A stretch of 62,004 nt of DNA, counting the filler, from Actinomycetota bacterium (GTDB lineage Bacteria; Actinomycetota; CADDZG01; JAHWKV01; JAOPZY01): the NCBI GenBank assembly GCA_025963875.1. It is 5 parts of 5 records of this genome, joined end to end, with 100 filler letters (N's around TTAATTAATTAA, not from the genome) between each part and the next. Parts side by side here need not be neighbours in the genome. Positions count along the whole stretch, not along the records: positions 14,143 to 19,832 come from JAOPZY010000236.1; 4 more parts are not named here. One strand, given 5' to 3'. The position numbers were made by a program, and so were the translations under genes. The notes beneath the pieces were generated by a model. It searched no databases. It worked only from the letters and a program-made list of their open reading frames with translations, and was not told the origin of the DNA. Below, one piece after another: positions 1-62,004 of this stretch. Position 1 is the stretch's first letter, and each line of letters starts with the position of its first letter.

Positions 1-627
1 TCCACGAAGCTGCAGATTGGCGACATCGCCCTTGCCATCGGCAATCCGCTCGGCTTGGCCAGCTCGGTGACCGAGGGCATCGTCAGCTTCATCGGCCGGA
101 CGGTTCCCGAGGGCAACGGGGTCGTCCTGCCGGACGTGGTGCAGACGAGCGCCGCCATCAACCCTGGCAACAGCGGCGGGGCCCTGGTGAATATCGACGG
201 CCAGGTGGTCGGCATCCCCACGCTGGGGGCCACCGATCCGCAGCTCGGCGGGGGCGCGGCACCGGGGATCGGCTTCGCAATCCCAAGCAACGTGGCCAAG
301 CTGATCGCCGGCCAACTTGTGTCGCAGGGCAAGGTGACGAATGGCGGCCGGGCCACACTCGGTGTCACGGGGGCGAACTCCGTCAGTCAGGCGGGGCAGC
401 CGGGCGGCGTGATCGTCAGGACCGTCCAGCCGGGAGGGCCAGCCGCCAATGCCGGCATGCAGCCGGGCGACGTCATCGTCCAGATCAACGGTCAGCCGAC
501 GCCGTCGTTGTCCGTCCTGCACGGGATCCTGGCAGGCCTCTCGGCGGGCTCGGCCTCGGTCACGATCGTGCACGCCAACGGGAGCCAGTCCACCGTCCAG
601 GCGACCCTTACCAACCTCCCCGGCTGA
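1..627 (+). CDS. HtrA/DegP-family serine protease with C-terminal PDZ domain (5' partial)
   Basis: QTSAAINPGNSGGALVN catalytic-Ser motif, GIGFAIP, PDZ-like GGPAANAGMQPGDVI; open from the window edge. Confidence 0.93.
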   Translation, partial: STKLQIGDIALAIGNPLGLASSVTEGIVSFIGRTVPEGNGVVLPDVVQTSAAINPGNSGGALVNIDGQVVGIPTLGATDPQLGGGAAPGIGFAIPSNVAKLIAGQLVSQGKVTNGGRATLGVTGANSVSQAGQPGGVIVRTVQPGGPAANAGMQPGDVIVQINGQPTPSLSVLHGILAGLSAGSASVTIVHANGSQSTVQATLTNLPG

Positions 628-663
628 CCAGCGCTGGCGCTCCTGCCCATCGAATCGACTAGG

Positions 664-1875
664 TCATCTGCCCCCACCGAGGGCTACGAGATCGGACTGG
701 TGAGGGGCTCGTTCCGTGTCGTGCTCGATGGCAAGACGGGTGAGCTCGACCCGGGAGTTCACTCCGAGCTTGGAGAAGATCGACCGCAGATGGAATCCGA
801 CCGTGTGATGGGACAAGAACAGGCGCTCGCCCGCCTCCCGGTTGGTGAGGCCCTGGGCGACGAGCTCGACCACGCTGCGCTCCGTGCCGGTGAGGCTCTC
901 CCACCCGAACGTGGGGTGGCGGTCGCCGGCCCTGGGACGGCCGGAGCGGGCGTCGGCGACCGGCGCGAGCCGGAGGACGGCTCCGAGCTGGGACCCGCCG
1001 TCCACGAGGGGCTCCCAGCGAATCGTCACCGGGGTGCCGCTGGTCAGCACGATCCGCGCGGCCTCGTCGTGCCTCCCGCTCAGTAGGCGCGTCGCACACT
1101 CCCGCAGGAGGGACTCGTCGTCGGCCTCGATCAGCCGGTCGGCCGCGGCGTTCGTGATCATGGTCCGTTGGGTGATGAAGACGAGTGGCCCCTTCGCCCG
1201 CCGCCGATCCCGCAGGAACCGCTGGAGCACGAGCCGCTCCGAGACGCCGGTGACGTCGATCAGGCGCTGCTCGATCTCGCGCGCCGCCCGCCGGGCAAGC
1301 GGCAGCATCAGCGCGCTCGCGTCTTCCGCCAGGGAAGTGAGGTCGATCACCCCGAGGATGCCCCCGTGGCGGGGATCGGAGATCGGCGCCGCCGCGCACG
1401 CCGCCGTGGTGAGCGCGTCGGCGAAGTGTTCGTCGCCGTCGACCGCAGCGGCGCTGCGCTGCGCCAGGGCCGTTCCCATGCCGTTGGTACCGACCAGGTC
1501 CTCGGCGTAGACGAATCCCGGCGCCAGGAGGATGCGGTCGAGACGAGCGATCAGCGAGGCGTCCGGGACCCGGCGGTCGAGCACCTGGCCCCGCTCGTTG
1601 GCCAGCAGCACGGCAACCGGGGCACCGGAGAGGTCGACGGCGAGCTGTTGGAGCACCGGGCGAGCGGCCTGGACGAGCGGTCCGTCGCCGTCGACGTCGG
1701 GGTCGAATGGCACCTCGAACCGGTCGGGCTTCAGACCGCTCGCTGCCGACCGTCGCCACGAGGCACCGATCTCTGCGCGGACCTGCCCGGGGACAGCGTC
1801 CCCGGCGAGGAACGCTGCCAAGGCGCCCCGCAGATCGAGTGGCAGAACCACATCCGTAGCAGAGGTCATGTCCAT
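664..1875 (-). CDS. GAF (AcoR-like) plus LuxR HTH transcriptional regulator
   Basis: IGASWRRS...GTNGMGTAL...CAAAPISDP GAF region; C-terminal GWESLTGTERSVVELVAQGLTNREAGERLFLSHHTV. Confidence 0.9.
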   Translation of the reverse strand: MDMTSATDVVLPLDLRGALAAFLAGDAVPGQVRAEIGASWRRSAASGLKPDRFEVPFDPDVDGDGPLVQAARPVLQQLAVDLSGAPVAVLLANERGQVLDRRVPDASLIARLDRILLAPGFVYAEDLVGTNGMGTALAQRSAAAVDGDEHFADALTTAACAAAPISDPRHGGILGVIDLTSLAEDASALMLPLARRAAREIEQRLIDVTGVSERLVLQRFLRDRRRAKGPLVFITQRTMITNAAADRLIEADDESLLRECATRLLSGRHDEAARIVLTSGTPVTIRWEPLVDGGSQLGAVLRLAPVADARSGRPRAGDRHPTFGWESLTGTERSVVELVAQGLTNREAGERLFLSHHTVGFHLRSIFSKLGVNSRVELTRLAIEHDTERAPHQSDLVALGGGR

Positions 1876-2040
1876 CCCTTCCAGCGCCCGGGGGCAGATC
1901 GCCGGTGCCTACGCTCGCGCCCCGGGTGCTCGCCGTCTCCGCTGGTAGCAGGCATTTCCAGATCAGGCCAACCGGGTCCCGCATACTGCGGCTAGCCGCA
2001 ATGCGGTGGCCTCGGCCGGCTGCGATGCTTTGTCGGAACT

Positions 2041-2415
2041 ATGCCTATTCGCCTGTTGATCGTCGACGACAACGCCCACTTCCTCGAAGCGGCCCGGCGC
2101 CTGCTGGAACGTCAAGGGATGACGGTCGTGGGCGTCGCCTCGACGACTCTCGACGCGCTTCGGCGCGCGGAGGAGCTGCGGCCGGACGTCACCCTCGTCG
2201 ACATCGAGCTGGGACACGAGAGCGGCTTCGATCTCGCGCGACGGCTCGCCGAGGGGACGGAGGCGCACCGGCCGCCCGTGATCCTGATCTCGGCCTATCC
2301 CGAACAGGACCTTGCGGACCTCATCGACGCGAGTCCTGCCGTGGGGTTCCTGGCGAAGTCCGGTCTTTCGGGGGGGGCCATCTTCGAGCTCGTCGGAAGG
2401 ACGGACAAGGGGTGA
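2041..2415 (+). CDS. Stand-alone response regulator receiver protein
   Basis: LLIVDD, PDVTLVDI phosphoacceptor, GFLAK. Confidence 0.9.
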   Translation: MPIRLLIVDDNAHFLEAARRLLERQGMTVVGVASTTLDALRRAEELRPDVTLVDIELGHESGFDLARRLAEGTEAHRPPVILISAYPEQDLADLIDASPAVGFLAKSGLSGGAIFELVGRTDKG

Positions 2416-2452
2416 CCATCGGTGAGCCTCACGGTGTGACGGGACCGGGGCG

Positions 2453-3919
2453 TTGCTCGGCGCCTCGTTGAGGCACAGGTCGGCCGCTCGCCGCGTGGCG
2501 GCGTGGGTGCTCGCGGTTGCCGGCCCCGCGCTGGTGGGCCTTGGCCTGCTGCCGTTCCGGTCGTCCATCGGACTGGCCGCCCTCCTCTTTACCCTGCTGC
2601 TGCCCGTCGTCGGGGTTGCGCTCATCGGTGGCGCCCGGCCGGCGCTCACGGCGGTGGGCGTCGGGTTTGTCACGGCAGCGTTTCTCTTCGCACCCCCCTA
2701 CGGCAGCGTGCGCATTCATCGTCAGGGCGACCTGGTCGCGGTCATCGCGTTCGTGGTCGTCGGAGCTGCCGTGGGGATCCTCGTCGTCAATCTCTCCGGG
2801 CTCGCCGACGAGCAGGCGGCGTTACGGCGGCTCGCGACCCTCGCGGCGCGTGCGGCATCCCCAGACGAGGTGTTCGCGGCGGTCACCGAGGAGGTTGGGA
2901 CCCTCCTTCCCGCCGATACCACACGCCTGCTTCGTTACGAGCCCGACGGTACGGTGAGCAGCGTCGCCGGCTGGAGCCGAAGCGGGGCCCACATCCCCCC
3001 CTTTGGCGATCGGAAGGGCTTTGGGGGAAAAAGCCTCAGCACGTTCATTTGGCAGACCGGCCGTCCGGCCCGGGTGGACAGCTACGCAGACGCCTCCGAC
3101 CCGGTCGGTGCCGCCGCCCACGAAGAGGGCTTACGCTCCTCGGTCGGCACGCCGGTTATCGTCGAGGGCCGCCTCTGGGGCATCGTGGTCGCCGCCTCAA
3201 CCTCGGACAGACGCCTGCCCCGGTGCACCGAGGCGCGCCTCGCCGCCTTCACGGTCCTCGTGGCGACAGCGATCGCAAATGCCGAGAGCCGAGCCGAGCT
3301 CGCCGCCTCCCGCGCCCGTGTTGTCGCCGCAGGTGACGAGACCCGCCGCCGCATCGAACGCGACCTGCACGACGGCACCCAGCAGCGTCTTGTGTCGCTC
3401 GGGCTGGAGCTGCGTGCCGCGGAGACCATGGTGCCTGCCGAACTGACGGAGCTCAGGGAACAGTTGTCCGGCGCTACCAAGGGCCTCGGCGACGTGGTGG
3501 AGAACCTGCAGGAGATCTCACGAGGGATCCACCCAGCGATCCTCTCGAAGGGCGGCCTCGGGCCCGCCATCAAGACCCTTGCCCGCCGCTCCGCCGTCCC
3601 GGTCCAGCTCGACCTCCGTGCCGAACGGCGGTTGCCGGAGCGGATCGAAGTGGCCGCCTACTACATCGTCTCCGAGGCGCTGACCAACGCAGCGAAGCAC
3701 GCCCACGCGTCCGTCGTGCACGTCGACGTCAAAGCGCAGGATGCGGTCGTCCGGCTGTCGATCCGCGACGATGGCATCGGAGGGGCCGATCCCACCCAAG
3801 GATCGGGGCTCATCGGTCTCCGGGACCGCGTGGAGACGGTCGGCGGAAGGATGGAGATCGCCAGCGCCGCCGGAACCGGAACCTCGCTGCTGGTCACGAT
3901 TCCGATCAACCTCAGCTGA
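2453..3919 (+). CDS. Membrane sensor histidine kinase (TM, GAF, HisKA_3, HATPase); start 2453 or 2468
   Basis: N-terminal TM helices, RRRIERDLHDGTQQRL H-box, EALTNAAKHA, DDGIGG. Confidence 0.9.
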   Translation: MLGASLRHRSAARRVAAWVLAVAGPALVGLGLLPFRSSIGLAALLFTLLLPVVGVALIGGARPALTAVGVGFVTAAFLFAPPYGSVRIHRQGDLVAVIAFVVVGAAVGILVVNLSGLADEQAALRRLATLAARAASPDEVFAAVTEEVGTLLPADTTRLLRYEPDGTVSSVAGWSRSGAHIPPFGDRKGFGGKSLSTFIWQTGRPARVDSYADASDPVGAAAHEEGLRSSVGTPVIVEGRLWGIVVAASTSDRRLPRCTEARLAAFTVLVATAIANAESRAELAASRARVVAAGDETRRRIERDLHDGTQQRLVSLGLELRAAETMVPAELTELREQLSGATKGLGDVVENLQEISRGIHPAILSKGGLGPAIKTLARRSAVPVQLDLRAERRLPERIEVAAYYIVSEALTNAAKHAHASVVHVDVKAQDAVVRLSIRDDGIGGADPTQGSGLIGLRDRVETVGGRMEIASAAGTGTSLLVTIPINLS

Positions 3920-4049
3920 CCGCTCGGTACCTCTACTCGTTCGCGAGAGGTTTCGCGGCGGCCGTCGGCGTCATGCTGGCACAGGCGCCACGGTGCGCTC
4001 ACCCCAACGACGGCTCGGAGGCACTCGCCTCGACGGAAGGAGGCGCCGC

Positions 4050-5018
4050 ATGCGGTACGTGAAGCTTGGAAAAACAGACCTGGACGTGTCGACGATCGCA
4101 TTCGGGACCTGGTCGTTCGGCGGGGAGTGGGGCCGGTTCGACGCCGACGAGGCCAAAGCCACCATCCGTCGTGCCCTCGATCTCGGCATCACGTTATTCG
4201 ACACCGCCCAGGGTTACGGGTTCGGAACCTCGGAGCGGCTGCTGGGCGAGGCGCTGTGGGGGCCTGCGCGACGAGACGATGTGATCGTCGCCACGAAGGG
4301 CGGCCTCCGGAAGGAGGGGGATCAACTCCTGCGCGACGCGAGCAGGAGCTGGATCCGGGCCGGGGTCGAGTCGAGCCTGAAGAGCCTGGGCACCGACTAC
4401 ATCGACCTGTACCAGCTCCACTGGCCCGACAACCACACTCCCGCCGTGGAGACGGCCGTTGCGCTCGCCGAGCTGGTGCGGGAAGGCAAGATCCGCCACG
4501 CGGGCGTGTCGAACTACGACGCGAAGCAGATGGACGAGCTCGCCCGCTACGGACCGGTGGAGACCATCCAGCCGCCGTACCACATGTTCCGCCGGGAGAT
4601 CGAGGACGAGATCCTGCCCTATGCCGCCGACCACAACATCGGCGTGCTCGTCTACGGTCCTCTGGCCCACGGTCTGCTCACCGGGACGATGACGACGGCG
4701 TCGACGTTCTCGTCCGACGACTGGAGGAGCAAGAGCCCCGATTTCTCCGGTGACACCTTCCGACGGAACCTCGAGGTGGTGGAACGGCTGAAGGCGCTCG
4801 CGGAGGCCCGGGCACTCACGCTCCCGCAGCTGGCTGTGGCCTGGACACTGGCGCACCCCGCAGTGGACGTCGCCATCGTCGGGGCTCGGCGGCCTTCGCA
4901 CCTGGAGGGAACCGCACCGGCGGCCGACGTCGACCTCTCGGAGGAGGAACTTCAGGAGATCGATGACATCCTGTCGGACGCCGTTCCCGTGTGGGGGCCT
5001 CACCCCGAAGGCATGTGA
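4050..5018 (+). CDS. Aldo/keto reductase
   Basis: MRYVKLGKTDL, FDTAQGYG, ATKGG, LGTDYIDLYQLHWPD; SD GGAAGGAGG before ATG 4050. Confidence 0.95.
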   Translation: MRYVKLGKTDLDVSTIAFGTWSFGGEWGRFDADEAKATIRRALDLGITLFDTAQGYGFGTSERLLGEALWGPARRDDVIVATKGGLRKEGDQLLRDASRSWIRAGVESSLKSLGTDYIDLYQLHWPDNHTPAVETAVALAELVREGKIRHAGVSNYDAKQMDELARYGPVETIQPPYHMFRREIEDEILPYAADHNIGVLVYGPLAHGLLTGTMTTASTFSSDDWRSKSPDFSGDTFRRNLEVVERLKALAEARALTLPQLAVAWTLAHPAVDVAIVGARRPSHLEGTAPAADVDLSEEELQEIDDILSDAVPVWGPHPEGM

Positions 5019-5039
5019 TCGAGGGCTCCCTCACGCCGT

Positions 5040-5084
5040 AGATTGCGTCAAAAAGGGCCGTGGGCACACTTTTTGACGCAATCT
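5040..5084. repeat. Perfect 16-bp inverted repeat between convergent genes (possible terminator or REP-like element)
   Basis: AGATTGCGTCAAAAAG (5040-5055) and CTTTTTGACGCAATCT (5069-5084), 13-nt loop. Confidence 0.8.
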
Positions 5085-5086
5085 GC

Positions 5087-5446
5087 CTAGGGGACCCGCT
5101 CCGACAGGCACCGTAGGACCTCGTCGAACGGGCTCACGACGTCCAGGGCTTCGTCCATACTCCACGCGAGCTGCGCCTCGAAGCAGAACCCCCGCTTCGT
5201 GGCCAACCGCATTGCGGCGCGAACGCCGGCGCGCTGCTCCGTCGTCTGCGGGTAGCCCACATTGACGATGAGCAGCGGCGGAGTCCCGGGCCAGACCGAC
5301 CTGGCGAGCTCCTCAAGATCCAGACGGTCCGTTGGCCCCAGGATGACGATGCTTCTGCCGAACCAGGAAACCTCGCCTTCAGGAGATACGGCGGCGTACG
5401 AATCCGTCCTGCTGCTTCCTCCGCTGAAGGCCAGCTCGTGTCGCAT
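5087..5446 (-). CDS. Hypothetical protein (119 aa)
   Basis: Fills the gap downstream of the DUF1003 gene, protein-like composition, no recognised motif. Confidence 0.5.
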   Translation of the reverse strand: MRHELAFSGGSSRTDSYAAVSPEGEVSWFGRSIVILGPTDRLDLEELARSVWPGTPPLLIVNVGYPQTTEQRAGVRAAMRLATKRGFCFEAQLAWSMDEALDVVSPFDEVLRCLSERVP

Positions 5447-5518
5447 GCGAGCAGGTGTACACCTTCAGTCGGGGCCGAAAGGGCCTCTTGACGCCTTTCT
5501 GTCGGAGCGTGCTCCAAT

Positions 5519-5551
5519 CCCTACGCGTTCCCTACGCGTTCCCTACGCGTT
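5519..5551. repeat. Three tandem copies of 11-mer CCCTACGCGTT overlapping the DUF1003 stop codon
   Basis: Copies at 5519, 5530 and 5541. Confidence 0.9.
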
Positions 5552-6067
5552 CTCCATCTCCCGGTACCCCTTGATCGCGGTCATGACCGTCTCCTCCACG
5601 TGGTCGGCGTCGATGCCGAGGGCGTGACCGATATGCACGGCCCAGATCTCCCCGCGGACGTTGTTCTCGAAGTCCAGCTCGCTACGGATGTCGGCCCGTG
5701 ACGCCTGCCGGTTCTGGCTGATCATTACGAACGTCGAGAGGAAGATCGCCTCCAGGCTGACGATCATGGTCAGGAGCCCGAAGGGAAACCTATCGAAGGC
5801 CACGGCCGCCCCGAGCAGTCCCAGGTTGATCAGGATCCAGACGCTGAACCAGACGGTGTGCAGGTAGACGAACGACATCGAGCCGGCGAAATTAGTGATG
5901 CCGTCGGTGAGGCGGTTCTGTTCCGTCCGGATCTTGCGGACCACGGCGGTCTCGTGGCGGATCCGCTTTGCGACAACCGGATACAGCCGCCCGTCCTCGA
6001 CGCCGTCGGCGCGGTCGATGATTCGGCAGGCCAGACAGCTCGGCGGGGCATAGGTTTCGTTGCTCAT
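5543..6067 (-). CDS. DUF1003 membrane protein
   Basis: FAGSMSFVYLH...FDRFPFGLLTMIVSLEAIFLSTFVMISQNRQ; SD AAGGAGG upstream of ATG. Confidence 0.9.
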   Translation of the reverse strand: MSNETYAPPSCLACRIIDRADGVEDGRLYPVVAKRIRHETAVVRKIRTEQNRLTDGITNFAGSMSFVYLHTVWFSVWILINLGLLGAAVAFDRFPFGLLTMIVSLEAIFLSTFVMISQNRQASRADIRSELDFENNVRGEIWAVHIGHALGIDADHVEETVMTAIKGYREMENA

Positions 6068-6255
6068 CGTTTCCTCCTTTTTTCGCTCGTGTTCCAGCGG
6101 ACCTACAACTTCTGTGATGCCCGGATCCGGGGCCACTCACCGTGGGACGGCAGCCACTCACCGCCGAACTTCCTCAGGTTTCCCCAATAAATGGTGCGAA
6201 TGCACCAGGCCGGCGGGTCCATTCGTCCCTATACGCAGCGCGCTCGGAGCAGACA

Positions 6256-8085
6256 ATGGAGATGACCTTTTCAGGGCGTGCTAGATCGGCGTTGACAGTG
6301 ACCCCGAACCGACCGACCTCTCAGCGCAACGACTCCGCCACGGCGATGCCCGTTCTCGGGGAACGTCGCCCGTCGTCGATTCTTCCCGGCCGCATCCTGC
6401 TCGTCGAGGACAACGAGGTCGACGTGGCAATGGTCCGTGCGCTGCTCGCCGAGTCAGCGGGCAGGAGCTGCCACGTGACCTCGGTGGGCCGCTTGGCGGA
6501 TGCTCGTGCCTACCTCCTTTCCGCGGGCGCCGACTGCGTGCTCCTGGACCTGTCTCTTCCCGACGCAGAAGGGCTGGAGACGGTTGAAGTGGTGCTCGCG
6601 ACCGCACCCGAAGTACCCATCATCGTGCTGAGCGGCCTCCAGGACGACCGGGTGACCATGGCTGCGCTGAACGAGGGTGCCCAGGACTATCTGGTGAAGG
6701 GCCAGGTGGACGGGGAGTCGCTGTGGCGGTCGATACGCTACGCGGTCGAGCGCAAGCGAGCCGAGGTGGCGCTTCGCCATCAGGCACTCCACGACCCGCT
6801 GACCGGCCTGGCGAACCGGCCCCTGTTCATGGACCGCCTGCGAGCGGCGATTGCACGTCTCGCGCGGCAGAGCCGCCCTCTGGCGGTCCTCGTGATGGAC
6901 CTCGACCGTTTCAAATGGGTCAACGACAGCCTCGGCCATGATGCGGGCGACGAGCTGCTGGTGGCGACCGCCCGCCGGATCGAGCGTGCCGTGCGACCCA
7001 CGGACGTCGTTGCACGCTTTGGGGGCGACGAGTTCGTCGTGCTCTGCGAAGACGTGGACGACGACCGCAATGCACTCGTGGTCGCGGAGCGCGTGCAGGG
7101 TGCTCTCAGCGTCGACTTCTCCATCACCGGCACACAGGTCCGGGTCAGCGCAAGCGTGGGCATTGTGACGTCGCGCGAGCCGGCAGCGAAGCCCGAGGAG
7201 CTCCTGCGGGATGCGGACGTCGCCATGTACCGGGCGAAGGAACTCGGAAAGGGCGGCTGCGAACCATTCGACACGGCCATGCGAAATGCCGTCCAGGACC
7301 GACTCCTGGCGGAACAGGACCTCCGGCGCGCAATCGCCGAGGATGAGCTCCTCGTCTACTACCAGCCGCTTGTCGACCTGAGCGACGGTCACCCCGTGGG
7401 AGCGGAAGCGTTGGTGAGGTGGCGTCACGCCAGCGGCGAGGTGGTGTCTCCCGCCCAGTTCATCGCCCTGGCAGAGGAGACGGGCCTCATCAGGGGTATC
7501 GGCGATTTCGTCACCCGGACTGCGTGCGAACAACTTGCGCGCTGGAACCCCGTCGCACCCTCAGGCCATCAGCAACCGTCACTCCACGTCAACCTCTCGG
7601 CTCGCCAACTGATCGACCCCGGCCTGGTCGGTCGGATCGCAAGGTTCCTGGCCAGCGCCGGGGCCAATCCGGCGCAACTCTGCCTCGAGCTCACGGAAAC
7701 CGCGTTCCTGGTGGACGAGGCAACGAGCCTCACGCGTCTGAAGGCGTTGAAGACCCTCGGGGTCAGGCTGTGCGTCGACGATTTCGGCACGGGCTACTCC
7801 TCGCTGTCCCACCTCACCAAGTTCCCGATCGATGTCGTGAAGATCGATCAGTCCTTCACCGCAGGACTGGCTGTCCGTGCACGGGACACCGCAGTCGTGG
7901 AGTCGGTGATCGCCCTCGGCCAGGCGCTCGGGCTCGTGGTCATCGCCGAGGGGGTGGAGACACAGGCGCAGGCTGACCTCCTCAGCGCGCTGGGATGCCA
8001 CCAGGCCCAGGGGTACCTCTTCGGGAGGCCTGGGCCACAAGCCAACCTCCTGCACGTCTCGACCAGCGACAAGAAGTCGGCATGA
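6256..8085 (+). CDS. REC-GGDEF-EAL diguanylate cyclase/phosphodiesterase (start uncertain, 6256-6346)
   Basis: ILLVEDN receiver, HDPLTGLANR, RPTD I-site, RFGGDEF, AEALVRW, DDFGTGYSS. Confidence 0.95.
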   Translation: MEMTFSGRARSALTVTPNRPTSQRNDSATAMPVLGERRPSSILPGRILLVEDNEVDVAMVRALLAESAGRSCHVTSVGRLADARAYLLSAGADCVLLDLSLPDAEGLETVEVVLATAPEVPIIVLSGLQDDRVTMAALNEGAQDYLVKGQVDGESLWRSIRYAVERKRAEVALRHQALHDPLTGLANRPLFMDRLRAAIARLARQSRPLAVLVMDLDRFKWVNDSLGHDAGDELLVATARRIERAVRPTDVVARFGGDEFVVLCEDVDDDRNALVVAERVQGALSVDFSITGTQVRVSASVGIVTSREPAAKPEELLRDADVAMYRAKELGKGGCEPFDTAMRNAVQDRLLAEQDLRRAIAEDELLVYYQPLVDLSDGHPVGAEALVRWRHASGEVVSPAQFIALAEETGLIRGIGDFVTRTACEQLARWNPVAPSGHQQPSLHVNLSARQLIDPGLVGRIARFLASAGANPAQLCLELTETAFLVDEATSLTRLKALKTLGVRLCVDDFGTGYSSLSHLTKFPIDVVKIDQSFTAGLAVRARDTAVVESVIALGQALGLVVIAEGVETQAQADLLSALGCHQAQGYLFGRPGPQANLLHVSTSDKKSA

Positions 8086-9629
8086 TATCCACGAGCGAGC
8101 GGGCAGCGATCCAGGCGCAGAACGGCTCCGCCGGCAGCGAGCAGGGGCCGTTCCACTTCCTCGATGCCCTGCCCGTGGGCATCTTCATCGCTCTGTGTGA
8201 CGGGCGCCCCTGCTACGCGAATCGCGAGGCGGTGCGATTGCTCGGCCGGGGCGTCTTGACGTCCACGAGGGGCCCCCAGCTGACGAAGGCGTACCAGGCA
8301 CACCAGATCGGCACCGATGAGATCTATCCCCCTGAGCGCTCGGCGGTGGTCCGTGCCCTCGCCGGTAAGCCGACGTATCTGGACGATATGGAGATCCACC
8401 GGCCCGACGGAACGGTCGTGCCGCTCGAAGTCTGGGGCACCCCGGTCGTCGGGCCAGCCGGCTCGGTCGACTACGCCATCACCATGCTCGTCGACATCTC
8501 AAAGCGACGGCGTGCCGAGGCCGCCCTCGCCAGCCGGCGGGCGCTCCTCGACCTCGCGCACGATGCCGCGTTCATCGTCGACAACGACCGACGGATCACC
8601 TACTGGAGCGCCGGCGCCGAACAGACGTACGGGTACACACTCGCCGAGGCTTGGGGCGAGGTGTCCCACGAACTGCTCGGCACGGAGTTCCCCGAGCCGC
8701 TCGCCGACATCCAGGCCAAGGTGGATCGAGACGGGCAGTGGGACGGTGAGCTCGTTCAACGACGGAGCGACGGACAGACCATCGTCGTCATGAGCCGCTG
8801 GGCTGCGCACCGGGCCAGCGACGGGAGCCTGCTGGGCGCCTTGCAGGCCAATCGCGATATCACCGCCCGCAAGCGGGCGGAGTCCGTGGTCCGCTGGGCG
8901 AGCCAACTCGAGCAGGCCAACGTGGCGCTCGCACGGTCCAACGAGGAGCTGGAGCAGTTCGCTTACGTCGCATCACACGACCTTTCGGAGCCTCTGCGGG
9001 CCATCTCGGGTCCCATCTCCCTGTTGGGCCGCCGCTATCACGACCAACTGGACGCGGAGGCCGACCAGTTCATCGAGTTTGCCGTCGACGGCTGCCGCCG
9101 CATGCAGGCGATGATCGATGACCTGCTGGCCTACTCCCGGGCCGGCCGCGTCGACGGAGAACCCCAGCCGGTGGACTGCAATGTGCTTCTGACCACCGTC
9201 ATGGCCGAGCTCGCCGTGAGGATCACCGAGACCGGGGCCATCGTCAGCGTGGACCCCTTGCCCACGGTTGCCGCCCAGCCGATCCAGCTGGGCCAGGTCT
9301 TCCGGAACCTCATCTCCAATGCCCTGAAGTTCGTGGGCCCCGGCGTGGTCCCCCGGGTGGCCGTGTCAGCGGAGCGGCTGGGCGACGAGTGGCGCTTCTG
9401 GGTAACCGACAACGGCATCGGCGTCGAGCCCCGCCACCGCGAGCGGATCTTCGGGATGTTCAAGCGCCTTCACACGCGGACCGAGTACTCCGGCTCGGGC
9501 ATCGGCCTCGCCCTGTGTAAGAGGATCATCCAGCGCGAGGGGGGGCGAATCGGGGTGGAAGACGCCCCGTCGGGCGGAGGCAGCCGGTTCTGGTTCGCCA
9601 TTCCGGTCTCATCCGAGGAGGCGTCATGA
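8082..9629 (+). CDS. PAS-domain sensor histidine kinase (Cph1-like transmitter)
   Basis: Two PAS-like regions, LEQFAYVASHDLSEPLR, NLISNALKF, GSGIGLALC; ATGA overlap with upstream gene. Confidence 0.93.
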   Translation: MISTSERAAIQAQNGSAGSEQGPFHFLDALPVGIFIALCDGRPCYANREAVRLLGRGVLTSTRGPQLTKAYQAHQIGTDEIYPPERSAVVRALAGKPTYLDDMEIHRPDGTVVPLEVWGTPVVGPAGSVDYAITMLVDISKRRRAEAALASRRALLDLAHDAAFIVDNDRRITYWSAGAEQTYGYTLAEAWGEVSHELLGTEFPEPLADIQAKVDRDGQWDGELVQRRSDGQTIVVMSRWAAHRASDGSLLGALQANRDITARKRAESVVRWASQLEQANVALARSNEELEQFAYVASHDLSEPLRAISGPISLLGRRYHDQLDAEADQFIEFAVDGCRRMQAMIDDLLAYSRAGRVDGEPQPVDCNVLLTTVMAELAVRITETGAIVSVDPLPTVAAQPIQLGQVFRNLISNALKFVGPGVVPRVAVSAERLGDEWRFWVTDNGIGVEPRHRERIFGMFKRLHTRTEYSGSGIGLALCKRIIQREGGRIGVEDAPSGGGSRFWFAIPVSSEEAS

Positions 9630-10096
9630 ACAGCAGCCAGATGACGCATCAGGTCTTCCACAGGTCGCTCGGCAGGCCGGTGCAGATCCTGCTCGTGGAG
9701 GACAGCCCGTCGGACGTGGCCATGACCGTGGCAGCCCTCCGGGAGGGCCACATCGCGAACGACATGCACGTGGCCGGCGACGGGGAGACTGCCGTGGACT
9801 TCCTCCACCGGCGGGGCGAGTTCGCCGGCGTGCCACGCCCCGACCTCATTCTCCTGGACCTCAACCTCCCGAAGAAGGATGGACTTGAAGTCCTTGCCGA
9901 CGTGAAGGCCGACGACGATCTCAAAACGATCCCCGTCGTGGTCCTCACAACCTCCGCTGCCGAATCAGATGTGCTGCGCTCCTACAAGCTCCATGCAAAC
10001 TCCTACGTCACGAAACCGGTTGGCTTCGAGCCGTTCCTGGCCGCCGTCCAGCAGATCGAGACCTTCTGGCTGACGCTCGTGCGGCTTCCCGACTGA
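9626..10096 (+). CDS. Rcp1-like single-domain response regulator
   Basis: ILLVEDSPSD, PDLILLDLNLPKKDG, ANSYVTKP; ATGA overlap. Confidence 0.93.
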   Translation: MNSSQMTHQVFHRSLGRPVQILLVEDSPSDVAMTVAALREGHIANDMHVAGDGETAVDFLHRRGEFAGVPRPDLILLDLNLPKKDGLEVLADVKADDDLKTIPVVVLTTSAAESDVLRSYKLHANSYVTKPVGFEPFLAAVQQIETFWLTLVRLPD

Positions 10097-10518
10097 GGGC
10101 CCGCGAGGAAATAACCTGCGCGATCATGCCGCACCGGCCTCCGCTTCGCGCTTTTGACGGCGCTGGCTGCACCCCGAGCAAGTGCTCGAGCGCCCGGGCC
10201 TGGCGGGCGGTAGGCTGGAGCAGGTACTGGAAGGACCGGAACGAAGCCATCGTGCGAACAAGTGCACGGATGGGTCCCGACAGGAAACAGCCTGTTTTGG
10301 CGTCAGGCGGAGAAAATCCGTGGCACGCGGGAGGGGTACCAGCTTGCTGTTGGCGTCAGGCCGGAATCGTTGAGGAGGACGAAGACCGCCGGGCCATCCG
10401 GCGGGGTGTCGGCCCGGCCGTGCGGACCGTGCCGCCAATGGCCTCCAGGTAGCGGCGCAGAGCCAGGGTCCCGTGGGGGCCGCGGCGTGATCGCGCAGGT
10501 TTTTTCCTCGCGGGCCCT
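10096..10518. mobile_element. 423-bp segment bounded by 37-bp imperfect inverted repeats, containing gene relics
   Basis: AGGGCCCGCGAGGAAATAACCTGCGCGATCATGCCGC (10096-10132) matches the reverse complement of 10482-10518 with 2 mismatches. Confidence 0.6.
10165..10250 (-). pseudogene. N-terminal fragment of an IS200/IS605 TnpB-like protein
   Basis: MASFRSFQYLLQPTARQARALEHLL resembles the TnpB N-terminal HTH (xFxYxLxPTxxQxxxL); similarity then stops. Confidence 0.55.
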
Positions 10519-10525
10519 AAGCCAC

Positions 10526-10927
10526 TCAGTCAGCCCTGCCGGTCCGCACCAGGAGGATCAGGCTGACGATGAGGACGGGCAACATGGTGACGTGGTAGAT
10601 GACGTCGGGGACGTCGCCCCCTCGTGCTGTGATGTTCAGGCCGACGAGAAAGCCAAAGATCGCAAAGCTGGTCGCGGCGACGGCGACCGGCCATGCTCGG
10701 CTGCTGGAGCGCAGGACGGCGATGGCGGCAGACCCCAGCACGACGCCGATGACGGCCTCGGCGACGCCGGCGGGGCTGGCATCGAACGGAGGCTTCGAGC
10801 CCGCTGGGGTGTAGCCGGCGAGATGCACGAACGCAGCGACCGCAAGCGTGGCGGCCACGAAGGCCATCAGCAGGCCGATCCGCCGGTCGACCGTGTGGCG
10901 GGGCTGTAGCGATTCGACCTTTGTCAT
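10526..10927 (-). CDS. Small 4-TM membrane protein, unknown function
   Basis: Four hydrophobic helices; AEAVIGVVL motif. Confidence 0.75.
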   Translation of the reverse strand: MTKVESLQPRHTVDRRIGLLMAFVAATLAVAAFVHLAGYTPAGSKPPFDASPAGVAEAVIGVVLGSAAIAVLRSSSRAWPVAVAATSFAIFGFLVGLNITARGGDVPDVIYHVTMLPVLIVSLILLVRTGRAD

Positions 10928-11099
10928 GCCCCCATGGTGACGTGCCGGCATGCCCCTGTCGTCCCCCCAGGGGCGCAAGGTGCCGCACGTCCCCCTGCTC
11001 CCAGGGGAGTACCGCGCGGGGCCCTCGTACCACGGCGGGAGTACGGGAGCGGGCGGATCGAGGGCAAATGTATCCTACCGCTGTGGTATAGTTTAGCTC

Positions 11100-11360
11100 A
11101 TGCCTCGTGGAGACCCGTCACCAAAGCTTGCCATCACAGTCGACCCCGACGTTCATCGGCGCGTGGTCGCAGCGGCGGCCGACGACGGCGTCAGCGTCTC
11201 AGCTTGGATGACGAATGCCGCCCGCCGCGCGCTCCTTGTCCGCGACGGCCTGCAAGCCGTGGCGGAATGGGAAGCCGAGCAGGGGGCGTTCACCGAGGTC
11301 GAGCTGGCCACGGCACGTCGCCGCGTCGCTGATGAGGTCCCCCATTCGACTGCCCTATGA
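11100..11360 (+). CDS. vapB: Antitoxin (VapB-like, RHH-type)
   Basis: KLAITVD...VSVSAWM...EWEAEQGAFTEVEL; ATGA-coupled to PIN gene; TGGTATAGT -10 ends 7 nt before ATG. Confidence 0.75.
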   Translation: MPRGDPSPKLAITVDPDVHRRVVAAAADDGVSVSAWMTNAARRALLVRDGLQAVAEWEAEQGAFTEVELATARRRVADEVPHSTAL

Positions 11361-11734
11361 GCGTCGTGTACGACGCCGGGGTGCTCGTGGCGGCCGACCA
11401 CAACGACCGAACCGTTTGGGCTGATCACCGTGCCCGCCTCGAACTTGGGACCGTTCCGCTGACCACGGCGCCGGTCGTTGCGCAGGTGAGCCGGTCAGTT
11501 CGGCAGGTCCAGCTCCGGCGCTTCCTGCGCGGCTGCGACGTCGTCGCATTCACCGCCGACCAGGCACATGACGTCGGAGCCCTGGTCCGAGCCACCGGAA
11601 CGGCGGATGTGGTTGATGCCCACTTGATCGTCGTTGCGGGGCCGACAAGGGCAACGGTACTCACCGCAGACGAGGACGACCTCTCGCGGCTTGCAGCTCA
11701 CGTTCCGAAGGCGGTTCGGATCCTTCCACTCTGA
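11357..11734 (+). CDS. vapC: PIN-domain toxin (VapC-like)
   Basis: VVYDAGVL, VVDAHL, LTADEDD; APVVAQV has Q where PIN domains often have E. Confidence 0.85.
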   Translation: MSVVYDAGVLVAADHNDRTVWADHRARLELGTVPLTTAPVVAQVSRSVRQVQLRRFLRGCDVVAFTADQAHDVGALVRATGTADVVDAHLIVVAGPTRATVLTADEDDLSRLAAHVPKAVRILPL

Positions 11735-11766
11735 AGCCACCGATTGCGTGGTCGGGACTGAATGCC

Positions 11767-11812
11767 GTCAACTTGAGATTGACATTTTGCTGTCGTCAAC
11801 CTATGGTTGACG
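11767..11812. promoter_or_regulatory. Tandem GTCAAC-N5-GTTGAC-type palindromes upstream of clpC2 (putative autoregulatory operator)
   Basis: GTCAACTTGAGATTGAC and CGTCAACCTATGGTTGACG, 38-83 nt upstream of the start. Confidence 0.7.
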
Positions 11813-11849
11813 ATGTTCCGCATTCCTTCCTTCCCCAAGGAGCATCGGC

Positions 11850-12590
11850 ATGACGAACCCGGTCCGTATGACGAATCCAGTCCGGCTCGACGACCTTATC
11901 GATGCCATCAGGAAGGTACATTCCGATGCTCTCGAACAGCTTTCCGACGCAGTCATCGCCTCGGATCACCTCGGCGAGGTGGCTGACCACCTGATCGGTC
12001 ACTTCGTCGACCAGGCACGACGCTCGGGCGCGTCCTGGACGGACATCGGCAGGGCCATGGGGGTCACCAAACAGGCAGCTCAGAAGCGGTTCGTTGCGAA
12101 GGGCCCAGGCGAACCGTCGGATCTCGATCCCAGCCAAGGATTCAGCCGGTTCACCGAGCGGGGGAGGAACGTCGTCATGGCCGCGCAGAACGAGGCCCGT
12201 GCGGCAGGCAACGACGAGATCTCCCCCGAGCACCTGGTGCTGGGACTCCTGAACGAGCCGGAGGCGATCGCGGCCGGGGCGATCGTCGCGCAAGGCGTGC
12301 CGCTCGAAACCGTCCGGCAGACCGTCACCGCCACGTTGCCGCCGAAGGCCGACCGCGTGCCCGACCTCATCCCGTTCGATGCACGGGCGCGAAAGGCGCT
12401 GGAACTCACGTTCCGGGAGGCGCTGCGGATGGGCCACAACTACATCGGGACCGAGCACATCCTGCTCGCGCTGCTGGAATTCGAAGACGGCACCGGTGTG
12501 CTCGCCAGCCTCGGCGTCGAGAAGGCGACCGCCGAAGCGAACATCACCGCCGCCGTTGCCGCCGCCGTTGCCGCCTCCGATCAGGAGTGA
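11850..12590 (+). CDS. clpC2: ClpC2-like protein (N-terminal HTH plus Clp N-terminal repeat domain, no AAA+ module)
   Basis: DHLIGHFVDQARRSGASWTDIGRAMGVTKQAAQKRF, FSRFTER, GHNYIGTEHILLALL, as in mycobacterial Rv2667. Confidence 0.88.
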   Translation: MTNPVRMTNPVRLDDLIDAIRKVHSDALEQLSDAVIASDHLGEVADHLIGHFVDQARRSGASWTDIGRAMGVTKQAAQKRFVAKGPGEPSDLDPSQGFSRFTERGRNVVMAAQNEARAAGNDEISPEHLVLGLLNEPEAIAAGAIVAQGVPLETVRQTVTATLPPKADRVPDLIPFDARARKALELTFREALRMGHNYIGTEHILLALLEFEDGTGVLASLGVEKATAEANITAAVAAAVAASDQE

Positions 12591-12606
12591 CCTTGGATTT
12601 AGCGGA

Positions 12607-12651
12607 GGCGGTCCCAGAAACCCACCCTATGCGGGGGAAACTGGGACCGCC
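12607..12651. repeat. Intergenic hairpin with AAA/AAA internal loop between convergent genes
   Basis: GGCGGTCCCAG-AAA-inner hairpin-AAA-CTGGGACCGCC. Confidence 0.75.
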
Positions 12652-12671
12652 CAGGGAATGCCCGGTCCTCG

Positions 12672-14042
12672 TCATCCGGGTGACGGGCCCGCAGCCGAGA
12701 TGTCGTAGAGGCGTGCCTCGGAGTCCCCAGCCACCAGGCGGACGCCGGGCCAGCGGTCGAGCCTCGCAGCCGCGTCCCTCCAACGGGTACCGGCCACCAG
12801 CCTCGTCTCGACCATCACCGACCGGACACCCCAGCTCTTGACCGCCGCCATCGAAGCTGGCGCGGGGAAGTCCTGCACGGCAGCGGCCTCAGCGATGTAG
12901 AACGGCGGCACCAGGGAGCCCACGCCGTTGACGATCGGATGGAAGCTCGCCGTCGAGAGGTACTCCTGAATCGTCTCGCGGAAGATGCTCGAGATCATGA
13001 CCGCGCCGGAGCTGTCCCACTCCATGGTCGGGAGGGCAAGGGTCCCGCCGGTGGTCTGAGCTGTCATCCGGTGCACCTCCGTGATGGGTGGGGCATGCAC
13101 GATCGAGAAGGGGGCGTGCACCGTGTCGACGGCGAGGGCGAGCAGTGACAGGCCCACGAGGACCCTTCGCCACGCGGGCTGCGCCGCAGCGAGTACCACC
13201 CCCATGGCGACCGCCATGCCGAAGAGCACCAGGATGAAGAACCGGACCGGGACGCGGATCGCACCGGCGGGCACGAAGCGATACAGGACGTCGTAGGGAA
13301 GCGGGAATCCCGAGGGCGTGCGACCAGCCCTCGGACCAAGCGTCAGGACGAAGCCCCCCAGCGCCACCAGGCTGTAGAACGCGAAGTGGGGGGTCCAGCC
13401 CCTTGAACCCGTTGCGCTCCCCCGGGTCCTGCGACGGACCAGGGCAGTGGCGGCGGCGCAGGCTGCCGCCACGTAGGACAGCGTGAGGAACAGGCCAGGG
13501 AACAGGCCCGTCTTCACGAAGTACGGGTTCGACGACCTGGTGCCGAAATGCTGCGTCATCATCGAGTAGACCGAGTGCGCCCCCGGCCCTCCCGTGATCA
13601 GCGGGGGTACGAGGTAGTCGCTGGGAGACGCCGAGTACCCCAGAACCTCGCCCAGCGGATGGCTGAACTCGGGATGCATCCGGTGAAGGATCGCGTAGGG
13701 GATGAGCACCGGCAGGCTGAGGAGGAGACCGAGGACCACCCCGGCGAGGGAAGGCACCAGGATCCTGGGGGCCCGTCCCCGCTGCGTGGCAAGCTCCCAC
13801 AGGGCCCAGATGGCGATGCCGGCCAGGGTGATGAAGCCACCGTTGATGGACGACCACATCGCCAGCGCCACCACGAGCCCCAGGACGACGGCCAGACGTC
13901 CGAGACGGGGAAGGCGCCAGCGGGCGGACGGGGTGTCGCGGGCACGGCGCGCGGGCGCCCCCACCTCGCGCTCGATCCGCAGCAGCAGGAGGAACGCCAA
14001 CGGCATGAGGTGCGTGGCGAGGACGGTGAGGTGCTGGACGAC
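12672..14042 (-). CDS. Polytopic membrane protein, GT-C glycosyltransferase/YfhO-like (5' truncated by spacer)
   Basis: Many TM helices; YSASPSDYL, PLPYDVLYRFVP...IRVPVRF, IVNGVGS. Confidence 0.65.
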   Translation of the reverse strand, partial: VVQHLTVLATHLMPLAFLLLLRIEREVGAPARRARDTPSARWRLPRLGRLAVVLGLVVALAMWSSINGGFITLAGIAIWALWELATQRGRAPRILVPSLAGVVLGLLLSLPVLIPYAILHRMHPEFSHPLGEVLGYSASPSDYLVPPLITGGPGAHSVYSMMTQHFGTRSSNPYFVKTGLFPGLFLTLSYVAAACAAATALVRRRTRGSATGSRGWTPHFAFYSLVALGGFVLTLGPRAGRTPSGFPLPYDVLYRFVPAGAIRVPVRFFILVLFGMAVAMGVVLAAAQPAWRRVLVGLSLLALAVDTVHAPFSIVHAPPITEVHRMTAQTTGGTLALPTMEWDSSGAVMISSIFRETIQEYLSTASFHPIVNGVGSLVPPFYIAEAAAVQDFPAPASMAAVKSWGVRSVMVETRLVAGTRWRDAAARLDRWPGVRLVAGDSEARLYDISAAGPSPG

Positions 14043-14142
14043 NNNNNNNNNNNNNNNNNNNNNNNNNNNNNNNNNNNNNNNNNNNNTTAATTAATTAANN
14101 NNNNNNNNNNNNNNNNNNNNNNNNNNNNNNNNNNNNNNNNNN
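14043..14142. other. Artificial contig spacer
   Basis: N44-TTAATTAATTAA-N44. Confidence 0.99.
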
Positions 14143-14638
14143 GCACGAACTCGAGCTCGACAACCGGACCACCCTGCTCGACGCCCTTCGGGAGCATCTC
14201 GACCTGACCGGGTCGAAGAAGGGTTGCGACCACGGGCAGTGCGGGGCATGTACGGTGCTGCTCGATGGGCGCCGGGCGAATGCCTGCCTGGTCTTCGCCG
14301 TCGCCGCCCAGGGCCACGCCGTCACCACCATCGAGGGAGTGGCCGCTGGGGGGAGCCTGCATCCGCTGCAACAGGCGTTCATCGAACGTGACGGGTTCCA
14401 GTGCGGGTACTGCACGCCGGGCCAGATCTGTTCCGGCGTGGCGATGCTTGCCGAGGTCGATGCCGGTTGGCCGAGCGCGGTGACCGCCGATGTCGGCACC
14501 GAAGCTGCCGAGCTCGACGAGGCCGAAATCCGTGAGCGGATGAGCGGCAACCTGTGCCGCTGCGCCGCCTACGTCAACATCGTCTCCGCCATTCAGGACG
14601 TCGGCCGATCCCGAGGCGCCCCTCAAGGCGCCGGATAA
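14143..14638 (+). CDS. paoA: Aldehyde oxidoreductase 2Fe-2S subunit (5' partial)
   Basis: KKGCDHGQCGACTV, FQCGYCTPGQ, MSGNLCRC. Confidence 0.88.
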
Positions 14639-14639
14639 G

Positions 14640-15626
14640 ATGAGGGAGTTCGGGTACGAGCGGCCAACCCAGCCCACCGACGCCCTGGCCATTCTCGGCC
14701 GGACGTCGGGCGCACGCTACCTGGGGGGCGGCACCAATCTCGTCGACCTGATGAAGCTCGGCGTCGAGACACCGAGCGTCCTCGTCGACGTCACCGCCCT
14801 GCCGTACGACGTCATCGAAGAGGCCCCCGGCGGCGGGCTGCGTGTCGGCTCCTGCGTGCGCAACAGCGACCTGGCCGCGAACCTGGCCGTCCGGCGCCGC
14901 TACCCCGTGCTCGCGCACGCCGTGCTGGCGGGGGCGTCGGGCCAGCTTCGCAACATGGCGACCGTTGGCGGCAACCTGTTGCAGCGCACCCGCTGCTCGT
15001 ACTTTCAGGACGTCACCAAGCCCTGCAACAAGCGGGTGCCCGGGTCCGGGTGTCCGGCACGTGAAGGCGAGCACCACAACCTCGCCATGTTCGGCGCGTC
15101 GCAGCACTGCATCGCCACGCACCCGTCCGACATGGCGGTAGCCCTCGCCGCGCTCGACGCGGTCGTGCACGTGAGCGAACCTGCGGGACCGCGAGAGGTG
15201 CCGCTCGCCGACTTCTACCGCCTTCCGGGCGACGAGCCTCAGCGCGAGACGACCCTCGACCCGGGGGCGCTGATCACCGCAGTCGAGCTGCCGGCGTTGC
15301 CGCTGGCGGCGAACTCCCGGTACCGCAAGGCCCGCGAGCGAGCCTCGTACGCGTTCGCGATCGGCTCGGTCGCCGCCGCCCTGGACGTCGCTGACGGCGT
15401 GGTACGCGACGTCCGGCTCGCGCTCGGCGCCGTGGCGCCGGTGCCGTGGCGGGCCCACCTGGCCGAGCAGGCCTTGCGGGGCGGGCCGGCCACCGAGCAC
15501 GCGTTCCGGGAAGCCGCCGATGCCGAGTTGGCCGGGGCTCAACCACTGAGGGACAACCGCTACAAGGTGCCGCTGGTGCGCAACCTGATCGTGCGTACGT
15601 TGAGCGACCTGGTGGACGCCTCGTGA
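14640..15626 (+). CDS. paoB: Aldehyde oxidoreductase FAD subunit with 4Fe-4S insert
   Basis: GGGTNLVDLMK, GASGQLRNMATVGGNLLQRTRC, CNKR..GSGC, CIATHPSD. Confidence 0.9.
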   Translation: MREFGYERPTQPTDALAILGRTSGARYLGGGTNLVDLMKLGVETPSVLVDVTALPYDVIEEAPGGGLRVGSCVRNSDLAANLAVRRRYPVLAHAVLAGASGQLRNMATVGGNLLQRTRCSYFQDVTKPCNKRVPGSGCPAREGEHHNLAMFGASQHCIATHPSDMAVALAALDAVVHVSEPAGPREVPLADFYRLPGDEPQRETTLDPGALITAVELPALPLAANSRYRKARERASYAFAIGSVAAALDVADGVVRDVRLALGAVAPVPWRAHLAEQALRGGPATEHAFREAADAELAGAQPLRDNRYKVPLVRNLIVRTLSDLVDAS

Positions 15627-17710
15627 CCACGCTCAGCCGCACGGTCGGTGCCCCGGTCAACCGGGTCGAGGGGAAGGCGAAGGTGACCGGAGAGGCGCGC
15701 TACGCCGCGGAGTTCCCCCTGACCCGGCTGGCCTATGGCTGGGTCGTGCAGGCGACGATCGCCCGCGGCCGGGTCCTATCGGTCGAAGAGGAGGCGGGCA
15801 TGCGGATGCCGGGCGTACTCGCCGTGATCACCCACGGGAACGCCCCACGGCTGCAGGTCGTCGACGACGGTGAGCTGCTCGTACTGCAGGACGAGCAGGT
15901 CCACTACCGGGGCCAGACGGTCGCGCTCGTCGTTGCGTCCACACTTGAGCAGGCGCGCGCTGCGGCCGATGCCCTGCGGGTGAGCTACGCCGCCGAGCCG
16001 CACGACGTCCTGCTTTCCGCCGACCACCCGCGCCTGTACGCGCCGGACCACGTCAACCCGAACTACCCGACCGACACGCTGACCGGCGACGTCGAGGCTG
16101 GCATGGCCCGAGCCGAGGTCACGGTCGACGAGACGTACTCGACGCCAGCCGAGCACAACAACCCGATGGAGCCGCACTCGAGCACCGCTCAGTGGGACGG
16201 CGACCGGCTCACGGTCTATGACTCGAATCAGGGCGCCACCCGGGTGCACCAGCAGCTCGCCCAGGTCTTCGGGCTGGACCGCAGCACCGTCCGCGTCCTA
16301 TCCGAGCACGTCGGTGGCGGGTTCGGCTCCAAGGGCAGCGCCCGCCCGCAGACCGTGCTCGCCGCCATGGCGGCGCGGATGCTCGATCGCCCGGTCCGGG
16401 TGACGCTCAGCCGGCAGCAGCAGTTCTCCATGGTCGGCTACCGCACGCCGACCATCCAGCGGGTGCGTCTTGGTGCCGACCGCAGCGGCCGGCTCGCGGC
16501 TCTCGACCACGAGGTGTTCGAGCAGACCTCGACGTTGTACGAGTTCGCCGAGCAGACGGCCCTGTTCTCCCGGGTCATGTACGCGACACCGAACCTGCGG
16601 ACACGCCACCGCCTGGTTGCCCTCGACGTGCCGACGCCCCGCTGGATGCGCGCCCCCGGCGAGGCCCCGGGCTCGTTCGCGCTCGAGTCGGCGATGGACG
16701 AGCTTGCCGAGGCGTGTGCCGTCGATCCGATCGAGTTGCGGGTCCGCAACGACGCCGCCGTCGAACCCGAGGGCGGTCGCCCATTCAGCAGCCGCAACCT
16801 CGTCGCCTGCCTGAGCGAGGGCGCCTCCCGCTTCGGCTGGGCAGACCGGGACCCGCGACCTGCCACCCGACGCGATGGGCGGTGGCTGATCGGGACTGGC
16901 GTCGCCGCGTCGACCTATCCGGCACGCAGCGCGCCGTCCACCGCCTCGGTCTCGGCCGAGGCCAACGGTGCCTTCGTCGTGCGGGTGACCGCCGCCGACA
17001 TTGGCACTGGCGCGCGCACCGCGCTCACCCAGGTCGCCGCCGACGAACTGGGCGTGCCCCTGGAGCGGGTTGACGTCAGGATCGGTGACAGCGACTACGG
17101 CCCGGCGATGATCGCCGGCGGCTCGATGGGTATGGCGTCGTGGAGCTGGGCGGTGGTCAAGGCATGCCGCCAGCTGCGCGCTGATATCGACGAGCACGGC
17201 GGCGTCCCGGATGGTGGGCTGGTCGCCCGTGCCGACACTGCGGACGACATCGCAGCACAGGCCAACCTGGCGCGGCACGGCTTTGGCGCCCAGTTTGCCG
17301 AGGTTCGGGTGGACGTCGACACCGGCGAGATCCGGGTGCCCCGGCTCCTCGGCGTTTTTGCCGTCGGCCGGATCATCAATGCCAAGACCGCCCGCTCCCA
17401 GTTGATCGGCGGGATGACGTGGGGCCTCTCCATGGCGCTCTTCGAGGAATCGGTGATGGACGCCGAGTTCGGGGACTACCTCAACCACGACCTCGCGGGC
17501 TACCACGTCGCTGCGAACGCGGACGTCCAAGGGATCGACGTGAGCTGGCTCGACGAGCACGACGACCAACTCAACCCGCTGGGCGTCAAGGGCATCGGCG
17601 AGATCGGCATCGTGGGTACGGCAGCCGCCATCGCCAACGCCGTCTACCACGCCACCGGGCACCGGCAGCGACATCTACCGATCCGCCCGGACCGGGTGCT
17701 TTCTCCCTGA
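15623..17710 (+). CDS. paoC: Aldehyde oxidoreductase molybdopterin-binding subunit
   Basis: RVEGKAKVTGEARY, HNNPMEPH, VGGGFGSK, MRAPGE, GVKGIGEIG; GTGA overlap. Confidence 0.9.
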   Translation: MTTLSRTVGAPVNRVEGKAKVTGEARYAAEFPLTRLAYGWVVQATIARGRVLSVEEEAGMRMPGVLAVITHGNAPRLQVVDDGELLVLQDEQVHYRGQTVALVVASTLEQARAAADALRVSYAAEPHDVLLSADHPRLYAPDHVNPNYPTDTLTGDVEAGMARAEVTVDETYSTPAEHNNPMEPHSSTAQWDGDRLTVYDSNQGATRVHQQLAQVFGLDRSTVRVLSEHVGGGFGSKGSARPQTVLAAMAARMLDRPVRVTLSRQQQFSMVGYRTPTIQRVRLGADRSGRLAALDHEVFEQTSTLYEFAEQTALFSRVMYATPNLRTRHRLVALDVPTPRWMRAPGEAPGSFALESAMDELAEACAVDPIELRVRNDAAVEPEGGRPFSSRNLVACLSEGASRFGWADRDPRPATRRDGRWLIGTGVAASTYPARSAPSTASVSAEANGAFVVRVTAADIGTGARTALTQVAADELGVPLERVDVRIGDSDYGPAMIAGGSMGMASWSWAVVKACRQLRADIDEHGGVPDGGLVARADTADDIAAQANLARHGFGAQFAEVRVDVDTGEIRVPRLLGVFAVGRIINAKTARSQLIGGMTWGLSMALFEESVMDAEFGDYLNHDLAGYHVAANADVQGIDVSWLDEHDDQLNPLGVKGIGEIGIVGTAAAIANAVYHATGHRQRHLPIRPDRVLSP

Positions 17711-17909
17711 GAGGAGCCCCCCTTCGGCGGTCATTTCAGTCTTAAAAGCTTGCGTTAGAAGTTGCACTCGATGGAAGGGATCGACGCAACAACACCCCGG
17801 GCCGCTGCCCATTGTGGACGGCTCGGGGAGCCCGGCCCGCGTGCTCGCCCTGGTGGACCGGGCCTGATGCCGGAGGGAAGTCCGCAAAGAACCGGTCCCG
17901 GGTCAGGCC

Positions 17910-17963
17910 GAGGAAAGTCCGCAATCGCGCGTATCCGCGCGAAAGGCGACCAACCTCTGTAGC
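17910..17963. repeat. REP-like hairpin, copy A
   Basis: TCGCGC-GTATCC-GCGCGA apex; its reverse complement matches 42352-42405 at 45/54 positions. Confidence 0.8.
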
Positions 17964-18069
17964 CGACCCGAGGACCCGACCGGGGTGCTCCGCCCCGTCC
18001 CAAAGGGCACCAGACTGTGCCCGAATTTCTCGCCGAACGGCGGCTCCGCGCAAGTAGATTGGAGGCCCA

Positions 18070-19832
18070 ATGGCGGGATTCGTCGGTCGCGGCGAGGTAC
18101 CACGCGATGCCTCAGAGCATGGCACCTCGCGGGCGCGGGCCGCGGGCCTGAGCGAGACCGGCCGTTTCACGACCGGAGCAGTCCCCGGCGGGCTCGCCGG
18201 CATGTTCGGGGCCGAGCCGGACGCCTGGTCCCATCAGGTGGTCCTGGCCCTCCAGCGCACCGCCGGCAACGGCGCGGCCGCCTCTCTCCTCAGCAAGCGT
18301 CCTGGAGGACCTCGGCCCGCGATGGGCCCGACCGTGCAGCGGGCACTCAAGTCGGTGTTCCCCGTGCCCCCGGTCTGGTACCAGCCCTTCGACGCGCTGG
18401 CCAAGAGGTACAACGAGCTACTGGGGATCGCCAGCTGGGCCCTCATGGATGCCCAGGCCAAGCGCCGGGCTGCCCTCGAGAAGCTGGGCCAGATCGAGCA
18501 GGCCCTCTACGCCTGGTTTGCCGAACAGCGAGCCCCCGACATCACGGCCACGCCGCACGGGGCCGCGATGAGCGACCTGCTGAACCAGGTGCAGGCGGAA
18601 CGTGTCAGCCTCGTGGCCTGGGCGATCAGCAAGGACGACGATCCTCCGCTCGCCAACTTCCGGATGCTCGATCCGAGCGAGCAGGATCGGGTGCGGATCA
18701 TCTGGAAGAACCTCGTCGCTGGTAAGGGCATCGCCATCGAAGGTGGAAGAGAGTTCAGGGAACGGGTTCTCGCCGACTTCGCCCGTCTCCTCGAGACCGC
18801 GACGGGCAGGATGGTCACGGGTGAACTCGTGGGCGGACACCAGGTCCTGAGCATCTCGCCGACCACGCTCGCAAAGGGCAAGTTCGGAGCCGGTCCGCTT
18901 GATTCGGAGGCGGAGGGGATCGAGGCGATTCCGGAGCCAGCTGATCGCAGTCGCTATGTCACGCTGGATTTCACACCGGCCATATCCGTAGCGGAGCGGA
19001 AGCGCCGGCTCAACGACGTCCGGGTCAAGCACCCGGCCGCACGTGGGTTCTGCGTCGTGAGCAGCGAGGGGACCCGCTGGTTTCGATTCAACCGTGGAAC
19101 CGGGTCCACCATGACCCTGCCCGCCGATGCACCGGATGCGTCGTTGCATCCTTCCAGCCGGCTGGTGGGCATCCACGGCGAGGAGATCATCGCTCCGACC
19201 TTCGCCAACCTCGGGCACGAGCTGGGCCACGTCCTCCGCTCCCTGCACGGCATCGGTGGGAGCTCTGCGGCTGCGAGGGAATTGGTGCAGCACGCCTTTC
19301 CCGGCGTTGAGGTGGATATGCGGGAGGAAGAGTTCTTCAATATCGACGCCATCGAGAACCGGATCCGGGCCGAGGCAGGCCTGTCGCGGCGCAAGGGCCA
19401 TACCAACTGGGTGGGTCAGGCGCTTGGGCGCTTGCACGAGCTTGCGCAGCGCGCCCGCGAGCAAGCTGAGCGGGGATTGACGCTTGCTGGAGCCCCGGGC
19501 CAGAGCGACGTTCGAGGACGTCTGAGCGAGGTCCTCGACGAGTGCGACCGGCTTGTCGACGCTCTGACCCAGTTTGGCCGGCACGGGGGCGACGCACGTC
19601 CTCTCGATGCGGAGGCAGCGCGCCTGGCCCGGCTCGCCGATGCGCTGCAGGAGCAGGCGCGCGCCGAGACGGCCCTGGTTCCGCCTGCGCCGAGGGGCAG
19701 GGCGAAACCCCCTGACATGGCGTATCTGCTTCTGGGTCTGTCGCCGGGGGCCAGCGAGCGGGAGACGGTCACCGCCTACAAGCGGCTGGCCCTGCAATGG
19801 CACCCGGATCGCAATCCCGCCCCGGAGGCGGG
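18070..19832 (+). CDS. Putative toxin/effector: eCIS-type leader, M91/NleD-like Zn metalloprotease, C-terminal J-domain (3' truncated)
   Basis: LALQRTAGNGAAASLL...VQR; LGHELGH...EEE...ENRIRAEAGLSRR; YLLLGLSPGAS...AYKRLALQWHPDRNP; SD GGAGG. Confidence 0.75.
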
Positions 19833-19932
19833 NNNNNNNNNNNNNNNNNNNNNNNNNNNNNNNNNNNNNNNNNNNNTTAATTAATTAANNNNNNNNNNNN
19901 NNNNNNNNNNNNNNNNNNNNNNNNNNNNNNNN
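19833..19932. other. Artificial contig spacer
   Basis: N44-TTAATTAATTAA-N44. Confidence 0.99.
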
Positions 19933-20390
19933 CCACCGCGGTCGAGTTGATGCTCGGCCGCCCGCCGAGGGGCCGCTGGAAGGTGGCCCGCCGCTGCGCG
20001 TGCGGGCTTCCCCAGGTGATCGAGACCGAGCGCCACCTCGACGACGGCACCCCGTTCCCGACCCTGTGGTGGCTGACCTGCCGGTCGCTGTCCCGGGCCG
20101 TCGGACGCCTGGAGGCCAGCGGCTGGATGGCGGCGTTCAACGAGCGCCTCGCGACCGACCCCGAACTGGCCGAGGCCCTGCGAGCCGCCACCGAGGCCTA
20201 CGTTGCACGGCGCGACGCAGGAGATGAACCGGGGCCGGTCCGGCATCCGGGCGGCGGGGGCATGGTAGGGGGCAGGATCAAGTGCCTGCACGCCCACACT
20301 GCCCACCAGCTCGTCGCCGGCGACAACCCCGCAGGGGCCGAGGCCCTCACCGAACTGCGTTGGGAGGATCCTGCGGCACCGTGCGTGTGA
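19933..20390 (+). CDS. DUF501 family protein (5' partial)
   Basis: LGRPPRG, RCACGLP, DGTPFPTLWWLTC, IKCLHAH. Confidence 0.92.
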
Positions 20391-20437
20391 TGCGCCCGAT
20401 GCTGATTCAAACCCAGGCCTCGCACTAGACCGAGGGC

Positions 20438-20480
20438 CCGGGTGCAAAAAACCACCGTGGGGGTGGGAAATTGCACCCGG
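20438..20480. repeat. Intergenic hairpin with A-rich internal loop
   Basis: CCGGGTGCAA-AAAA-CCACC-GTGGG-GGTGG-GAAA-TTGCACCCGG. Confidence 0.75.
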
Positions 20481-20664
20481 CACCGGTCAGGGCGGCGCCA
20501 ACTCGGCCCGCACGCCGAGAAGCCGGACCGGCCGATCGAGGTCGAATCGGTCCAGCGCAGCCAGGAAGCCGCGCTCGCCCGGCTCTGTCCCGGTGCTGCC
20601 CGAGGGCAGCACCGGGGTATGGAGAGCCGAACGTTCCTGCCGAGAAGCTCGAACCCGAGATCGC

Positions 20665-22353
20665 TTACGGACAGTTGCCGATGTCGCTTTCGGACGAGGC
20701 GACGATGATGTTCGTCTGGGCGAGACCCGGGACGTTGACGGTCAGGTGGATTGCGTTGACAGTCAGGCCTCTATCCGGACCCCCGACGGGGATCTGCTCA
20801 TTGAGGACCAGGCTTACCCCGTCAACCGTCACGTGCGTGTTCGGAGAGACGTTGGTGGTCGCGACCACGGTGTTGCCCACCTTGAGGTTGGCGATCGTCG
20901 TGGTTCCGGTCGACCCCGCACAGGTGGTCGTCGACGTCGACTTGACCACCTGGAGCGTGATCGTCGGGAGCGTGGGGATGGATATGGTGGCATCGGCGAC
21001 GGACGCGCTGGCCGTCGATTTGCCCGGGAAGGCGACCGTGGTCACGTTGGCGCACAGCACATGGGCAGTCACCGGCCCGCTGAGCGTCGCCACGCACGGC
21101 GTCGTCGTGCTGGACGACGAGGTCGTGGAGATGAACCCTGTGTCCGGGGTCGGCGGCACGGTGATGTCGACATGCGGCACGTCCAGCGTGGCTCTGGCGC
21201 TCAGTCCAAAGGCCCGCCCCGTCAGGGTCTGACCGGTGACGACCACCTGTTCACTCCCGCACGACGAGGTAACAGGGGCGTTGTTGGCGTCCCCGTTGTA
21301 GGTGGCCGTCCAGTTGTAGGTACCGGCGGCGCCCACCGTCACAGGGCCGGAGGAAGCGCTGCCCCCGCTGAGCGTGCCGACCTTGGTGGCAAACGGGGTC
21401 CCGCTGCACGTGGTGTCGCCCGGACCGTACAGCTTGAAGGTCACGATCCCCGAGGGTGATGCCCCGCCCGAGACCGTGGCCGAGTCCGAGACGGTGCCGC
21501 CTGCGGGGACGGAACCCGAGGGCGTGGTGGCGATGGTGGGCCTGCCGTTGCCGCCGCCGCCACCGCCGCCCGCGCCGGCGCAGGTGCTCACCGTGTTGGT
21601 GTCCATGGTCACAGCCCCGGTGTCGGCATACAGGCCGCCGGTGCTACGGGCGCTCGTGTTGAGGGTGATGGAGGCGCTCGCCAGGATGTTGCCCACGAAG
21701 CTGGTGGCGGTGCCCAGTGTGGCGCTGCTGCCGACCTCCCAGGTGATGTTGTTGTTGTTGCAGGGAGGCGCCCCATTGATCAGCACGACCGCCGAGTTGC
21801 TCGCCGAGATGAGCGTGCTGCCGATCTTGAAGAGCCATGCGGCGGTGGAGCTTCCCCCGGCATCCAGGGTCAAGGTGCCGGTCAGTCCCACCGACGTGCT
21901 GGTGAAGCAGTAGACCCCGGGCGGCAGGGTCTGGCCGCCCAGGTCCGCGATGGACAGGGTGAAGTCGCAGGGCTCCCCCGAAGCCTGGACGAACGCCGTG
22001 TGAGCATCTGCATGGGCCGATGCGGCCGGGCCGTCGTTGGAGTGGATGTGAGTGGGCCCACCGACGACGGTGCCGGGTGGGAATCCTGTGATTGCCGTCC
22101 CAGGCGAGACGCCGATATCGCCGGTGACCACGGTGGGGCCGGTATTCGTGATCGTCGTGGCTGCAACCGCTGCGAAGTTCACAGCCGAGCCGAGCGACGG
22201 GGTGACGGCGGCAGCCTCCGCCGGGAGGGCGAGCAGGATTGGTGACAGCAGGAACGCGGTGGCCAGGGCGGCAAGTGTTCGCTTGGCGACGCTCCGGCGG
22301 TGATGCTCGGCTCTTGCGAATGCCTGAGCGATGCGACGTCGAATAAGTCTCAT
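20665..22353 (-). CDS. Secreted ice-binding protein (DUF3494) with Ig-like spacer and beta-rich C-terminal domain
   Basis: Signal peptide ending AEA; LGSAVNFAAVAATTITNTGPTVVTGDIGVSPGTAITGFPPG, DLGGQTLPPGVY, WEVGSSATLGT, FVGNILA. Confidence 0.9.
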   Translation of the reverse strand: MRLIRRRIAQAFARAEHHRRSVAKRTLAALATAFLLSPILLALPAEAAAVTPSLGSAVNFAAVAATTITNTGPTVVTGDIGVSPGTAITGFPPGTVVGGPTHIHSNDGPAASAHADAHTAFVQASGEPCDFTLSIADLGGQTLPPGVYCFTSTSVGLTGTLTLDAGGSSTAAWLFKIGSTLISASNSAVVLINGAPPCNNNNITWEVGSSATLGTATSFVGNILASASITLNTSARSTGGLYADTGAVTMDTNTVSTCAGAGGGGGGGNGRPTIATTPSGSVPAGGTVSDSATVSGGASPSGIVTFKLYGPGDTTCSGTPFATKVGTLSGGSASSGPVTVGAAGTYNWTATYNGDANNAPVTSSCGSEQVVVTGQTLTGRAFGLSARATLDVPHVDITVPPTPDTGFISTTSSSSTTTPCVATLSGPVTAHVLCANVTTVAFPGKSTASASVADATISIPTLPTITLQVVKSTSTTTCAGSTGTTTIANLKVGNTVVATTNVSPNTHVTVDGVSLVLNEQIPVGGPDRGLTVNAIHLTVNVPGLAQTNIIVASSESDIGNCP

Positions 22354-22880
22354 ATTCCCCCCGTATGAAGTTGTGTGGTGCGGACCTGGAGCACGTGAGT
22401 CGGGCTCGGAGCCGGGGCAGGACTGTTCGGGCCACAGGCGTCAAGCCCGAGACTGTGTTGGCCTCAACCTGGGTCACAGTTCCCTGGGGGTCCCCTGGTT
22501 GGGTGCAATGTCCCGCTGATTGTCGGCTCCGGTCACCTTCCTCGAACGACCTTCACCATCCACCCTGGCGGCGATCCCCGCCGCTGACTTTGGCGCCTCC
22601 TTTCCCCAATCCATCAACCTCACCCACGCCTCAGAGAGTCATCGAACTCTGGAGGGGCCGGTCGCGCCGGGGTCTGGGACGCGTCGGTCTTGTTCCGTGC
22701 GTGAGGAGCGGATCAGTTGTCCGATCCTGCAACCGTTTCGTGTGTTGCGCGAATTTCTGGAAACAGGAGACCGCTACGTTTGAGGAGTCATTGTGGCACG
22801 GTCATGGACGAAACGCAATAGAAATAGGACGCAACGCAATGGCCGTCCCACTCGGGCGGCCCTCGCTAACATGGCGCCGC

Positions 22881-23837
22881 GTGAACGGATCACCGGAAGG
22901 GTTGCGGGTGGCGGCGATCGATGCCGGCTCCAACACCACCCGGTTGCTCGTCGCCGACGTGGATGAGGGCAGCATCACCCATGTGGAACGGCGGCTGATC
23001 TTCACCCGCCTCGGCGAGGGGATCGACGCTACAGGTCGGTTGAACCCCCGGGGCATCAAGGCCACGGGGGCCGCCATCGCCGAGTTCGTCGATCGCTCCC
23101 GGAAGCTGGGGGCGGAGAGAATCCGCATCGCCGGGACCAGCGCCGTCCGGGAGGCGGCCAACGGCGAGGAGCTGCTCGCCGCGGTGAAGGCGGCGACCGG
23201 GCTCGACCTCGAGGTGCTGTCCGGCGAGGCCGAGGCGGCGCTCTCGTTCGCCGGGGCAACCCAGGACCTGCCCGCAGGTCGCTACCTGGTCTGCGACATC
23301 GGCGGGGGCTCGACGGAGCTCGCGGAAGGCCGGAAGGGCGCGACGGTTGACGAAGGCACCCTCATGGAGGGGGCGATCTCGCTCAAGCTCGGCGTGGTCC
23401 GCCTCACCGAGCGGCACCTTGCCCACGACCCGCCGACCCCCGAGGAGCTGGCCGCCCTGGAGGTGGACATCGACCGGACGCTGCAGGCGGCCGACGAGGT
23501 CCTGCCCCATGCGGCCTCTGCCGGGTTCGTGGGCGTCGCCGGCACCGTCACGTCGCTGGCGGCGATCCGCCTCGGCCCCGAGCACGACGACCCCGAGCGG
23601 GTCCACGGTTCCGAGCTAACCTGGGGCGACGTGGCCGGTCTGTACCGCCGGCTCGCCGGGATGTCCCTCCCCCAACGGGAGGCCCTCCCGGCGCTGCCGC
23701 CGGGGCGGTCCGACGTCATCGTCGCCGGGTGCGCCATCCTGACCAGGGTGATGGCCCGGTGGTCCTTCCCGGCGGTCCGGGTGTCGAGCAAAGATATCCT
23801 TGACGGCCTTGCGCTTGATCTTGCCGAACTAATTTGA
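22881..23837 (+). CDS. ppx: Ppx/GppA exopolyphosphatase (Ppx2-like)
   Basis: VAAIDAGSNTTRLL, GTSAVREAANG, CDIGGGSTE, GVAGTVTSL; TAACAT -10 just upstream of GTG. Confidence 0.93.
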   Translation: MNGSPEGLRVAAIDAGSNTTRLLVADVDEGSITHVERRLIFTRLGEGIDATGRLNPRGIKATGAAIAEFVDRSRKLGAERIRIAGTSAVREAANGEELLAAVKAATGLDLEVLSGEAEAALSFAGATQDLPAGRYLVCDIGGGSTELAEGRKGATVDEGTLMEGAISLKLGVVRLTERHLAHDPPTPEELAALEVDIDRTLQAADEVLPHAASAGFVGVAGTVTSLAAIRLGPEHDDPERVHGSELTWGDVAGLYRRLAGMSLPQREALPALPPGRSDVIVAGCAILTRVMARWSFPAVRVSSKDILDGLALDLAELI

Positions 23838-23869
23838 GTCTCTTTGGCCCACTGATCGGGGGTTTGTAG

Positions 23870-24712
23870 GTGTCGAAAGCAGCGAAGCGTGCGCGGAAGA
23901 AGGAGGGCCGGCAGGCCCGCATCGAAGCCGAGAAGAAGGCAGCTGCCCGGCGGCGGAACCGTAACCGCAACATCGTGCTGGGCGTCGTGCTGGTCCTGCT
24001 CCTCGGCTACCTCGGCCTGAATCAGCTCCTGGCGAAGCCGAAGAAGAAGGTCAACACCACGACCCCGCCGGTGGCCACCTCGACGGTCACGTCCTCGGCG
24101 ACGCCGACCCTCAGCCCCTCCGCCCCCGCCGGCGTCACCGGCACCGCCGCCGCCTGCTCGACCACCAAGCCGGCCCGCGGCGGGACGGTCAGCCAGCCCA
24201 CCCCACCGCCGATGACGGTGTCGCCGTCCAAGATCTACACCGCCACCATCGTCACGTCCTGCGGGACCGTTGTCGTGGCCCTCGACGCAAAGGACTCGCC
24301 GAACACGGTGAACTCGTTCGCCTATCTGGCGAGCAAGGGCTTCTACGACGGCCTGACCTTCCACCGGGTCGCCAAGGACTTCGCGGTGCAGGGTGGGGAC
24401 CCCGCCGGCACCGGCAGCGGGGGCCCCGGTTACAGCGTGCAGGACAATGTGCCCGCAGGCGTCACGTACACGATGGGGACCGTCGCCATGGCGAAGACCG
24501 GCTCCGAGCCCCCGGGGACCTCGGGCAGCCAGTTCTTCATCGTGCCGACCGCCGGCGCGTCGCGCGGCTACACCCCGGACTACGCGATCCTTGGCCACGT
24601 CACGTCCGGCCAGGACGCCGTCACGAAGATGAACGCCCTGGCGCCCGCCTCCGGCGACGGGCCACCCGTCCAGCCCATCTACATCGAGAAGATTACGGTC
24701 ACCTCGTCGTAG
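23870..24712 (+). CDS. Membrane-anchored cyclophilin-type peptidyl-prolyl isomerase
   Basis: Basic N-terminus plus TM; PNTVNSF, GFYDGLTFHRV, QGGDP, GSQFFI. Confidence 0.93.
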   Translation: MSKAAKRARKKEGRQARIEAEKKAAARRRNRNRNIVLGVVLVLLLGYLGLNQLLAKPKKKVNTTTPPVATSTVTSSATPTLSPSAPAGVTGTAAACSTTKPARGGTVSQPTPPPMTVSPSKIYTATIVTSCGTVVVALDAKDSPNTVNSFAYLASKGFYDGLTFHRVAKDFAVQGGDPAGTGSGGPGYSVQDNVPAGVTYTMGTVAMAKTGSEPPGTSGSQFFIVPTAGASRGYTPDYAILGHVTSGQDAVTKMNALAPASGDGPPVQPIYIEKITVTSS

Positions 24713-25196
24713 GCCCTTGCTTGGTTCGGGGGATCACGCTCACCGTGCCGTCGGTCTCCAGGATCGCCTCCTGGCACTCGCCGGCACTGCGGTAGCCTCG
24801 AGCTCGGAGTGCCTCCTGGAGGTCGGTGTGGGTCATCCCCACGCGGCGCAGGTGTTCGTCGACCGGGCTGCCCTCGTGCACCAGCAACACCGGCCCCCCG
24901 CCGACAAGGTGGCGGAGGCGCTCCGAGTGGAGGAACGTCACAGTCAGGATGCGGTTGAGGACCAGCAGAGTCGCGGCGCTGGCCAGACCTGCGGGCAGCG
25001 AGACGTCCCCGTGGATCATGGCGGTCTCGACCGCGCTGCCGAGCGTGAGCACCACCACGAGGTCGATGACGGTCAGCTGCCCGAGCTGCCGGCGGCCGAA
25101 GAGCCGCAGCAGCACGATGAGGAACAGGTAGATCACCGCCGTGGACCCTGCGACGATGGCGATCGATCGCACCCCCGCAGGCAGACCCGCGGCCAT
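24699..25196 (-). CDS. DUF421/YetF-family membrane protein, paralog 1
   Basis: LRLFGRRQLGQLTVIDLV, AILETDGTVSVI. Confidence 0.9.
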   Translation of the reverse strand: MAAGLPAGVRSIAIVAGSTAVIYLFLIVLLRLFGRRQLGQLTVIDLVVVLTLGSAVETAMIHGDVSLPAGLASAATLLVLNRILTVTFLHSERLRHLVGGGPVLLVHEGSPVDEHLRRVGMTHTDLQEALRARGYRSAGECQEAILETDGTVSVIPRTKQGPTTR

Positions 25197-25209
25197 AATT
25201 GGGCCAGTC

Positions 25210-25740
25210 ATGTTGCGTGACATCTTCGACCATCCGAGCGCCACCGGCGCGGCGCTCATCGCTGCCAAGGCGGCGATCGTCTACCTCTCCCTGATCGTCG
25301 GGCTCCGGTTGCTGGGAAAACGCGAGCTCGGGCAGATGAGCCTCTACGACTTCGTCATGGTCGTCATCCTCGGCAACGCCGTGCAGAATGCCATGCTCGG
25401 CACGGACGTCACCCTCGGTGGCGGCCTGGTCGCCGCCGCGGTTCTCCTCCTGATGAACAGGGGTTTCAACGAGCTCATCGAAGCATCCCCGCGGGTCGAG
25501 CACCTGCTCGTCGGCGAGCCGGTCCTCATCCTGCACGATGGCAGGGTGCTCGAGGAACGCATGAAGAAAAACGGCATCTCCCTGGACCAGCTGATGGCCG
25601 CGCTGCGCGAGCACGGGTACGAGAAGCTCGAGAACGTGCACATGGCGGTGCTGGAGGTCGACGGCACCATCAGCATCGTGCCGGAGGGTGCTGGCGTGCA
25701 CCGCACCAAGCGCCACTTCAAGCAGCTGAGGCTGCCGTGA
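25210..25740 (+). CDS. DUF421/YetF-family membrane protein, paralog 2
   Basis: GLRLLGKRELGQMSLYDFV, AVLEVDGTISIV. Confidence 0.92.
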   Translation: MLRDIFDHPSATGAALIAAKAAIVYLSLIVGLRLLGKRELGQMSLYDFVMVVILGNAVQNAMLGTDVTLGGGLVAAAVLLLMNRGFNELIEASPRVEHLLVGEPVLILHDGRVLEERMKKNGISLDQLMAALREHGYEKLENVHMAVLEVDGTISIVPEGAGVHRTKRHFKQLRLP

Positions 25741-26279
25741 GCGCCCTGCCGCCGATCACTGCCCACAGCCTGGAGGTCCAGGCGGCCAAGACCGTGGTGG
25801 TCTTCGCGGTGGTCGCCACGGGGTTGCGCCTGCTGGGCAAGCGGGAGACGAGCCAACTCAACGTGTACGACCTTGCCATGCTGATGGCTCTCGCCAATGC
25901 CGTGCAGAACGCCATAACCGGCGGCAAGGGCAACCTCGCGGTGGGGCTCGTCACCTCGTCGGTCCTCGTGCTCGTCGCCTGGGGCGTGACGAAGCTGATC
26001 GTGCGAAAGCCAGGCCTGGAGCGGGCGTTGGTCGGATCGCCGACGATCCTGATCCACCGGGGCACCATCCTTCCCGGCCGGCTCCGAGGCCAGGGCGTCA
26101 GCCTCCAGGAGCTCCAGGCCGCAGCAAGGGGCTACGGCATCTCGGACCTCGCATTGGTGCACACCTGCGTGCTCGAGGTGGACGGCTCGATCAGCGTGAT
26201 CCCCTACCCCGACGCCGGTCGGGATCACTCGGAGCACCACCCCCGTCCGCAGAGCCCGGACGAGCCCGGGGAGGGCTGA
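25737..26279 (+). CDS. DUF421/YetF-family membrane protein, paralog 3
   Basis: GLRLLGKRETSQLNVYDL, VLEVDGSISVI; GTGA overlap. Confidence 0.92.
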   Translation: MSALPPITAHSLEVQAAKTVVVFAVVATGLRLLGKRETSQLNVYDLAMLMALANAVQNAITGGKGNLAVGLVTSSVLVLVAWGVTKLIVRKPGLERALVGSPTILIHRGTILPGRLRGQGVSLQELQAAARGYGISDLALVHTCVLEVDGSISVIPYPDAGRDHSEHHPRPQSPDEPGEG

Positions 26280-26280
26280 C

Positions 26281-27753
26281 GTGGCTCCCAGCGCCGCCGC
26301 CCGGACGGTGCGGATGGGGACGGCGACCGGCCGGTGGGTGATCGTCGCCACCGTCCTCGGCTCCGGGATCGCGTTCCTGGACGGCACGGTCGTCAACGTC
26401 GCTCTTCCCGCGATCGCCCGCAATCTCCATGCCGGGGTGGCCGGGTTGCAGTGGACCCTCGACTCCTACCTCATCACCCTCACCGCCCTGATGCTGCTCG
26501 GCGGCTCTCTCGGCGACATCTACGGGCGGCGGCTGGTCTTCGTGGCCGGGCTGACGGCGTTCGGCGCCGCCTCGGCCCTCTGCGCGCTCGCCCCCACCAT
26601 CGGCGTACTGGTCGCGGCCCGGGCGGTCCAGGGGATGGCGGGCGCCCTGCTCGTGCCGAGCAGCCTGTCGATCATCTCCGCCTCGTTCCATCCGGACGAC
26701 CGCGCCCGGGCGGTGGGGGCCTGGTCGGGCCTGGCGGGCGTCTCGACCGCCGTGGGGCCTTTCCTCGGTGGGTGGCTCGTCGACACCGGATCGTGGCGGC
26801 TGGTCTTCCTCATCAACGTCCCGCTGGCCGCCGCGGCGATTGCCATCGCACTCCGCCACGTGCCCGAGACGCGGGAGGAGACGATGGAACGCCACGTCGA
26901 CATCCCGGGTGCCCTGACGGCCACCGTCGGCCTGGCCGCCCTGTGCTACGCGGTCATCGACGGAGCGCGCCAGTTCGGCCCCATCCAGATCGGGGCAACC
27001 GTCGCCGGCGCGGCGAGCCTGCTCGCCTTCGTGGCCATCGAGCGCCGGCAGCGCCAGCCGATGATGCCCCTCAACCTGTTCCGGTCCCGCCAGTTCACCG
27101 GCGCGAACCTGACGACGCTGGCGGTGTACACCGGCCTCGGAGGGGCGTTCTTCCTGGTGGTGCTCGAGCTGCAGATCGCGCTCGGCTACTCGGCGCTCGC
27201 CGCCGGGGTGTCGCTGATCCCGGTCACCCTCATCATGCTCGCCCTGTCGGCACGGTTCGGGGCGCTTGCACAGAAAACGGGACCGCGCCTGCCCATGACG
27301 GTGGGACCGCTCATCGTGGCGGCGGGGCTGGTGCTGTTCTCCCGCATCCACCCCGGCACCCGCTACTTCCCCGACGTCCTGCTCGCCGCCGTCGTCTTCG
27401 GGCTGGGCCTGGCGATGACGGTGGCCCCGCTGACCGCCGCCGTGCTGGCGTCGGTCGACGACGCCCACGTGGGCGTTGGCTCCGCGGTCAACAACGCGGT
27501 GGCCCGGCTCGCCGGCCTCCTGTCGGTGGCGGTGCTCCCCACGCTCGTCGGCCTGCAGACGTCGCCGGCGGCCGCGCTGACGAGGGGCTTCCACGAGGCG
27601 ATGCTCATCGCAGCAGCCTTCGCAGCCTCGGGGGGCCTGATCGCCTACGCCACCATCCGCCGTTCAGTACCGGTGCGAGCGACGACCCAGCCGTCGCTGC
27701 TGCAGCCCTGCCACGCGCCGGAACTCGTTGCGAGGGGCAAGGACGCCGCCTGA
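26281..27753 (+). CDS. MFS transporter, DHA2 (EmrB/QacA-like)
   Basis: LDGTVVNVALP, GSLGDIYGRR, WRLVFLINVP; about 14 TM. Confidence 0.93.
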   Translation: MAPSAAARTVRMGTATGRWVIVATVLGSGIAFLDGTVVNVALPAIARNLHAGVAGLQWTLDSYLITLTALMLLGGSLGDIYGRRLVFVAGLTAFGAASALCALAPTIGVLVAARAVQGMAGALLVPSSLSIISASFHPDDRARAVGAWSGLAGVSTAVGPFLGGWLVDTGSWRLVFLINVPLAAAAIAIALRHVPETREETMERHVDIPGALTATVGLAALCYAVIDGARQFGPIQIGATVAGAASLLAFVAIERRQRQPMMPLNLFRSRQFTGANLTTLAVYTGLGGAFFLVVLELQIALGYSALAAGVSLIPVTLIMLALSARFGALAQKTGPRLPMTVGPLIVAAGLVLFSRIHPGTRYFPDVLLAAVVFGLGLAMTVAPLTAAVLASVDDAHVGVGSAVNNAVARLAGLLSVAVLPTLVGLQTSPAAALTRGFHEAMLIAAAFAASGGLIAYATIRRSVPVRATTQPSLLQPCHAPELVARGKDAA

Positions 27754-27761
27754 GTCGGACC

Positions 27762-27809
27762 GAGGTCCGGAACTTTTCGCGTGCATACACGCGTTTTTTT
27801 CCGGACTTC
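27762..27809. repeat. REP-like hairpin at the contig end
   Basis: GTCCGGAA...CGCGTG-CATA-CACGCG...TTCCGGAC with T-rich internal loop (A-rich on the - strand). Confidence 0.75.
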
Positions 27810-27812
27810 CCG

Positions 27813-27912
27813 NNNNNNNNNNNNNNNNNNNNNNNNNNNNNNNNNNNNNNNNNNNNTTAATTAATTAANNNNNNNNNNNNNNNNNNNNNNNNNNNNNNNN
27901 NNNNNNNNNNNN
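27813..27912. other. Artificial contig spacer
   Basis: N44-TTAATTAATTAA-N44. Confidence 0.99.
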
Positions 27913-28637
27913 TGTCGGTCAAGGGCGACCGGGGCCAGCTCGCACTCAAGGACGTGACCCTGTCCGTCCGCAAGGGCGAGATCCTCGGCATCGCGGGCGT
28001 GTCGGGCAACGGGCAGCGGGAGCTCTACGACGTGGCGCTGGGCCTGCGGGCCCCCGTCGCCGGGTCGGTGAGGATCGGCACCACCGACGTGTCGGGGGGC
28101 GGCCCCACCGCCGCGATCGAGGCCGGGGCGGTCGGTGTCCCCGAGGACCCGGTGACCGACGCAGTCGTGCCGGGCCTCAGCGTCACCGAGCACATGGCCC
28201 TGGGGAACCTGAAGAGCTTCCGCAAGGGCCTCGGCATCGACTGGAAGTCGGTGCGGACGAACCTCGGAACGTTGGAGGACAAGGCGCAGCTCCGGATGCA
28301 GGGCGGGGAGCGGACGCTGGCCGACCTCTCCGGCGGCAACATCCAGCGGGTCATGCTGACCCGGGCCCTCGCGACGCCGGCCCCCTTCGTGGCCGCCGCC
28401 TACCCGAGCCGGGGCCTGGACGTCGCCACGACGCGGCGCACCCAGGAGCTGCTGCTGGAGCAACGGGCTTCGGGGGCAGGCGTCCTGTTCATCTCCGAGG
28501 ACCTCGACGAGCTGATGGAGCTGTCCGACCGCATCGCGGTGCTGCACAGCGGATCGGTGGCGGGAATCGTCGATCCGAAGGAAACCGACCGTTACGAAAT
28601 CGGTCGACTGATGCTGGGGGGAGGTGGAGAGGCTTGA
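27913..28637 (+). CDS. ABC transporter ATP-binding protein, nucleoside/CUT2-type (5' partial)
   Basis: GIAGVSGNGQREL, LSGGNIQR, PSRGLDV, ISEDLDEL. Confidence 0.92.
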
Positions 28638-29695
28638 GCGTCATCAGCTCGGCATTGCGCCCACCGAAGCTGCGGTCTGCGGGCCGTGAGGCCGGCCGCC
28701 TCGCCCTGGCCTTCGCAGGGGCGCTGGTTGTCTTCGGGGCCTTCGTCATCGCCAAGGGGGCCAACCCCCTCACGGTCTACTCGGACATGGTGCGGTCGAC
28801 GTTCCTGAACTCGAACTCCATTGCCGGGGTTCTCGTCAAAGCCTGTCCCCTCATCCTCGGCGCCCTCGCCGTCGCCGTCCCTGCCCGGGCCGGTCTCGTC
28901 AACGTGGGGGGTGAGGGGCAGATCGTCATCGGCGCCGTCGCCGCCGGAGGGGTGGCCCTTGCATTGGACACCCACCTCCCCGGCGGCATGGTGATTCTGC
29001 TGATGATGCTGGCGGGGGCTGCGGCCGGCGCTCTGTGGGCGGGCATCGCCGGCCTCCTCCGCCTGACCCTCCGGGTCAACGAGGCGATCAGCACCCTGCT
29101 CCTCAACTACGTGGCCATCGACATCCTGCTCTACCTGATCTACCAGCCGTGGAAGGACATGCACGGCTCCGGCCAGCCCGTCACCCGCCAGCTTGCGGTC
29201 GCCGCCCGCCTGCCGCTGATCGGCGGCACCCAGGTGCACTTCGGCATCTTCATCGCCATCGCCGCCACGCTGGTCATCTGGTTCCTGATGGAGCGGACCT
29301 CCTGGGGGTTCCGCCTCCGGGTGGTCGGCGGCAACAGCGAGGCGGCCCGCCGCGCGGGCCTGCCGGTGAGCGCGCTCCTGCTGTCGGCCATGCTGGTGGG
29401 CGGTGCGCTCGCCGGGCTGGGCGGCATGGTGCACTACGCCGGGGCCGAGCTCCAGCTCCGGGCCGGCATGACCGCGAACCTCGGCTACATCGCCTTCCTG
29501 GCGAGCTGGCTGGCACGCCATAAGCCGATCCGTGTCGCCGTCGCCGCGCTCCTCCTGGCGTCGATCGCCGTGGCGGGCGACAGCCTGCAGATCAACTCGG
29601 CCCTACCCGCCGCCACGGTCAACGTCCTCATGGGCCTAGTGCTCGTCGCCGTCATGGGCGGATGGGGCCTGCGCAAGAAGGCGGTGGTCGCATGA
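28634..29695 (+). CDS. ABC transporter permease 1 (NupB-like)
   Basis: RAGLVNVGGEGQ, NEAISTLLLNY, multiple TM. Confidence 0.92.
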   Translation: MSVISSALRPPKLRSAGREAGRLALAFAGALVVFGAFVIAKGANPLTVYSDMVRSTFLNSNSIAGVLVKACPLILGALAVAVPARAGLVNVGGEGQIVIGAVAAGGVALALDTHLPGGMVILLMMLAGAAAGALWAGIAGLLRLTLRVNEAISTLLLNYVAIDILLYLIYQPWKDMHGSGQPVTRQLAVAARLPLIGGTQVHFGIFIAIAATLVIWFLMERTSWGFRLRVVGGNSEAARRAGLPVSALLLSAMLVGGALAGLGGMVHYAGAELQLRAGMTANLGYIAFLASWLARHKPIRVAVAALLLASIAVAGDSLQINSALPAATVNVLMGLVLVAVMGGWGLRKKAVVA

Positions 29696-30609
29696 GCCTG
29701 GCACTGGATGTTGCCGCCGGCGCGGTCGGTGGCGGGACCTCGATCCTCTACGCTGCGCTCGGGGAGACCATCTCGGAGCGGGCCGGCATCATCAACCTCG
29801 GCACCGAGGGATGCATGCTCGTCGGCGCCCTCACCGGCTACGCCGTGGCGGCGATGTCGGGCAACCCCTGGATCGGCGTCGTCGCCGGGGCGGGGGCCGG
29901 GGGAGCCCTGGCCGCCCTCCACGCCATGCTCGTCATCGAGCGCAAGGCGAGCCAGTTGGCGTCCGGCCTCGTCATGCTGTTTCTCGGCCTCGGCATCACG
30001 TCGCTGTTCGGTGGCAGCTTCGTCAGCCGGACCATCCATGCCTTCACCCCGATCGCACTTCCCGGCCTTTCGAGGATCCCGGGCCTGGGCAAGATCCTGT
30101 TCAACCACGACCCGCTCACCTATCTCTCGTTCCTTGCGGCCCCGGCCATCTGGTGGCTGCTGTTCCGCAGCCGCTGGGGCCTGCTCATCCGGGGGGCCGG
30201 TGAGCGGGGCGAGGTCCTCGCCGCCTACGGCTACTCGCCGAAGTTGATCCAGTACCTGGCGGTTGTCGCCGGCGGGGCGCTGGCAGGGGTCGGCGGGGCG
30301 CAGCTGTCCACTGCCTATGCCAACTCCTGGTTCGAGGGGATGACCGCCGGTCGCGGCTTCATCGCCGTGGCCCTCGTGATCTTCGCCGGCTGGGACCCGT
30401 TGAAGGCAGTCGCCGGGGCGTACCTCTTCGGCGCAGCCCTCGCACTGTCGCCCGCACTGCAGGCCAGGGGCTACGCCCTCAACCAGTTCGCCCTCGACGC
30501 CCTGCCCTACGTCATCACGATCCTGGTGCTGGTGTTCCTGTCCCGCAAGCGGCTGCACGCCGCGCCGGAGGGCCTGATCCGCACGCTTGCCAACGCACCG
30601 GTCCGGTAG
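29692..30609 (+). CDS. ABC transporter permease 2 (NupC-like)
   Basis: LGETISERAGIINLGTEG, GRGFIAVALVIF; ATGA overlap. Confidence 0.92.
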   Translation: MSLALDVAAGAVGGGTSILYAALGETISERAGIINLGTEGCMLVGALTGYAVAAMSGNPWIGVVAGAGAGGALAALHAMLVIERKASQLASGLVMLFLGLGITSLFGGSFVSRTIHAFTPIALPGLSRIPGLGKILFNHDPLTYLSFLAAPAIWWLLFRSRWGLLIRGAGERGEVLAAYGYSPKLIQYLAVVAGGALAGVGGAQLSTAYANSWFEGMTAGRGFIAVALVIFAGWDPLKAVAGAYLFGAALALSPALQARGYALNQFALDALPYVITILVLVFLSRKRLHAAPEGLIRTLANAPVR

Positions 30610-30650
30610 CGGCCGGCTATGACCACCAACCAAGGGGGAGGAAGAGTGGC

Positions 30651-31829
30651 ATGAGAGCGAGAAGAGTGGTGGCGGCATTGAGCGCGGTGGTGGCCCTGGT
30701 GGGCGCAGCCTGCTCCAGCAACGTCTCGTCCGGGGCGGGGTCCGGGCCGAGCTCCAGCTCGAGCGCCACGGGGGCGCCCGGGCTCGGCGGGAGCGCCATC
30801 GGCTTCATCTTCGTCGGCCCGAAGAACGACTTCGGCTACAACCAGGCCGCCTACGACGGCAGCCAGGCGGTGAAGGCGGCGTACCCCAACCTCAAGGTGC
30901 TGACCGCCGAGAACGTGCCCGAGGACGACAACGCCACCCGCGTGATGAACAGCATGATCAGCCAGGGGGCCAAGATCATCTTCGCCACCTCCTACGGGCA
31001 CCTGAACCCCGCCGAGGCGGTCGCCGCCCAGCACCCCGACGTCGTGGTGGTCCAGCAGGGCAACCTCATCCCCACGTCCACGGCCATCCCGAAGAACATG
31101 GGCACCTACTTCGGCACCGTGTACGAGCCGGTCTACCTGGCGGGCATCGCGGCGGGCAAGGCGACGAAGACCAACAAGCTCGGCTACGTCTACGCCTTCC
31201 CCATCTCGCAGTCGATCGACAACATCGACGCCTTCGAGCTCGGAGCACAATCGGTGAATCCGGCCGCCAAGACCTCCGTGGTCAACACCTCCGCATGGTG
31301 TGACCCCGGCAAGCAGACGCTGGCGGCGAGCAGCCTGCTGTCCCAGGGCGTCGACGTCATCACCCAGCACCAGGACTGCACGTCGACGATCATCAAGGCG
31401 ACCGAAGCTGCCGGGAAGTACTCGGTCGGGTACCACGCCGATGCCTCGTCGCTGGCTCCCAAGGGCTGGCTGACCGGGTCGGAGTGGAACTGGGGCCCGC
31501 TCTACACCGACATCGTCAAGACCGTCCTGGCCGGCAGCTTCACGGGCAGCAAGTACAACGCCAACTACCGGGTGGGCTACAAGACGGGCGACAACCCGTT
31601 CGTGCAGTCGAAGTTCGGCCCATCGGTGAGCGACGACACCAAGGCGCTGATCGCCACGGCCAAGACCGCCCTGGGCCAGCCCGACGGTTCTCCCTTCAAG
31701 GGACCGGTCATGGACCAGAGCGGCAAGGTCATCCCCGGCTTCGAGGCGGGCAAGGTGCCCGACTACGCAACGATCGAAAGCCTCACCACGTTCGTGCAGG
31801 GGATCGTCGGACAGATCCCGAAGTCCTGA
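30651..31829 (+). CDS. BMP-family ABC substrate-binding lipoprotein
   Basis: Lipobox GAAC, GFIFVGPKNDFGYNQA, IFATSYG. Confidence 0.92.
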   Translation: MRARRVVAALSAVVALVGAACSSNVSSGAGSGPSSSSSATGAPGLGGSAIGFIFVGPKNDFGYNQAAYDGSQAVKAAYPNLKVLTAENVPEDDNATRVMNSMISQGAKIIFATSYGHLNPAEAVAAQHPDVVVVQQGNLIPTSTAIPKNMGTYFGTVYEPVYLAGIAAGKATKTNKLGYVYAFPISQSIDNIDAFELGAQSVNPAAKTSVVNTSAWCDPGKQTLAASSLLSQGVDVITQHQDCTSTIIKATEAAGKYSVGYHADASSLAPKGWLTGSEWNWGPLYTDIVKTVLAGSFTGSKYNANYRVGYKTGDNPFVQSKFGPSVSDDTKALIATAKTALGQPDGSPFKGPVMDQSGKVIPGFEAGKVPDYATIESLTTFVQGIVGQIPKS

Positions 31830-31854
31830 TGGCCCACGCTGACCGCTGACGAGA

Positions 31855-32475
31855 GTGGACGACATCGTGGTCGAGGGCACGGCACCGTATCCCTGGCCCT
31901 GGGACGGGCGGCTGGACCCGTCCCGGCTTGCCCTGGTGGCCCTGGGCTGCCAGCGCTGGTGGGCCGACCGGACGTCGGGGGTGGAGGGGGCGCTGGCAGC
32001 CCTCGCCCGGACGGCCTCGGCAGTGAGGGATGCGGGAGGGCTGGTCGTGGCCGTGCGCCACGGCCGGCCCACCGGTGCGGCACGGCGACGGAGCCTGCTG
32101 CCCCGACTCGGCGAGGTGGGCTGGGAGCCCGTGTCCCCCAGCGTCCGGGGCGACCTTGTCGTGCATGCCCTCGGCGTCGATGCCTTCTTCGGCGGTAGCC
32201 TCGACGCCGACCTGCGCTCGCTTCACCGGGACACCCTGGTGCTCGGGGGCCTCGGGCTCGAGACCGCCGTGTACTCGACCATGACCGGAGCCAACGACCG
32301 GGGCTACGAGTGCCTCGCCCTCACCGACGCCAGCGCTCCCCACGACGCTCAGGTCGCCGAGCGTGCCCTGTGCAGCATCACGATGTCGGGAGGGATCTTC
32401 GGGGCCGTGGGCACGAGCACGGCGCTCTGCGCCGCGCTGGAAGGTGCAAGCCAACCGAGAAAGGAGACCACATGA
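31855..32475 (+). CDS. Isochorismatase-fold BiuH paralog lacking the Asp-Lys-Cys triad
   Basis: Keeps [16 protein letters not shown] and GGIFG, but has LGCQ, HALG and ETAV at the catalytic positions. Confidence 0.75.
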
Positions 32476-33161
32476 TCTATGGATCGGTCGACGCCGACCC
32501 CTACCCGTGGCCCTACGACGGGGCCATCGACCCGGCGCACACCGCGCTGGTCTGCATCGACTGGCAGACCGATTTCTGCGGCCCCGGGGGCTACGTGGAC
32601 TTCATGGGCTACGACCTGAAGCTGACGCGGGCCGGGCTCGAGCCGACCGCGGCCGTGCTGGCCGCGGTGCGCGAGCGCGGGTTCATGGTGGTGCACACCC
32701 GGGAGGGCCACCTGCCCGACCTGGTGGACTGTCCCCCCAACAAGCTGTGGCGGTCGAAGCGGATCGGCGCCGGCATCGGCGACGCAGGTCCCTGCGGGCG
32801 GATCCTCGTGCGGGGTGAGCCCGGCTGGGACATCGTGCCCGAGGTGTATCCGGTCGAGGGCGAGATCATCATCGACAAGCCCGGCAAGGGTTCGTTCTAC
32901 GCCACCGAGCTGGACCTCATGCTCCGGACGCAGGGCATCACCCACCTGATCTTCACCGGCATCACGACGGACGTCTGCGTGCACACGACCATGCGGGAGG
33001 CCAACGACCGGGGCTACGAGTGCCTCCTGCTCGAGGACTGCACCGGGGCAACCGACTACGGCAACTACCTCGCGGCCCTGCAGATGGTGAAGATGCAGGG
33101 CGGGGTGTTCGGGGCGGTGGCCCGCTCCGAGGTCCTGCTGGCAACGCTGTCCGCTTCTTGA
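32472..33161 (+). CDS. biuH: Biuret hydrolase
   Basis: [46 protein letters not shown], closely matching Rhizobium BiuH motifs as I recall them. Confidence 0.88.
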
Positions 33162-34648
33162 GTACGAAACCTCCCGGCAGCCGGGGCGGCGAAGCAGTCG
33201 CCTCGGCGCTCGCGGCGCTGGCCGGCTACCGTCCCACCCGCATCGAGCGGCGTCCGGCCTTCGACGTCCATCTGCCGGGCGGGCCGGGGCAGCCGGGGGC
33301 GAACGGCAGCGTTGCGGCCGCGGGTGCGGAGTGTTGCAGCATTGGCGCCGCCGCGGCGGAACTCCGCACCGGGGCGACGACGAGCGGCCGGCTGGTCCAG
33401 GAGTCCCTCGAGGCCGTGCGCCGGGGCTCCAGCCTGCGCGCCGTGGTCCATCTGATGGCGGACGAAGCTGCAGCGCAAGCCGCCGGCCTCGACGCCGAGC
33501 TGGCAGCGGGCCACGACCGCGGGCCCCTGCACGGGATCCCCATGACGGTCAAGGACATCATCCACGTGGCCGGCGCTCCCACCCGTGCGGGCTCGGCCGT
33601 CTACCAGCAGGTATCAGGGGTCGACGCCGAGGCGGTTTCCCGCCTGCGCGCCGCGGGAGCCGTCATCATCGCCAAGGTCTCCACCCACGAGTTCGCCCTC
33701 GGCGTCACGACGCCCCAGAGCCGCAACCCCCACGACCAGACCCGGATCCCCGGAGGCTCGAGCGGCGGCTCGGCGATCGCGGTGTCGACGGGCATGGGAC
33801 TCGCATCGCTCGCCACCGACACCCGGGCGTCGATCCGGGTGCCAGCCGCGTTCTGCGGCGTGGTCGGGCTCAAGCCCACCTACGGCGCGGTGCCCACCTC
33901 CGGCATCGTCCCGAACTCGTGGACCATGGACCACATCGGCCCCCTGACGAGGACCGTGGGCGACGCCGCAACCATGCTCGAGGTGCTCACCGCAGGCCGG
34001 AGCCGGCTGCGCGCGTGGGTGGGGTCGCCGGTGGCCGGGCTGCGCATCGGCGTGCCCATGGCCGCGTTCGCCGACATCGAGCCGGGCGTGGAGGCCGGCG
34101 TCCGGGCGGCGCTCGCGGCGGCCGAGGCCCTGGGGTGCGCAGTCACCGAGGCACTCCGGCCCACTGCAGCCGACCTGGACGATGCCAACGCCGCCGGCAT
34201 GATCGTCAGCCGGTGCGAGGCTGCGACGTTCCACCGGAGCCTGGGGGCGGACCGCTCCCAGTACTGGGAGGAGGTGGCCGACCAGCTCCAGGCGGCCGCC
34301 GCCATCCCGGCGATCGACTATCTGGACGCTCAGCGCCTCCGGGCCGACCTCACCGAGGGCCTCCTGGCGGCATTCGAGCACCACGACGTCCTCGCCATGC
34401 CCACGGTCCCCGTCGTCGCTCCCCATGTGGAGGACTTCGCCCGGTATCTCCTGGTCCTGTCGCGCAACACCACCCTGTGGTCGCTGACCGGTTTCCCCGC
34501 CATCTCGGTGCCCTGCGGCACCGCCGGCGGCCTGCCCTTCGCCCTGCAGCTCGTTGCTCCCCCGTGGCGGGAGGACCTCCTGGTTGCGCTCGGCAGCGCC
34601 CTCGAAGTTGCCCTGGCGGCCCTGTCGTTGGATTCTTTTTCTGTTTGA
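33158..34648 (+). CDS. Amidase-signature enzyme (AtzE/AtzF-like)
   Basis: [43 protein letters not shown] overlap. Confidence 0.88.
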
Positions 34649-34664
34649 CCACGCTTTCAAGCGG

Positions 34665-36242
34665 TCAAACAGAATCTCGATTTTCGGATGGCGCTGCGAC
34701 GGCGGCCCGGCGGTCCGTGTCCTCGGCAGGGTTGCGCCGGGGGACCACCCGGACCCGCACCGTCGTCCCCTCCCCCGGCGTGCTCTCGACCTCCAGCCGG
34801 CCCCCGATGCGCCGTGCCCGCTGGCTCATCGTCTGCAGGCCCATGTGGCCCGGCCGGCGGACGGCCGGGTCGAAGCCGCAGCCGTCGTCCGAGATCTCCA
34901 GCACGAGCTCGCCCGGAGGGGCGGCGGTCCCTGGCGCGGCGGTCCCTCGGGGCGGCAGGAGACGGATCCGCACGCGGCCGGCGCCGGCGTGCTTCATGAC
35001 GTTGTGGAGTGCCTCCTGGCCGATGCGGTAGAGCTGCTCCTCGGTGATGGGGTCGAAGTCGATCAGGTCCTCCGGAGCTTCCACCTCGACGGCGAACTCG
35101 TCCCGAGCGGCGATGCCGGCTGCCTGCTTGCGGAGCGCGGCGACGAGGCCCTCCTCCCGTAGCGCCCCGGGACGCAGCTCGAAGATCAACGCCCGCATCT
35201 CCGCCAGCGCCCCGTTGGTGAGCTCGCGCATGCGGGTCAGGTGGTGGGCGAGCGGCCCATCGGCGTGGAGGCCCTCCTTCTGCAGCGTCAGCTCGGCGGC
35301 ACGGGTCTGCAGCGTCATGGAGAAGAGGATCTGCGAGATCGAGTCGTGCAGCTCCCGGGCGAGGAACGTGCGCTCCTCCAGGGCCACCCGGCTCTGCATC
35401 TCCGACAGGATCTGCTCGTTCTCCTGCGCCAGGCGCTCCTGGAACCCCTCCAGCCCCGCCGCCATCTGGTTGACCGCAGCGGCGATGCGCCGGAACTCGT
35501 CCGGCCCCTCGACCCGTGCCCGGGCGGCCAGATCGTGGTTGGCGATGCGGTCGGTCGTAGCGAGGATCTCCGACAGGGGGCCGAGCAGGATGGTGCGGAA
35601 GCGGCGGCGCTCGATGACGGTGATCACCATCAGCGAGACCCCGGCCAACGCAATGACCGCCAGCATGATCGCCAGGCTGTAGCCGCCCCTCCGGCTGAGG
35701 ACCTCCCGCTGAAGTTCCACTCTCCTGACGAGCGCCTGTTCGGTGGCCCGGTAGGCGTCGAACAGCACCCGGCTCTGATCCAGGGACGCGATCAGGGCCG
35801 CCGTACCGGACGGCGGTGTGTCGATGGTCGGGGCCGCCCACTGGCTGGTCCAGCCGTCCTGCGCCCGCCGCATCGCCTGCAGGAGGCCGGCCGCCTTCGG
35901 CTCGGCGGCGAGGTCGTGGCTCGCAACGTCGTTCTGCTGGGCCAGCATCGCCCCCGCCTGACGGTAGTCGGCCAGGAAGCTGGCGTCCCTGGTGAGCAGG
36001 TAGCCCCGCAGGGCGCTCTGTCGTTCGATCATCGCCGCATCGGCAAAGGTCACCGCCTGTTCTCCGGCGGCGTAGCGGAGGGAGGGAGGGCGCAGGATCA
36101 GCAGGAGGTAGACGTTGAGGAGCCCGAGGACAACCGCGATGACGGCGATGCCCACCAGCACCCACCGGCAGGCCAGCGTGAGGCTGTCCGCGATGCTGCC
36201 CGGACCGTAGCGATCAACCTTCGGGGATACCGGGCGAGCCAT
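34665..36242 (-). CDS. CHASE3-HAMP-HisKA_3 sensor histidine kinase
   Basis: 2 TM, LRGYLLTRDASFL, ERTFLARELHDSISQ, QEALHNVMKHA. Confidence 0.92.
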   Translation of the reverse strand: MARPVSPKVDRYGPGSIADSLTLACRWVLVGIAVIAVVLGLLNVYLLLILRPPSLRYAAGEQAVTFADAAMIERQSALRGYLLTRDASFLADYRQAGAMLAQQNDVASHDLAAEPKAAGLLQAMRRAQDGWTSQWAAPTIDTPPSGTAALIASLDQSRVLFDAYRATEQALVRRVELQREVLSRRGGYSLAIMLAVIALAGVSLMVITVIERRRFRTILLGPLSEILATTDRIANHDLAARARVEGPDEFRRIAAAVNQMAAGLEGFQERLAQENEQILSEMQSRVALEERTFLARELHDSISQILFSMTLQTRAAELTLQKEGLHADGPLAHHLTRMRELTNGALAEMRALIFELRPGALREEGLVAALRKQAAGIAARDEFAVEVEAPEDLIDFDPITEEQLYRIGQEALHNVMKHAGAGRVRIRLLPPRGTAAPGTAAPPGELVLEISDDGCGFDPAVRRPGHMGLQTMSQRARRIGGRLEVESTPGEGTTVRVRVVPRRNPAEDTDRRAAVAAPSENRDSV

Positions 36243-36921
36243 CCATCACCCCTTCGCGGACCGCCCAGAGCGCTGCCTGGGTCCTCGACGGCAGCCCGAG
36301 CTTGATGAGCATGTTGCTCACGTGGGTGCGGGCGGTGCGTTCGCTGATCAGGAGCGACTTGGCGATCTCACGGTTGGACAACCCCCTGGCTACCAGGCGC
36401 AGCACCTCGCGCTCCCGCTGGGTGAGCGTGTCGGCGTTCTTGGATCGCGGCGTGCGCAGGGACTGGGACAGCTGCTTGGCGATGGTCGGATCGAGGTGGA
36501 CTTCTCCCCGATGCGCCGCCCGGATCGCCGCGGCAACCTGGTCGGCCTCGGCGTCCTTCAGCAGGTAGCCCTCCGCCCCCGCCTGGAGCGCCCCGTGCAC
36601 CCGCTCGGGCTCCGCGAAGCTGGTGAGGGCGATGACCTCGACCTCCGGGTGCCGCTCACGCAGGACCCTGGTGACCGCGATCCCGTCCATGCCGGGCATG
36701 ACGAGGTCCATCATCACGACGTCGGGCGGCGACCCCTCGGCGGACATGATCCCGATCCGTTCCAGAGCCTCCTCGCCGCCGGCGGCCTCACCCACCACCT
36801 CGATGTCGTCGACGAGTTCGAGATAGGCGCGCATGCCCCGGCGTACCACGCTGTGGTCGTCGACGAGGAACACGCGGATGGGACCAGCGGACGCCGCGTC
36901 GCTCTCACTCACTGCCGGCAC
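36214..36921 (-). CDS. NarL/LuxR-family response regulator (start uncertain)
   Basis: VFLVDDHSVVR, PDVVMMDL, LTQREREVL...TARTHVS. Confidence 0.93.
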   Translation of the reverse strand: MPAVSESDAASAGPIRVFLVDDHSVVRRGMRAYLELVDDIEVVGEAAGGEEALERIGIMSAEGSPPDVVMMDLVMPGMDGIAVTRVLRERHPEVEVIALTSFAEPERVHGALQAGAEGYLLKDAEADQVAAAIRAAHRGEVHLDPTIAKQLSQSLRTPRSKNADTLTQREREVLRLVARGLSNREIAKSLLISERTARTHVSNMLIKLGLPSRTQAALWAVREGVMDGSPGIPEG

Positions 36922-36968
36922 ATCCCGCCTTCCCGCGCCCAGGACCCTTCCGGTGCTGCTCAAAGACC

Positions 36969-37946
36969 TTACCTCCCGCCGAGAAATGCCTGCAGGCCGG
37001 CCAGGAGGGACTGCGCGGCCCGCTGGCGGAAGCCGGGATCCTCGAGCAGTGCGGCGTCCGTGTTGTCGTGCAGGTTGCCGGTCTCGATGAACACCTTCGG
37101 GACCCTGGACAGGTTCAGGCCGCCGAGGTCACCCCGCTGGTCCAGGGCGGCGCGACCGATGTAGTTGGAATAGGGCATGCCCGTACCGGCCGCATAGGCG
37201 TCGCGGATGTCGACGGCGAGCCGCTGGGAGGGGCCGGCGATGGCGTCGGTCAGGCCCGGCAGGGACACCGGGTAGATGACGTGGAACCCCCGGCCGGTGG
37301 TCGAGCCGTCGGCATGGATCGAAATCGCCACGTCGGCGTGGGCACCGTTGCCGATGGCAGCCCGTTCGTCGATGCAGGGACCCCACCCGTTGTTGTCGGT
37401 GCGCGTCAGCACCACCCTCGCCCCCGCACCCGTGAGGAGGGAGGCGAGCCGCTGTGCGACATCGAGGTTGTAGGCGGCCTCGGTGTAGCCGTCCCTGGCC
37501 GCGGTCCCGGTCGTGTCGCAGGCCTTGGTGCCGTTGCCGATATCGACGAGACGGTTGATCTCGGCGGTATGGGCGTAGTTCTGGCCGTTGTGGCCGGGAT
37601 CGATGGCGACGACTCGCCCGGCGAGGCCGGAGGCCGCGACGGGGATGGGAGCGGACGGCGGCGACATGGCAGGCTTCGGGGCCGGCTTGGCGGGAGCGGG
37701 AGCCGGCTTGGCGGGAGCGGGAGCCGCTTTGGTGGGAGCGGGAGCCGGTTTGGTGGGAGCCGGCGCGGCGGTGGGGGTCGGGCTGGAGATGGAGGTTGGA
37801 CTGGCACTGACCGTTGCAGTGACCGATGCGGCCGGGCTCGGACTCTCGGCGGAGGCGGTACGGCGTTGCGAGGCGCCGGTGCAGGCCCCGGCAGCGACCA
37901 CGGCCACGAGCAGCACCACCGCCGCACGGCGCGCAGAAGACCCCAT
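36969..37946 (-). CDS. N-acetylmuramoyl-L-alanine amidase (Amidase_3) lipoprotein
   Basis: Lipobox AGAC, Pro/Ala linker, IDPGHNG, ISIHADG, FIETGN. Confidence 0.9.
   Translation of the reverse strand: MGSSARRAAVVLLVAVVAAGACTGASQRRTASAESPSPAASVTATVSASPTSISSPTPTAAPAPTKPAPAPTKAAPAPAKPAPAPAKPAPKPAMSPPSAPIPVAASGLAGRVVAIDPGHNGQNYAHTAEINRLVDIGNGTKACDTTGTAARDGYTEAAYNLDVAQRLASLLTGAGARVVLTRTDNNGWGPCIDERAAIGNGAHADVAISIHADGSTTGRGFHVIYPVSLPGLTDAIAGPSQRLAVDIRDAYAAGTGMPYSNYIGRAALDQRGDLGGLNLSRVPKVFIETGNLHDNTDAALLEDPGFRQRAAQSLLAGLQAFLGGR
37681..37760. repeat. About four 21-bp tandem coding repeats (PAPAPAK linker)
   Basis: GCCGGCTTGGCGGGAGCGGGA and variants. Confidence 0.85.
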
Positions 37947-37982
37947 CAGGATGACCTTTGGGCGAGGATAAGTGGCACGACC

Positions 37983-38873
37983 ATGATTGTGCGCCTCCCG
38001 ATCCCCCTCACACTCGCTTTGGCCGCCCTGTTGCTCGCCGGCTGCGGCAGCAGGCAGCCGGGCCAGCCGGCCGCCGCGCAGCGAGCCACCGCCGCGTCGC
38101 CGACGGCAACCGCCACCGGCGGCACCCCCGTGGCTCCGACAGGCGCTCCGTCAGCGGCTTCGCCATTGCCGTCGCCGTCGCCATTGACGTCACCATCGCC
38201 CAAGGCGGCCCAAGCCGTGCCCGCTGCCCGGCCGCCCGTGCCGGTGCAGACGCTGACGCTCGGGCGGTCGGTGCAGGGACGTCCCATCACCGCCGTGGAG
38301 TTCGGCGACCCCAGCGCCGAACGGAAACTGGTCGTCGTCGGGTGCATCCACGGCAACGAGCCTGCCGGGATCGCCATCGCCAGGCAGCTCGAGCGGCTGA
38401 CGCCTCCGGCCGGCACCGACGTCTGGGTCATCGAAAACCTGAACCCGGACGGGGTTGCCGCCAACACCCGCCAGAATGCCGGCGGCGTCGACCTCAACCG
38501 CAACTTCCCGTACGGGTGGCAGCCCCTCGAGTCTCCTGGGGCGCTCATGTACTCGGGGCCGGACTCCCTCTCCGAGCCGGAGACGAAGCTCGCGGTGGAC
38601 TTCCTCGACAAGGTCCGGCCGACGGTCAGCATCTGGTACCACCAGCACCTCGACCTCGTGGACCTGTCCGGCGGGGATGCGTCGCTCGAGCAGCGGTATG
38701 CGGCGATGGTCGGCCTCAAGACCGAGCAGTTGCAGCGGTATCCCGGCAGCGTCACGTCGTGGGAGAACCATGCGTTCCCGGGCAGTACCGCCTTCGTCGT
38801 CGAACTGCCGGCGGGGTCCCTCTCCGACGCGGCGGCGAACACCTATGCAGCAGCCGCGCTGAAGATCCTCTGA
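37983..38873 (+). CDS. M14 zinc peptidase, MpaA-like, lipoprotein
   Basis: Lipobox LAGC; LGRSVQGRPI, IHGNE, NPDG, RQNAGGVDLNRNF, SEPET. Confidence 0.88.
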   Translation: MIVRLPIPLTLALAALLLAGCGSRQPGQPAAAQRATAASPTATATGGTPVAPTGAPSAASPLPSPSPLTSPSPKAAQAVPAARPPVPVQTLTLGRSVQGRPITAVEFGDPSAERKLVVVGCIHGNEPAGIAIARQLERLTPPAGTDVWVIENLNPDGVAANTRQNAGGVDLNRNFPYGWQPLESPGALMYSGPDSLSEPETKLAVDFLDKVRPTVSIWYHQHLDLVDLSGGDASLEQRYAAMVGLKTEQLQRYPGSVTSWENHAFPGSTAFVVELPAGSLSDAAANTYAAAALKIL

Positions 38874-38886
38874 GCGCCGGGGCCAA

Positions 38887-39924
38887 CTAGTTGCCCTTGC
38901 CTTCGTGGGGGCTGTGGTCGGAGGGAGAAGGGGTCGGCGTCGGGCTGGAGGCCGTCGCCGTGGGCGTCGGAGTGGCCGTGGGAGCCGGCGAGACGTCCTT
39001 GCCGTGCCCCGAGCCAGGGGTCGAGTGGTCGTCGACCCCACCGGGGTTCCCGGTGTGGGCGGCTGCGGAGGCTCTGGCGCTGTCGATCGAGGACTGGCAG
39101 GCCGCGTCGGGCTTGGCGTCCCTGGCGACCGGTACCGTGACCGCGGTCTGGTCGCGGGCGACCAGGGAGACGAACGTGGAGCGCTCGCTGTCGCCGAGAC
39201 CAAGGGTGCCGGCGATCTGCTCCGCGTAGGCAACGCAGGTGCCGTGGTTGGCCGACGTGGCCGTCACCCCGTCGGGGATCCCGGCCGAGCTGTCGTCGCT
39301 GCGCCGGGCGCCGCCCGGCAGGGGCGAGCCATCGTGACTGCCGCGCCCCGGCGTTGCGGAGGCGCTGGGTGCGGCGGTGGCCGGGGCCCTGGTCTTGGAC
39401 GATCCGGTACCCACGGGCGGGACGGCGTGGCTGCCGCTCGATCCCGGCGATCCTGACCCGCTGCCACCCGAAGGCAGGCTGATGCCGACGCCGGAGGCGG
39501 CCTGGGCGACGGCACGCTGGATCGGTCCGGGCAGGTCCCCCTTGGCGGCGAGACCGCCCGTGGCGGCGGTGGCGGCGATCGCGGCGGCGCCGAGCGAGAG
39601 GGTCATGGTGGCCACCGACATGCCGAGGACGGTCCTGCGGCGCCACCGTGAGATCAACGGGGTTGGCGGATCGGCGAGGTCGGCGCCGGTGGTCGCTGCC
39701 TGCCGGGCGGCGGCGGCTGCCGCGGCGATGTGGCGGCGGGCGGCGTGCTCAGCAGGGGGGGCGACGTACGTGGCCTGCACGCCCTGCACGAACGCCGCGA
39801 GGTCGCCGGCGCCGTCGCTCCCGGCAGCTTTTCCCGAGAGCAGCCGGTCGATGTCCTCGTCGCGGAGGTCCTTCAGGGATCTGCGATCTCTCATGTCGTC
39901 TGAGTGAGCGCCCGGATTGGTCAA
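38887..39924 (-). CDS. Single-TM putative anti-sigma factor, cassette 1
   Basis: ATGA-coupled to ECF sigma; IDRLLSGK, ATAATGGLAAKGDLP; S/T/P-rich tail with NHGTCV. Confidence 0.7.
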   Translation of the reverse strand: MTNPGAHSDDMRDRRSLKDLRDEDIDRLLSGKAAGSDGAGDLAAFVQGVQATYVAPPAEHAARRHIAAAAAAARQAATTGADLADPPTPLISRWRRRTVLGMSVATMTLSLGAAAIAATAATGGLAAKGDLPGPIQRAVAQAASGVGISLPSGGSGSGSPGSSGSHAVPPVGTGSSKTRAPATAAPSASATPGRGSHDGSPLPGGARRSDDSSAGIPDGVTATSANHGTCVAYAEQIAGTLGLGDSERSTFVSLVARDQTAVTVPVARDAKPDAACQSSIDSARASAAAHTGNPGGVDDHSTPGSGHGKDVSPAPTATPTPTATASSPTPTPSPSDHSPHEGKGN

Positions 39925-40478
39925 AGGGGTACGACCTCCTCATCCACGATGTCCCGGATGAAAGCCAGTCCCCGTCGCTGGAGGGCCTTGATGGCGCCGG
40001 GCGACTTGTGGAGGATCCCGGCGACCTCGTTCACGGTGAGACCGCCGACGATGCGCAGCATCAGGACCTCCCGCTGGTCGCCGGAGAGGGCGTCCAGGAG
40101 CTGGCGGATGCGGGTGGTGGCCAGGGACTGCAGCGCGTCCTCCTCGACGTTGCCCGTGGACGTCCTCGCGTGGATGACCTCCTCGGGGACGGGGTCGGAG
40201 GGCCGGCGACCGTGGTAGCGCCGCTCGTCGAGCAGGCGGTGGTGCGTCACGGTGAGGACCCAGGACCGGAAGGACCCTTCGTTGCCGGTGAAGGTGGGGA
40301 GGCCACGGGCGACGCCGAGGAAGACCTCCCCGGTCAGGTCCTCGGGCTCCCGGGCGCCGCGGCTGCGCAGGTAGCCGTGGACGAGGGGGGCCAGGTCGCG
40401 GTACAGCGCCTCCCAGGCCCAATCGGCGCCGCTGCGGGCAGCCTCCAGAACCGTCTCGAAGCTCTCGCCCAAGGCCAA
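39921..40478 (-). CDS. ECF RNA polymerase sigma factor, cassette 1
   Basis: EDLTGEVFL, FRSWVLTVTHHRLLD, KSPGAIKALQRRG. Confidence 0.93.
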   Translation of the reverse strand: MALGESFETVLEAARSGADWAWEALYRDLAPLVHGYLRSRGAREPEDLTGEVFLGVARGLPTFTGNEGSFRSWVLTVTHHRLLDERRYHGRRPSDPVPEEVIHARTSTGNVEEDALQSLATTRIRQLLDALSGDQREVLMLRIVGGLTVNEVAGILHKSPGAIKALQRRGLAFIRDIVDEEVVPL

Positions 40479-40592
40479 CAGGCTCTCCTTGATAGTCCGG
40501 CGCCCTGCTCTGTAGCTCGGTTGCCAGGCCCCCTGAGATTGAGCCGCCCGCGACCAAATGATGAAAAGTGACTAGGTCCGTATGCTGTGGCC

Positions 40593-41411
40593 ATGCCGAG
40601 AAGCGACATGGAGGCGGTCTACAGCACGGGCCACATCCTACCGAGCATCCTCAACGGCCTGGTCGCGGCCGGCAAAGACCCGGAGCACATCGGCCCGGAC
40701 GACCTCGTCATGCTGGAAGAGTTCCACACGCTGGGGCCCATGGCGACGGCGGCCCTGGCGCAGGCCTCGGGGATCGGCCCCGAGGACCAGGTCCTCGACG
40801 CCGGGTGCGGCATCGGCGGTCCCGCTCGCCACCTCGCCCGTGCGTACGGGTGCCGGGTGACCGGCGTGGATTTCACACCGGAGTTCGTGGAGGTGGGCAA
40901 CGAGCTCACCCGGCGGGCCGGGCTGGCGGATCGGGTTGACATCGTGCAGGGCGACGCCACCGACCTGCCGTTCCCGCCCGGCCGCTTCGACGTGGCCTGG
41001 ACGCAGCACGCCGCCATGAACATCGCCGACAAGGCCCTGCTGTACCGCGAGCTCCGCCGGGTGGTGAAGCCCGGCGGTCGCCTGGCGCTCTTCGACGTCG
41101 TCGGAGGTCCGATCCAGCCACTGCACTTCCCCGTCCCCTGGGCCGACGATCCGGCCTGGAGCTTCCTCGAGCCTGCGGACAGGATCAGGGACCTGGTGCA
41201 GGAAGCCGGCTTCGGCATCACGCTCTGGGAGGATCTCACGGAGCAGGCAATTCCCTTCTTCGCCGCCGCGGCGGTTGCAATGGCAGCCCCCCCGGGGCCA
41301 CTCGGCATCCACCTCCTCGTCGACAACGTCCCCACCAAGTTCGGGAACCTGGCGCGCAACTTCGAGGAGGACCGGGCCCGCGTCATCCGCTGTGTCGCCG
41401 TCGCCGGCTAA
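40593..41411 (+). CDS. Class I SAM-dependent methyltransferase
   Basis: EEFHTLG, VLDAGCGIGGPAR, GDATDLPF; TATGCT -10 ends 6 nt before ATG. Confidence 0.9.
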   Translation: MPRSDMEAVYSTGHILPSILNGLVAAGKDPEHIGPDDLVMLEEFHTLGPMATAALAQASGIGPEDQVLDAGCGIGGPARHLARAYGCRVTGVDFTPEFVEVGNELTRRAGLADRVDIVQGDATDLPFPPGRFDVAWTQHAAMNIADKALLYRELRRVVKPGGRLALFDVVGGPIQPLHFPVPWADDPAWSFLEPADRIRDLVQEAGFGITLWEDLTEQAIPFFAAAAVAMAAPPGPLGIHLLVDNVPTKFGNLARNFEEDRARVIRCVAVAG

Positions 41412-42313
41412 TGGCGACGCCGCAACCCTCGGCCCCCCGCAACCACGCGCAGGGGGCGGGGCGCTCCTCCAAGCCGCGGCCACGCCGGCCGACCAGATGG
41501 CCCAAGCCGGAGGGTGCGCCCAAGGCGCGCGCCGGGATCGAGGACGAGCTCGCCGCCGCGTTCGAACGGACCGTCGCCGAAGGCCACCGGCGCCTCACCC
41601 GGACCTGGCCGGGGCTCCTCGCCACGGGTGCGGTCGGTGGCATCGACATCTCGACGGGCATCCTCGGCCTGCTGATCGTCCACAGCGCCACCAACAACGC
41701 CCTGCTGGCAGCCTTGGCGTTCCCGATCGGCTTCATCGCCCTCACCCTCGCCAGCAGCGAGCTGTTCACCGAGAACTTCCTCGTCCCCATCGCCGCGGTC
41801 GCCGCCCGCTGGGCACGGCCCCGCGCCCTTGCCCGGCTATGGGCGGGCACCGCCATCACCAACCTGCTCGGGGGCTGGATCATGATGGGCATCGTCATGG
41901 CCGCGCTGCCCAAGCTGCGGCCCACGGCCATCGAGATCGCCCGCGTCTATCCCCAGTACGGCATCGGCGTCCGTTCCTTCGCCCTGGCGCTGCTCGGCGG
42001 CGTGATCATCACCCTCATGACCTGGATGGAGCGGAGCACCACGTCGGTGCCCGGCAAGCTTGCCGCCGCCTCCGCGGCCGCATTCCTCCTGGCCGCAGGG
42101 TCGCTGAACCATGCCATCGTCGTCTCGCTCGAGATGTTCGCCGCGCTGCACGCCGGGGCACCGTTCGGCTACTTCGACTGGTTTCGGGTCGTGCTGTGGG
42201 CGACGTTCGGCAACATGGTCGGCGGCATCGGACTGGTGACCGTGCTGCGCCTCGTGCAGGTGGGACGGCGCAAGATGAAGGAAGAGGAGGACAAGGCGGC
42301 CGATCCCCACTGA
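41411..42313 (+). CDS. Formate/nitrite transporter family channel
   Basis: SELFTENFL, TNLLGG, LNHAIV, FGNMVGG. Confidence 0.9.
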   Translation: MATPQPSAPRNHAQGAGRSSKPRPRRPTRWPKPEGAPKARAGIEDELAAAFERTVAEGHRRLTRTWPGLLATGAVGGIDISTGILGLLIVHSATNNALLAALAFPIGFIALTLASSELFTENFLVPIAAVAARWARPRALARLWAGTAITNLLGGWIMMGIVMAALPKLRPTAIEIARVYPQYGIGVRSFALALLGGVIITLMTWMERSTTSVPGKLAAASAAAFLLAAGSLNHAIVVSLEMFAALHAGAPFGYFDWFRVVLWATFGNMVGGIGLVTVLRLVQVGRRKMKEEEDKAADPH

Positions 42314-42351
42314 GGCGCCGTATGCTCGGGCCATGCTGGATGCTCCAAGCG

Positions 42352-42411
42352 GCAACGGAGGTTCGTCGCCTTTCGCGCTTCTACGCGCGATTGCGGTCTA
42401 ACCTCTGTCGT
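42352..42411. repeat. REP-like hairpin, copy B
   Basis: CGCGC-TTCTAC-GCGCG apex; homologous to 17910-17963. Confidence 0.8.
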
Positions 42412-42420
42412 TCCGAGGGG

Positions 42421-43302
42421 TTACGCCTGGCCCGTCGTTGCTTCGGCCCTCGGGTCGCTCGTCTGCCGGCGGCTGAGGTCCCACAGCCGCCTCGCCACCT
42501 CCATGTCCCGGGCCTGCGGCGACGGGAGCGTGCGTCGCTTGTCGACGAAGTAGCCACCGTTCTCCCCGCTGACGTCCGGGGAGTCGGCCAGCCACACCAG
42601 CGTCTCCGCTCCCTTCTCCGGCGTGCGGGAGAACGGCTTGATCGCGGCCATCGCCAGGTTCATCAGCCTGCCGTTGTTGTGGTTGAAGCCCGTCGCGACC
42701 AGCCCCGGGTGGTAGCAGTTGGCTGTGACGCCGCTGCCCTCCAGCCGCCGGGCGAGCTCGGCCGTGAACAGGATGTTGGCGAGCTTGGTCTCGCCGTACC
42801 GGGCGAAGCCCCTTGCCTTCCACGGCCCCTCGCCGGCGAGGTTATCGAAAGGGATATGGGCCTTCTGGTGGGCATCGGAGGCCGTCGTGACGATGCGGGC
42901 GGGCGGATGCTGCTTCATCCGGTCCAGCAGGAGGTTGGTGAGCAGGAAGGGTGCGAGGTGGTTGACGGCCCAGGTCTCCTCGATGCCGTCCACGGTGTGC
43001 CGGCGGGTCCGGAACATGGCGCCGGCATTGTTGACGAGCACGTCGATGCGTTCGTAGCGGTCCAGCAACTCCGCGGCGAGGCGGCGCACCTCCGCCTGTG
43101 ACGAGAGGTCCGCAATGGCGACCTCGGGCGCGGGGGAATCGCGGATGCGTTCCAGGGCGACGGCGGCCCGCTCCTGGCTCCGGGCGACGATTGTCAGCTC
43201 GGCCCCCAGTTCGGCGAGCTCCTGCGCGGCGGCCAGGCCGATCCCGTTGGTCGCCCCCGTCATCACCACCCGCTTCCCGGCCACCCCGGTCCATTCCGTC
43301 AT
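42421..43302 (-). CDS. Short-chain dehydrogenase/reductase (RDH-like)
   Basis: TGATNGIG, LVNNAG, VNHLAPF, YGETK, HPGLVAT. Confidence 0.93.
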   Translation of the reverse strand: MTEWTGVAGKRVVMTGATNGIGLAAAQELAELGAELTIVARSQERAAVALERIRDSPAPEVAIADLSSQAEVRRLAAELLDRYERIDVLVNNAGAMFRTRRHTVDGIEETWAVNHLAPFLLTNLLLDRMKQHPPARIVTTASDAHQKAHIPFDNLAGEGPWKARGFARYGETKLANILFTAELARRLEGSGVTANCYHPGLVATGFNHNNGRLMNLAMAAIKPFSRTPEKGAETLVWLADSPDVSGENGGYFVDKRRTLPSPQARDMEVARRLWDLSRRQTSDPRAEATTGQA

Positions 43303-43489
43303 AGACCCAGGTTATCGGGGTCCCCGCTGTCCGGAAGAAGCCATCGCGCGGCGGAGGATTTTAGGAGGCTCGCCGCCGTTTCCTGCGGGTGCCGGCGCAG
43401 CGCCATCAAGGCCGTTCCGGCCTCCGATGGGCCGGGTGCACCGTGCCCCGGAAAACTGGTTGGGGGCCCAGAGGCGAGGGAACAGCAGC

Positions 43490-43543
43490 GAAATTCTTTG
43501 CTTGCCCTACCGCGTAGAGCGCGGTCAGACGATCAAATATTTC
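43490..43543. repeat. Imperfect intergenic hairpin related to the REP-like family
   Basis: ACCGCG-TAGAG-CGCGGT apex with GAAATTCTTTG/CAAATATTTC outer arms. Confidence 0.55.
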
Positions 43544-43577
43544 AGGGCAGGCGGGAAACGGACTATGCAGTCTCGGC

Positions 43578-44369
43578 TCAGCGGCCAGAGGGGCCGAAAC
43601 GCTCGGCCCGCACCCTGCCGGGCGGGTACCCCGCGGCCACGAGCAGCCCGGTCTGCGTCTCCACGAAGGAGGTCGGTCCGCAGACGAAGGCCAGCGGGTT
43701 GCCCGGGGGCGGCCAGGCGATCCCGGCCAGCATGTCCTTGTCGATGCGGCCCACGAGTCCCGGCCAGCCGGCCGGGACCCCCCGGGTCGCGGTGACGAAG
43801 AGCTCGAAGCCGTCTCCTGCTGCGGCGAGGCGCCGCAACTCCTCGGCGTAGAACAGGTCTCCCGGTGTCCGGACCGATGCCAGGAGCCGGACCGGGACGT
43901 GGCTGCCCCGGCGGGTTCGGTGGCGGAGCATCGCCATGAGGGGCACGATGCCCGAGCCACCGGCGATCAGCAGCAGCGGTCCTCCGTCGTCCGCTTCCCA
44001 GACGAACCAGCCGCCGATGGGACCACGGATCTGTACGACGTCGCCCTCGGCCATGTCCCGGACCAGGTAGGGGGAGACCTCACCGTCGTCGAGGCGGTCG
44101 ACGCTGAGCTCCAGGCTGGGATCTTCGGGCGCCGAGGCAATCGAATAGCTCCGCTCGGCCCGGTAGCCGTCGCCGGCGCAGACGCGCACGTCGACGTGCT
44201 GGCCGGCGCGGTGGCCAGGCCAGTGCTCGAGCTGGAAGGACAGGGTGGCGGCGCTCGGTGTCTCGTGTCGTCTGGAGAGCAGGCGAGCGTTTCGCCAGGG
44301 TCCAGGGGCTGCGGAAATCAGTCCCCCCGGTCGCGCTGCGTCATCGGCATGGCTACAAGGTACGACCAC
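43578..44369 (-). CDS. Ferredoxin-NADP reductase-like flavoprotein (start uncertain)
   Basis: AGQHVDVR, RSYSIAS, GEVSPYL, AGGSGIVPL, FVCGP. Confidence 0.9.
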   Translation of the reverse strand: MVVPCSHADDAARPGGLISAAPGPWRNARLLSRRHETPSAATLSFQLEHWPGHRAGQHVDVRVCAGDGYRAERSYSIASAPEDPSLELSVDRLDDGEVSPYLVRDMAEGDVVQIRGPIGGWFVWEADDGGPLLLIAGGSGIVPLMAMLRHRTRRGSHVPVRLLASVRTPGDLFYAEELRRLAAAGDGFELFVTATRGVPAGWPGLVGRIDKDMLAGIAWPPPGNPLAFVCGPTSFVETQTGLLVAAGYPPGRVRAERFGPSGR

Positions 44370-44468
44370 GCGGTGGATACTGCTTCCACCGGGGGGGGGA
44401 TTGCCCACCGGGAACATGGGCTGGACCCGATGCCGGGTAAGGTGCGAGCGTGGGATCGGAACCTCACC

Positions 44469-45584
44469 ATGCCGACTGAGAACGGAAGGACCTCCGGGCG
44501 CGGGGCCGCTCGGGGGGAAGGGCACCGCATCCTCGTCGTCGACGACGACCCGATGGTCCGCCAGCTCCTTGTCAGGATGCTGGAGAGCACCGGGTACGTC
44601 GGGCAGGCCGCCGCCGACGCTGCCGAGGCCCGCCGGTTCCTGGCGGAGCAGGACTTCGCCGCCATCCTCATCGACGTCCGGATGCCCGGCGAGTCGGGCA
44701 TCGACCTGCTGAAGTACGTGGCCGCCGAGTGCCTGGACACCGCGCCCGTGATGGTCACCGCCTCCGACGACCACGGGCTCGTCGAGGTCGCCTTCGAGAC
44801 GGGCGCCTACGGCTACGTCGTGAAGCCCTTCCGCATGAGCGAGCTGATGATCAACATCACCAACGCCCTCCACCGCAGGGAGCTGGAGATGCGCAACCGT
44901 GACTACATCCGGGAACTGGAGGAGAAGGTGGGCCGCCACCGCACACTCCAGCGCACCATCGCTCCGCTGGAGGACCCGGCCAGCGCCCCCATCACCACCG
45001 AGGAGGTCATCGGACGGCTGTCGGGCGCGCTGTCGGCACGGGACGAGGAGACCGGCAACCACATCCGGCGCATGAGCTCCCTGTCGGCGTTCCTCGCCGA
45101 GCGGGCGGGCATCACCAACGCGAGCCCGAAGGACATGCGGCTGGCGTCGGCCCTGCACGACGTCGGCAAGATCGGCGTCCCCGACGCCGTCCTGCTGAAG
45201 CCGGGCCCGCTGAACGCCGCGGAGCAGGAGGTGATGCATCGCCACACCATCATCGGGCACCGGATGCTCTCGGACTCGGCGTCACCGCTCCTGCAGCTCG
45301 GAGCCAGCATTGCCCTGAACCACCACGAGCGCTGGGACGGCAGCGGCTACCCCAACGGCCTGGCCGGCGAGGACATCCCCGCTGAGGGCCGGGTCACCGC
45401 CATCGCCGACGTGTACGACGCCCTCACGAGCCACCGGGTCTACCGGCCCGCACTTCCCCGGGATGCCGCCCTCGCGTATATGCGGTCCGGCAGGAGCAGG
45501 CATTTCGACCCGGACCTGCTGGACCTCTTCGTCGACACCATCGACGAAGTCCGCCCCGACGGGGAGCCCGGCCCGGAAGCCTGA
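44469..45584 (+). CDS. REC-HD-GYP c-di-GMP phosphodiesterase (RpfG-like)
   Basis: ILVVDDD, RDEETGNH, LHDVGKIG, HHERWDGSGYP. Confidence 0.93.
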   Translation: MPTENGRTSGRGAARGEGHRILVVDDDPMVRQLLVRMLESTGYVGQAAADAAEARRFLAEQDFAAILIDVRMPGESGIDLLKYVAAECLDTAPVMVTASDDHGLVEVAFETGAYGYVVKPFRMSELMINITNALHRRELEMRNRDYIRELEEKVGRHRTLQRTIAPLEDPASAPITTEEVIGRLSGALSARDEETGNHIRRMSSLSAFLAERAGITNASPKDMRLASALHDVGKIGVPDAVLLKPGPLNAAEQEVMHRHTIIGHRMLSDSASPLLQLGASIALNHHERWDGSGYPNGLAGEDIPAEGRVTAIADVYDALTSHRVYRPALPRDAALAYMRSGRSRHFDPDLLDLFVDTIDEVRPDGEPGPEA

Positions 45585-45591
45585 GGACCTC

Positions 45592-46686
45592 TTACGGCAG
45601 CAGGGTGCTGGGGTCGGAGATGGGCGGGACGGCGATCTCCTCGACGGGTTCTTCCGGCTCGGTGACCTTGTCCGAGATCCAGGCGTCGATACGCGACCAC
45701 CACCCATACAGCCACGCGATCAACTCCTCGGTCTCCTCGTCAGATTCGGCGCCTTGAGGGGCGCCTGGGGGCACCTCCGCCGCGGTGATACGCCAGAAGC
45801 GGGCCAGGACCGGCTCCTTGAGCGGGATGCGCCGCCAGAGCTGCCCGATCGACCCCACATCCTCGAACAGGGTGTGAGCCACGAACACGACGTCGGCGTC
45901 GGGTGCGTGCCCGATGGCGGCCATGACGCCGCCGTGGCGGGGCGGCAGGACGTTGGCCATCCGCTCGGCCCGGGCGGCGGAATCGTGGTGGCCGCGCTTG
46001 CGCAGGTGGGCGATCGCTCGCTCCCGCAGCTGCGGCTTGAAGTCGTGGCCCTCGGGGAACAGCACGAAGGCATCCCGGTCGCCCAGCCCGCTGGCCAGGG
46101 CCCCGATGGCCTCGATCTGCGCCTCCCGGCCGGAGGCGCCGTGGCGGATGAACCGGTTGGGCAGCCGGTTGAGCAGGGTGTCGAACAGCGGCTCCCACTG
46201 CAGCTTCTCCAGCATGATGATGCGCGGGCGGCGCCCGTAGTCCAGCAGCAGGGTCGCCACGAGCAACAGGGAGTTGCCGGCCCCGCCGTGCCGGCTGAAG
46301 ACGAGGATGGGACCGGGCTCGGGGGCAGGCCGGTCCTCGATCTTCACCTCGATGTGGAACAGCCGGGTGGCGACCGACCGCAAACCGCGCAGCCACCAGG
46401 CCATGAGCCGGTAGTGCCGCTCCTGGAACGCGGGGGTGCGGATCCGGGCCCCCGCACCGGACGCGATCCACAGCCAGAAGACCGCGACGATGCCGGCCAC
46501 TTCGTACGCGCAATAGGCGACGCCGAAGGCGACGAAGCGCAGGCTCCGCCGGCCGCCGGCGAAGAGGTCGACGATGGCGGCCAGGACGAACAGGACGGGG
46601 GAAGCGACGACCAGGAGGAGGGAGCAGCACAGGACGAGGGGCGCCAGGACGACCCGGCGAACAAGCCTCGGCGGTACAGGGATCAT
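45592..46686 (-). CDS. PlsC-like acyltransferase
   Basis: N-terminal TM, LVFSRH, LFPEG, VLPPRHGG; acceptor motif is HGGAGN rather than HxxxxD. Confidence 0.8.
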   Translation of the reverse strand: MIPVPPRLVRRVVLAPLVLCCSLLLVVASPVLFVLAAIVDLFAGGRRSLRFVAFGVAYCAYEVAGIVAVFWLWIASGAGARIRTPAFQERHYRLMAWWLRGLRSVATRLFHIEVKIEDRPAPEPGPILVFSRHGGAGNSLLLVATLLLDYGRRPRIIMLEKLQWEPLFDTLLNRLPNRFIRHGASGREAQIEAIGALASGLGDRDAFVLFPEGHDFKPQLRERAIAHLRKRGHHDSAARAERMANVLPPRHGGVMAAIGHAPDADVVFVAHTLFEDVGSIGQLWRRIPLKEPVLARFWRITAAEVPPGAPQGAESDEETEELIAWLYGWWSRIDAWISDKVTEPEEPVEEIAVPPISDPSTLLP

Positions 46687-46739
46687 GTCAGTCGGCTCCC
46701 CCGAAGCCACAACGATACTCCCGCAGGCGCCGTCTCGGG

Positions 46740-47627
46740 TCAGCCCGGTTCTTCCGGCACCGTCGAGCGAGGCTCGAGCCCGTCGAGGTACGCCCGGGTC
46801 GCCTCGTAGGCGCGGGCGATGCGTCCCGCGATCGCCTCGAAGTCCCAGGTGCGGATCGACGAACCGGGCCCCTCCTCGCCGGTGGGCAGGACGTGCGCCA
46901 CGATGCCCGGCGGCAGGTGGGCCATGTCGTGGGCGAAGCGGTGCCGGCGTGCGATCTCGAAGGCGACGGTCATCACCTGCAGGAGGTTGCGCGGCGGTTG
47001 CAACGGCCGCTCGACGCGGCCGACGTGGAGGATGTACAGCTCGGTGGCCCCCAGGGCGATCGCCCGCTCGATGGGGATGCTGTTCACGATGCCGCCGTCC
47101 ATGAAGTGCTCACCGCCGATCTCGACCACCGGGAGCAGGCCGGGCACCGCCGAGGAGGCGACGATGGCGTCGGCGAGGCAGCCCTCCGTGAACCAGTGCT
47201 CCGCGGCCCGCTCGATGCAGGCGGCGACGCACTGGAACGGGACGGCCAGCTCCTCGAACGTCGTCACGGGCAGGAGGCGGTGGAGCAGGCGACGCAGCGG
47301 CAGGTTGGAGTTGAGGTGCGTGCGTTCCCGGATGAGGGTGCTGGCGATGCGGAATGGGGAGTCGAAGACGCGCTCCTTGCCGAGGCGGCGCCAGACGTCC
47401 TCGAGGCGGTCCAGCATCTCCAGGCTGGGCTCGGCCGCGATGGCCGCACCGTTGATGGCCCCGATCGATGTGCCGACGATCAGGTCGGGGAGGATGCCCC
47501 GTTCGAGCAGGGCCCGCAGCATGCCGACCTCGTTCGCGCCGAGGTCGCCCCCGCCGCCGAGGACGTAGGCCACCTTCGGAAGGACTTCGCCGTCGGTTTC
47601 GGGCATCTCGCAGTGCATGATATGCAA
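46740..47627 (-). CDS. Patatin-like phospholipase
   Basis: VLGGGG, GTSIG, DGG. Confidence 0.92.
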   Translation of the reverse strand: MHIMHCEMPETDGEVLPKVAYVLGGGGDLGANEVGMLRALLERGILPDLIVGTSIGAINGAAIAAEPSLEMLDRLEDVWRRLGKERVFDSPFRIASTLIRERTHLNSNLPLRRLLHRLLPVTTFEELAVPFQCVAACIERAAEHWFTEGCLADAIVASSAVPGLLPVVEIGGEHFMDGGIVNSIPIERAIALGATELYILHVGRVERPLQPPRNLLQVMTVAFEIARRHRFAHDMAHLPPGIVAHVLPTGEEGPGSSIRTWDFEAIAGRIARAYEATRAYLDGLEPRSTVPEEPG

Positions 47628-47686
47628 CAGGTCTCCGGGTATTAGATAGGCTGGTTCGAGAGAGTCTGCGACGAAGGAGGTCGACG

Positions 47687-47914
47687 ATGGCTGGTCCCGA
47701 AGATCTCGATAAGGCCCGCGACAAGACCGACGCCGACAAGGCGAAGGACTACTTCAGCAAGATTCCCGGCTTCGAGGCTCCGAGCTTCGAGAAGCCGGCC
47801 CCGGCGGAGGAGCAGCCCGCTTCCGACGAGTGGGTCCCGCCGACGAAGGCCCCCAAGCCGGAGGCCCCGCTCTCCGAGGCGGAGGAGTACTTCAAGAAGA
47901 TCATCCCCAAGTAG
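47687..47914 (+). CDS. Small hypothetical protein (75 aa)
   Basis: Strong SD AAGGAGG, GC3-biased codons, internal repeat AKDYFSKI/AEEYFKKI. Confidence 0.8.
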   Translation: MAGPEDLDKARDKTDADKAKDYFSKIPGFEAPSFEKPAPAEEQPASDEWVPPTKAPKPEAPLSEAEEYFKKIIPK

Positions 47915-48097
47915 CGGCCGGCAGTCCCCTCAGGTCAATTCCGCGCCGCCTCACAAACCCGGGCGGTGGCTCTTCTCGTGCGCGTCGCGGCACCGGTCAC
48001 AGACCCGGCGCTCACACGAGCTGCAGACGTGCATCATCGTGGGGTTCGCGGTCTCGAACCCGCACACGTCGCAGCGGAACTTGAGTTCGAGCACGGC

Positions 48098-48550
48098 CTA
48101 GCCCGTCCCAAGCAGCAACCGGCTCGCGACGACCACACGCTCTCCGGCGAAGCGCTGCGCCTCCGGATCCCACGGGAAGTAGATGACGATGGTCTCCGAG
48201 ACGGCCTCGCCGGTGGGTGGGTTGCCGAGCCACGGGCCCCGGAATGTGCCGGTGAGGGTCGCGACCTCGATGACGCCCTGCGGACCGATGACGATGTCCG
48301 TCAGATCGAAGTGCACGTCCGGGAAGGCGGAGAGGAACTCCGTGTAGAAGCGGCGGGCGCCCTCGTGGCCCTCCCAGCGATGGCCGGAGGGGACGAGCTC
48401 GTAGACACAGTCCTCCGACAGCGTGTCGATCAGGCCCTGGAGGTCACGGCCGTCTTCGGCCTTCGAGTGGGCGATCCAGAGGCTCCGGATGGCCTGGTAC
48501 TGCTCGGGCATCACGTCCATGGCGAGACGCTGCCGGATGGGGATGTCCAT
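48098..48550 (-). CDS. SnoaL-like/ester cyclase NTF2-fold protein
   Basis: HSKAED, RFYTEFLSAFPD, GTFRGPWLGNPPTG; TAGCAT -10 upstream. Confidence 0.85.
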   Translation of the reverse strand: MDIPIRQRLAMDVMPEQYQAIRSLWIAHSKAEDGRDLQGLIDTLSEDCVYELVPSGHRWEGHEGARRFYTEFLSAFPDVHFDLTDIVIGPQGVIEVATLTGTFRGPWLGNPPTGEAVSETIVIYFPWDPEAQRFAGERVVVASRLLLGTG

Positions 48551-48933
48551 CCCCGAGATGCTACACCGGCCCCGGAAGCCTACCGCCGGCGCAACTCGGC
48601 GTCCCTTGCGCGGAGGTGAGTAGCTTTTGGTACTTGGCCAGCGGCGCCGAGCTCCTTTGTGTGACGTCGTCGCCCGCACCGGTCCGCCGGCCCCTCCGCC
48701 CGGCCCCGTCTCCACAGGCGAAGCGGACAGGTATGGTAAATTTCCGCTGCGGTTGGCTCTTTGCGGTGTCCTTGGTGGTCCCCGGGCACGCCCGACCGGA
48801 CCACCCTAGCGGCGATCCTGGCGCAAAGCCCAGCGATCGATCGTTAGCTCCGCAACGGTCCCAGGCCACGAACGCCGCACCGGCCGGAGCATCGCCGCCT
48901 TCGGTGGCGAGCCACAACACGAGGAGAACGAAC

Positions 48934-49644
48934 ATGCCCAGGAGAAGCACAGACGGATCAAGCAGCCCCGAGACCGCTGTCGGACTGATGGAGCCCGGGT
49001 CCGCGTCAAGCCCGGTGGAGGTGCGCCCCGGCGCAGCGGTGAACCCCGACATGGTGAACGTCTTCGAACAGGCGGTATCGCCGGGGGCCGCTCCGGGCCT
49101 TCATCTCGTACGGCTCGGGGACCGTCCCGCCGGGGACGCCATCGCCCTGTCGGTCCTCGCCTGGGTCCGCAACGTCGCGTACGACAAGGACGTCTGGGTG
49201 GATCTCTACGTGCTGGGAGAGGGTGGCGTGCTGCACGCCGAGACGATCCCGCTCGCATTCCAGGAGCCTGCCGAGGGCGGCGGTGACTTCTTCGCTGCCG
49301 GCGCCGCCGTGCCCGCCCCCAAGGCTGGACCAGAGACGTCGGCGATGGCGATGCTGCAGTTCCGCATCTACGGCCAGATGAACGGCGAGCTCTTCACGGA
49401 CGGGATCCTCCACAGCCACCCGATCGAGGCGACGCCGGTCAGGAAGGCGGCGCCCAAGCCTGCGGCGGTCACGACGACTGCCGACCCCGCCGCCGAGCCG
49501 GCTGCCGAGCCGGCCGCCCCGAAGGCCGCACGCAAGGCCGCCGCACCCAGGGCCGCGAAGGCGCCCAAGGCCCCCAAGGCTGCCGGCGAGGCCAAGCCCG
49601 CGGCCGCACCGAGGGCACGCAAGCCGAAGTCGCCAAAGGCATAG
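48934..49644 (+). CDS. Hypothetical protein with CBM21-like domain and histone-H1-like Lys/Ala/Pro tail
   Basis: SD AGGAG; WVRNVAYDKDVWVD; tail KAARKAAAPRAAKAPKAPKA...RKPKSPKA. Confidence 0.65.
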   Translation: MPRRSTDGSSSPETAVGLMEPGSASSPVEVRPGAAVNPDMVNVFEQAVSPGAAPGLHLVRLGDRPAGDAIALSVLAWVRNVAYDKDVWVDLYVLGEGGVLHAETIPLAFQEPAEGGGDFFAAGAAVPAPKAGPETSAMAMLQFRIYGQMNGELFTDGILHSHPIEATPVRKAAPKPAAVTTTADPAAEPAAEPAAPKAARKAAAPRAAKAPKAPKAAGEAKPAAAPRARKPKSPKA

Positions 49645-49661
49645 CCCCCGCCTCGGCGGGG
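49645..49661 (+). terminator. GC hairpin immediately after the stop codon
   Basis: CCCCGCC-TC-GGCGGGG, no U tail. Confidence 0.45.
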
Positions 49662-49685
49662 TCCGTGCCGGTCGACGCAGAACTC

Positions 49686-49722
49686 GGGAGAAAATTGCGC
49701 GTATGACGCGCGAAAAACTCTT
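49686..49722. repeat. REP-like hairpin with A-rich internal loop
   Basis: GGGAG-AAAA-TTGCGCGT-ATG-ACGCGCG-AAAAA-CTCTT. Confidence 0.7.
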
Positions 49723-49865
49723 CGCTTCCGGTCCACATGCCTCTGACCTGCCCCTTTGTCCCAGGATTTCCCCCAGACCCCACAAATCTGCAAGGGTATG
49801 TGGCTCAAGACGGGCTAGCCGGGCGCCGAGTAGTTGGCAGGACTTCCGACGGCAGGAGGCACGCG

Positions 49866-50420
49866 GTGGGGTTGGGGGAGAACTTCCAGACCACCCTCGA
49901 TGCAGCCAGACAGGCTGCACCGTGGGCATGGTCCGCCATCTACGAAGAGCTCGCCTCGGCGGTCACGGGCTACCTCCGGGCCAACGGCGTGCCGGACCCC
50001 GACGACGTGACGGCCGAGGTCTTCCTGCGGGTGGTCCAGGATCTCGGCAAGTTCGAGGGCGACGAGCCGCACTTCCGGTCCTGGGTCTTCGTCATCGCTC
50101 ACCACCGCATGGTCGACGACCGGCGCCGGCGCATCCGCCACCCCCAGGCCACGCTGCGTCTCGAGATGCTGGAGGGCCGGGCCCACGGCAACGTGGAGCG
50201 TGAGGCGATGGACCACCTCACTACCGGCACCGTGCAGGCGATCATCAACCGCTGCGCCGCCGACCAGCGGGAGGTGCTGCTGCTCAGGGTCATCGCCGGC
50301 CTGACGCTGGCGGAGACCGCCGAGGTCGTCGGCAAGAGCCTCGGTGCGGTCAAGGCACTGCAACGACGGGGGATTGCCGCCATAGCCCGGGAATTCTCGA
50401 CGGAAGGCGTACCGTTTTGA
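49866..50420 (+). CDS. ECF RNA polymerase sigma factor, cassette 2
   Basis: LGENFQTTLDAAR, DDVTAEVFL, FRSWVFVIAHHRMVD, KSLGAVKALQRRG; SD AGGAGG. Confidence 0.93.
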   Translation: MGLGENFQTTLDAARQAAPWAWSAIYEELASAVTGYLRANGVPDPDDVTAEVFLRVVQDLGKFEGDEPHFRSWVFVIAHHRMVDDRRRRIRHPQATLRLEMLEGRAHGNVEREAMDHLTTGTVQAIINRCAADQREVLLLRVIAGLTLAETAEVVGKSLGAVKALQRRGIAAIAREFSTEGVPF

Positions 50421-51835
50421 GGCCGGTCGACGGTAGCGGGGGTGAGATGGACGACCTCGGCCACATGAGCGACGCGGACCTTGATCGGCTCCTCGCCGGC
50501 AAGGCCGGTGGCGGCGCGGACGATGCCGAGGCCCTCGCCGCCTTCTTTCACCAGGTGAGGTCCCGGTACGTCACCCAGCCGTCCTCGGCGACGCGGGAGG
50601 ACCATCTCTCGAAGATCCTCGCGGCGGCCCGGCTCAACGCCGAGCCGGGGCAACCCTCCGCAGAGCCCAGCCCGACCGAAGACCCGGGCCGCCGGCCCCG
50701 GTGGAAGAAGCGACTGGTACTCGGCAGCATCTTTGGTGGGTCCATCACCGCCAAGATCGCCCTCATCGGGGTGGTGGCGGCTACCGCGGCCACCGGCGGC
50801 CTGGCCGCAGCGGGGTCCCTGCCGAGCGCGTTGCAGAGCGCGGTTGCCGGGGCGGCCGGCAATGTCGGCGTCCGGATCCCGAACCCCCAGGCGACTGCCA
50901 AGGCCAACGCCCAGGTCCAGGCCGGCAAGGTGGCCTCAACGGTGGATCACCTTGTCGAGGAGGTGGCCACCGCGGCCGAGCAGGCCCCGAAGCTGACAAC
51001 CTCCACGGTGGCGTCGACCCAGGCCTGCACGCAGAACGTGGAAACCATCGCCTCCCAGTTGCTCGGCTCGGCGGGAGGCGCCAGCAACCCCGCCCTTGCC
51101 CAGTCACTTGCCGAGCGCGCCACGGCGCTGGCCCAGGAGTCGGTCGGGTGCGCCCTGCCGGCGATCGGCAGCGTGGCCAGCCCATCCGCGGGCACAAAGT
51201 CGACCGACGCCGATACCGCCAGGGACACCGCGGCGGCCAAGGCCATCTCCGGCGCGATCCAGGGCTGCGCCACCCCGCTCAGGTCGGCGATCCAGACGCT
51301 GGTGCAGGCGGCGATCATGGCCAGGACCGGCGCCCAGCTCCAGGCGCTTGCCCAGGACGCCAAGGCAGTCGCCACCGCAGCGCAGGGCTGCGCCCAGGGC
51401 GTCGGCTCGGCCCTGCAGGGAGTGCTCTCCAACCTGCCGATGGTCGCGGCTCCGAAGACGCCGACCCGGACGACGCCCACCCCCGGCGCCAACGGGTGGA
51501 GCGGCCTCTTCAACCTCGTGCCGAACCTGCCCAAGGGCCAACCGGGCGGTGCACCCACGCCGGGCGCCCCGGCGCCGAAGGGAACCACGCCCAGCAACCC
51601 CGCCGCCTGGTGGACGCAGTTCCTGTCCCAGCTCCCCAGCCAGATCCCGAAGGCAGGCAGCACCAGCCTCCCCGGCATGCCTGCCACGACCCCCTCCCCC
51701 GGGAGCGGGTCGTGGTCGGGGCTGACCGGGTCGTGGAACGGGTCGGGTTCCTGGAGCCCCTACCCGTCGGCGTCGTCCACCCCGGGTCCGAAGCAACAGA
51801 GCGACGACAGCGGCCAGAGCACGCACCACCACTAA
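50417..51835 (+). CDS. Single-TM putative anti-sigma factor, cassette 2
   Basis: TTGA-coupled; LDRLLAGK, ATAATGGLAAAGSLP; helical extracellular part with 4 Cys. Confidence 0.7.
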   Translation: MRPVDGSGGEMDDLGHMSDADLDRLLAGKAGGGADDAEALAAFFHQVRSRYVTQPSSATREDHLSKILAAARLNAEPGQPSAEPSPTEDPGRRPRWKKRLVLGSIFGGSITAKIALIGVVAATAATGGLAAAGSLPSALQSAVAGAAGNVGVRIPNPQATAKANAQVQAGKVASTVDHLVEEVATAAEQAPKLTTSTVASTQACTQNVETIASQLLGSAGGASNPALAQSLAERATALAQESVGCALPAIGSVASPSAGTKSTDADTARDTAAAKAISGAIQGCATPLRSAIQTLVQAAIMARTGAQLQALAQDAKAVATAAQGCAQGVGSALQGVLSNLPMVAAPKTPTRTTPTPGANGWSGLFNLVPNLPKGQPGGAPTPGAPAPKGTTPSNPAAWWTQFLSQLPSQIPKAGSTSLPGMPATTPSPGSGSWSGLTGSWNGSGSWSPYPSASSTPGPKQQSDDSGQSTHHH

Positions 51836-51888
51836 GGGCCCTCTCGCGCGTCTGCGCGCGTTGCGCTCCTAAGGTCCGCAGTCGCCGC

Positions 51889-52662
51889 TCACGCGAAGAG
51901 GTTGAGGTCCTGTCCGGGGAGGAGCAGGTGCCAGGCGTCGCCCTCGATGAAGCGGGCGACGCCCCTGCCGGCAACGCGGGCGTGGCCCCGTTCCAGCAGG
52001 ACCGCCGTGTCCTCGTCGATGCCGAAGACCCGGCACGCCCCGGCAATCTGCGAGGTCAGCGCCTCGGCCTCCGACCAGGCATCGAAATGGGGGACGACCG
52101 CCATGCCCTGCAGCATCCCGAGCCCCGGCTGCCACGCCGTGGGGGTGCCGTCGCCATCCTCGGGCCGGTGGACGAGGGTCCAGTCGCCGAGGACCATCGC
52201 CCCGGCGCTGCAGCCCATCAACCATGCCCCCTCGTGCCGGGCCAGGAGGAAGCCGTTCCAGAGCGGCGACCCCTCCAGCGCCTCGAGCAGGCGGGCCGGC
52301 TTGCCGCCGGAGATGTAGAGGAGGTCGGCCCGCTCGATCTGCTCGACGTTCTCCGGCTCCTCGGCGTCGCTGCGCTCGAGCACCATGAGGGCGATGGACC
52401 GGGCCCCGAGGCGGAGAAAGTGCCCGACCCCCCAGGTCGCCCACTCCTCGGGGTTCTCGCCGGCGGATGCCGTGGGGAGGATGACCACCCGCGGGGACGG
52501 CCCGATCGTGGCGAGGATCTCGCGGTCGATGTCGGCCATGGCCGGAGTGAACTCGCCGCTGCCAACCAGACCGATCCTGGAGTAAGCGAGCGGATCTTCG
52601 ACGGAACCAACCTTTCTCGTTCGCGCTGTCGGGTGAGCGGGCCGACATGCGAGGGCGGGCAT
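51889..52662 (-). CDS. Peptidase S51/cyanophycinase-like protein (start uncertain)
   Basis: LVGSGEF, ILPTAS, YISGG, GCSAGAM, VPHFD, GIDEDTA. Confidence 0.85.
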   Translation of the reverse strand: MPALACRPAHPTARTRKVGSVEDPLAYSRIGLVGSGEFTPAMADIDREILATIGPSPRVVILPTASAGENPEEWATWGVGHFLRLGARSIALMVLERSDAEEPENVEQIERADLLYISGGKPARLLEALEGSPLWNGFLLARHEGAWLMGCSAGAMVLGDWTLVHRPEDGDGTPTAWQPGLGMLQGMAVVPHFDAWSEAEALTSQIAGACRVFGIDEDTAVLLERGHARVAGRGVARFIEGDAWHLLLPGQDLNLFA

Positions 52663-52882
52663 TTTAGTCGGGCCGCGGGGGAGCCGGTGTTCCCGGCCTC
52701 GGCCGGTGCCGAAGCCTAAACCCATCCCACTTGTCTACCGGGGGGAGGAGGCGAGCACTGTGAGGCGCTGAATCACGAGCGACGGCACACTTCGCCTTGG
52801 GTCCCGAGCATTGAGCGGCTCGTTTGGATTTAGGTCCGAGCAGGGCAGCGGCTCGCCAGCTGCGTCGAGTGGTGGACGTCGA

Positions 52883-55649
<2,767 letters not shown>

Positions 55650-55664
55650 GCCCTGAGCCTAACC

Positions 55665-55690
55665 AAAATACTGGAGTGAGTCTAGATCTG
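55665..55690 (-). promoter_or_regulatory. Putative FurA operator
   Basis: Minus-strand TCTAGACTCACTCCAG resembles the mycobacterial furA autoregulatory site as I recall it (TCTTGACTAATTCCAG). Confidence 0.5.
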
Positions 55691-56189
55691 GCTGGATACG
55701 ATTTCCCGACTGGATCGCCATCCCATCGATGAGCGCATGGCACGTCGTCGTCACCAAGCGCGTGGTATCGAGCCCACAACTCCAGCATCGTGGCCGGCCA
55801 CCTGGCCCGGCGAGATCTTGCTCTCCCACGAGCTGCCTGACGAACGGGCCTTCATGGACGTTGCTCTCCTCAGGGCGCTGTTCGCGCAGGCCAGCCTCCG
55901 CTGGTGCACTGCTCATCGGCGAAGCCGGTGCCGGACCTTCTCGGCTACCCGACAGGACGGGGATCGCCATTCGTCCTGGATGTGCTCGGCCATGCTGGCC
56001 CGCCCCCACCGCCGCTGCTGAGTGATAGATCCGTCGTCTCATGGCTTCCTCCCCATGCTGGTAGTCGCGTGCATCCGGACCGCGTGGTCGGTGTCGATCA
56101 GGGCTACCTCGCGGGGGCTGATCTGGTCCTCGACGAGCTGCAGCGGTCCCGGGGCACCCACGTCTCCGCTGACTTCCGACAACCGCCTC

Positions 56190-56542
56190 GTGATCGCGGC
56201 CCTCCGGCGCTTCGGAAGGGCTCGGAGCGGCACGTCGGACAGGCTGTTGGGGTGGGACGGTACGGTGGGTCGACTTCACCTGCGCGCCGTGCCGGCGGGA
56301 CGACTTCATCGACTGCCGCAAACTCCGAGTGACGGGCCTCGCTTTCGACAGCGGGTACGCCGAGGCGATGCTCGTTCCCGCCACGCTCTCGCCGCCATTC
56401 CCGGCGGGCTGAACCCCGAAGAGGCGCGCCCCTGCTGTGTGCCGGTGTGACGACGTTCAACGCCTTGCGGCGCTCTCTCGCCTTGCCGGGCGACGTGGTC
56501 GCGGTCCGGGGTCTCGGTGGGCTTGGCCACGTCGGCGTACAG
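56190..56542 (+). pseudogene. Frameshifted Zn-dependent alcohol dehydrogenase fragment
   Basis: Across frames: [56 protein letters not shown]. Confidence 0.8.
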
Positions 56543-56761
56543 GCGGAACGCTGCGCAATCCGGACCTACACGGACATCTGCAACTACACCGCGGGCAAGG
56601 ACCACCGCACGTACGACCTTGCGCTTGCGATCCTCAACGAGGAGGTCGAGCACGAGGCACGGTTCTCCGAGTTCCTGGGCGAGGGCCCGACCGGCCACTT
56701 CCGCCGCGGCGCCCCCGGCGACTCGCCGTACGTCCGTCGCTTCATGACCGCCGGCAGCTGA
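56543..56761 (+). pseudogene. C-terminal fragment of DPS-like (DpsL) ferritin-superfamily protein
   Basis: [55 protein letters not shown]. Confidence 0.8.
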
Positions 56762-57075
56762 ACCGAGACGCCGGGGAGACCCCCGCCCTTCCCTCGGACG
56801 ACCGCAGGCGCGTGCTGCTGGCGCGCCTGCGGTCGGGAGAGGTCTGCGCCACGGCCCCCACCTGCCCCCACGAGGCTGCCCGGCTCGCCGACGGCGCCAT
56901 CCGCGGCGACGCCCTGGACTGCCCGCTGCACCATTACCTCTTCGACCTGCGGACCGGCAGGAACCTTTATCCCTGGCGCGTCTACCCGCGCTGGAAGCGG
57001 GAAGAGGTGGGCTGCCTGGACCTGCGGACCTTCCCCTGCCGGGAGGAGTCGGGTTGGATCCTGGTCGGGTCGTAG
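56758..57075 (+). CDS. Rieske 2Fe-2S ferredoxin (start unclear, possibly degraded)
   Basis: TCPHE...[14 protein letters not shown]. Confidence 0.75.
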
Positions 57076-57310
57076 CGATGCGTGTCATGGTTTGAGCCGA
57101 TCACACGAATCACGGGCACCGGAACTCTCGCAACATTAACGAACAATAACTTCAGAACGGCTCTGTCCCCGCCGAGTGTTCATAGAAGAACCGCACGATG
57201 CGTCGGGCGGGAGGGCCGCGCGGATTTTTCCGCCTGTGACCCGGCAGGGGAGTTCCCGTTCGGCGCCAGAGCCTCGAAGCCTGATTGTGAAGCCCTGGGG
57301 GGACAACTAC

Positions 57311-59058
57311 ATGCAGCGATCCACGAGGCCGTCGGCGCGTCCGGCCAAGGCCCGGTACGTCCACCGACTCCGCAGCTACGTCCGGATCCCGTTCGCGCGC
57401 GCAGGACGGGCGGTTGCCGTGGCCGCCTGCCTCGGCAGCCTTGCGACCGCGCAGCTCCTGGTCTTCGCCGCGGTCGGTGCTCCACCGGCGGCGGCTGCCA
57501 CCGATCCGGTGCTCATGGCGGCCGGGGACGTCGGTTGCGACCCGACCACCAACACTCCCGCCAACTGCCCCATGAACGACACCGCGGCGCTCATCAACAG
57601 CGCCAAGCCGGGCTACGTCCTGGCCCTCGGCGATATCCAGTACACCGACAACCTTCCCCCCGGGAGCCCTCCGACCCCGAGCATGTACCTGCAGGGGTAC
57701 GACTCCGCATGGGGCCAGATCCCGGCGTCGGTCCCGGGCGTCTCGATCAACCCCGTCGCGGGGAACCACGACTGGGCTGACCCCAACGACACCAACAGCG
57801 CGTCAGGGGCCACGCTGGCGAACTACATCAGCTACTTCAATTCCAAGGGGCAGCTGCGCTCGGGCGTCACCGCCAGCACGCCCTGGTACAGCTTCAACAT
57901 CCCGGTCTCGGGCGGCAGCTGGCACGTGATCATGCTCGACAACGAGTGCGGGTCCGACGGCGGCTGTGGGGCGGGATCCGCACAGGAGACCTTCCTGCGC
58001 AACGACCTCGCCGCCAACCCAGGTGTCTGCACCATCGCGGCGTGGCACCGGCCGCGGTTCTCCTCCGGCGCCATCGGGAACCGCTCCGAGTACGCCCAGT
58101 TCTGGACCGACCTCTCCAACGCCCACGCCAGCGTCGTGATGGCCGGCTCGGACCACGACTACGAGCGGTTCAACCCGCAGACCCCCGCCCAGGTGGCCTC
58201 ATCCACCGGCATCGCCCAGTACGTCGTCGGCACCGGCGGGGCGTTCCTGCCGGGCAACTTCGGCACCGTCCAGCCCAACTCGGCCTTCCGTGACGCCAGC
58301 CACTGGGGAGTCCTGAAGATGACCCTCCACGCCGGCAGCTACGACCACGCCTTCGTGACCACCAGCGGGTCCACCCTGGACGCCGGTACCGTGAACTGCT
58401 CGAGCACTCCCACCACACCGGCGGTGTCGGGGCTCAACCCCACGACCGGGCCGGCCGCCGGCGGCAACTCGGTGGTCATCTCCGGCACCAACTTCACCGG
58501 GGCCACGTCGGTCAAGTTCGGGAGCATCGCCGCCACCGGCGTGACGGTCAACAGCGCCACCCAGATCACCGTGACCGCCCCGGCAGGGACGGCCGGCACC
58601 ACGGTGGACGTGACCGTCGTGACGCCGAGCGGGACCAGCATCACCAACACGTCGGACCGGTATGCCTACCAGACGACGCAACCCCAGGTGAACGGCGTCA
58701 GCCCGCTGTCGGGGCCGGCCGCGGGTGGGACCTCGGTGACCATTTCGGGGATCAACCTGTCCGGGGCCACCGGTGTGAAGTTCGGCACAACCCCAGCGGC
58801 GAGCTTCACGGCAGTGTCCGGGTCGCAGGTGACGGCCGTCTCGCCCCCCGGCACCGACCAGACATCGGTCGACGTCACCGTCACGACGCCGGTGGGCACG
58901 AGCGCGACCGGGCCGGGTGACAAGTTCACCTACGGCACGATCACCACCCCGCCCACGGTCGCCGCGGTCACGCCCATCTCGGGTCCGTCGACCGGGGGCA
59001 ACTCGGTGTCGATCACCGGCTCCAGCTTCACCGGTGCGTCCGCCGTCAAGTTCGGGAC
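57311..59058 (+). CDS. Secreted metallophosphoesterase with IPT/TIG repeats (3' truncated)
   Basis: Signal peptide; AAGD, LGDIQY, GNHD, WH, GSDHDYER; repeated P.SGP..GG.SV.I.G.NF.GA..VKFG. Confidence 0.9.
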
Positions 59059-59158
59059 NNNNNNNNNNNNNNNNNNNNNNNNNNNNNNNNNNNNNNNNNN
59101 NNTTAATTAATTAANNNNNNNNNNNNNNNNNNNNNNNNNNNNNNNNNNNNNNNNNNNN
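59059..59158. other. Artificial contig spacer
   Basis: N44-TTAATTAATTAA-N44. Confidence 0.99.
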
Positions 59159-59820
59159 CCGACCTCCTCCACGAATCGGGGGACCGGACGGCATCGACGC
59201 GGGCGATCTGCGAGCGGGCCGGCGTGCAGGCCCCGACGCTGTACCACCACTTCGGCAGCAAGCAGGGGCTGATCGACGCGGTCATTCAGCATGGCTTCAA
59301 CCAGTACGTGCAGCCGGCGCGACCGGCAGGCGAGACCATCGATCCGATCGACTCCATCCGCCACGGGTGGGACCGCCACGTCCAGTTCGGCCTGGAGCAC
59401 CCGAACTTCTACGCCCTCCTGTACGGCAACGTCGAGCGTGGCAAGCCGTGCGCCATCACCTCGCCCGCCCTGGCCCGGCTGACCGAGCTCCTCCGGGAGG
59501 CCGCCCGCAGGGGACAGCTCCGTGTCCCCCCCGCCGCCGCCGCCGCCCACCTCCTCGCAGCCAATGTTGGCGTCACCCTCAGTCTCATCGCCCAACCCGA
59601 AGAGCATCCCGACCTCTCGCTCTCCCACCAGGCCCGCGAGGCCGCGCTGGACGCCATCTGCGCAGAACACGCCACCGGGTCGGCCGGGCCCGGACGGGCG
59701 GCAGCCGCCATCGCCCTGGCAGCGACGCTGGACGACAAGAGCGATCTCAGCGCCGGCGAAACGGCCCTCCTCCGAGAGCTACTCCAGCGACTGGCCACAC
59801 CCAGCACGGCATCCCGCTGA
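59159..59820 (+). CDS. TetR-family regulator (5' partial)
   Basis: STRAICERAGVQAPTLYHHFGSKQGL. Confidence 0.92.
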
Positions 59821-61374
59821 CCCGCGCACGGACGTCAGGGCGCGAGCGAGCCGCTGCACACCGACATGGATCTCCAAAGGCGTGAGGCTCGCGTAGCCGA
59901 GCAGGAGCGCCGCGCGGGGATAGGGATGCAGCGAGTGCAAGGACAGCGGCCAGACATCCACGCCGTTGTCGGCCGCTTCGCGCGTGACCATGCCATCGTC
60001 CAGGCCGGGGCCCAGCCACCCGATCAGGTGCAAGCCGTTGTCGGACGGGTTGACGTCGACGATCCCTTCGAGGTCGCGCCTGACTGCTGCCACGAGGATG
60101 GCCTGCCGTTCTGCGTAGAGGACGCGCATGCGTCGCAGGTGGCGTTCGAACTGACCGTCCTGGATGAAGTCGGACAGGACAGCTTGTTCCAGCATGTGGG
60201 CGTGCATGTCGGTGGCCAAATGGGCGGCGATGAAGGGGTCCACCAGTTGTGGTGGCGCCACGAGGTACCCGAGTCGAAGCCCGGGGAAGAGCACCTTGCT
60301 GAACGTGCCTACATAGATGACGCAACCCCACTCGTCGATGCCCTGGAGCGCGGTGAGGGGCTTGCCCACATAGCGGAACTCGGCGTCGTAGTCGTCTTCC
60401 ACCACCCATGAGCCCGTGCCATGCGCCCAGTCGATGAGCGCCAGGCGGCGGGAGAGGCTCATGGTCACACCCAGGGGGAACTGGTGTGAGGGAGTGACAA
60501 CCGCCAGCCTGGCATCAGGCGAGGACCCCTTGCCGCTCGCCACGTCGAGTCCCTCGTCGTCGACCGGGACAGGCACCAGCTGGGCTCCCGCAGCGGCCAG
60601 CGCGGCACGCGCCCCGAGATAGCCGGGATCCTCGATCCAGGCGGGATCGCCAGGATCCAGGAGCAGTCGTGCACACAGATCCAGGGCCTGCTGGGAACCG
60701 GTGACGATGATGACCTGCTCGGCGGTGCACCGGACGCCGCGCGCCGTCGCAAGGTGCGCGGCGATGGCGTGACGGAGCGGCAGGTATCCAGCCGGATGGC
60801 TGTAGCGCATCAGGTGCCGGGGGGACTCTCGCATCCGTCGGGCCAACAGTCGCGCCCAGACGTCCCACGGGAATGCGTCGAGATCGGGGAGCCCGATCGT
60901 GAACGCCCGTTGGTCGGCAGAACGGCCGGACAGGGCCGGAAGCGGCGTGCGGGCCCCGGTGGCGATCCGCTCCCCACGCTCGGACAGGCGCCGCGCCGGC
61001 CCGCTGGCTCGAGGCGCTGCCGGCAGTGCCCCGGATGTCGCTGGCGTCTGAGGTCCTGCCGCGAGCAGCTCCTCGGGGAGCGTCCGGGCCACGTAGGTCC
61101 CCGAGCCCAGCCGTCCCTCCAGATACCCCTCGGCATGGAGCTGTTCAAATGCTGCCAGCACAGTGTTCCGGGAGACTCCCATCTGCGCCGCGAGCGCCCG
61201 CGTCGAGGGGAGCCGTGTCCCAGCGGAGACCTGGCCGCCAAGGATGCTCGCGCGCAGGTGCTCGTACAGATGCCGGTACAGCGGAACGGTGTCAGATGGG
61301 TTCAGGGACCGGCCCGGCAGCGTAGTAACCGACCCCTCCTGTCGGTTGGCGAAGTGGTACCTCTCCAATGACAC
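59779..61374 (-). CDS. MocR/GabR-family GntR regulator with PLP aminotransferase domain (start uncertain)
   Basis: RLPSTRALA...VSRNTV, TPSHQFPLG, EDDYDAEF, GTFSKVLFPGLRLG. Confidence 0.93.
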   Translation of the reverse strand: MSLERYHFANRQEGSVTTLPGRSLNPSDTVPLYRHLYEHLRASILGGQVSAGTRLPSTRALAAQMGVSRNTVLAAFEQLHAEGYLEGRLGSGTYVARTLPEELLAAGPQTPATSGALPAAPRASGPARRLSERGERIATGARTPLPALSGRSADQRAFTIGLPDLDAFPWDVWARLLARRMRESPRHLMRYSHPAGYLPLRHAIAAHLATARGVRCTAEQVIIVTGSQQALDLCARLLLDPGDPAWIEDPGYLGARAALAAAGAQLVPVPVDDEGLDVASGKGSSPDARLAVVTPSHQFPLGVTMSLSRRLALIDWAHGTGSWVVEDDYDAEFRYVGKPLTALQGIDEWGCVIYVGTFSKVLFPGLRLGYLVAPPQLVDPFIAAHLATDMHAHMLEQAVLSDFIQDGQFERHLRRMRVLYAERQAILVAAVRRDLEGIVDVNPSDNGLHLIGWLGPGLDDGMVTREAADNGVDVWPLSLHSLHPYPRAALLLGYASLTPLEIHVGVQRLARALTSVRGSAGCRAGCGQSLE

Positions 61375-61400
61375 GAACTGGCGCTTGACCAAGAGCCACT
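61352..61400. promoter_or_regulatory. Putative MocR operator (TGG...CCA repeats)
   Basis: AAGTGGTACCTCTCCAAT and AACTGGCGCTTGACCAAGAGCCACT between the divergent genes. Confidence 0.55.
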
Positions 61401-61499
61401 GTCCTTTAGCATATTAGACGGGGATTGTGTCGGAGATGTTTCGTAGTTTAACGGATGGCTATTGGTTGTATGTCCACGGGTTTGTCGATGGAGAGGGGG

Positions 61500-61955
61500 A
61501 TGACTGTGGCGCAATATATGAGCATGCAGGCTGTTCGCTTTCGGAGTAAAAACGACTACGAACGGTTTCAAATGCTCTTCAAAGAGGCGATCAAAGCTGC
61601 TTCCTTAATTCCTGGCTTCATCAGCATTACCTGGTGGACGCATCCCGAAGATCCCGAACTGTTCCTCGAAACCAGCATCTGGGATAACAAAGATGCACCG
61701 AATGGTTGGCACAAAGATGGGTTCCACAAGAAGCTGAAGGAGTGGGGAGTCCAGGGGCCCATCATCGAGGACCAGGTCACCAACTGGTCACTGGAGGACG
61801 CGAAGATCCTTCGGGTGTGCCCGGTGTGCGGAAGCGGGATCGCTCGGGAGTTCGACCTCCGCCAGGAGATCGAGAACAAGCGGATCACCTGCGAATGTGG
61901 TTTTGCCTTCCCCTATCTCGACACCACGAACCGGTTCACCGTCTACACGGGATGA
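61500..61955 (+). CDS. ABM-like (dimeric alpha-beta barrel) protein with C-terminal Zn ribbon
   Basis: PGFIS, SIWDNKDA...WH...HKK; CPVC...CECG; SD GAGAGGGGG. Confidence 0.7.
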   Translation: MTVAQYMSMQAVRFRSKNDYERFQMLFKEAIKAASLIPGFISITWWTHPEDPELFLETSIWDNKDAPNGWHKDGFHKKLKEWGVQGPIIEDQVTNWSLEDAKILRVCPVCGSGIAREFDLRQEIENKRITCECGFAFPYLDTTNRFTVYTG

Positions 61956-62004
61956 GCACCCGGCCCGCCACGGCGGACGAGGTGCTCGAAGGTGGGCTCG
62001 TCGG
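61952..62004 (+). CDS. Start of a downstream coupled ORF (runs off the window)
   Basis: ATGA overlap; MSTRPATADEVLEGGL. Confidence 0.45.
   Translation, partial: MSTRPATADEVLEGGLV

Follow-up and report, generated by a model that had tools for sequence, protein, structure and literature searches.

The reading frame at positions 18070..19832 of the window (the whole stretch of 62,004 nucleotides that was analysed, taken from an actinobacterial genome) raises the question of what a protein does that joins a leader of the type found with extracellular contractile injection systems (eCIS), a zinc protease and a J-domain in a single chain, and by which route it would reach its site of action. An earlier note on this DNA had described these parts together with the motifs HELGH and EEE, a helical linker and the HPD triplet of a J-domain that is cut by the contig end, and all of them were found where it had placed them. 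Altogether, the gene is regarded as a probable orphan cargo, toxin-like and with several enzymatic modules, of a phage-tail-like contractile injection system (eCIS/CIS).

Domains of the truncated protein

The gene starts with an ATG at 18070 on the plus strand, on which all features described below are located, and comprises 587 codons without a stop up to the end of contig C138, which truncates it. The following 100 N (19833..19932, without strand), which form a spacer with a ttaattaattaa linker, mark the artificial junction of the contigs C138 and C139. The end of C138 is an assembly break and not the end of the gene, since a 4443-nt contig from a public sequencing run overlaps the last 127 nt of the gene and continues for about 4.3 kb beyond; a second contig shows a branch point at 19664-19735. 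An Rfam scan of 17600-18150 gave no match at E <= 1, and no RNA run was listed as containing the gene. The AlphaFold2 model of the 587 residues reached a mean pLDDT of 85.5 and a pTM of 0.79.

A helical domain specific to the family precedes the protease (residues ~100-190, 18367..18639), with helices at residues 102-118, 128-152 and 164-188 predicted with a pLDDT > 90. No named Pfam family was matched by this region, in which Y114-N115, L139 and E177 are conserved in a 30-sequence family alignment.

Judged from its Pfam match and its botulinum-light-chain-like fold, the central domain (residues ~191-447, 18640..19410) is an M91/NleD-like zincin and a predicted zinc endopeptidase. The motif HELGH (residues 383-387, 19216..19230), which comprises two zinc ligands and the catalytic Glu, was invariant in 30 of 30 sequences and conserved in at least 90% of a larger set of 110. 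Further invariant columns were located at 19327..19401 and include E420-E421 within the EEE of residues 419-421 and the block E429-N430-x-x-R433...R441-x-x-H444, of which residues 429-441 read ENRIRAEAGLSRR. In the family alignment of 30 sequences, H383, E384, H387, E420, E421, E429, N430, R433, R441 and H444 showed no exchange, and the first nine of these were conserved in at least 90% of 110 sequences. E420-E421, 33-34 residues past H387, is a candidate for the third zinc ligand. For M27 and M91 peptidases, a third ligand and an active-site-shaping Glu/Arg motif have been described (PMC6367388), to which E420-E421 and the E-N-x-x-R block would correspond.

Compared to the cut-off of 25 bits, the score of 22.8 bits (E 1.3e-4, profile positions 86-174 of 176) determined with Pfam Peptidase_M91 (PF14891) is too low, and the protease is therefore called M91-like and not a certified member of the family. 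Among 74 relatives, a non-random set of 65 from the top of the list and 9 from lower down (8 picked for length, P0117 for a match in the J-domain region), the cut-off was reached by 44, with up to 47.1 bits, and an E <= 0.001 by 63; all 9 closest homologues matched at E <= 0.1. With an exhaustive structural aligner, the light chain of BoNT/X (6f47_A) was determined as the nearest solved fold (Z 13.5, rmsd 3.2, 167 aligned residues). For botulinum-type light chains, the Z scores ranged from 13.5 to 10.5, and GtgA (6ggo_B), an effector protease of Salmonella, reached Z 9.6; the listed structure matches included no entry with NleD or M91 in its title. A Foldseek search of the PDB with the whole 587-residue model gave no match at E <= 0.001, and the family sequence profile showed just weak matches to botulinum light chains in the PDB (E 0.12-0.9). 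With the full set of catalytic motifs intact, the NleD/M91-like zincin proposed by the earlier note is supported.

The protease is followed by a three-helix bundle as spacer (residues 448-540, 19411..19689; helices 447-472, 479-505 and 510-535, pLDDT ~97), which in structural alignments resembles generic helical bundles only. The end of the contig comprises helices I and II and the HPD loop, i.e. the N-terminal part of a J-domain (residues 549-587, 19714..19832), with H578-P579-D580 at 19801..19809, and the contig ends 7 residues further on. Although profile positions 3-36 of 63 alone are present, Pfam DnaJ (PF00226) scored 31.7 bits compared to a cut-off of 27.8, and solved J-domains were matched down to an E of 2.3e-5 with the HPD aligned to theirs. 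Helices III and IV lie past the contig end and are present in the orthologues, in which the whole J-domain scored 47.1 bits (P0004), 44.3 bits (P0117) and 45.1 bits (P0277). On the basis of these profile and sequence matches, the segment at the C-terminus represents a genuine HPD-containing J-domain, as had been claimed before.

J-domains are mostly housekeeping co-chaperones, and DnaJ models were the sole NCBIfam matches of the protein. Both points would suit an intracellular quality-control J-protein that brings a protease to the clients of the producer's DnaK and has no role in attack. This origin of the domain combination is highly improbable, since the NCBIfam matches span only about 35 residues of the J-domain and lie far below the cut-offs, while the distribution of the family is sporadic, the leader is of the eCIS type and relatives are fused to DUF4157 or swap toxin-like modules. 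Moreover, the type of protease is known from injected effectors.

The missing C-terminus and the modular family

Since the full-length orthologue P0277 (1067 aa; 60% identity across 91% of the query) and the partial orthologues P0004 and P0117 continue beyond the J-domain, the window is estimated to hold only the N-terminal part, roughly 55%, of a protein with ~1070 residues. All three show the same order of protease and J-domain, followed by an actin-fragmin-kinase (AFK)-like domain. This architecture, with which the earlier note was not familiar from described proteins, is therefore not unique. A profile built from seven proteins of the family matched the actin-fragmin kinase 1cja with an E of 6.8e-10. 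Judged from the orthologues, the part beyond the contig end would comprise an AFK-like atypical kinase and a helical tail. The C-terminal module of P0004 was not found in the host assembly (G000). An AlphaFold2 model of full-length P0277, calculated with 7 sequences, was discarded as unreadable for domain contacts (mean pLDDT 56.6, pTM 0.36).

The family comprises about 200 cluster representatives. The AFK-like domain occurs without a J-domain in P0002, P0003 and P0011, the C-terminus of P0005 is of another kind, and P0006, P0007 and P0008 contain no additional C-terminal module. According to the source names, P0003 originates from Actinoplanes sp. and P0007 from Solirubrobacter ginsenosidimutans. 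Since the C-terminal modules are swapped among relatives, the gene is one member of a modular family, with the trait of polymorphic toxins that a conserved N-terminal part is combined with an AFK-like, a J plus AFK-like, another or no C-terminus. In 15 of the 74 relatives described above, an N-terminal eCIS_core domain lies ahead of the M91-like domain. As a side observation, the C-terminal 180 residues of P0005, which gave no Pfam or PDB sequence match, resemble a Cys/His protease by eye only.

The individual parts of the protein are all known; their combination is unusual. Literature searches on contractile-injection and DnaJ effectors and on Peptidase_M91 gave no paper on a J-domain eCIS toxin, with the reservation that PDF supplements may list some.

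The leader and its link to injection systems

The upstream neighbours of the gene are three molybdenum-hydroxylase subunit genes, in agreement with the orphan status assigned to it before. A search of the genome for eCIS loci, which had been suggested as a check, gave a negative result: for sheath, gp19 tube, Pvc16_N, Baseplate_J and gp25, 0 matches were obtained in the assembly (273 contigs, 94.6% complete). In PMC8213781 and PMC11297309, eCIS toxins are assigned by an eCIS operon that lies no more than about ten genes away and by a DUF4157 domain, either their own or encoded at most two genes away. DUF4157 was found neither in the 587 residues nor in the three upstream genes. The lack of an eCIS operon within about ten genes is a weak result, since the assembly is incomplete and the downstream side is missing. 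In the other genomes of the host's family, Pvc16_N was present in five of five, including both of the same genus, where it lies on contigs of a few kb or less as far as the length was given (2866 bp in G024). Therefore, the eCIS locus may be merely unassembled in the host genome.

The missing structural genes could also be explained by a decaying orphan, i.e. a former cargo gene that persisted when the injection system was lost and is no longer expressed or useful. The family is rare, with an intact relative in one of 26 other genomes of the host's order and none among the members outside this order in a 400-genome sample of the phylum; in this sample, a search with P0001 gave no relative and the family profile only a truncated remnant that contains a TAG stop; its genome, G016, lacks Pvc16_N. 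In the scan of metagenome contigs, L017 alone was relevant. It represents a copy from a near-identical strain that has lost an internal segment, with the N-terminal part of the gene (97.4% nucleotide identity) joined to the last part of the kinase module. Its stop codon is followed, 39 nt further on, by a convergent gene that encodes a secreted beta-helix protein; no small same-strand gene was seen there, and the remainder of L017 was not found in the host assembly. The deleted copy and the truncated remnant indicate that orphan copies can be on the way out. For the gene itself decay is nevertheless improbable: its 587 codons are open, all catalytic and HPD residues are intact, it was detected in sequencing runs from many soil studies, and the presence of Pvc16_N throughout the host's family leaves room for a locus lost in assembly only. 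A second metagenome contig, L018, was rejected as a chance match of 37 residues, and a pattern scan of the genome contigs gave 2 remote loci among 603 stretches with an overly general pattern.

Residues 1-51 (18070..18222) are hydrophilic and disordered (AlphaFold2 pLDDT < 50). A hydrophobic stretch is absent, and a disordered hydrophilic region is present as in eCIS cargo. For known eCIS cargo, such a disordered N-terminal region has been reported as the loading signal, with an AAA+ ATPase that probably unfolds the cargo (bioRxiv 10.64898/2026.05.27.728243). The leader motif LALQRTAGNGAAASLL follows at residues 59-74 (18244..18291), inside helices predicted for residues 55-75, and a second motif, PTVQR, lies at the boundary of leader and folded part (residues 87-91, 18328..18342), with Q90 conserved in at least 90% of 30 sequences. 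The leader, with the general form LQRxAGNxA...VQR, was found in 39 of 154 family proteins. A conserved loading sequence for eCIS cargo was reported as not detected in PMC11297309 and bioRxiv 10.64898/2026.05.27.728243.

A regular expression for the leader, applied to the six-frame translation of the whole host genome, gave four sites, compared to none in the reversed genome and none in each of five triplet shuffles. The fourth site (contig C261) was discarded, as it is intergenic, interrupted by an in-frame stop and placed ahead of the start codon (ATG) of a DUF4157 gene. Two further leader-bearing proteins are thus encoded in the same genome, as the earlier note had thought worth checking, together with two DUF4157 proteins; none of these is close to CIS genes. 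Among the 120 best-listed small DUF4157 proteins, 112 showed the leader motif, at a median position of 47, and in two M91-like relatives it is located upstream of DUF4157. Moreover, the leader aligns with proteins encoded in eCIS operons of a genome of the same order (G011) and of one of the same family (G022), and in the cargo candidates of the G011 operon it is followed by (V/I)QR as well. The connection of the leader to eCIS and DUF4157, which the earlier note had named, is supported by these proteins.

The operon of G011 (contig C208) begins with BTAD and GerE regulators, Pvc16_N, an AAA+ gene and a protein of 266 aa with leader and DUF4157, and continues with leader-bearing proteins of 704 aa and 1604 aa and the tube. 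In G022 (contig C57), the order is AAA+, a protein of 207 aa with leader and DUF4157, sheath and tube. At a further locus (L008), a relative of the gene lies immediately downstream of a DUF4157 gene.

The leader could alternatively be a general sorting or processing tag that is shared with DUF4157 by chance, in a polymorphic toxin exported by another route. The conserved N-terminal part with its swapped C-terminal modules, the absence of eCIS genes from the assembly and the remote position of the other leader and DUF4157 proteins of the host genome would be consistent with such an export, and DUF4157 has also been reported for some T6SS effectors (PMC11297309). Since residues 1-51 are hydrophilic and disordered, a Sec- or Tat-like hydrophobic signal is lacking, and leader genes are located inside eCIS operons, adjoining the AAA+ ATPase gene. 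The occurrence of the family in phyla with one and with two membranes also fits eCIS better than T7SS or T6SS. Based on this, an export by another route is rather unlikely, and an eCIS/CIS is preferred as the delivery system.

According to PMC8213781, DUF4157 is an eCIS marker at the N-termini of toxins, and Peptidase_M91 is a "cloud" toxin domain of eCIS with an odds ratio of 16.3, present in Photorhabdus PVC loci. The eCIS operons studied there showed no enrichment of DnaJ (odds ratio 0.15, with 2 occurrences), and Act-Frag_cataly did not occur among them. Our own counts point to a co-occurrence of the family with eCIS genes, with a weight that is limited by the kinship of the genomes: Pvc16_N and gp19-type tube genes were present in all three other testable genomes with a relative (G011, G422 and G423), and in family f2 of the host's order, Pvc16_N was found in one of 20 genomes, G011, which is also the sole one with an intact relative. 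Relatives were further detected in MAGs of Bacteroidota and Gammaproteobacteria that carry eCIS genes.

In Streptomyces, contractile systems reside in the cytoplasm and bring about regulated death or differentiation of the cell that produces them, and J-domains work with bacterial DnaK and eukaryotic Hsp70 alike. A CIS cargo could accordingly act inside the producer, on the producer's own proteins and DnaK. The host of the gene is an actinobacterium, P0004 and P0277 originate from actinobacterial MAGs according to their source names, the J-domain can partner bacterial DnaK, and a Streptomyces CIS with a DUF4157 effector has been reported to act on the producer's own mycelium (PMC11126660). Such an action is nonetheless not to be expected with much confidence, as the family also occurs in the MAGs of Bacteroidota and Gammaproteobacteria with eCIS genes mentioned above, and an AFK-like module as well as a protease of the NleD/BoNT type are best known for eukaryotic protein targets. 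We regard it as unlikely and favour a cargo that is injected into a recipient.

Proposed action and comparison with known systems

From the observed domains, conserved residues, fold, modular family and link of the leader to eCIS, we infer how an injected cargo would be loaded and delivered, what it would act on and what its J-domain would do. The disordered N-terminus and the leader would form a label common to the small DUF4157 "core" protein and the cargo-like proteins of eCIS operons. Through this label, the protein would be linked to the particle, with loading via the AAA+ ATPase of the operon as the most likely purpose. Behind it, the modules would be arranged in the order helical domain, NleD/BoNT-type endopeptidase, three-helix spacer, J-domain, AFK-like kinase and helical tail. 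In the cytosol of the recipient, the protease would cut and the kinase phosphorylate target proteins, while the J-domain would engage Hsp70/DnaK and raise its ATPase activity, either for refolding of the cargo that was unfolded for loading or for bringing the catalytic modules to Hsp70 and its clients. The injected protease toxin proposed by the earlier note is retained as far as the protease, the J-domain and the tie of the leader to eCIS are concerned, whereas no eCIS structural gene was found in the assembly to stand beside them.

It is plausible that Hsp70 of the target cell would serve in refolding or activation. The more specific combination, in which the J-domain is the refolding or activation handle of the cargo via the recipient's Hsp70/DnaK (or aims the enzymes at Hsp70 and its clients) and the leader is an eCIS loading label valid across phyla, is put forward only tentatively and with a rather low expectation. 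The cargo would have been unfolded beforehand by the AAA+ ATPase of the operon to fit into the tube. On this reading, the DUF4157 metallopeptidase may also cleave off the leader at the VQR boundary.

The protein bears on the question of how contractile injection systems recognise and load their cargo and how this cargo becomes active again in the target; these systems are also being engineered for protein delivery. The leader is common to the DUF4157 core proteins of operons and to distant orphan toxins; if it is a loading signal, cargo genes could be found anywhere in a genome. A cargo with its own J-domain permits a direct test of whether chaperones of the target are needed after injection. 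Furthermore, a botulinum-light-chain-like protease fused to an AFK-like domain in soil actinobacteria widens the range of both enzyme families.

Among the known systems, the protein is similar to eCIS-associated toxins and to cargo such as Cgo1 and Cgo2 of AlgoCIS, in which a disordered N-terminal sequence for loading is combined with a variable effector at the C-terminus and, optionally, with DUF4157. Here, too, a disordered N-terminus is followed by effector modules, and the family shows DUF4157 fusions, DUF4157-adjacent genes and a leader shared with operons. In contrast to these toxins, the gene is remote from any eCIS gene and encodes no DUF4157 domain; the leader is conserved in sequence, and three functional modules including a J-domain are stacked.

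NleD belongs to Peptidase_M91; it is an E. coli effector of the type III system with JNK and p38 as its cleavage substrates. With NleD and the related botulinum-type light chains (M27), the protein shares HExxH, the downstream Glu and the E-N-x-x-R...R block; its Pfam similarity is to M91, and its fold matches botulinum-type light chains at Z 13.5. Compared to NleD, it remains below the M91 cut-off, contains an additional N-terminal helical domain and long C-terminal additions, and would be delivered by a route other than type III secretion; compared to botulinum toxins, it has no translocation or receptor-binding domain. Among peptidase families, M91 has been described as the closest to M27, with only the BoNT-like toxins of Chryseobacterium being closer (PMC6367388).

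The combination of the J-domain with a presumed injection recalls a further group of effectors. HopI1, a type III effector of Pseudomonas syringae, reportedly engages plant Hsp70 with a C-terminal J-domain, and would be similar to the protein described here as a presumably injected bacterial protein with an HPD J-domain. Unlike HopI1, which is type III-secreted and has neither protease nor kinase, the J-domain is internal here, between protease and kinase. In general, bacterial effectors with DnaJ function are known to exist (PMC6802931).

For a kinase aimed at Hsp70, LegK4 of Legionella represents a precedent, an effector kinase that phosphorylates Hsp70 at T495 (PMC13215673). LegK4 contains no J-domain, has a different kinase fold and is delivered by Dot/Icm. 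It is the position of the J-domain directly ahead of an atypical kinase in the orthologues that resembles this precedent, and on this analogy Hsp70 could, as a matter of speculation, be the substrate of the kinase module.

Domain content of the truncated reading frame

In the target, an eCIS-type label, an intact NleD/BoNT-type zinc site and a canonical J-domain are combined in one modular protein. Its reading frame starts with an ATG at 18070 (+) and reaches the end of contig C138 (14143-19832) at 19832 without a stop codon. All motifs named in the earlier note were found in the translation: the leader motif LALQRTAGNGAAASLL at residues 59-74, PTVQR at 87-91, HELGH at 383-387, EEE at 419-421, ENRIRAEAGLSRR at 429-441, and a J-domain that begins near residue 549 and has its HPD at 578-580. 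The end at 19832 is an assembly break; a 4443-nt contig from a public run, possibly the source of the assembly, shares the last 127 nt of the frame and extends about 4.3 kb beyond, and a second contig branches off at 19664-19735. The genome (G000) is a metagenome-assembled genome of 3.84 Mb in 273 contigs with a completeness of 94.6% and a contamination of 2.5%. The window joins at least five contigs by 100-base N spacers (14043-14142, 19833-19932, 27813-27912 and 59059-59158, the second containing a ttaattaattaa linker), and since this chain is artificial, gene neighbourhoods are not readable across the junctions.

The zinc site lies in a domain with a Pfam Peptidase_M91 score of 22.8 bits, below the cut-off of 25. 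An AlphaFold2 model of the target, based on an alignment with 110 relatives, was confident (mean pLDDT 85.5, pTM 0.79) and comprised disordered residues 1-51, a leader of two short helices with middling confidence, a helical domain (100-190), an alpha/beta domain (190-447) and a three-helix bundle (447-540) with the beginning of the J-domain behind it. Foldseek with the whole model gave no match at E ≤ 0.001. In an exhaustive structure comparison, residues 207-449 were nearest to botulinum-type light chains, with 6f47_A at the top (Z 13.5, rmsd 3.2 Å, 167 aligned residues, 19% identity) and a dozen further light chains at Z 10 to 12.7, followed by the Salmonella effector protease GtgA with Z 9.6. 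This fold is consistent with the published nearness of the two peptidase families, M91 (NleD, which cleaves JNK and p38) being described in the available text as the family nearest to M27 after the Chryseobacterium BoNT-like toxins (PMC6367388). Since the catalytic-site residues are invariant across an alignment of 30 sequences (H383, E384, H387, E420, E421, E429, N430, R433, R441 and H444), the active site looks intact. Altogether, the invariant columns, the M91 similarity and the light-chain-type fold bear out the proposed M91/NleD-like zincin with its full motif set. The same holds true for the proposed C-terminal J-domain, which scored 31.7 bits against Pfam DnaJ (cut-off 27.8) and was the sole part of the target matched in NCBIfam and PDB sequence searches.

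Upstream on C138, 14143-17710 carries the genes for the 2Fe-2S, FAD and molybdopterin subunits of a xanthine-dehydrogenase/CO-dehydrogenase-type enzyme; these three molybdenum hydroxylase genes, the neighbours of the target, have no relation to the finding. At 17901-17957, 113-169 nt upstream of the target ATG, a short, dispersed repeat contains a hairpin (CGCGCG-TATC-CGCGCG) and looks like a REP-type element. The genome has 13 more partial copies of 21-56 nt (90-100% identity), spread over 10 further contigs; one of these 13 lies within the window at about 42358-42396. Read depth at 17901-17957 was 2-10 times that of the flanks in four soil runs, and Rfam gave no match for this region.

Family and full-length architecture

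When 1.84 billion cluster representatives were searched exhaustively, 208 proteins matched at E ≤ 0.001; of these, 101 reached E ≤ 1e-10 and 27 reached E ≤ 1e-30. M91 was listed at E ≤ 0.1 in all nine closest homologues. In 74 further relatives, a selected rather than random set (65 top-listed ones and nine from lower down, eight of these picked by length and P0117 by its match to the J-domain region), M91 was found at E ≤ 0.001 in 63 and at or above the cut-off in 44, while 15 carried an N-terminal eCIS_core (DUF4157) ahead of the M91-like domain. The unit conserved across the family is a leader or DUF4157, the helical domain and the zincin. What follows the zincin varies: no module in P0006, P0007 and P0008, an actin-fragmin-kinase-like (AFK-like) domain in P0002, P0003 and P0011, a J-domain plus AFK-like domain in P0004, P0117 and P0277, and another C-terminal module with no named domain in P0005. 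Since P0002, P0003 and P0011 show no J-domain at the position where the target has one, the J-domain looks like an accessory rather than a core module. For the kinase assignment, a profile of seven family proteins matched the solved actin-fragmin kinase 1cja (E 6.8e-10), and a protein atlas gave a structural match to an Act-Frag_cataly cluster (TM 0.57).

In the orthologues, this atypical kinase domain follows the J-domain. The full-length orthologue P0277, a metagenome-assembled Pseudonocardiaceae protein of 1067 residues labelled "DnaJ domain-containing" in its source, is 60% identical to the target across 91% of the query and comprises leader, helical domain, zincin, three-helix spacer, J-domain, kinase-like domain and helical tail. 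Over 378 nt (residues 36-164), the metagenome contig L017 matches C138 with 97.4% identity; it then jumps out of frame to a homologue of the C-terminal 160 residues of P0004 (E 3e-39). L017:1-872 represents a copy of the target gene with an internal deletion, from a near-identical strain, and behind it lies a convergent gene encoding a secreted beta-helix protein. To judge from this copy, the gene of the target lineage ends with the tail of the kinase module. Since P0277 and L017 show further C-terminal modules, the window covers about 55% of the whole protein. The earlier note knew of no described protein with this architecture; P0277, P0004 and P0117 share the J-domain and kinase-like arrangement, so that it is rare, yet not unique.

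Leader motif and injection machinery

The link between the leader and eCIS/DUF4157 proteins, stated in the earlier note, was recovered in the data, as the leader occurs in eCIS-operon and small DUF4157 proteins. In the six-frame translation of G000 the motif matched at four places, compared to none in the reversed genome and none in five shuffles. One of the four matches was spurious and was dropped. Besides the target, two leader-sharing proteins were thus found, one of 655 residues (C62:1962-3929, +), which contains a peptidoglycan-binding domain and in which a C-terminal HEYLH motif can be made out by eye, and one of 463 residues with no Pfam match (C161:16196-17587, +); neither gene has CIS genes nearby. 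Within the family, 39 of 154 proteins carry the leader within about the first 65 residues, and in P0053 and P0063 it lies upstream of a DUF4157 domain.

Among the other genomes of the order, G011 alone has an intact relative. Its contig C208 encodes, in order, BTAD and GerE regulators, Pvc16_N, an AAA+ ATPase, a 266-residue leader and DUF4157 protein, two leader proteins of 704 and 1604 residues and a gp19 tube protein. In G022, from the family of G000, the order is AAA+, a 207-residue leader and DUF4157 protein, sheath and tube. The leaders of the target (VLALQRTAGNGAAASLL...TVQRAL) and of the G011 operon protein (VLDLQRSAGNHATSTLL...VIQRAL) align. Of the homologues of the small operon protein, the 120 listed best come by name from Actinomycetota, Candidatus Eisenbacteria and Limnocylindrales; in 112 of them the leader stands ahead of HExxH (median position 47). 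The two larger G011 proteins are cargo candidates of this eCIS operon: the end of the 704-residue protein (L042:17455-19566, +; no Pfam match) resembles a small secreted ribonuclease by eye, and the 1604-residue protein (L043:35-4846, -) has a weak Endonuclea_NS_2 match of 17.1 bits, below the cut-off.

The search for eCIS loci in G000 itself came back empty, Phage_sheath_1, Phage_T4_gp19, Pvc16_N, Baseplate_J and GPW_gp25 each giving no match in the 94.6%-complete assembly. Pvc16_N is present in all five other genomes of its family, both same-genus genomes included (4/4 without the unpublished G025), in one of 20 genomes of the neighbouring family f2 (G011) and in the single, unpublished genome of f3 (G026). 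Since Pvc16_N in the same-genus genomes sits on contigs of at most a few kb, as far as lengths are given (2866 bp in G024), the CIS locus may be unassembled or unbinned in G000. Pvc16_N and tube genes also occur in 3/3 other testable genomes with a relative (G011, G422 and G423); since these genomes are few and partly related, the counts are only suggestive. Against an association stands G016 of the same order, which has no Pvc16_N match but a remnant of a relative (L045:1579-2277, -, on its contig C43), comprising leader and helical domain alone, with a family-profile match that spans one TAG stop. G000 also encodes two large DUF4157 proteins fused to beta-propeller/DUF346 and Tectonin domains (C99:596-4585, -; C261:7093-10197, +), with no leader motif and no CIS genes nearby.

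Proposed mode of action and comparison with known systems

The leader label would tie the target protein to a contractile particle, because the AAA+ ATPase gene adjoins the leader-DUF4157 gene in both operons (G011 and G022) and because the N-terminal region is required for cargo loading, the ATPase probably unfolding the cargo, according to the available text of a preprint (10.64898/2026.05.27.728243). After delivery, protease and kinase would modify proteins of the target cell. The J-domain would engage Hsp70/DnaK, either to have the cargo refolded or to direct protease and kinase to Hsp70 or its clients; as far as the accessible text goes, precedents are bacterial effectors with DnaJ function (PMC6802931) and a Legionella kinase phosphorylating Hsp70 (PMC13215673). 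For a Streptomyces CIS, the producer itself is described as the target cell in the portion available (PMC11126660). Here, three kinds of target cell are conceivable: a eukaryotic cell, a different bacterium or the producer.

Precedents exist both for injected J-domain effectors and for injected zinc proteases. In the available part of an eCIS survey, DUF4157 marks eCIS toxins and Peptidase_M91 is a "cloud" toxin domain of Photorhabdus PVC loci (odds ratio 16.3, three occurrences), while its toxin-domain table shows no enrichment of DnaJ (odds ratio 0.15) and does not contain Act-Frag_cataly (PMC8213781). A literature search by subject words alone returned no description of the leader motif, and the available text of two sources reports that no conserved loading sequence was detected in eCIS cargo (PMC11297309; preprint 10.64898/2026.05.27.728243). 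Judged by sequence, what is new is a leader conserved in common between operon core proteins and putative orphan cargo, and behind this eCIS leader the predicted combination of a BoNT/NleD-type protease, a J-domain and an AFK-like kinase.
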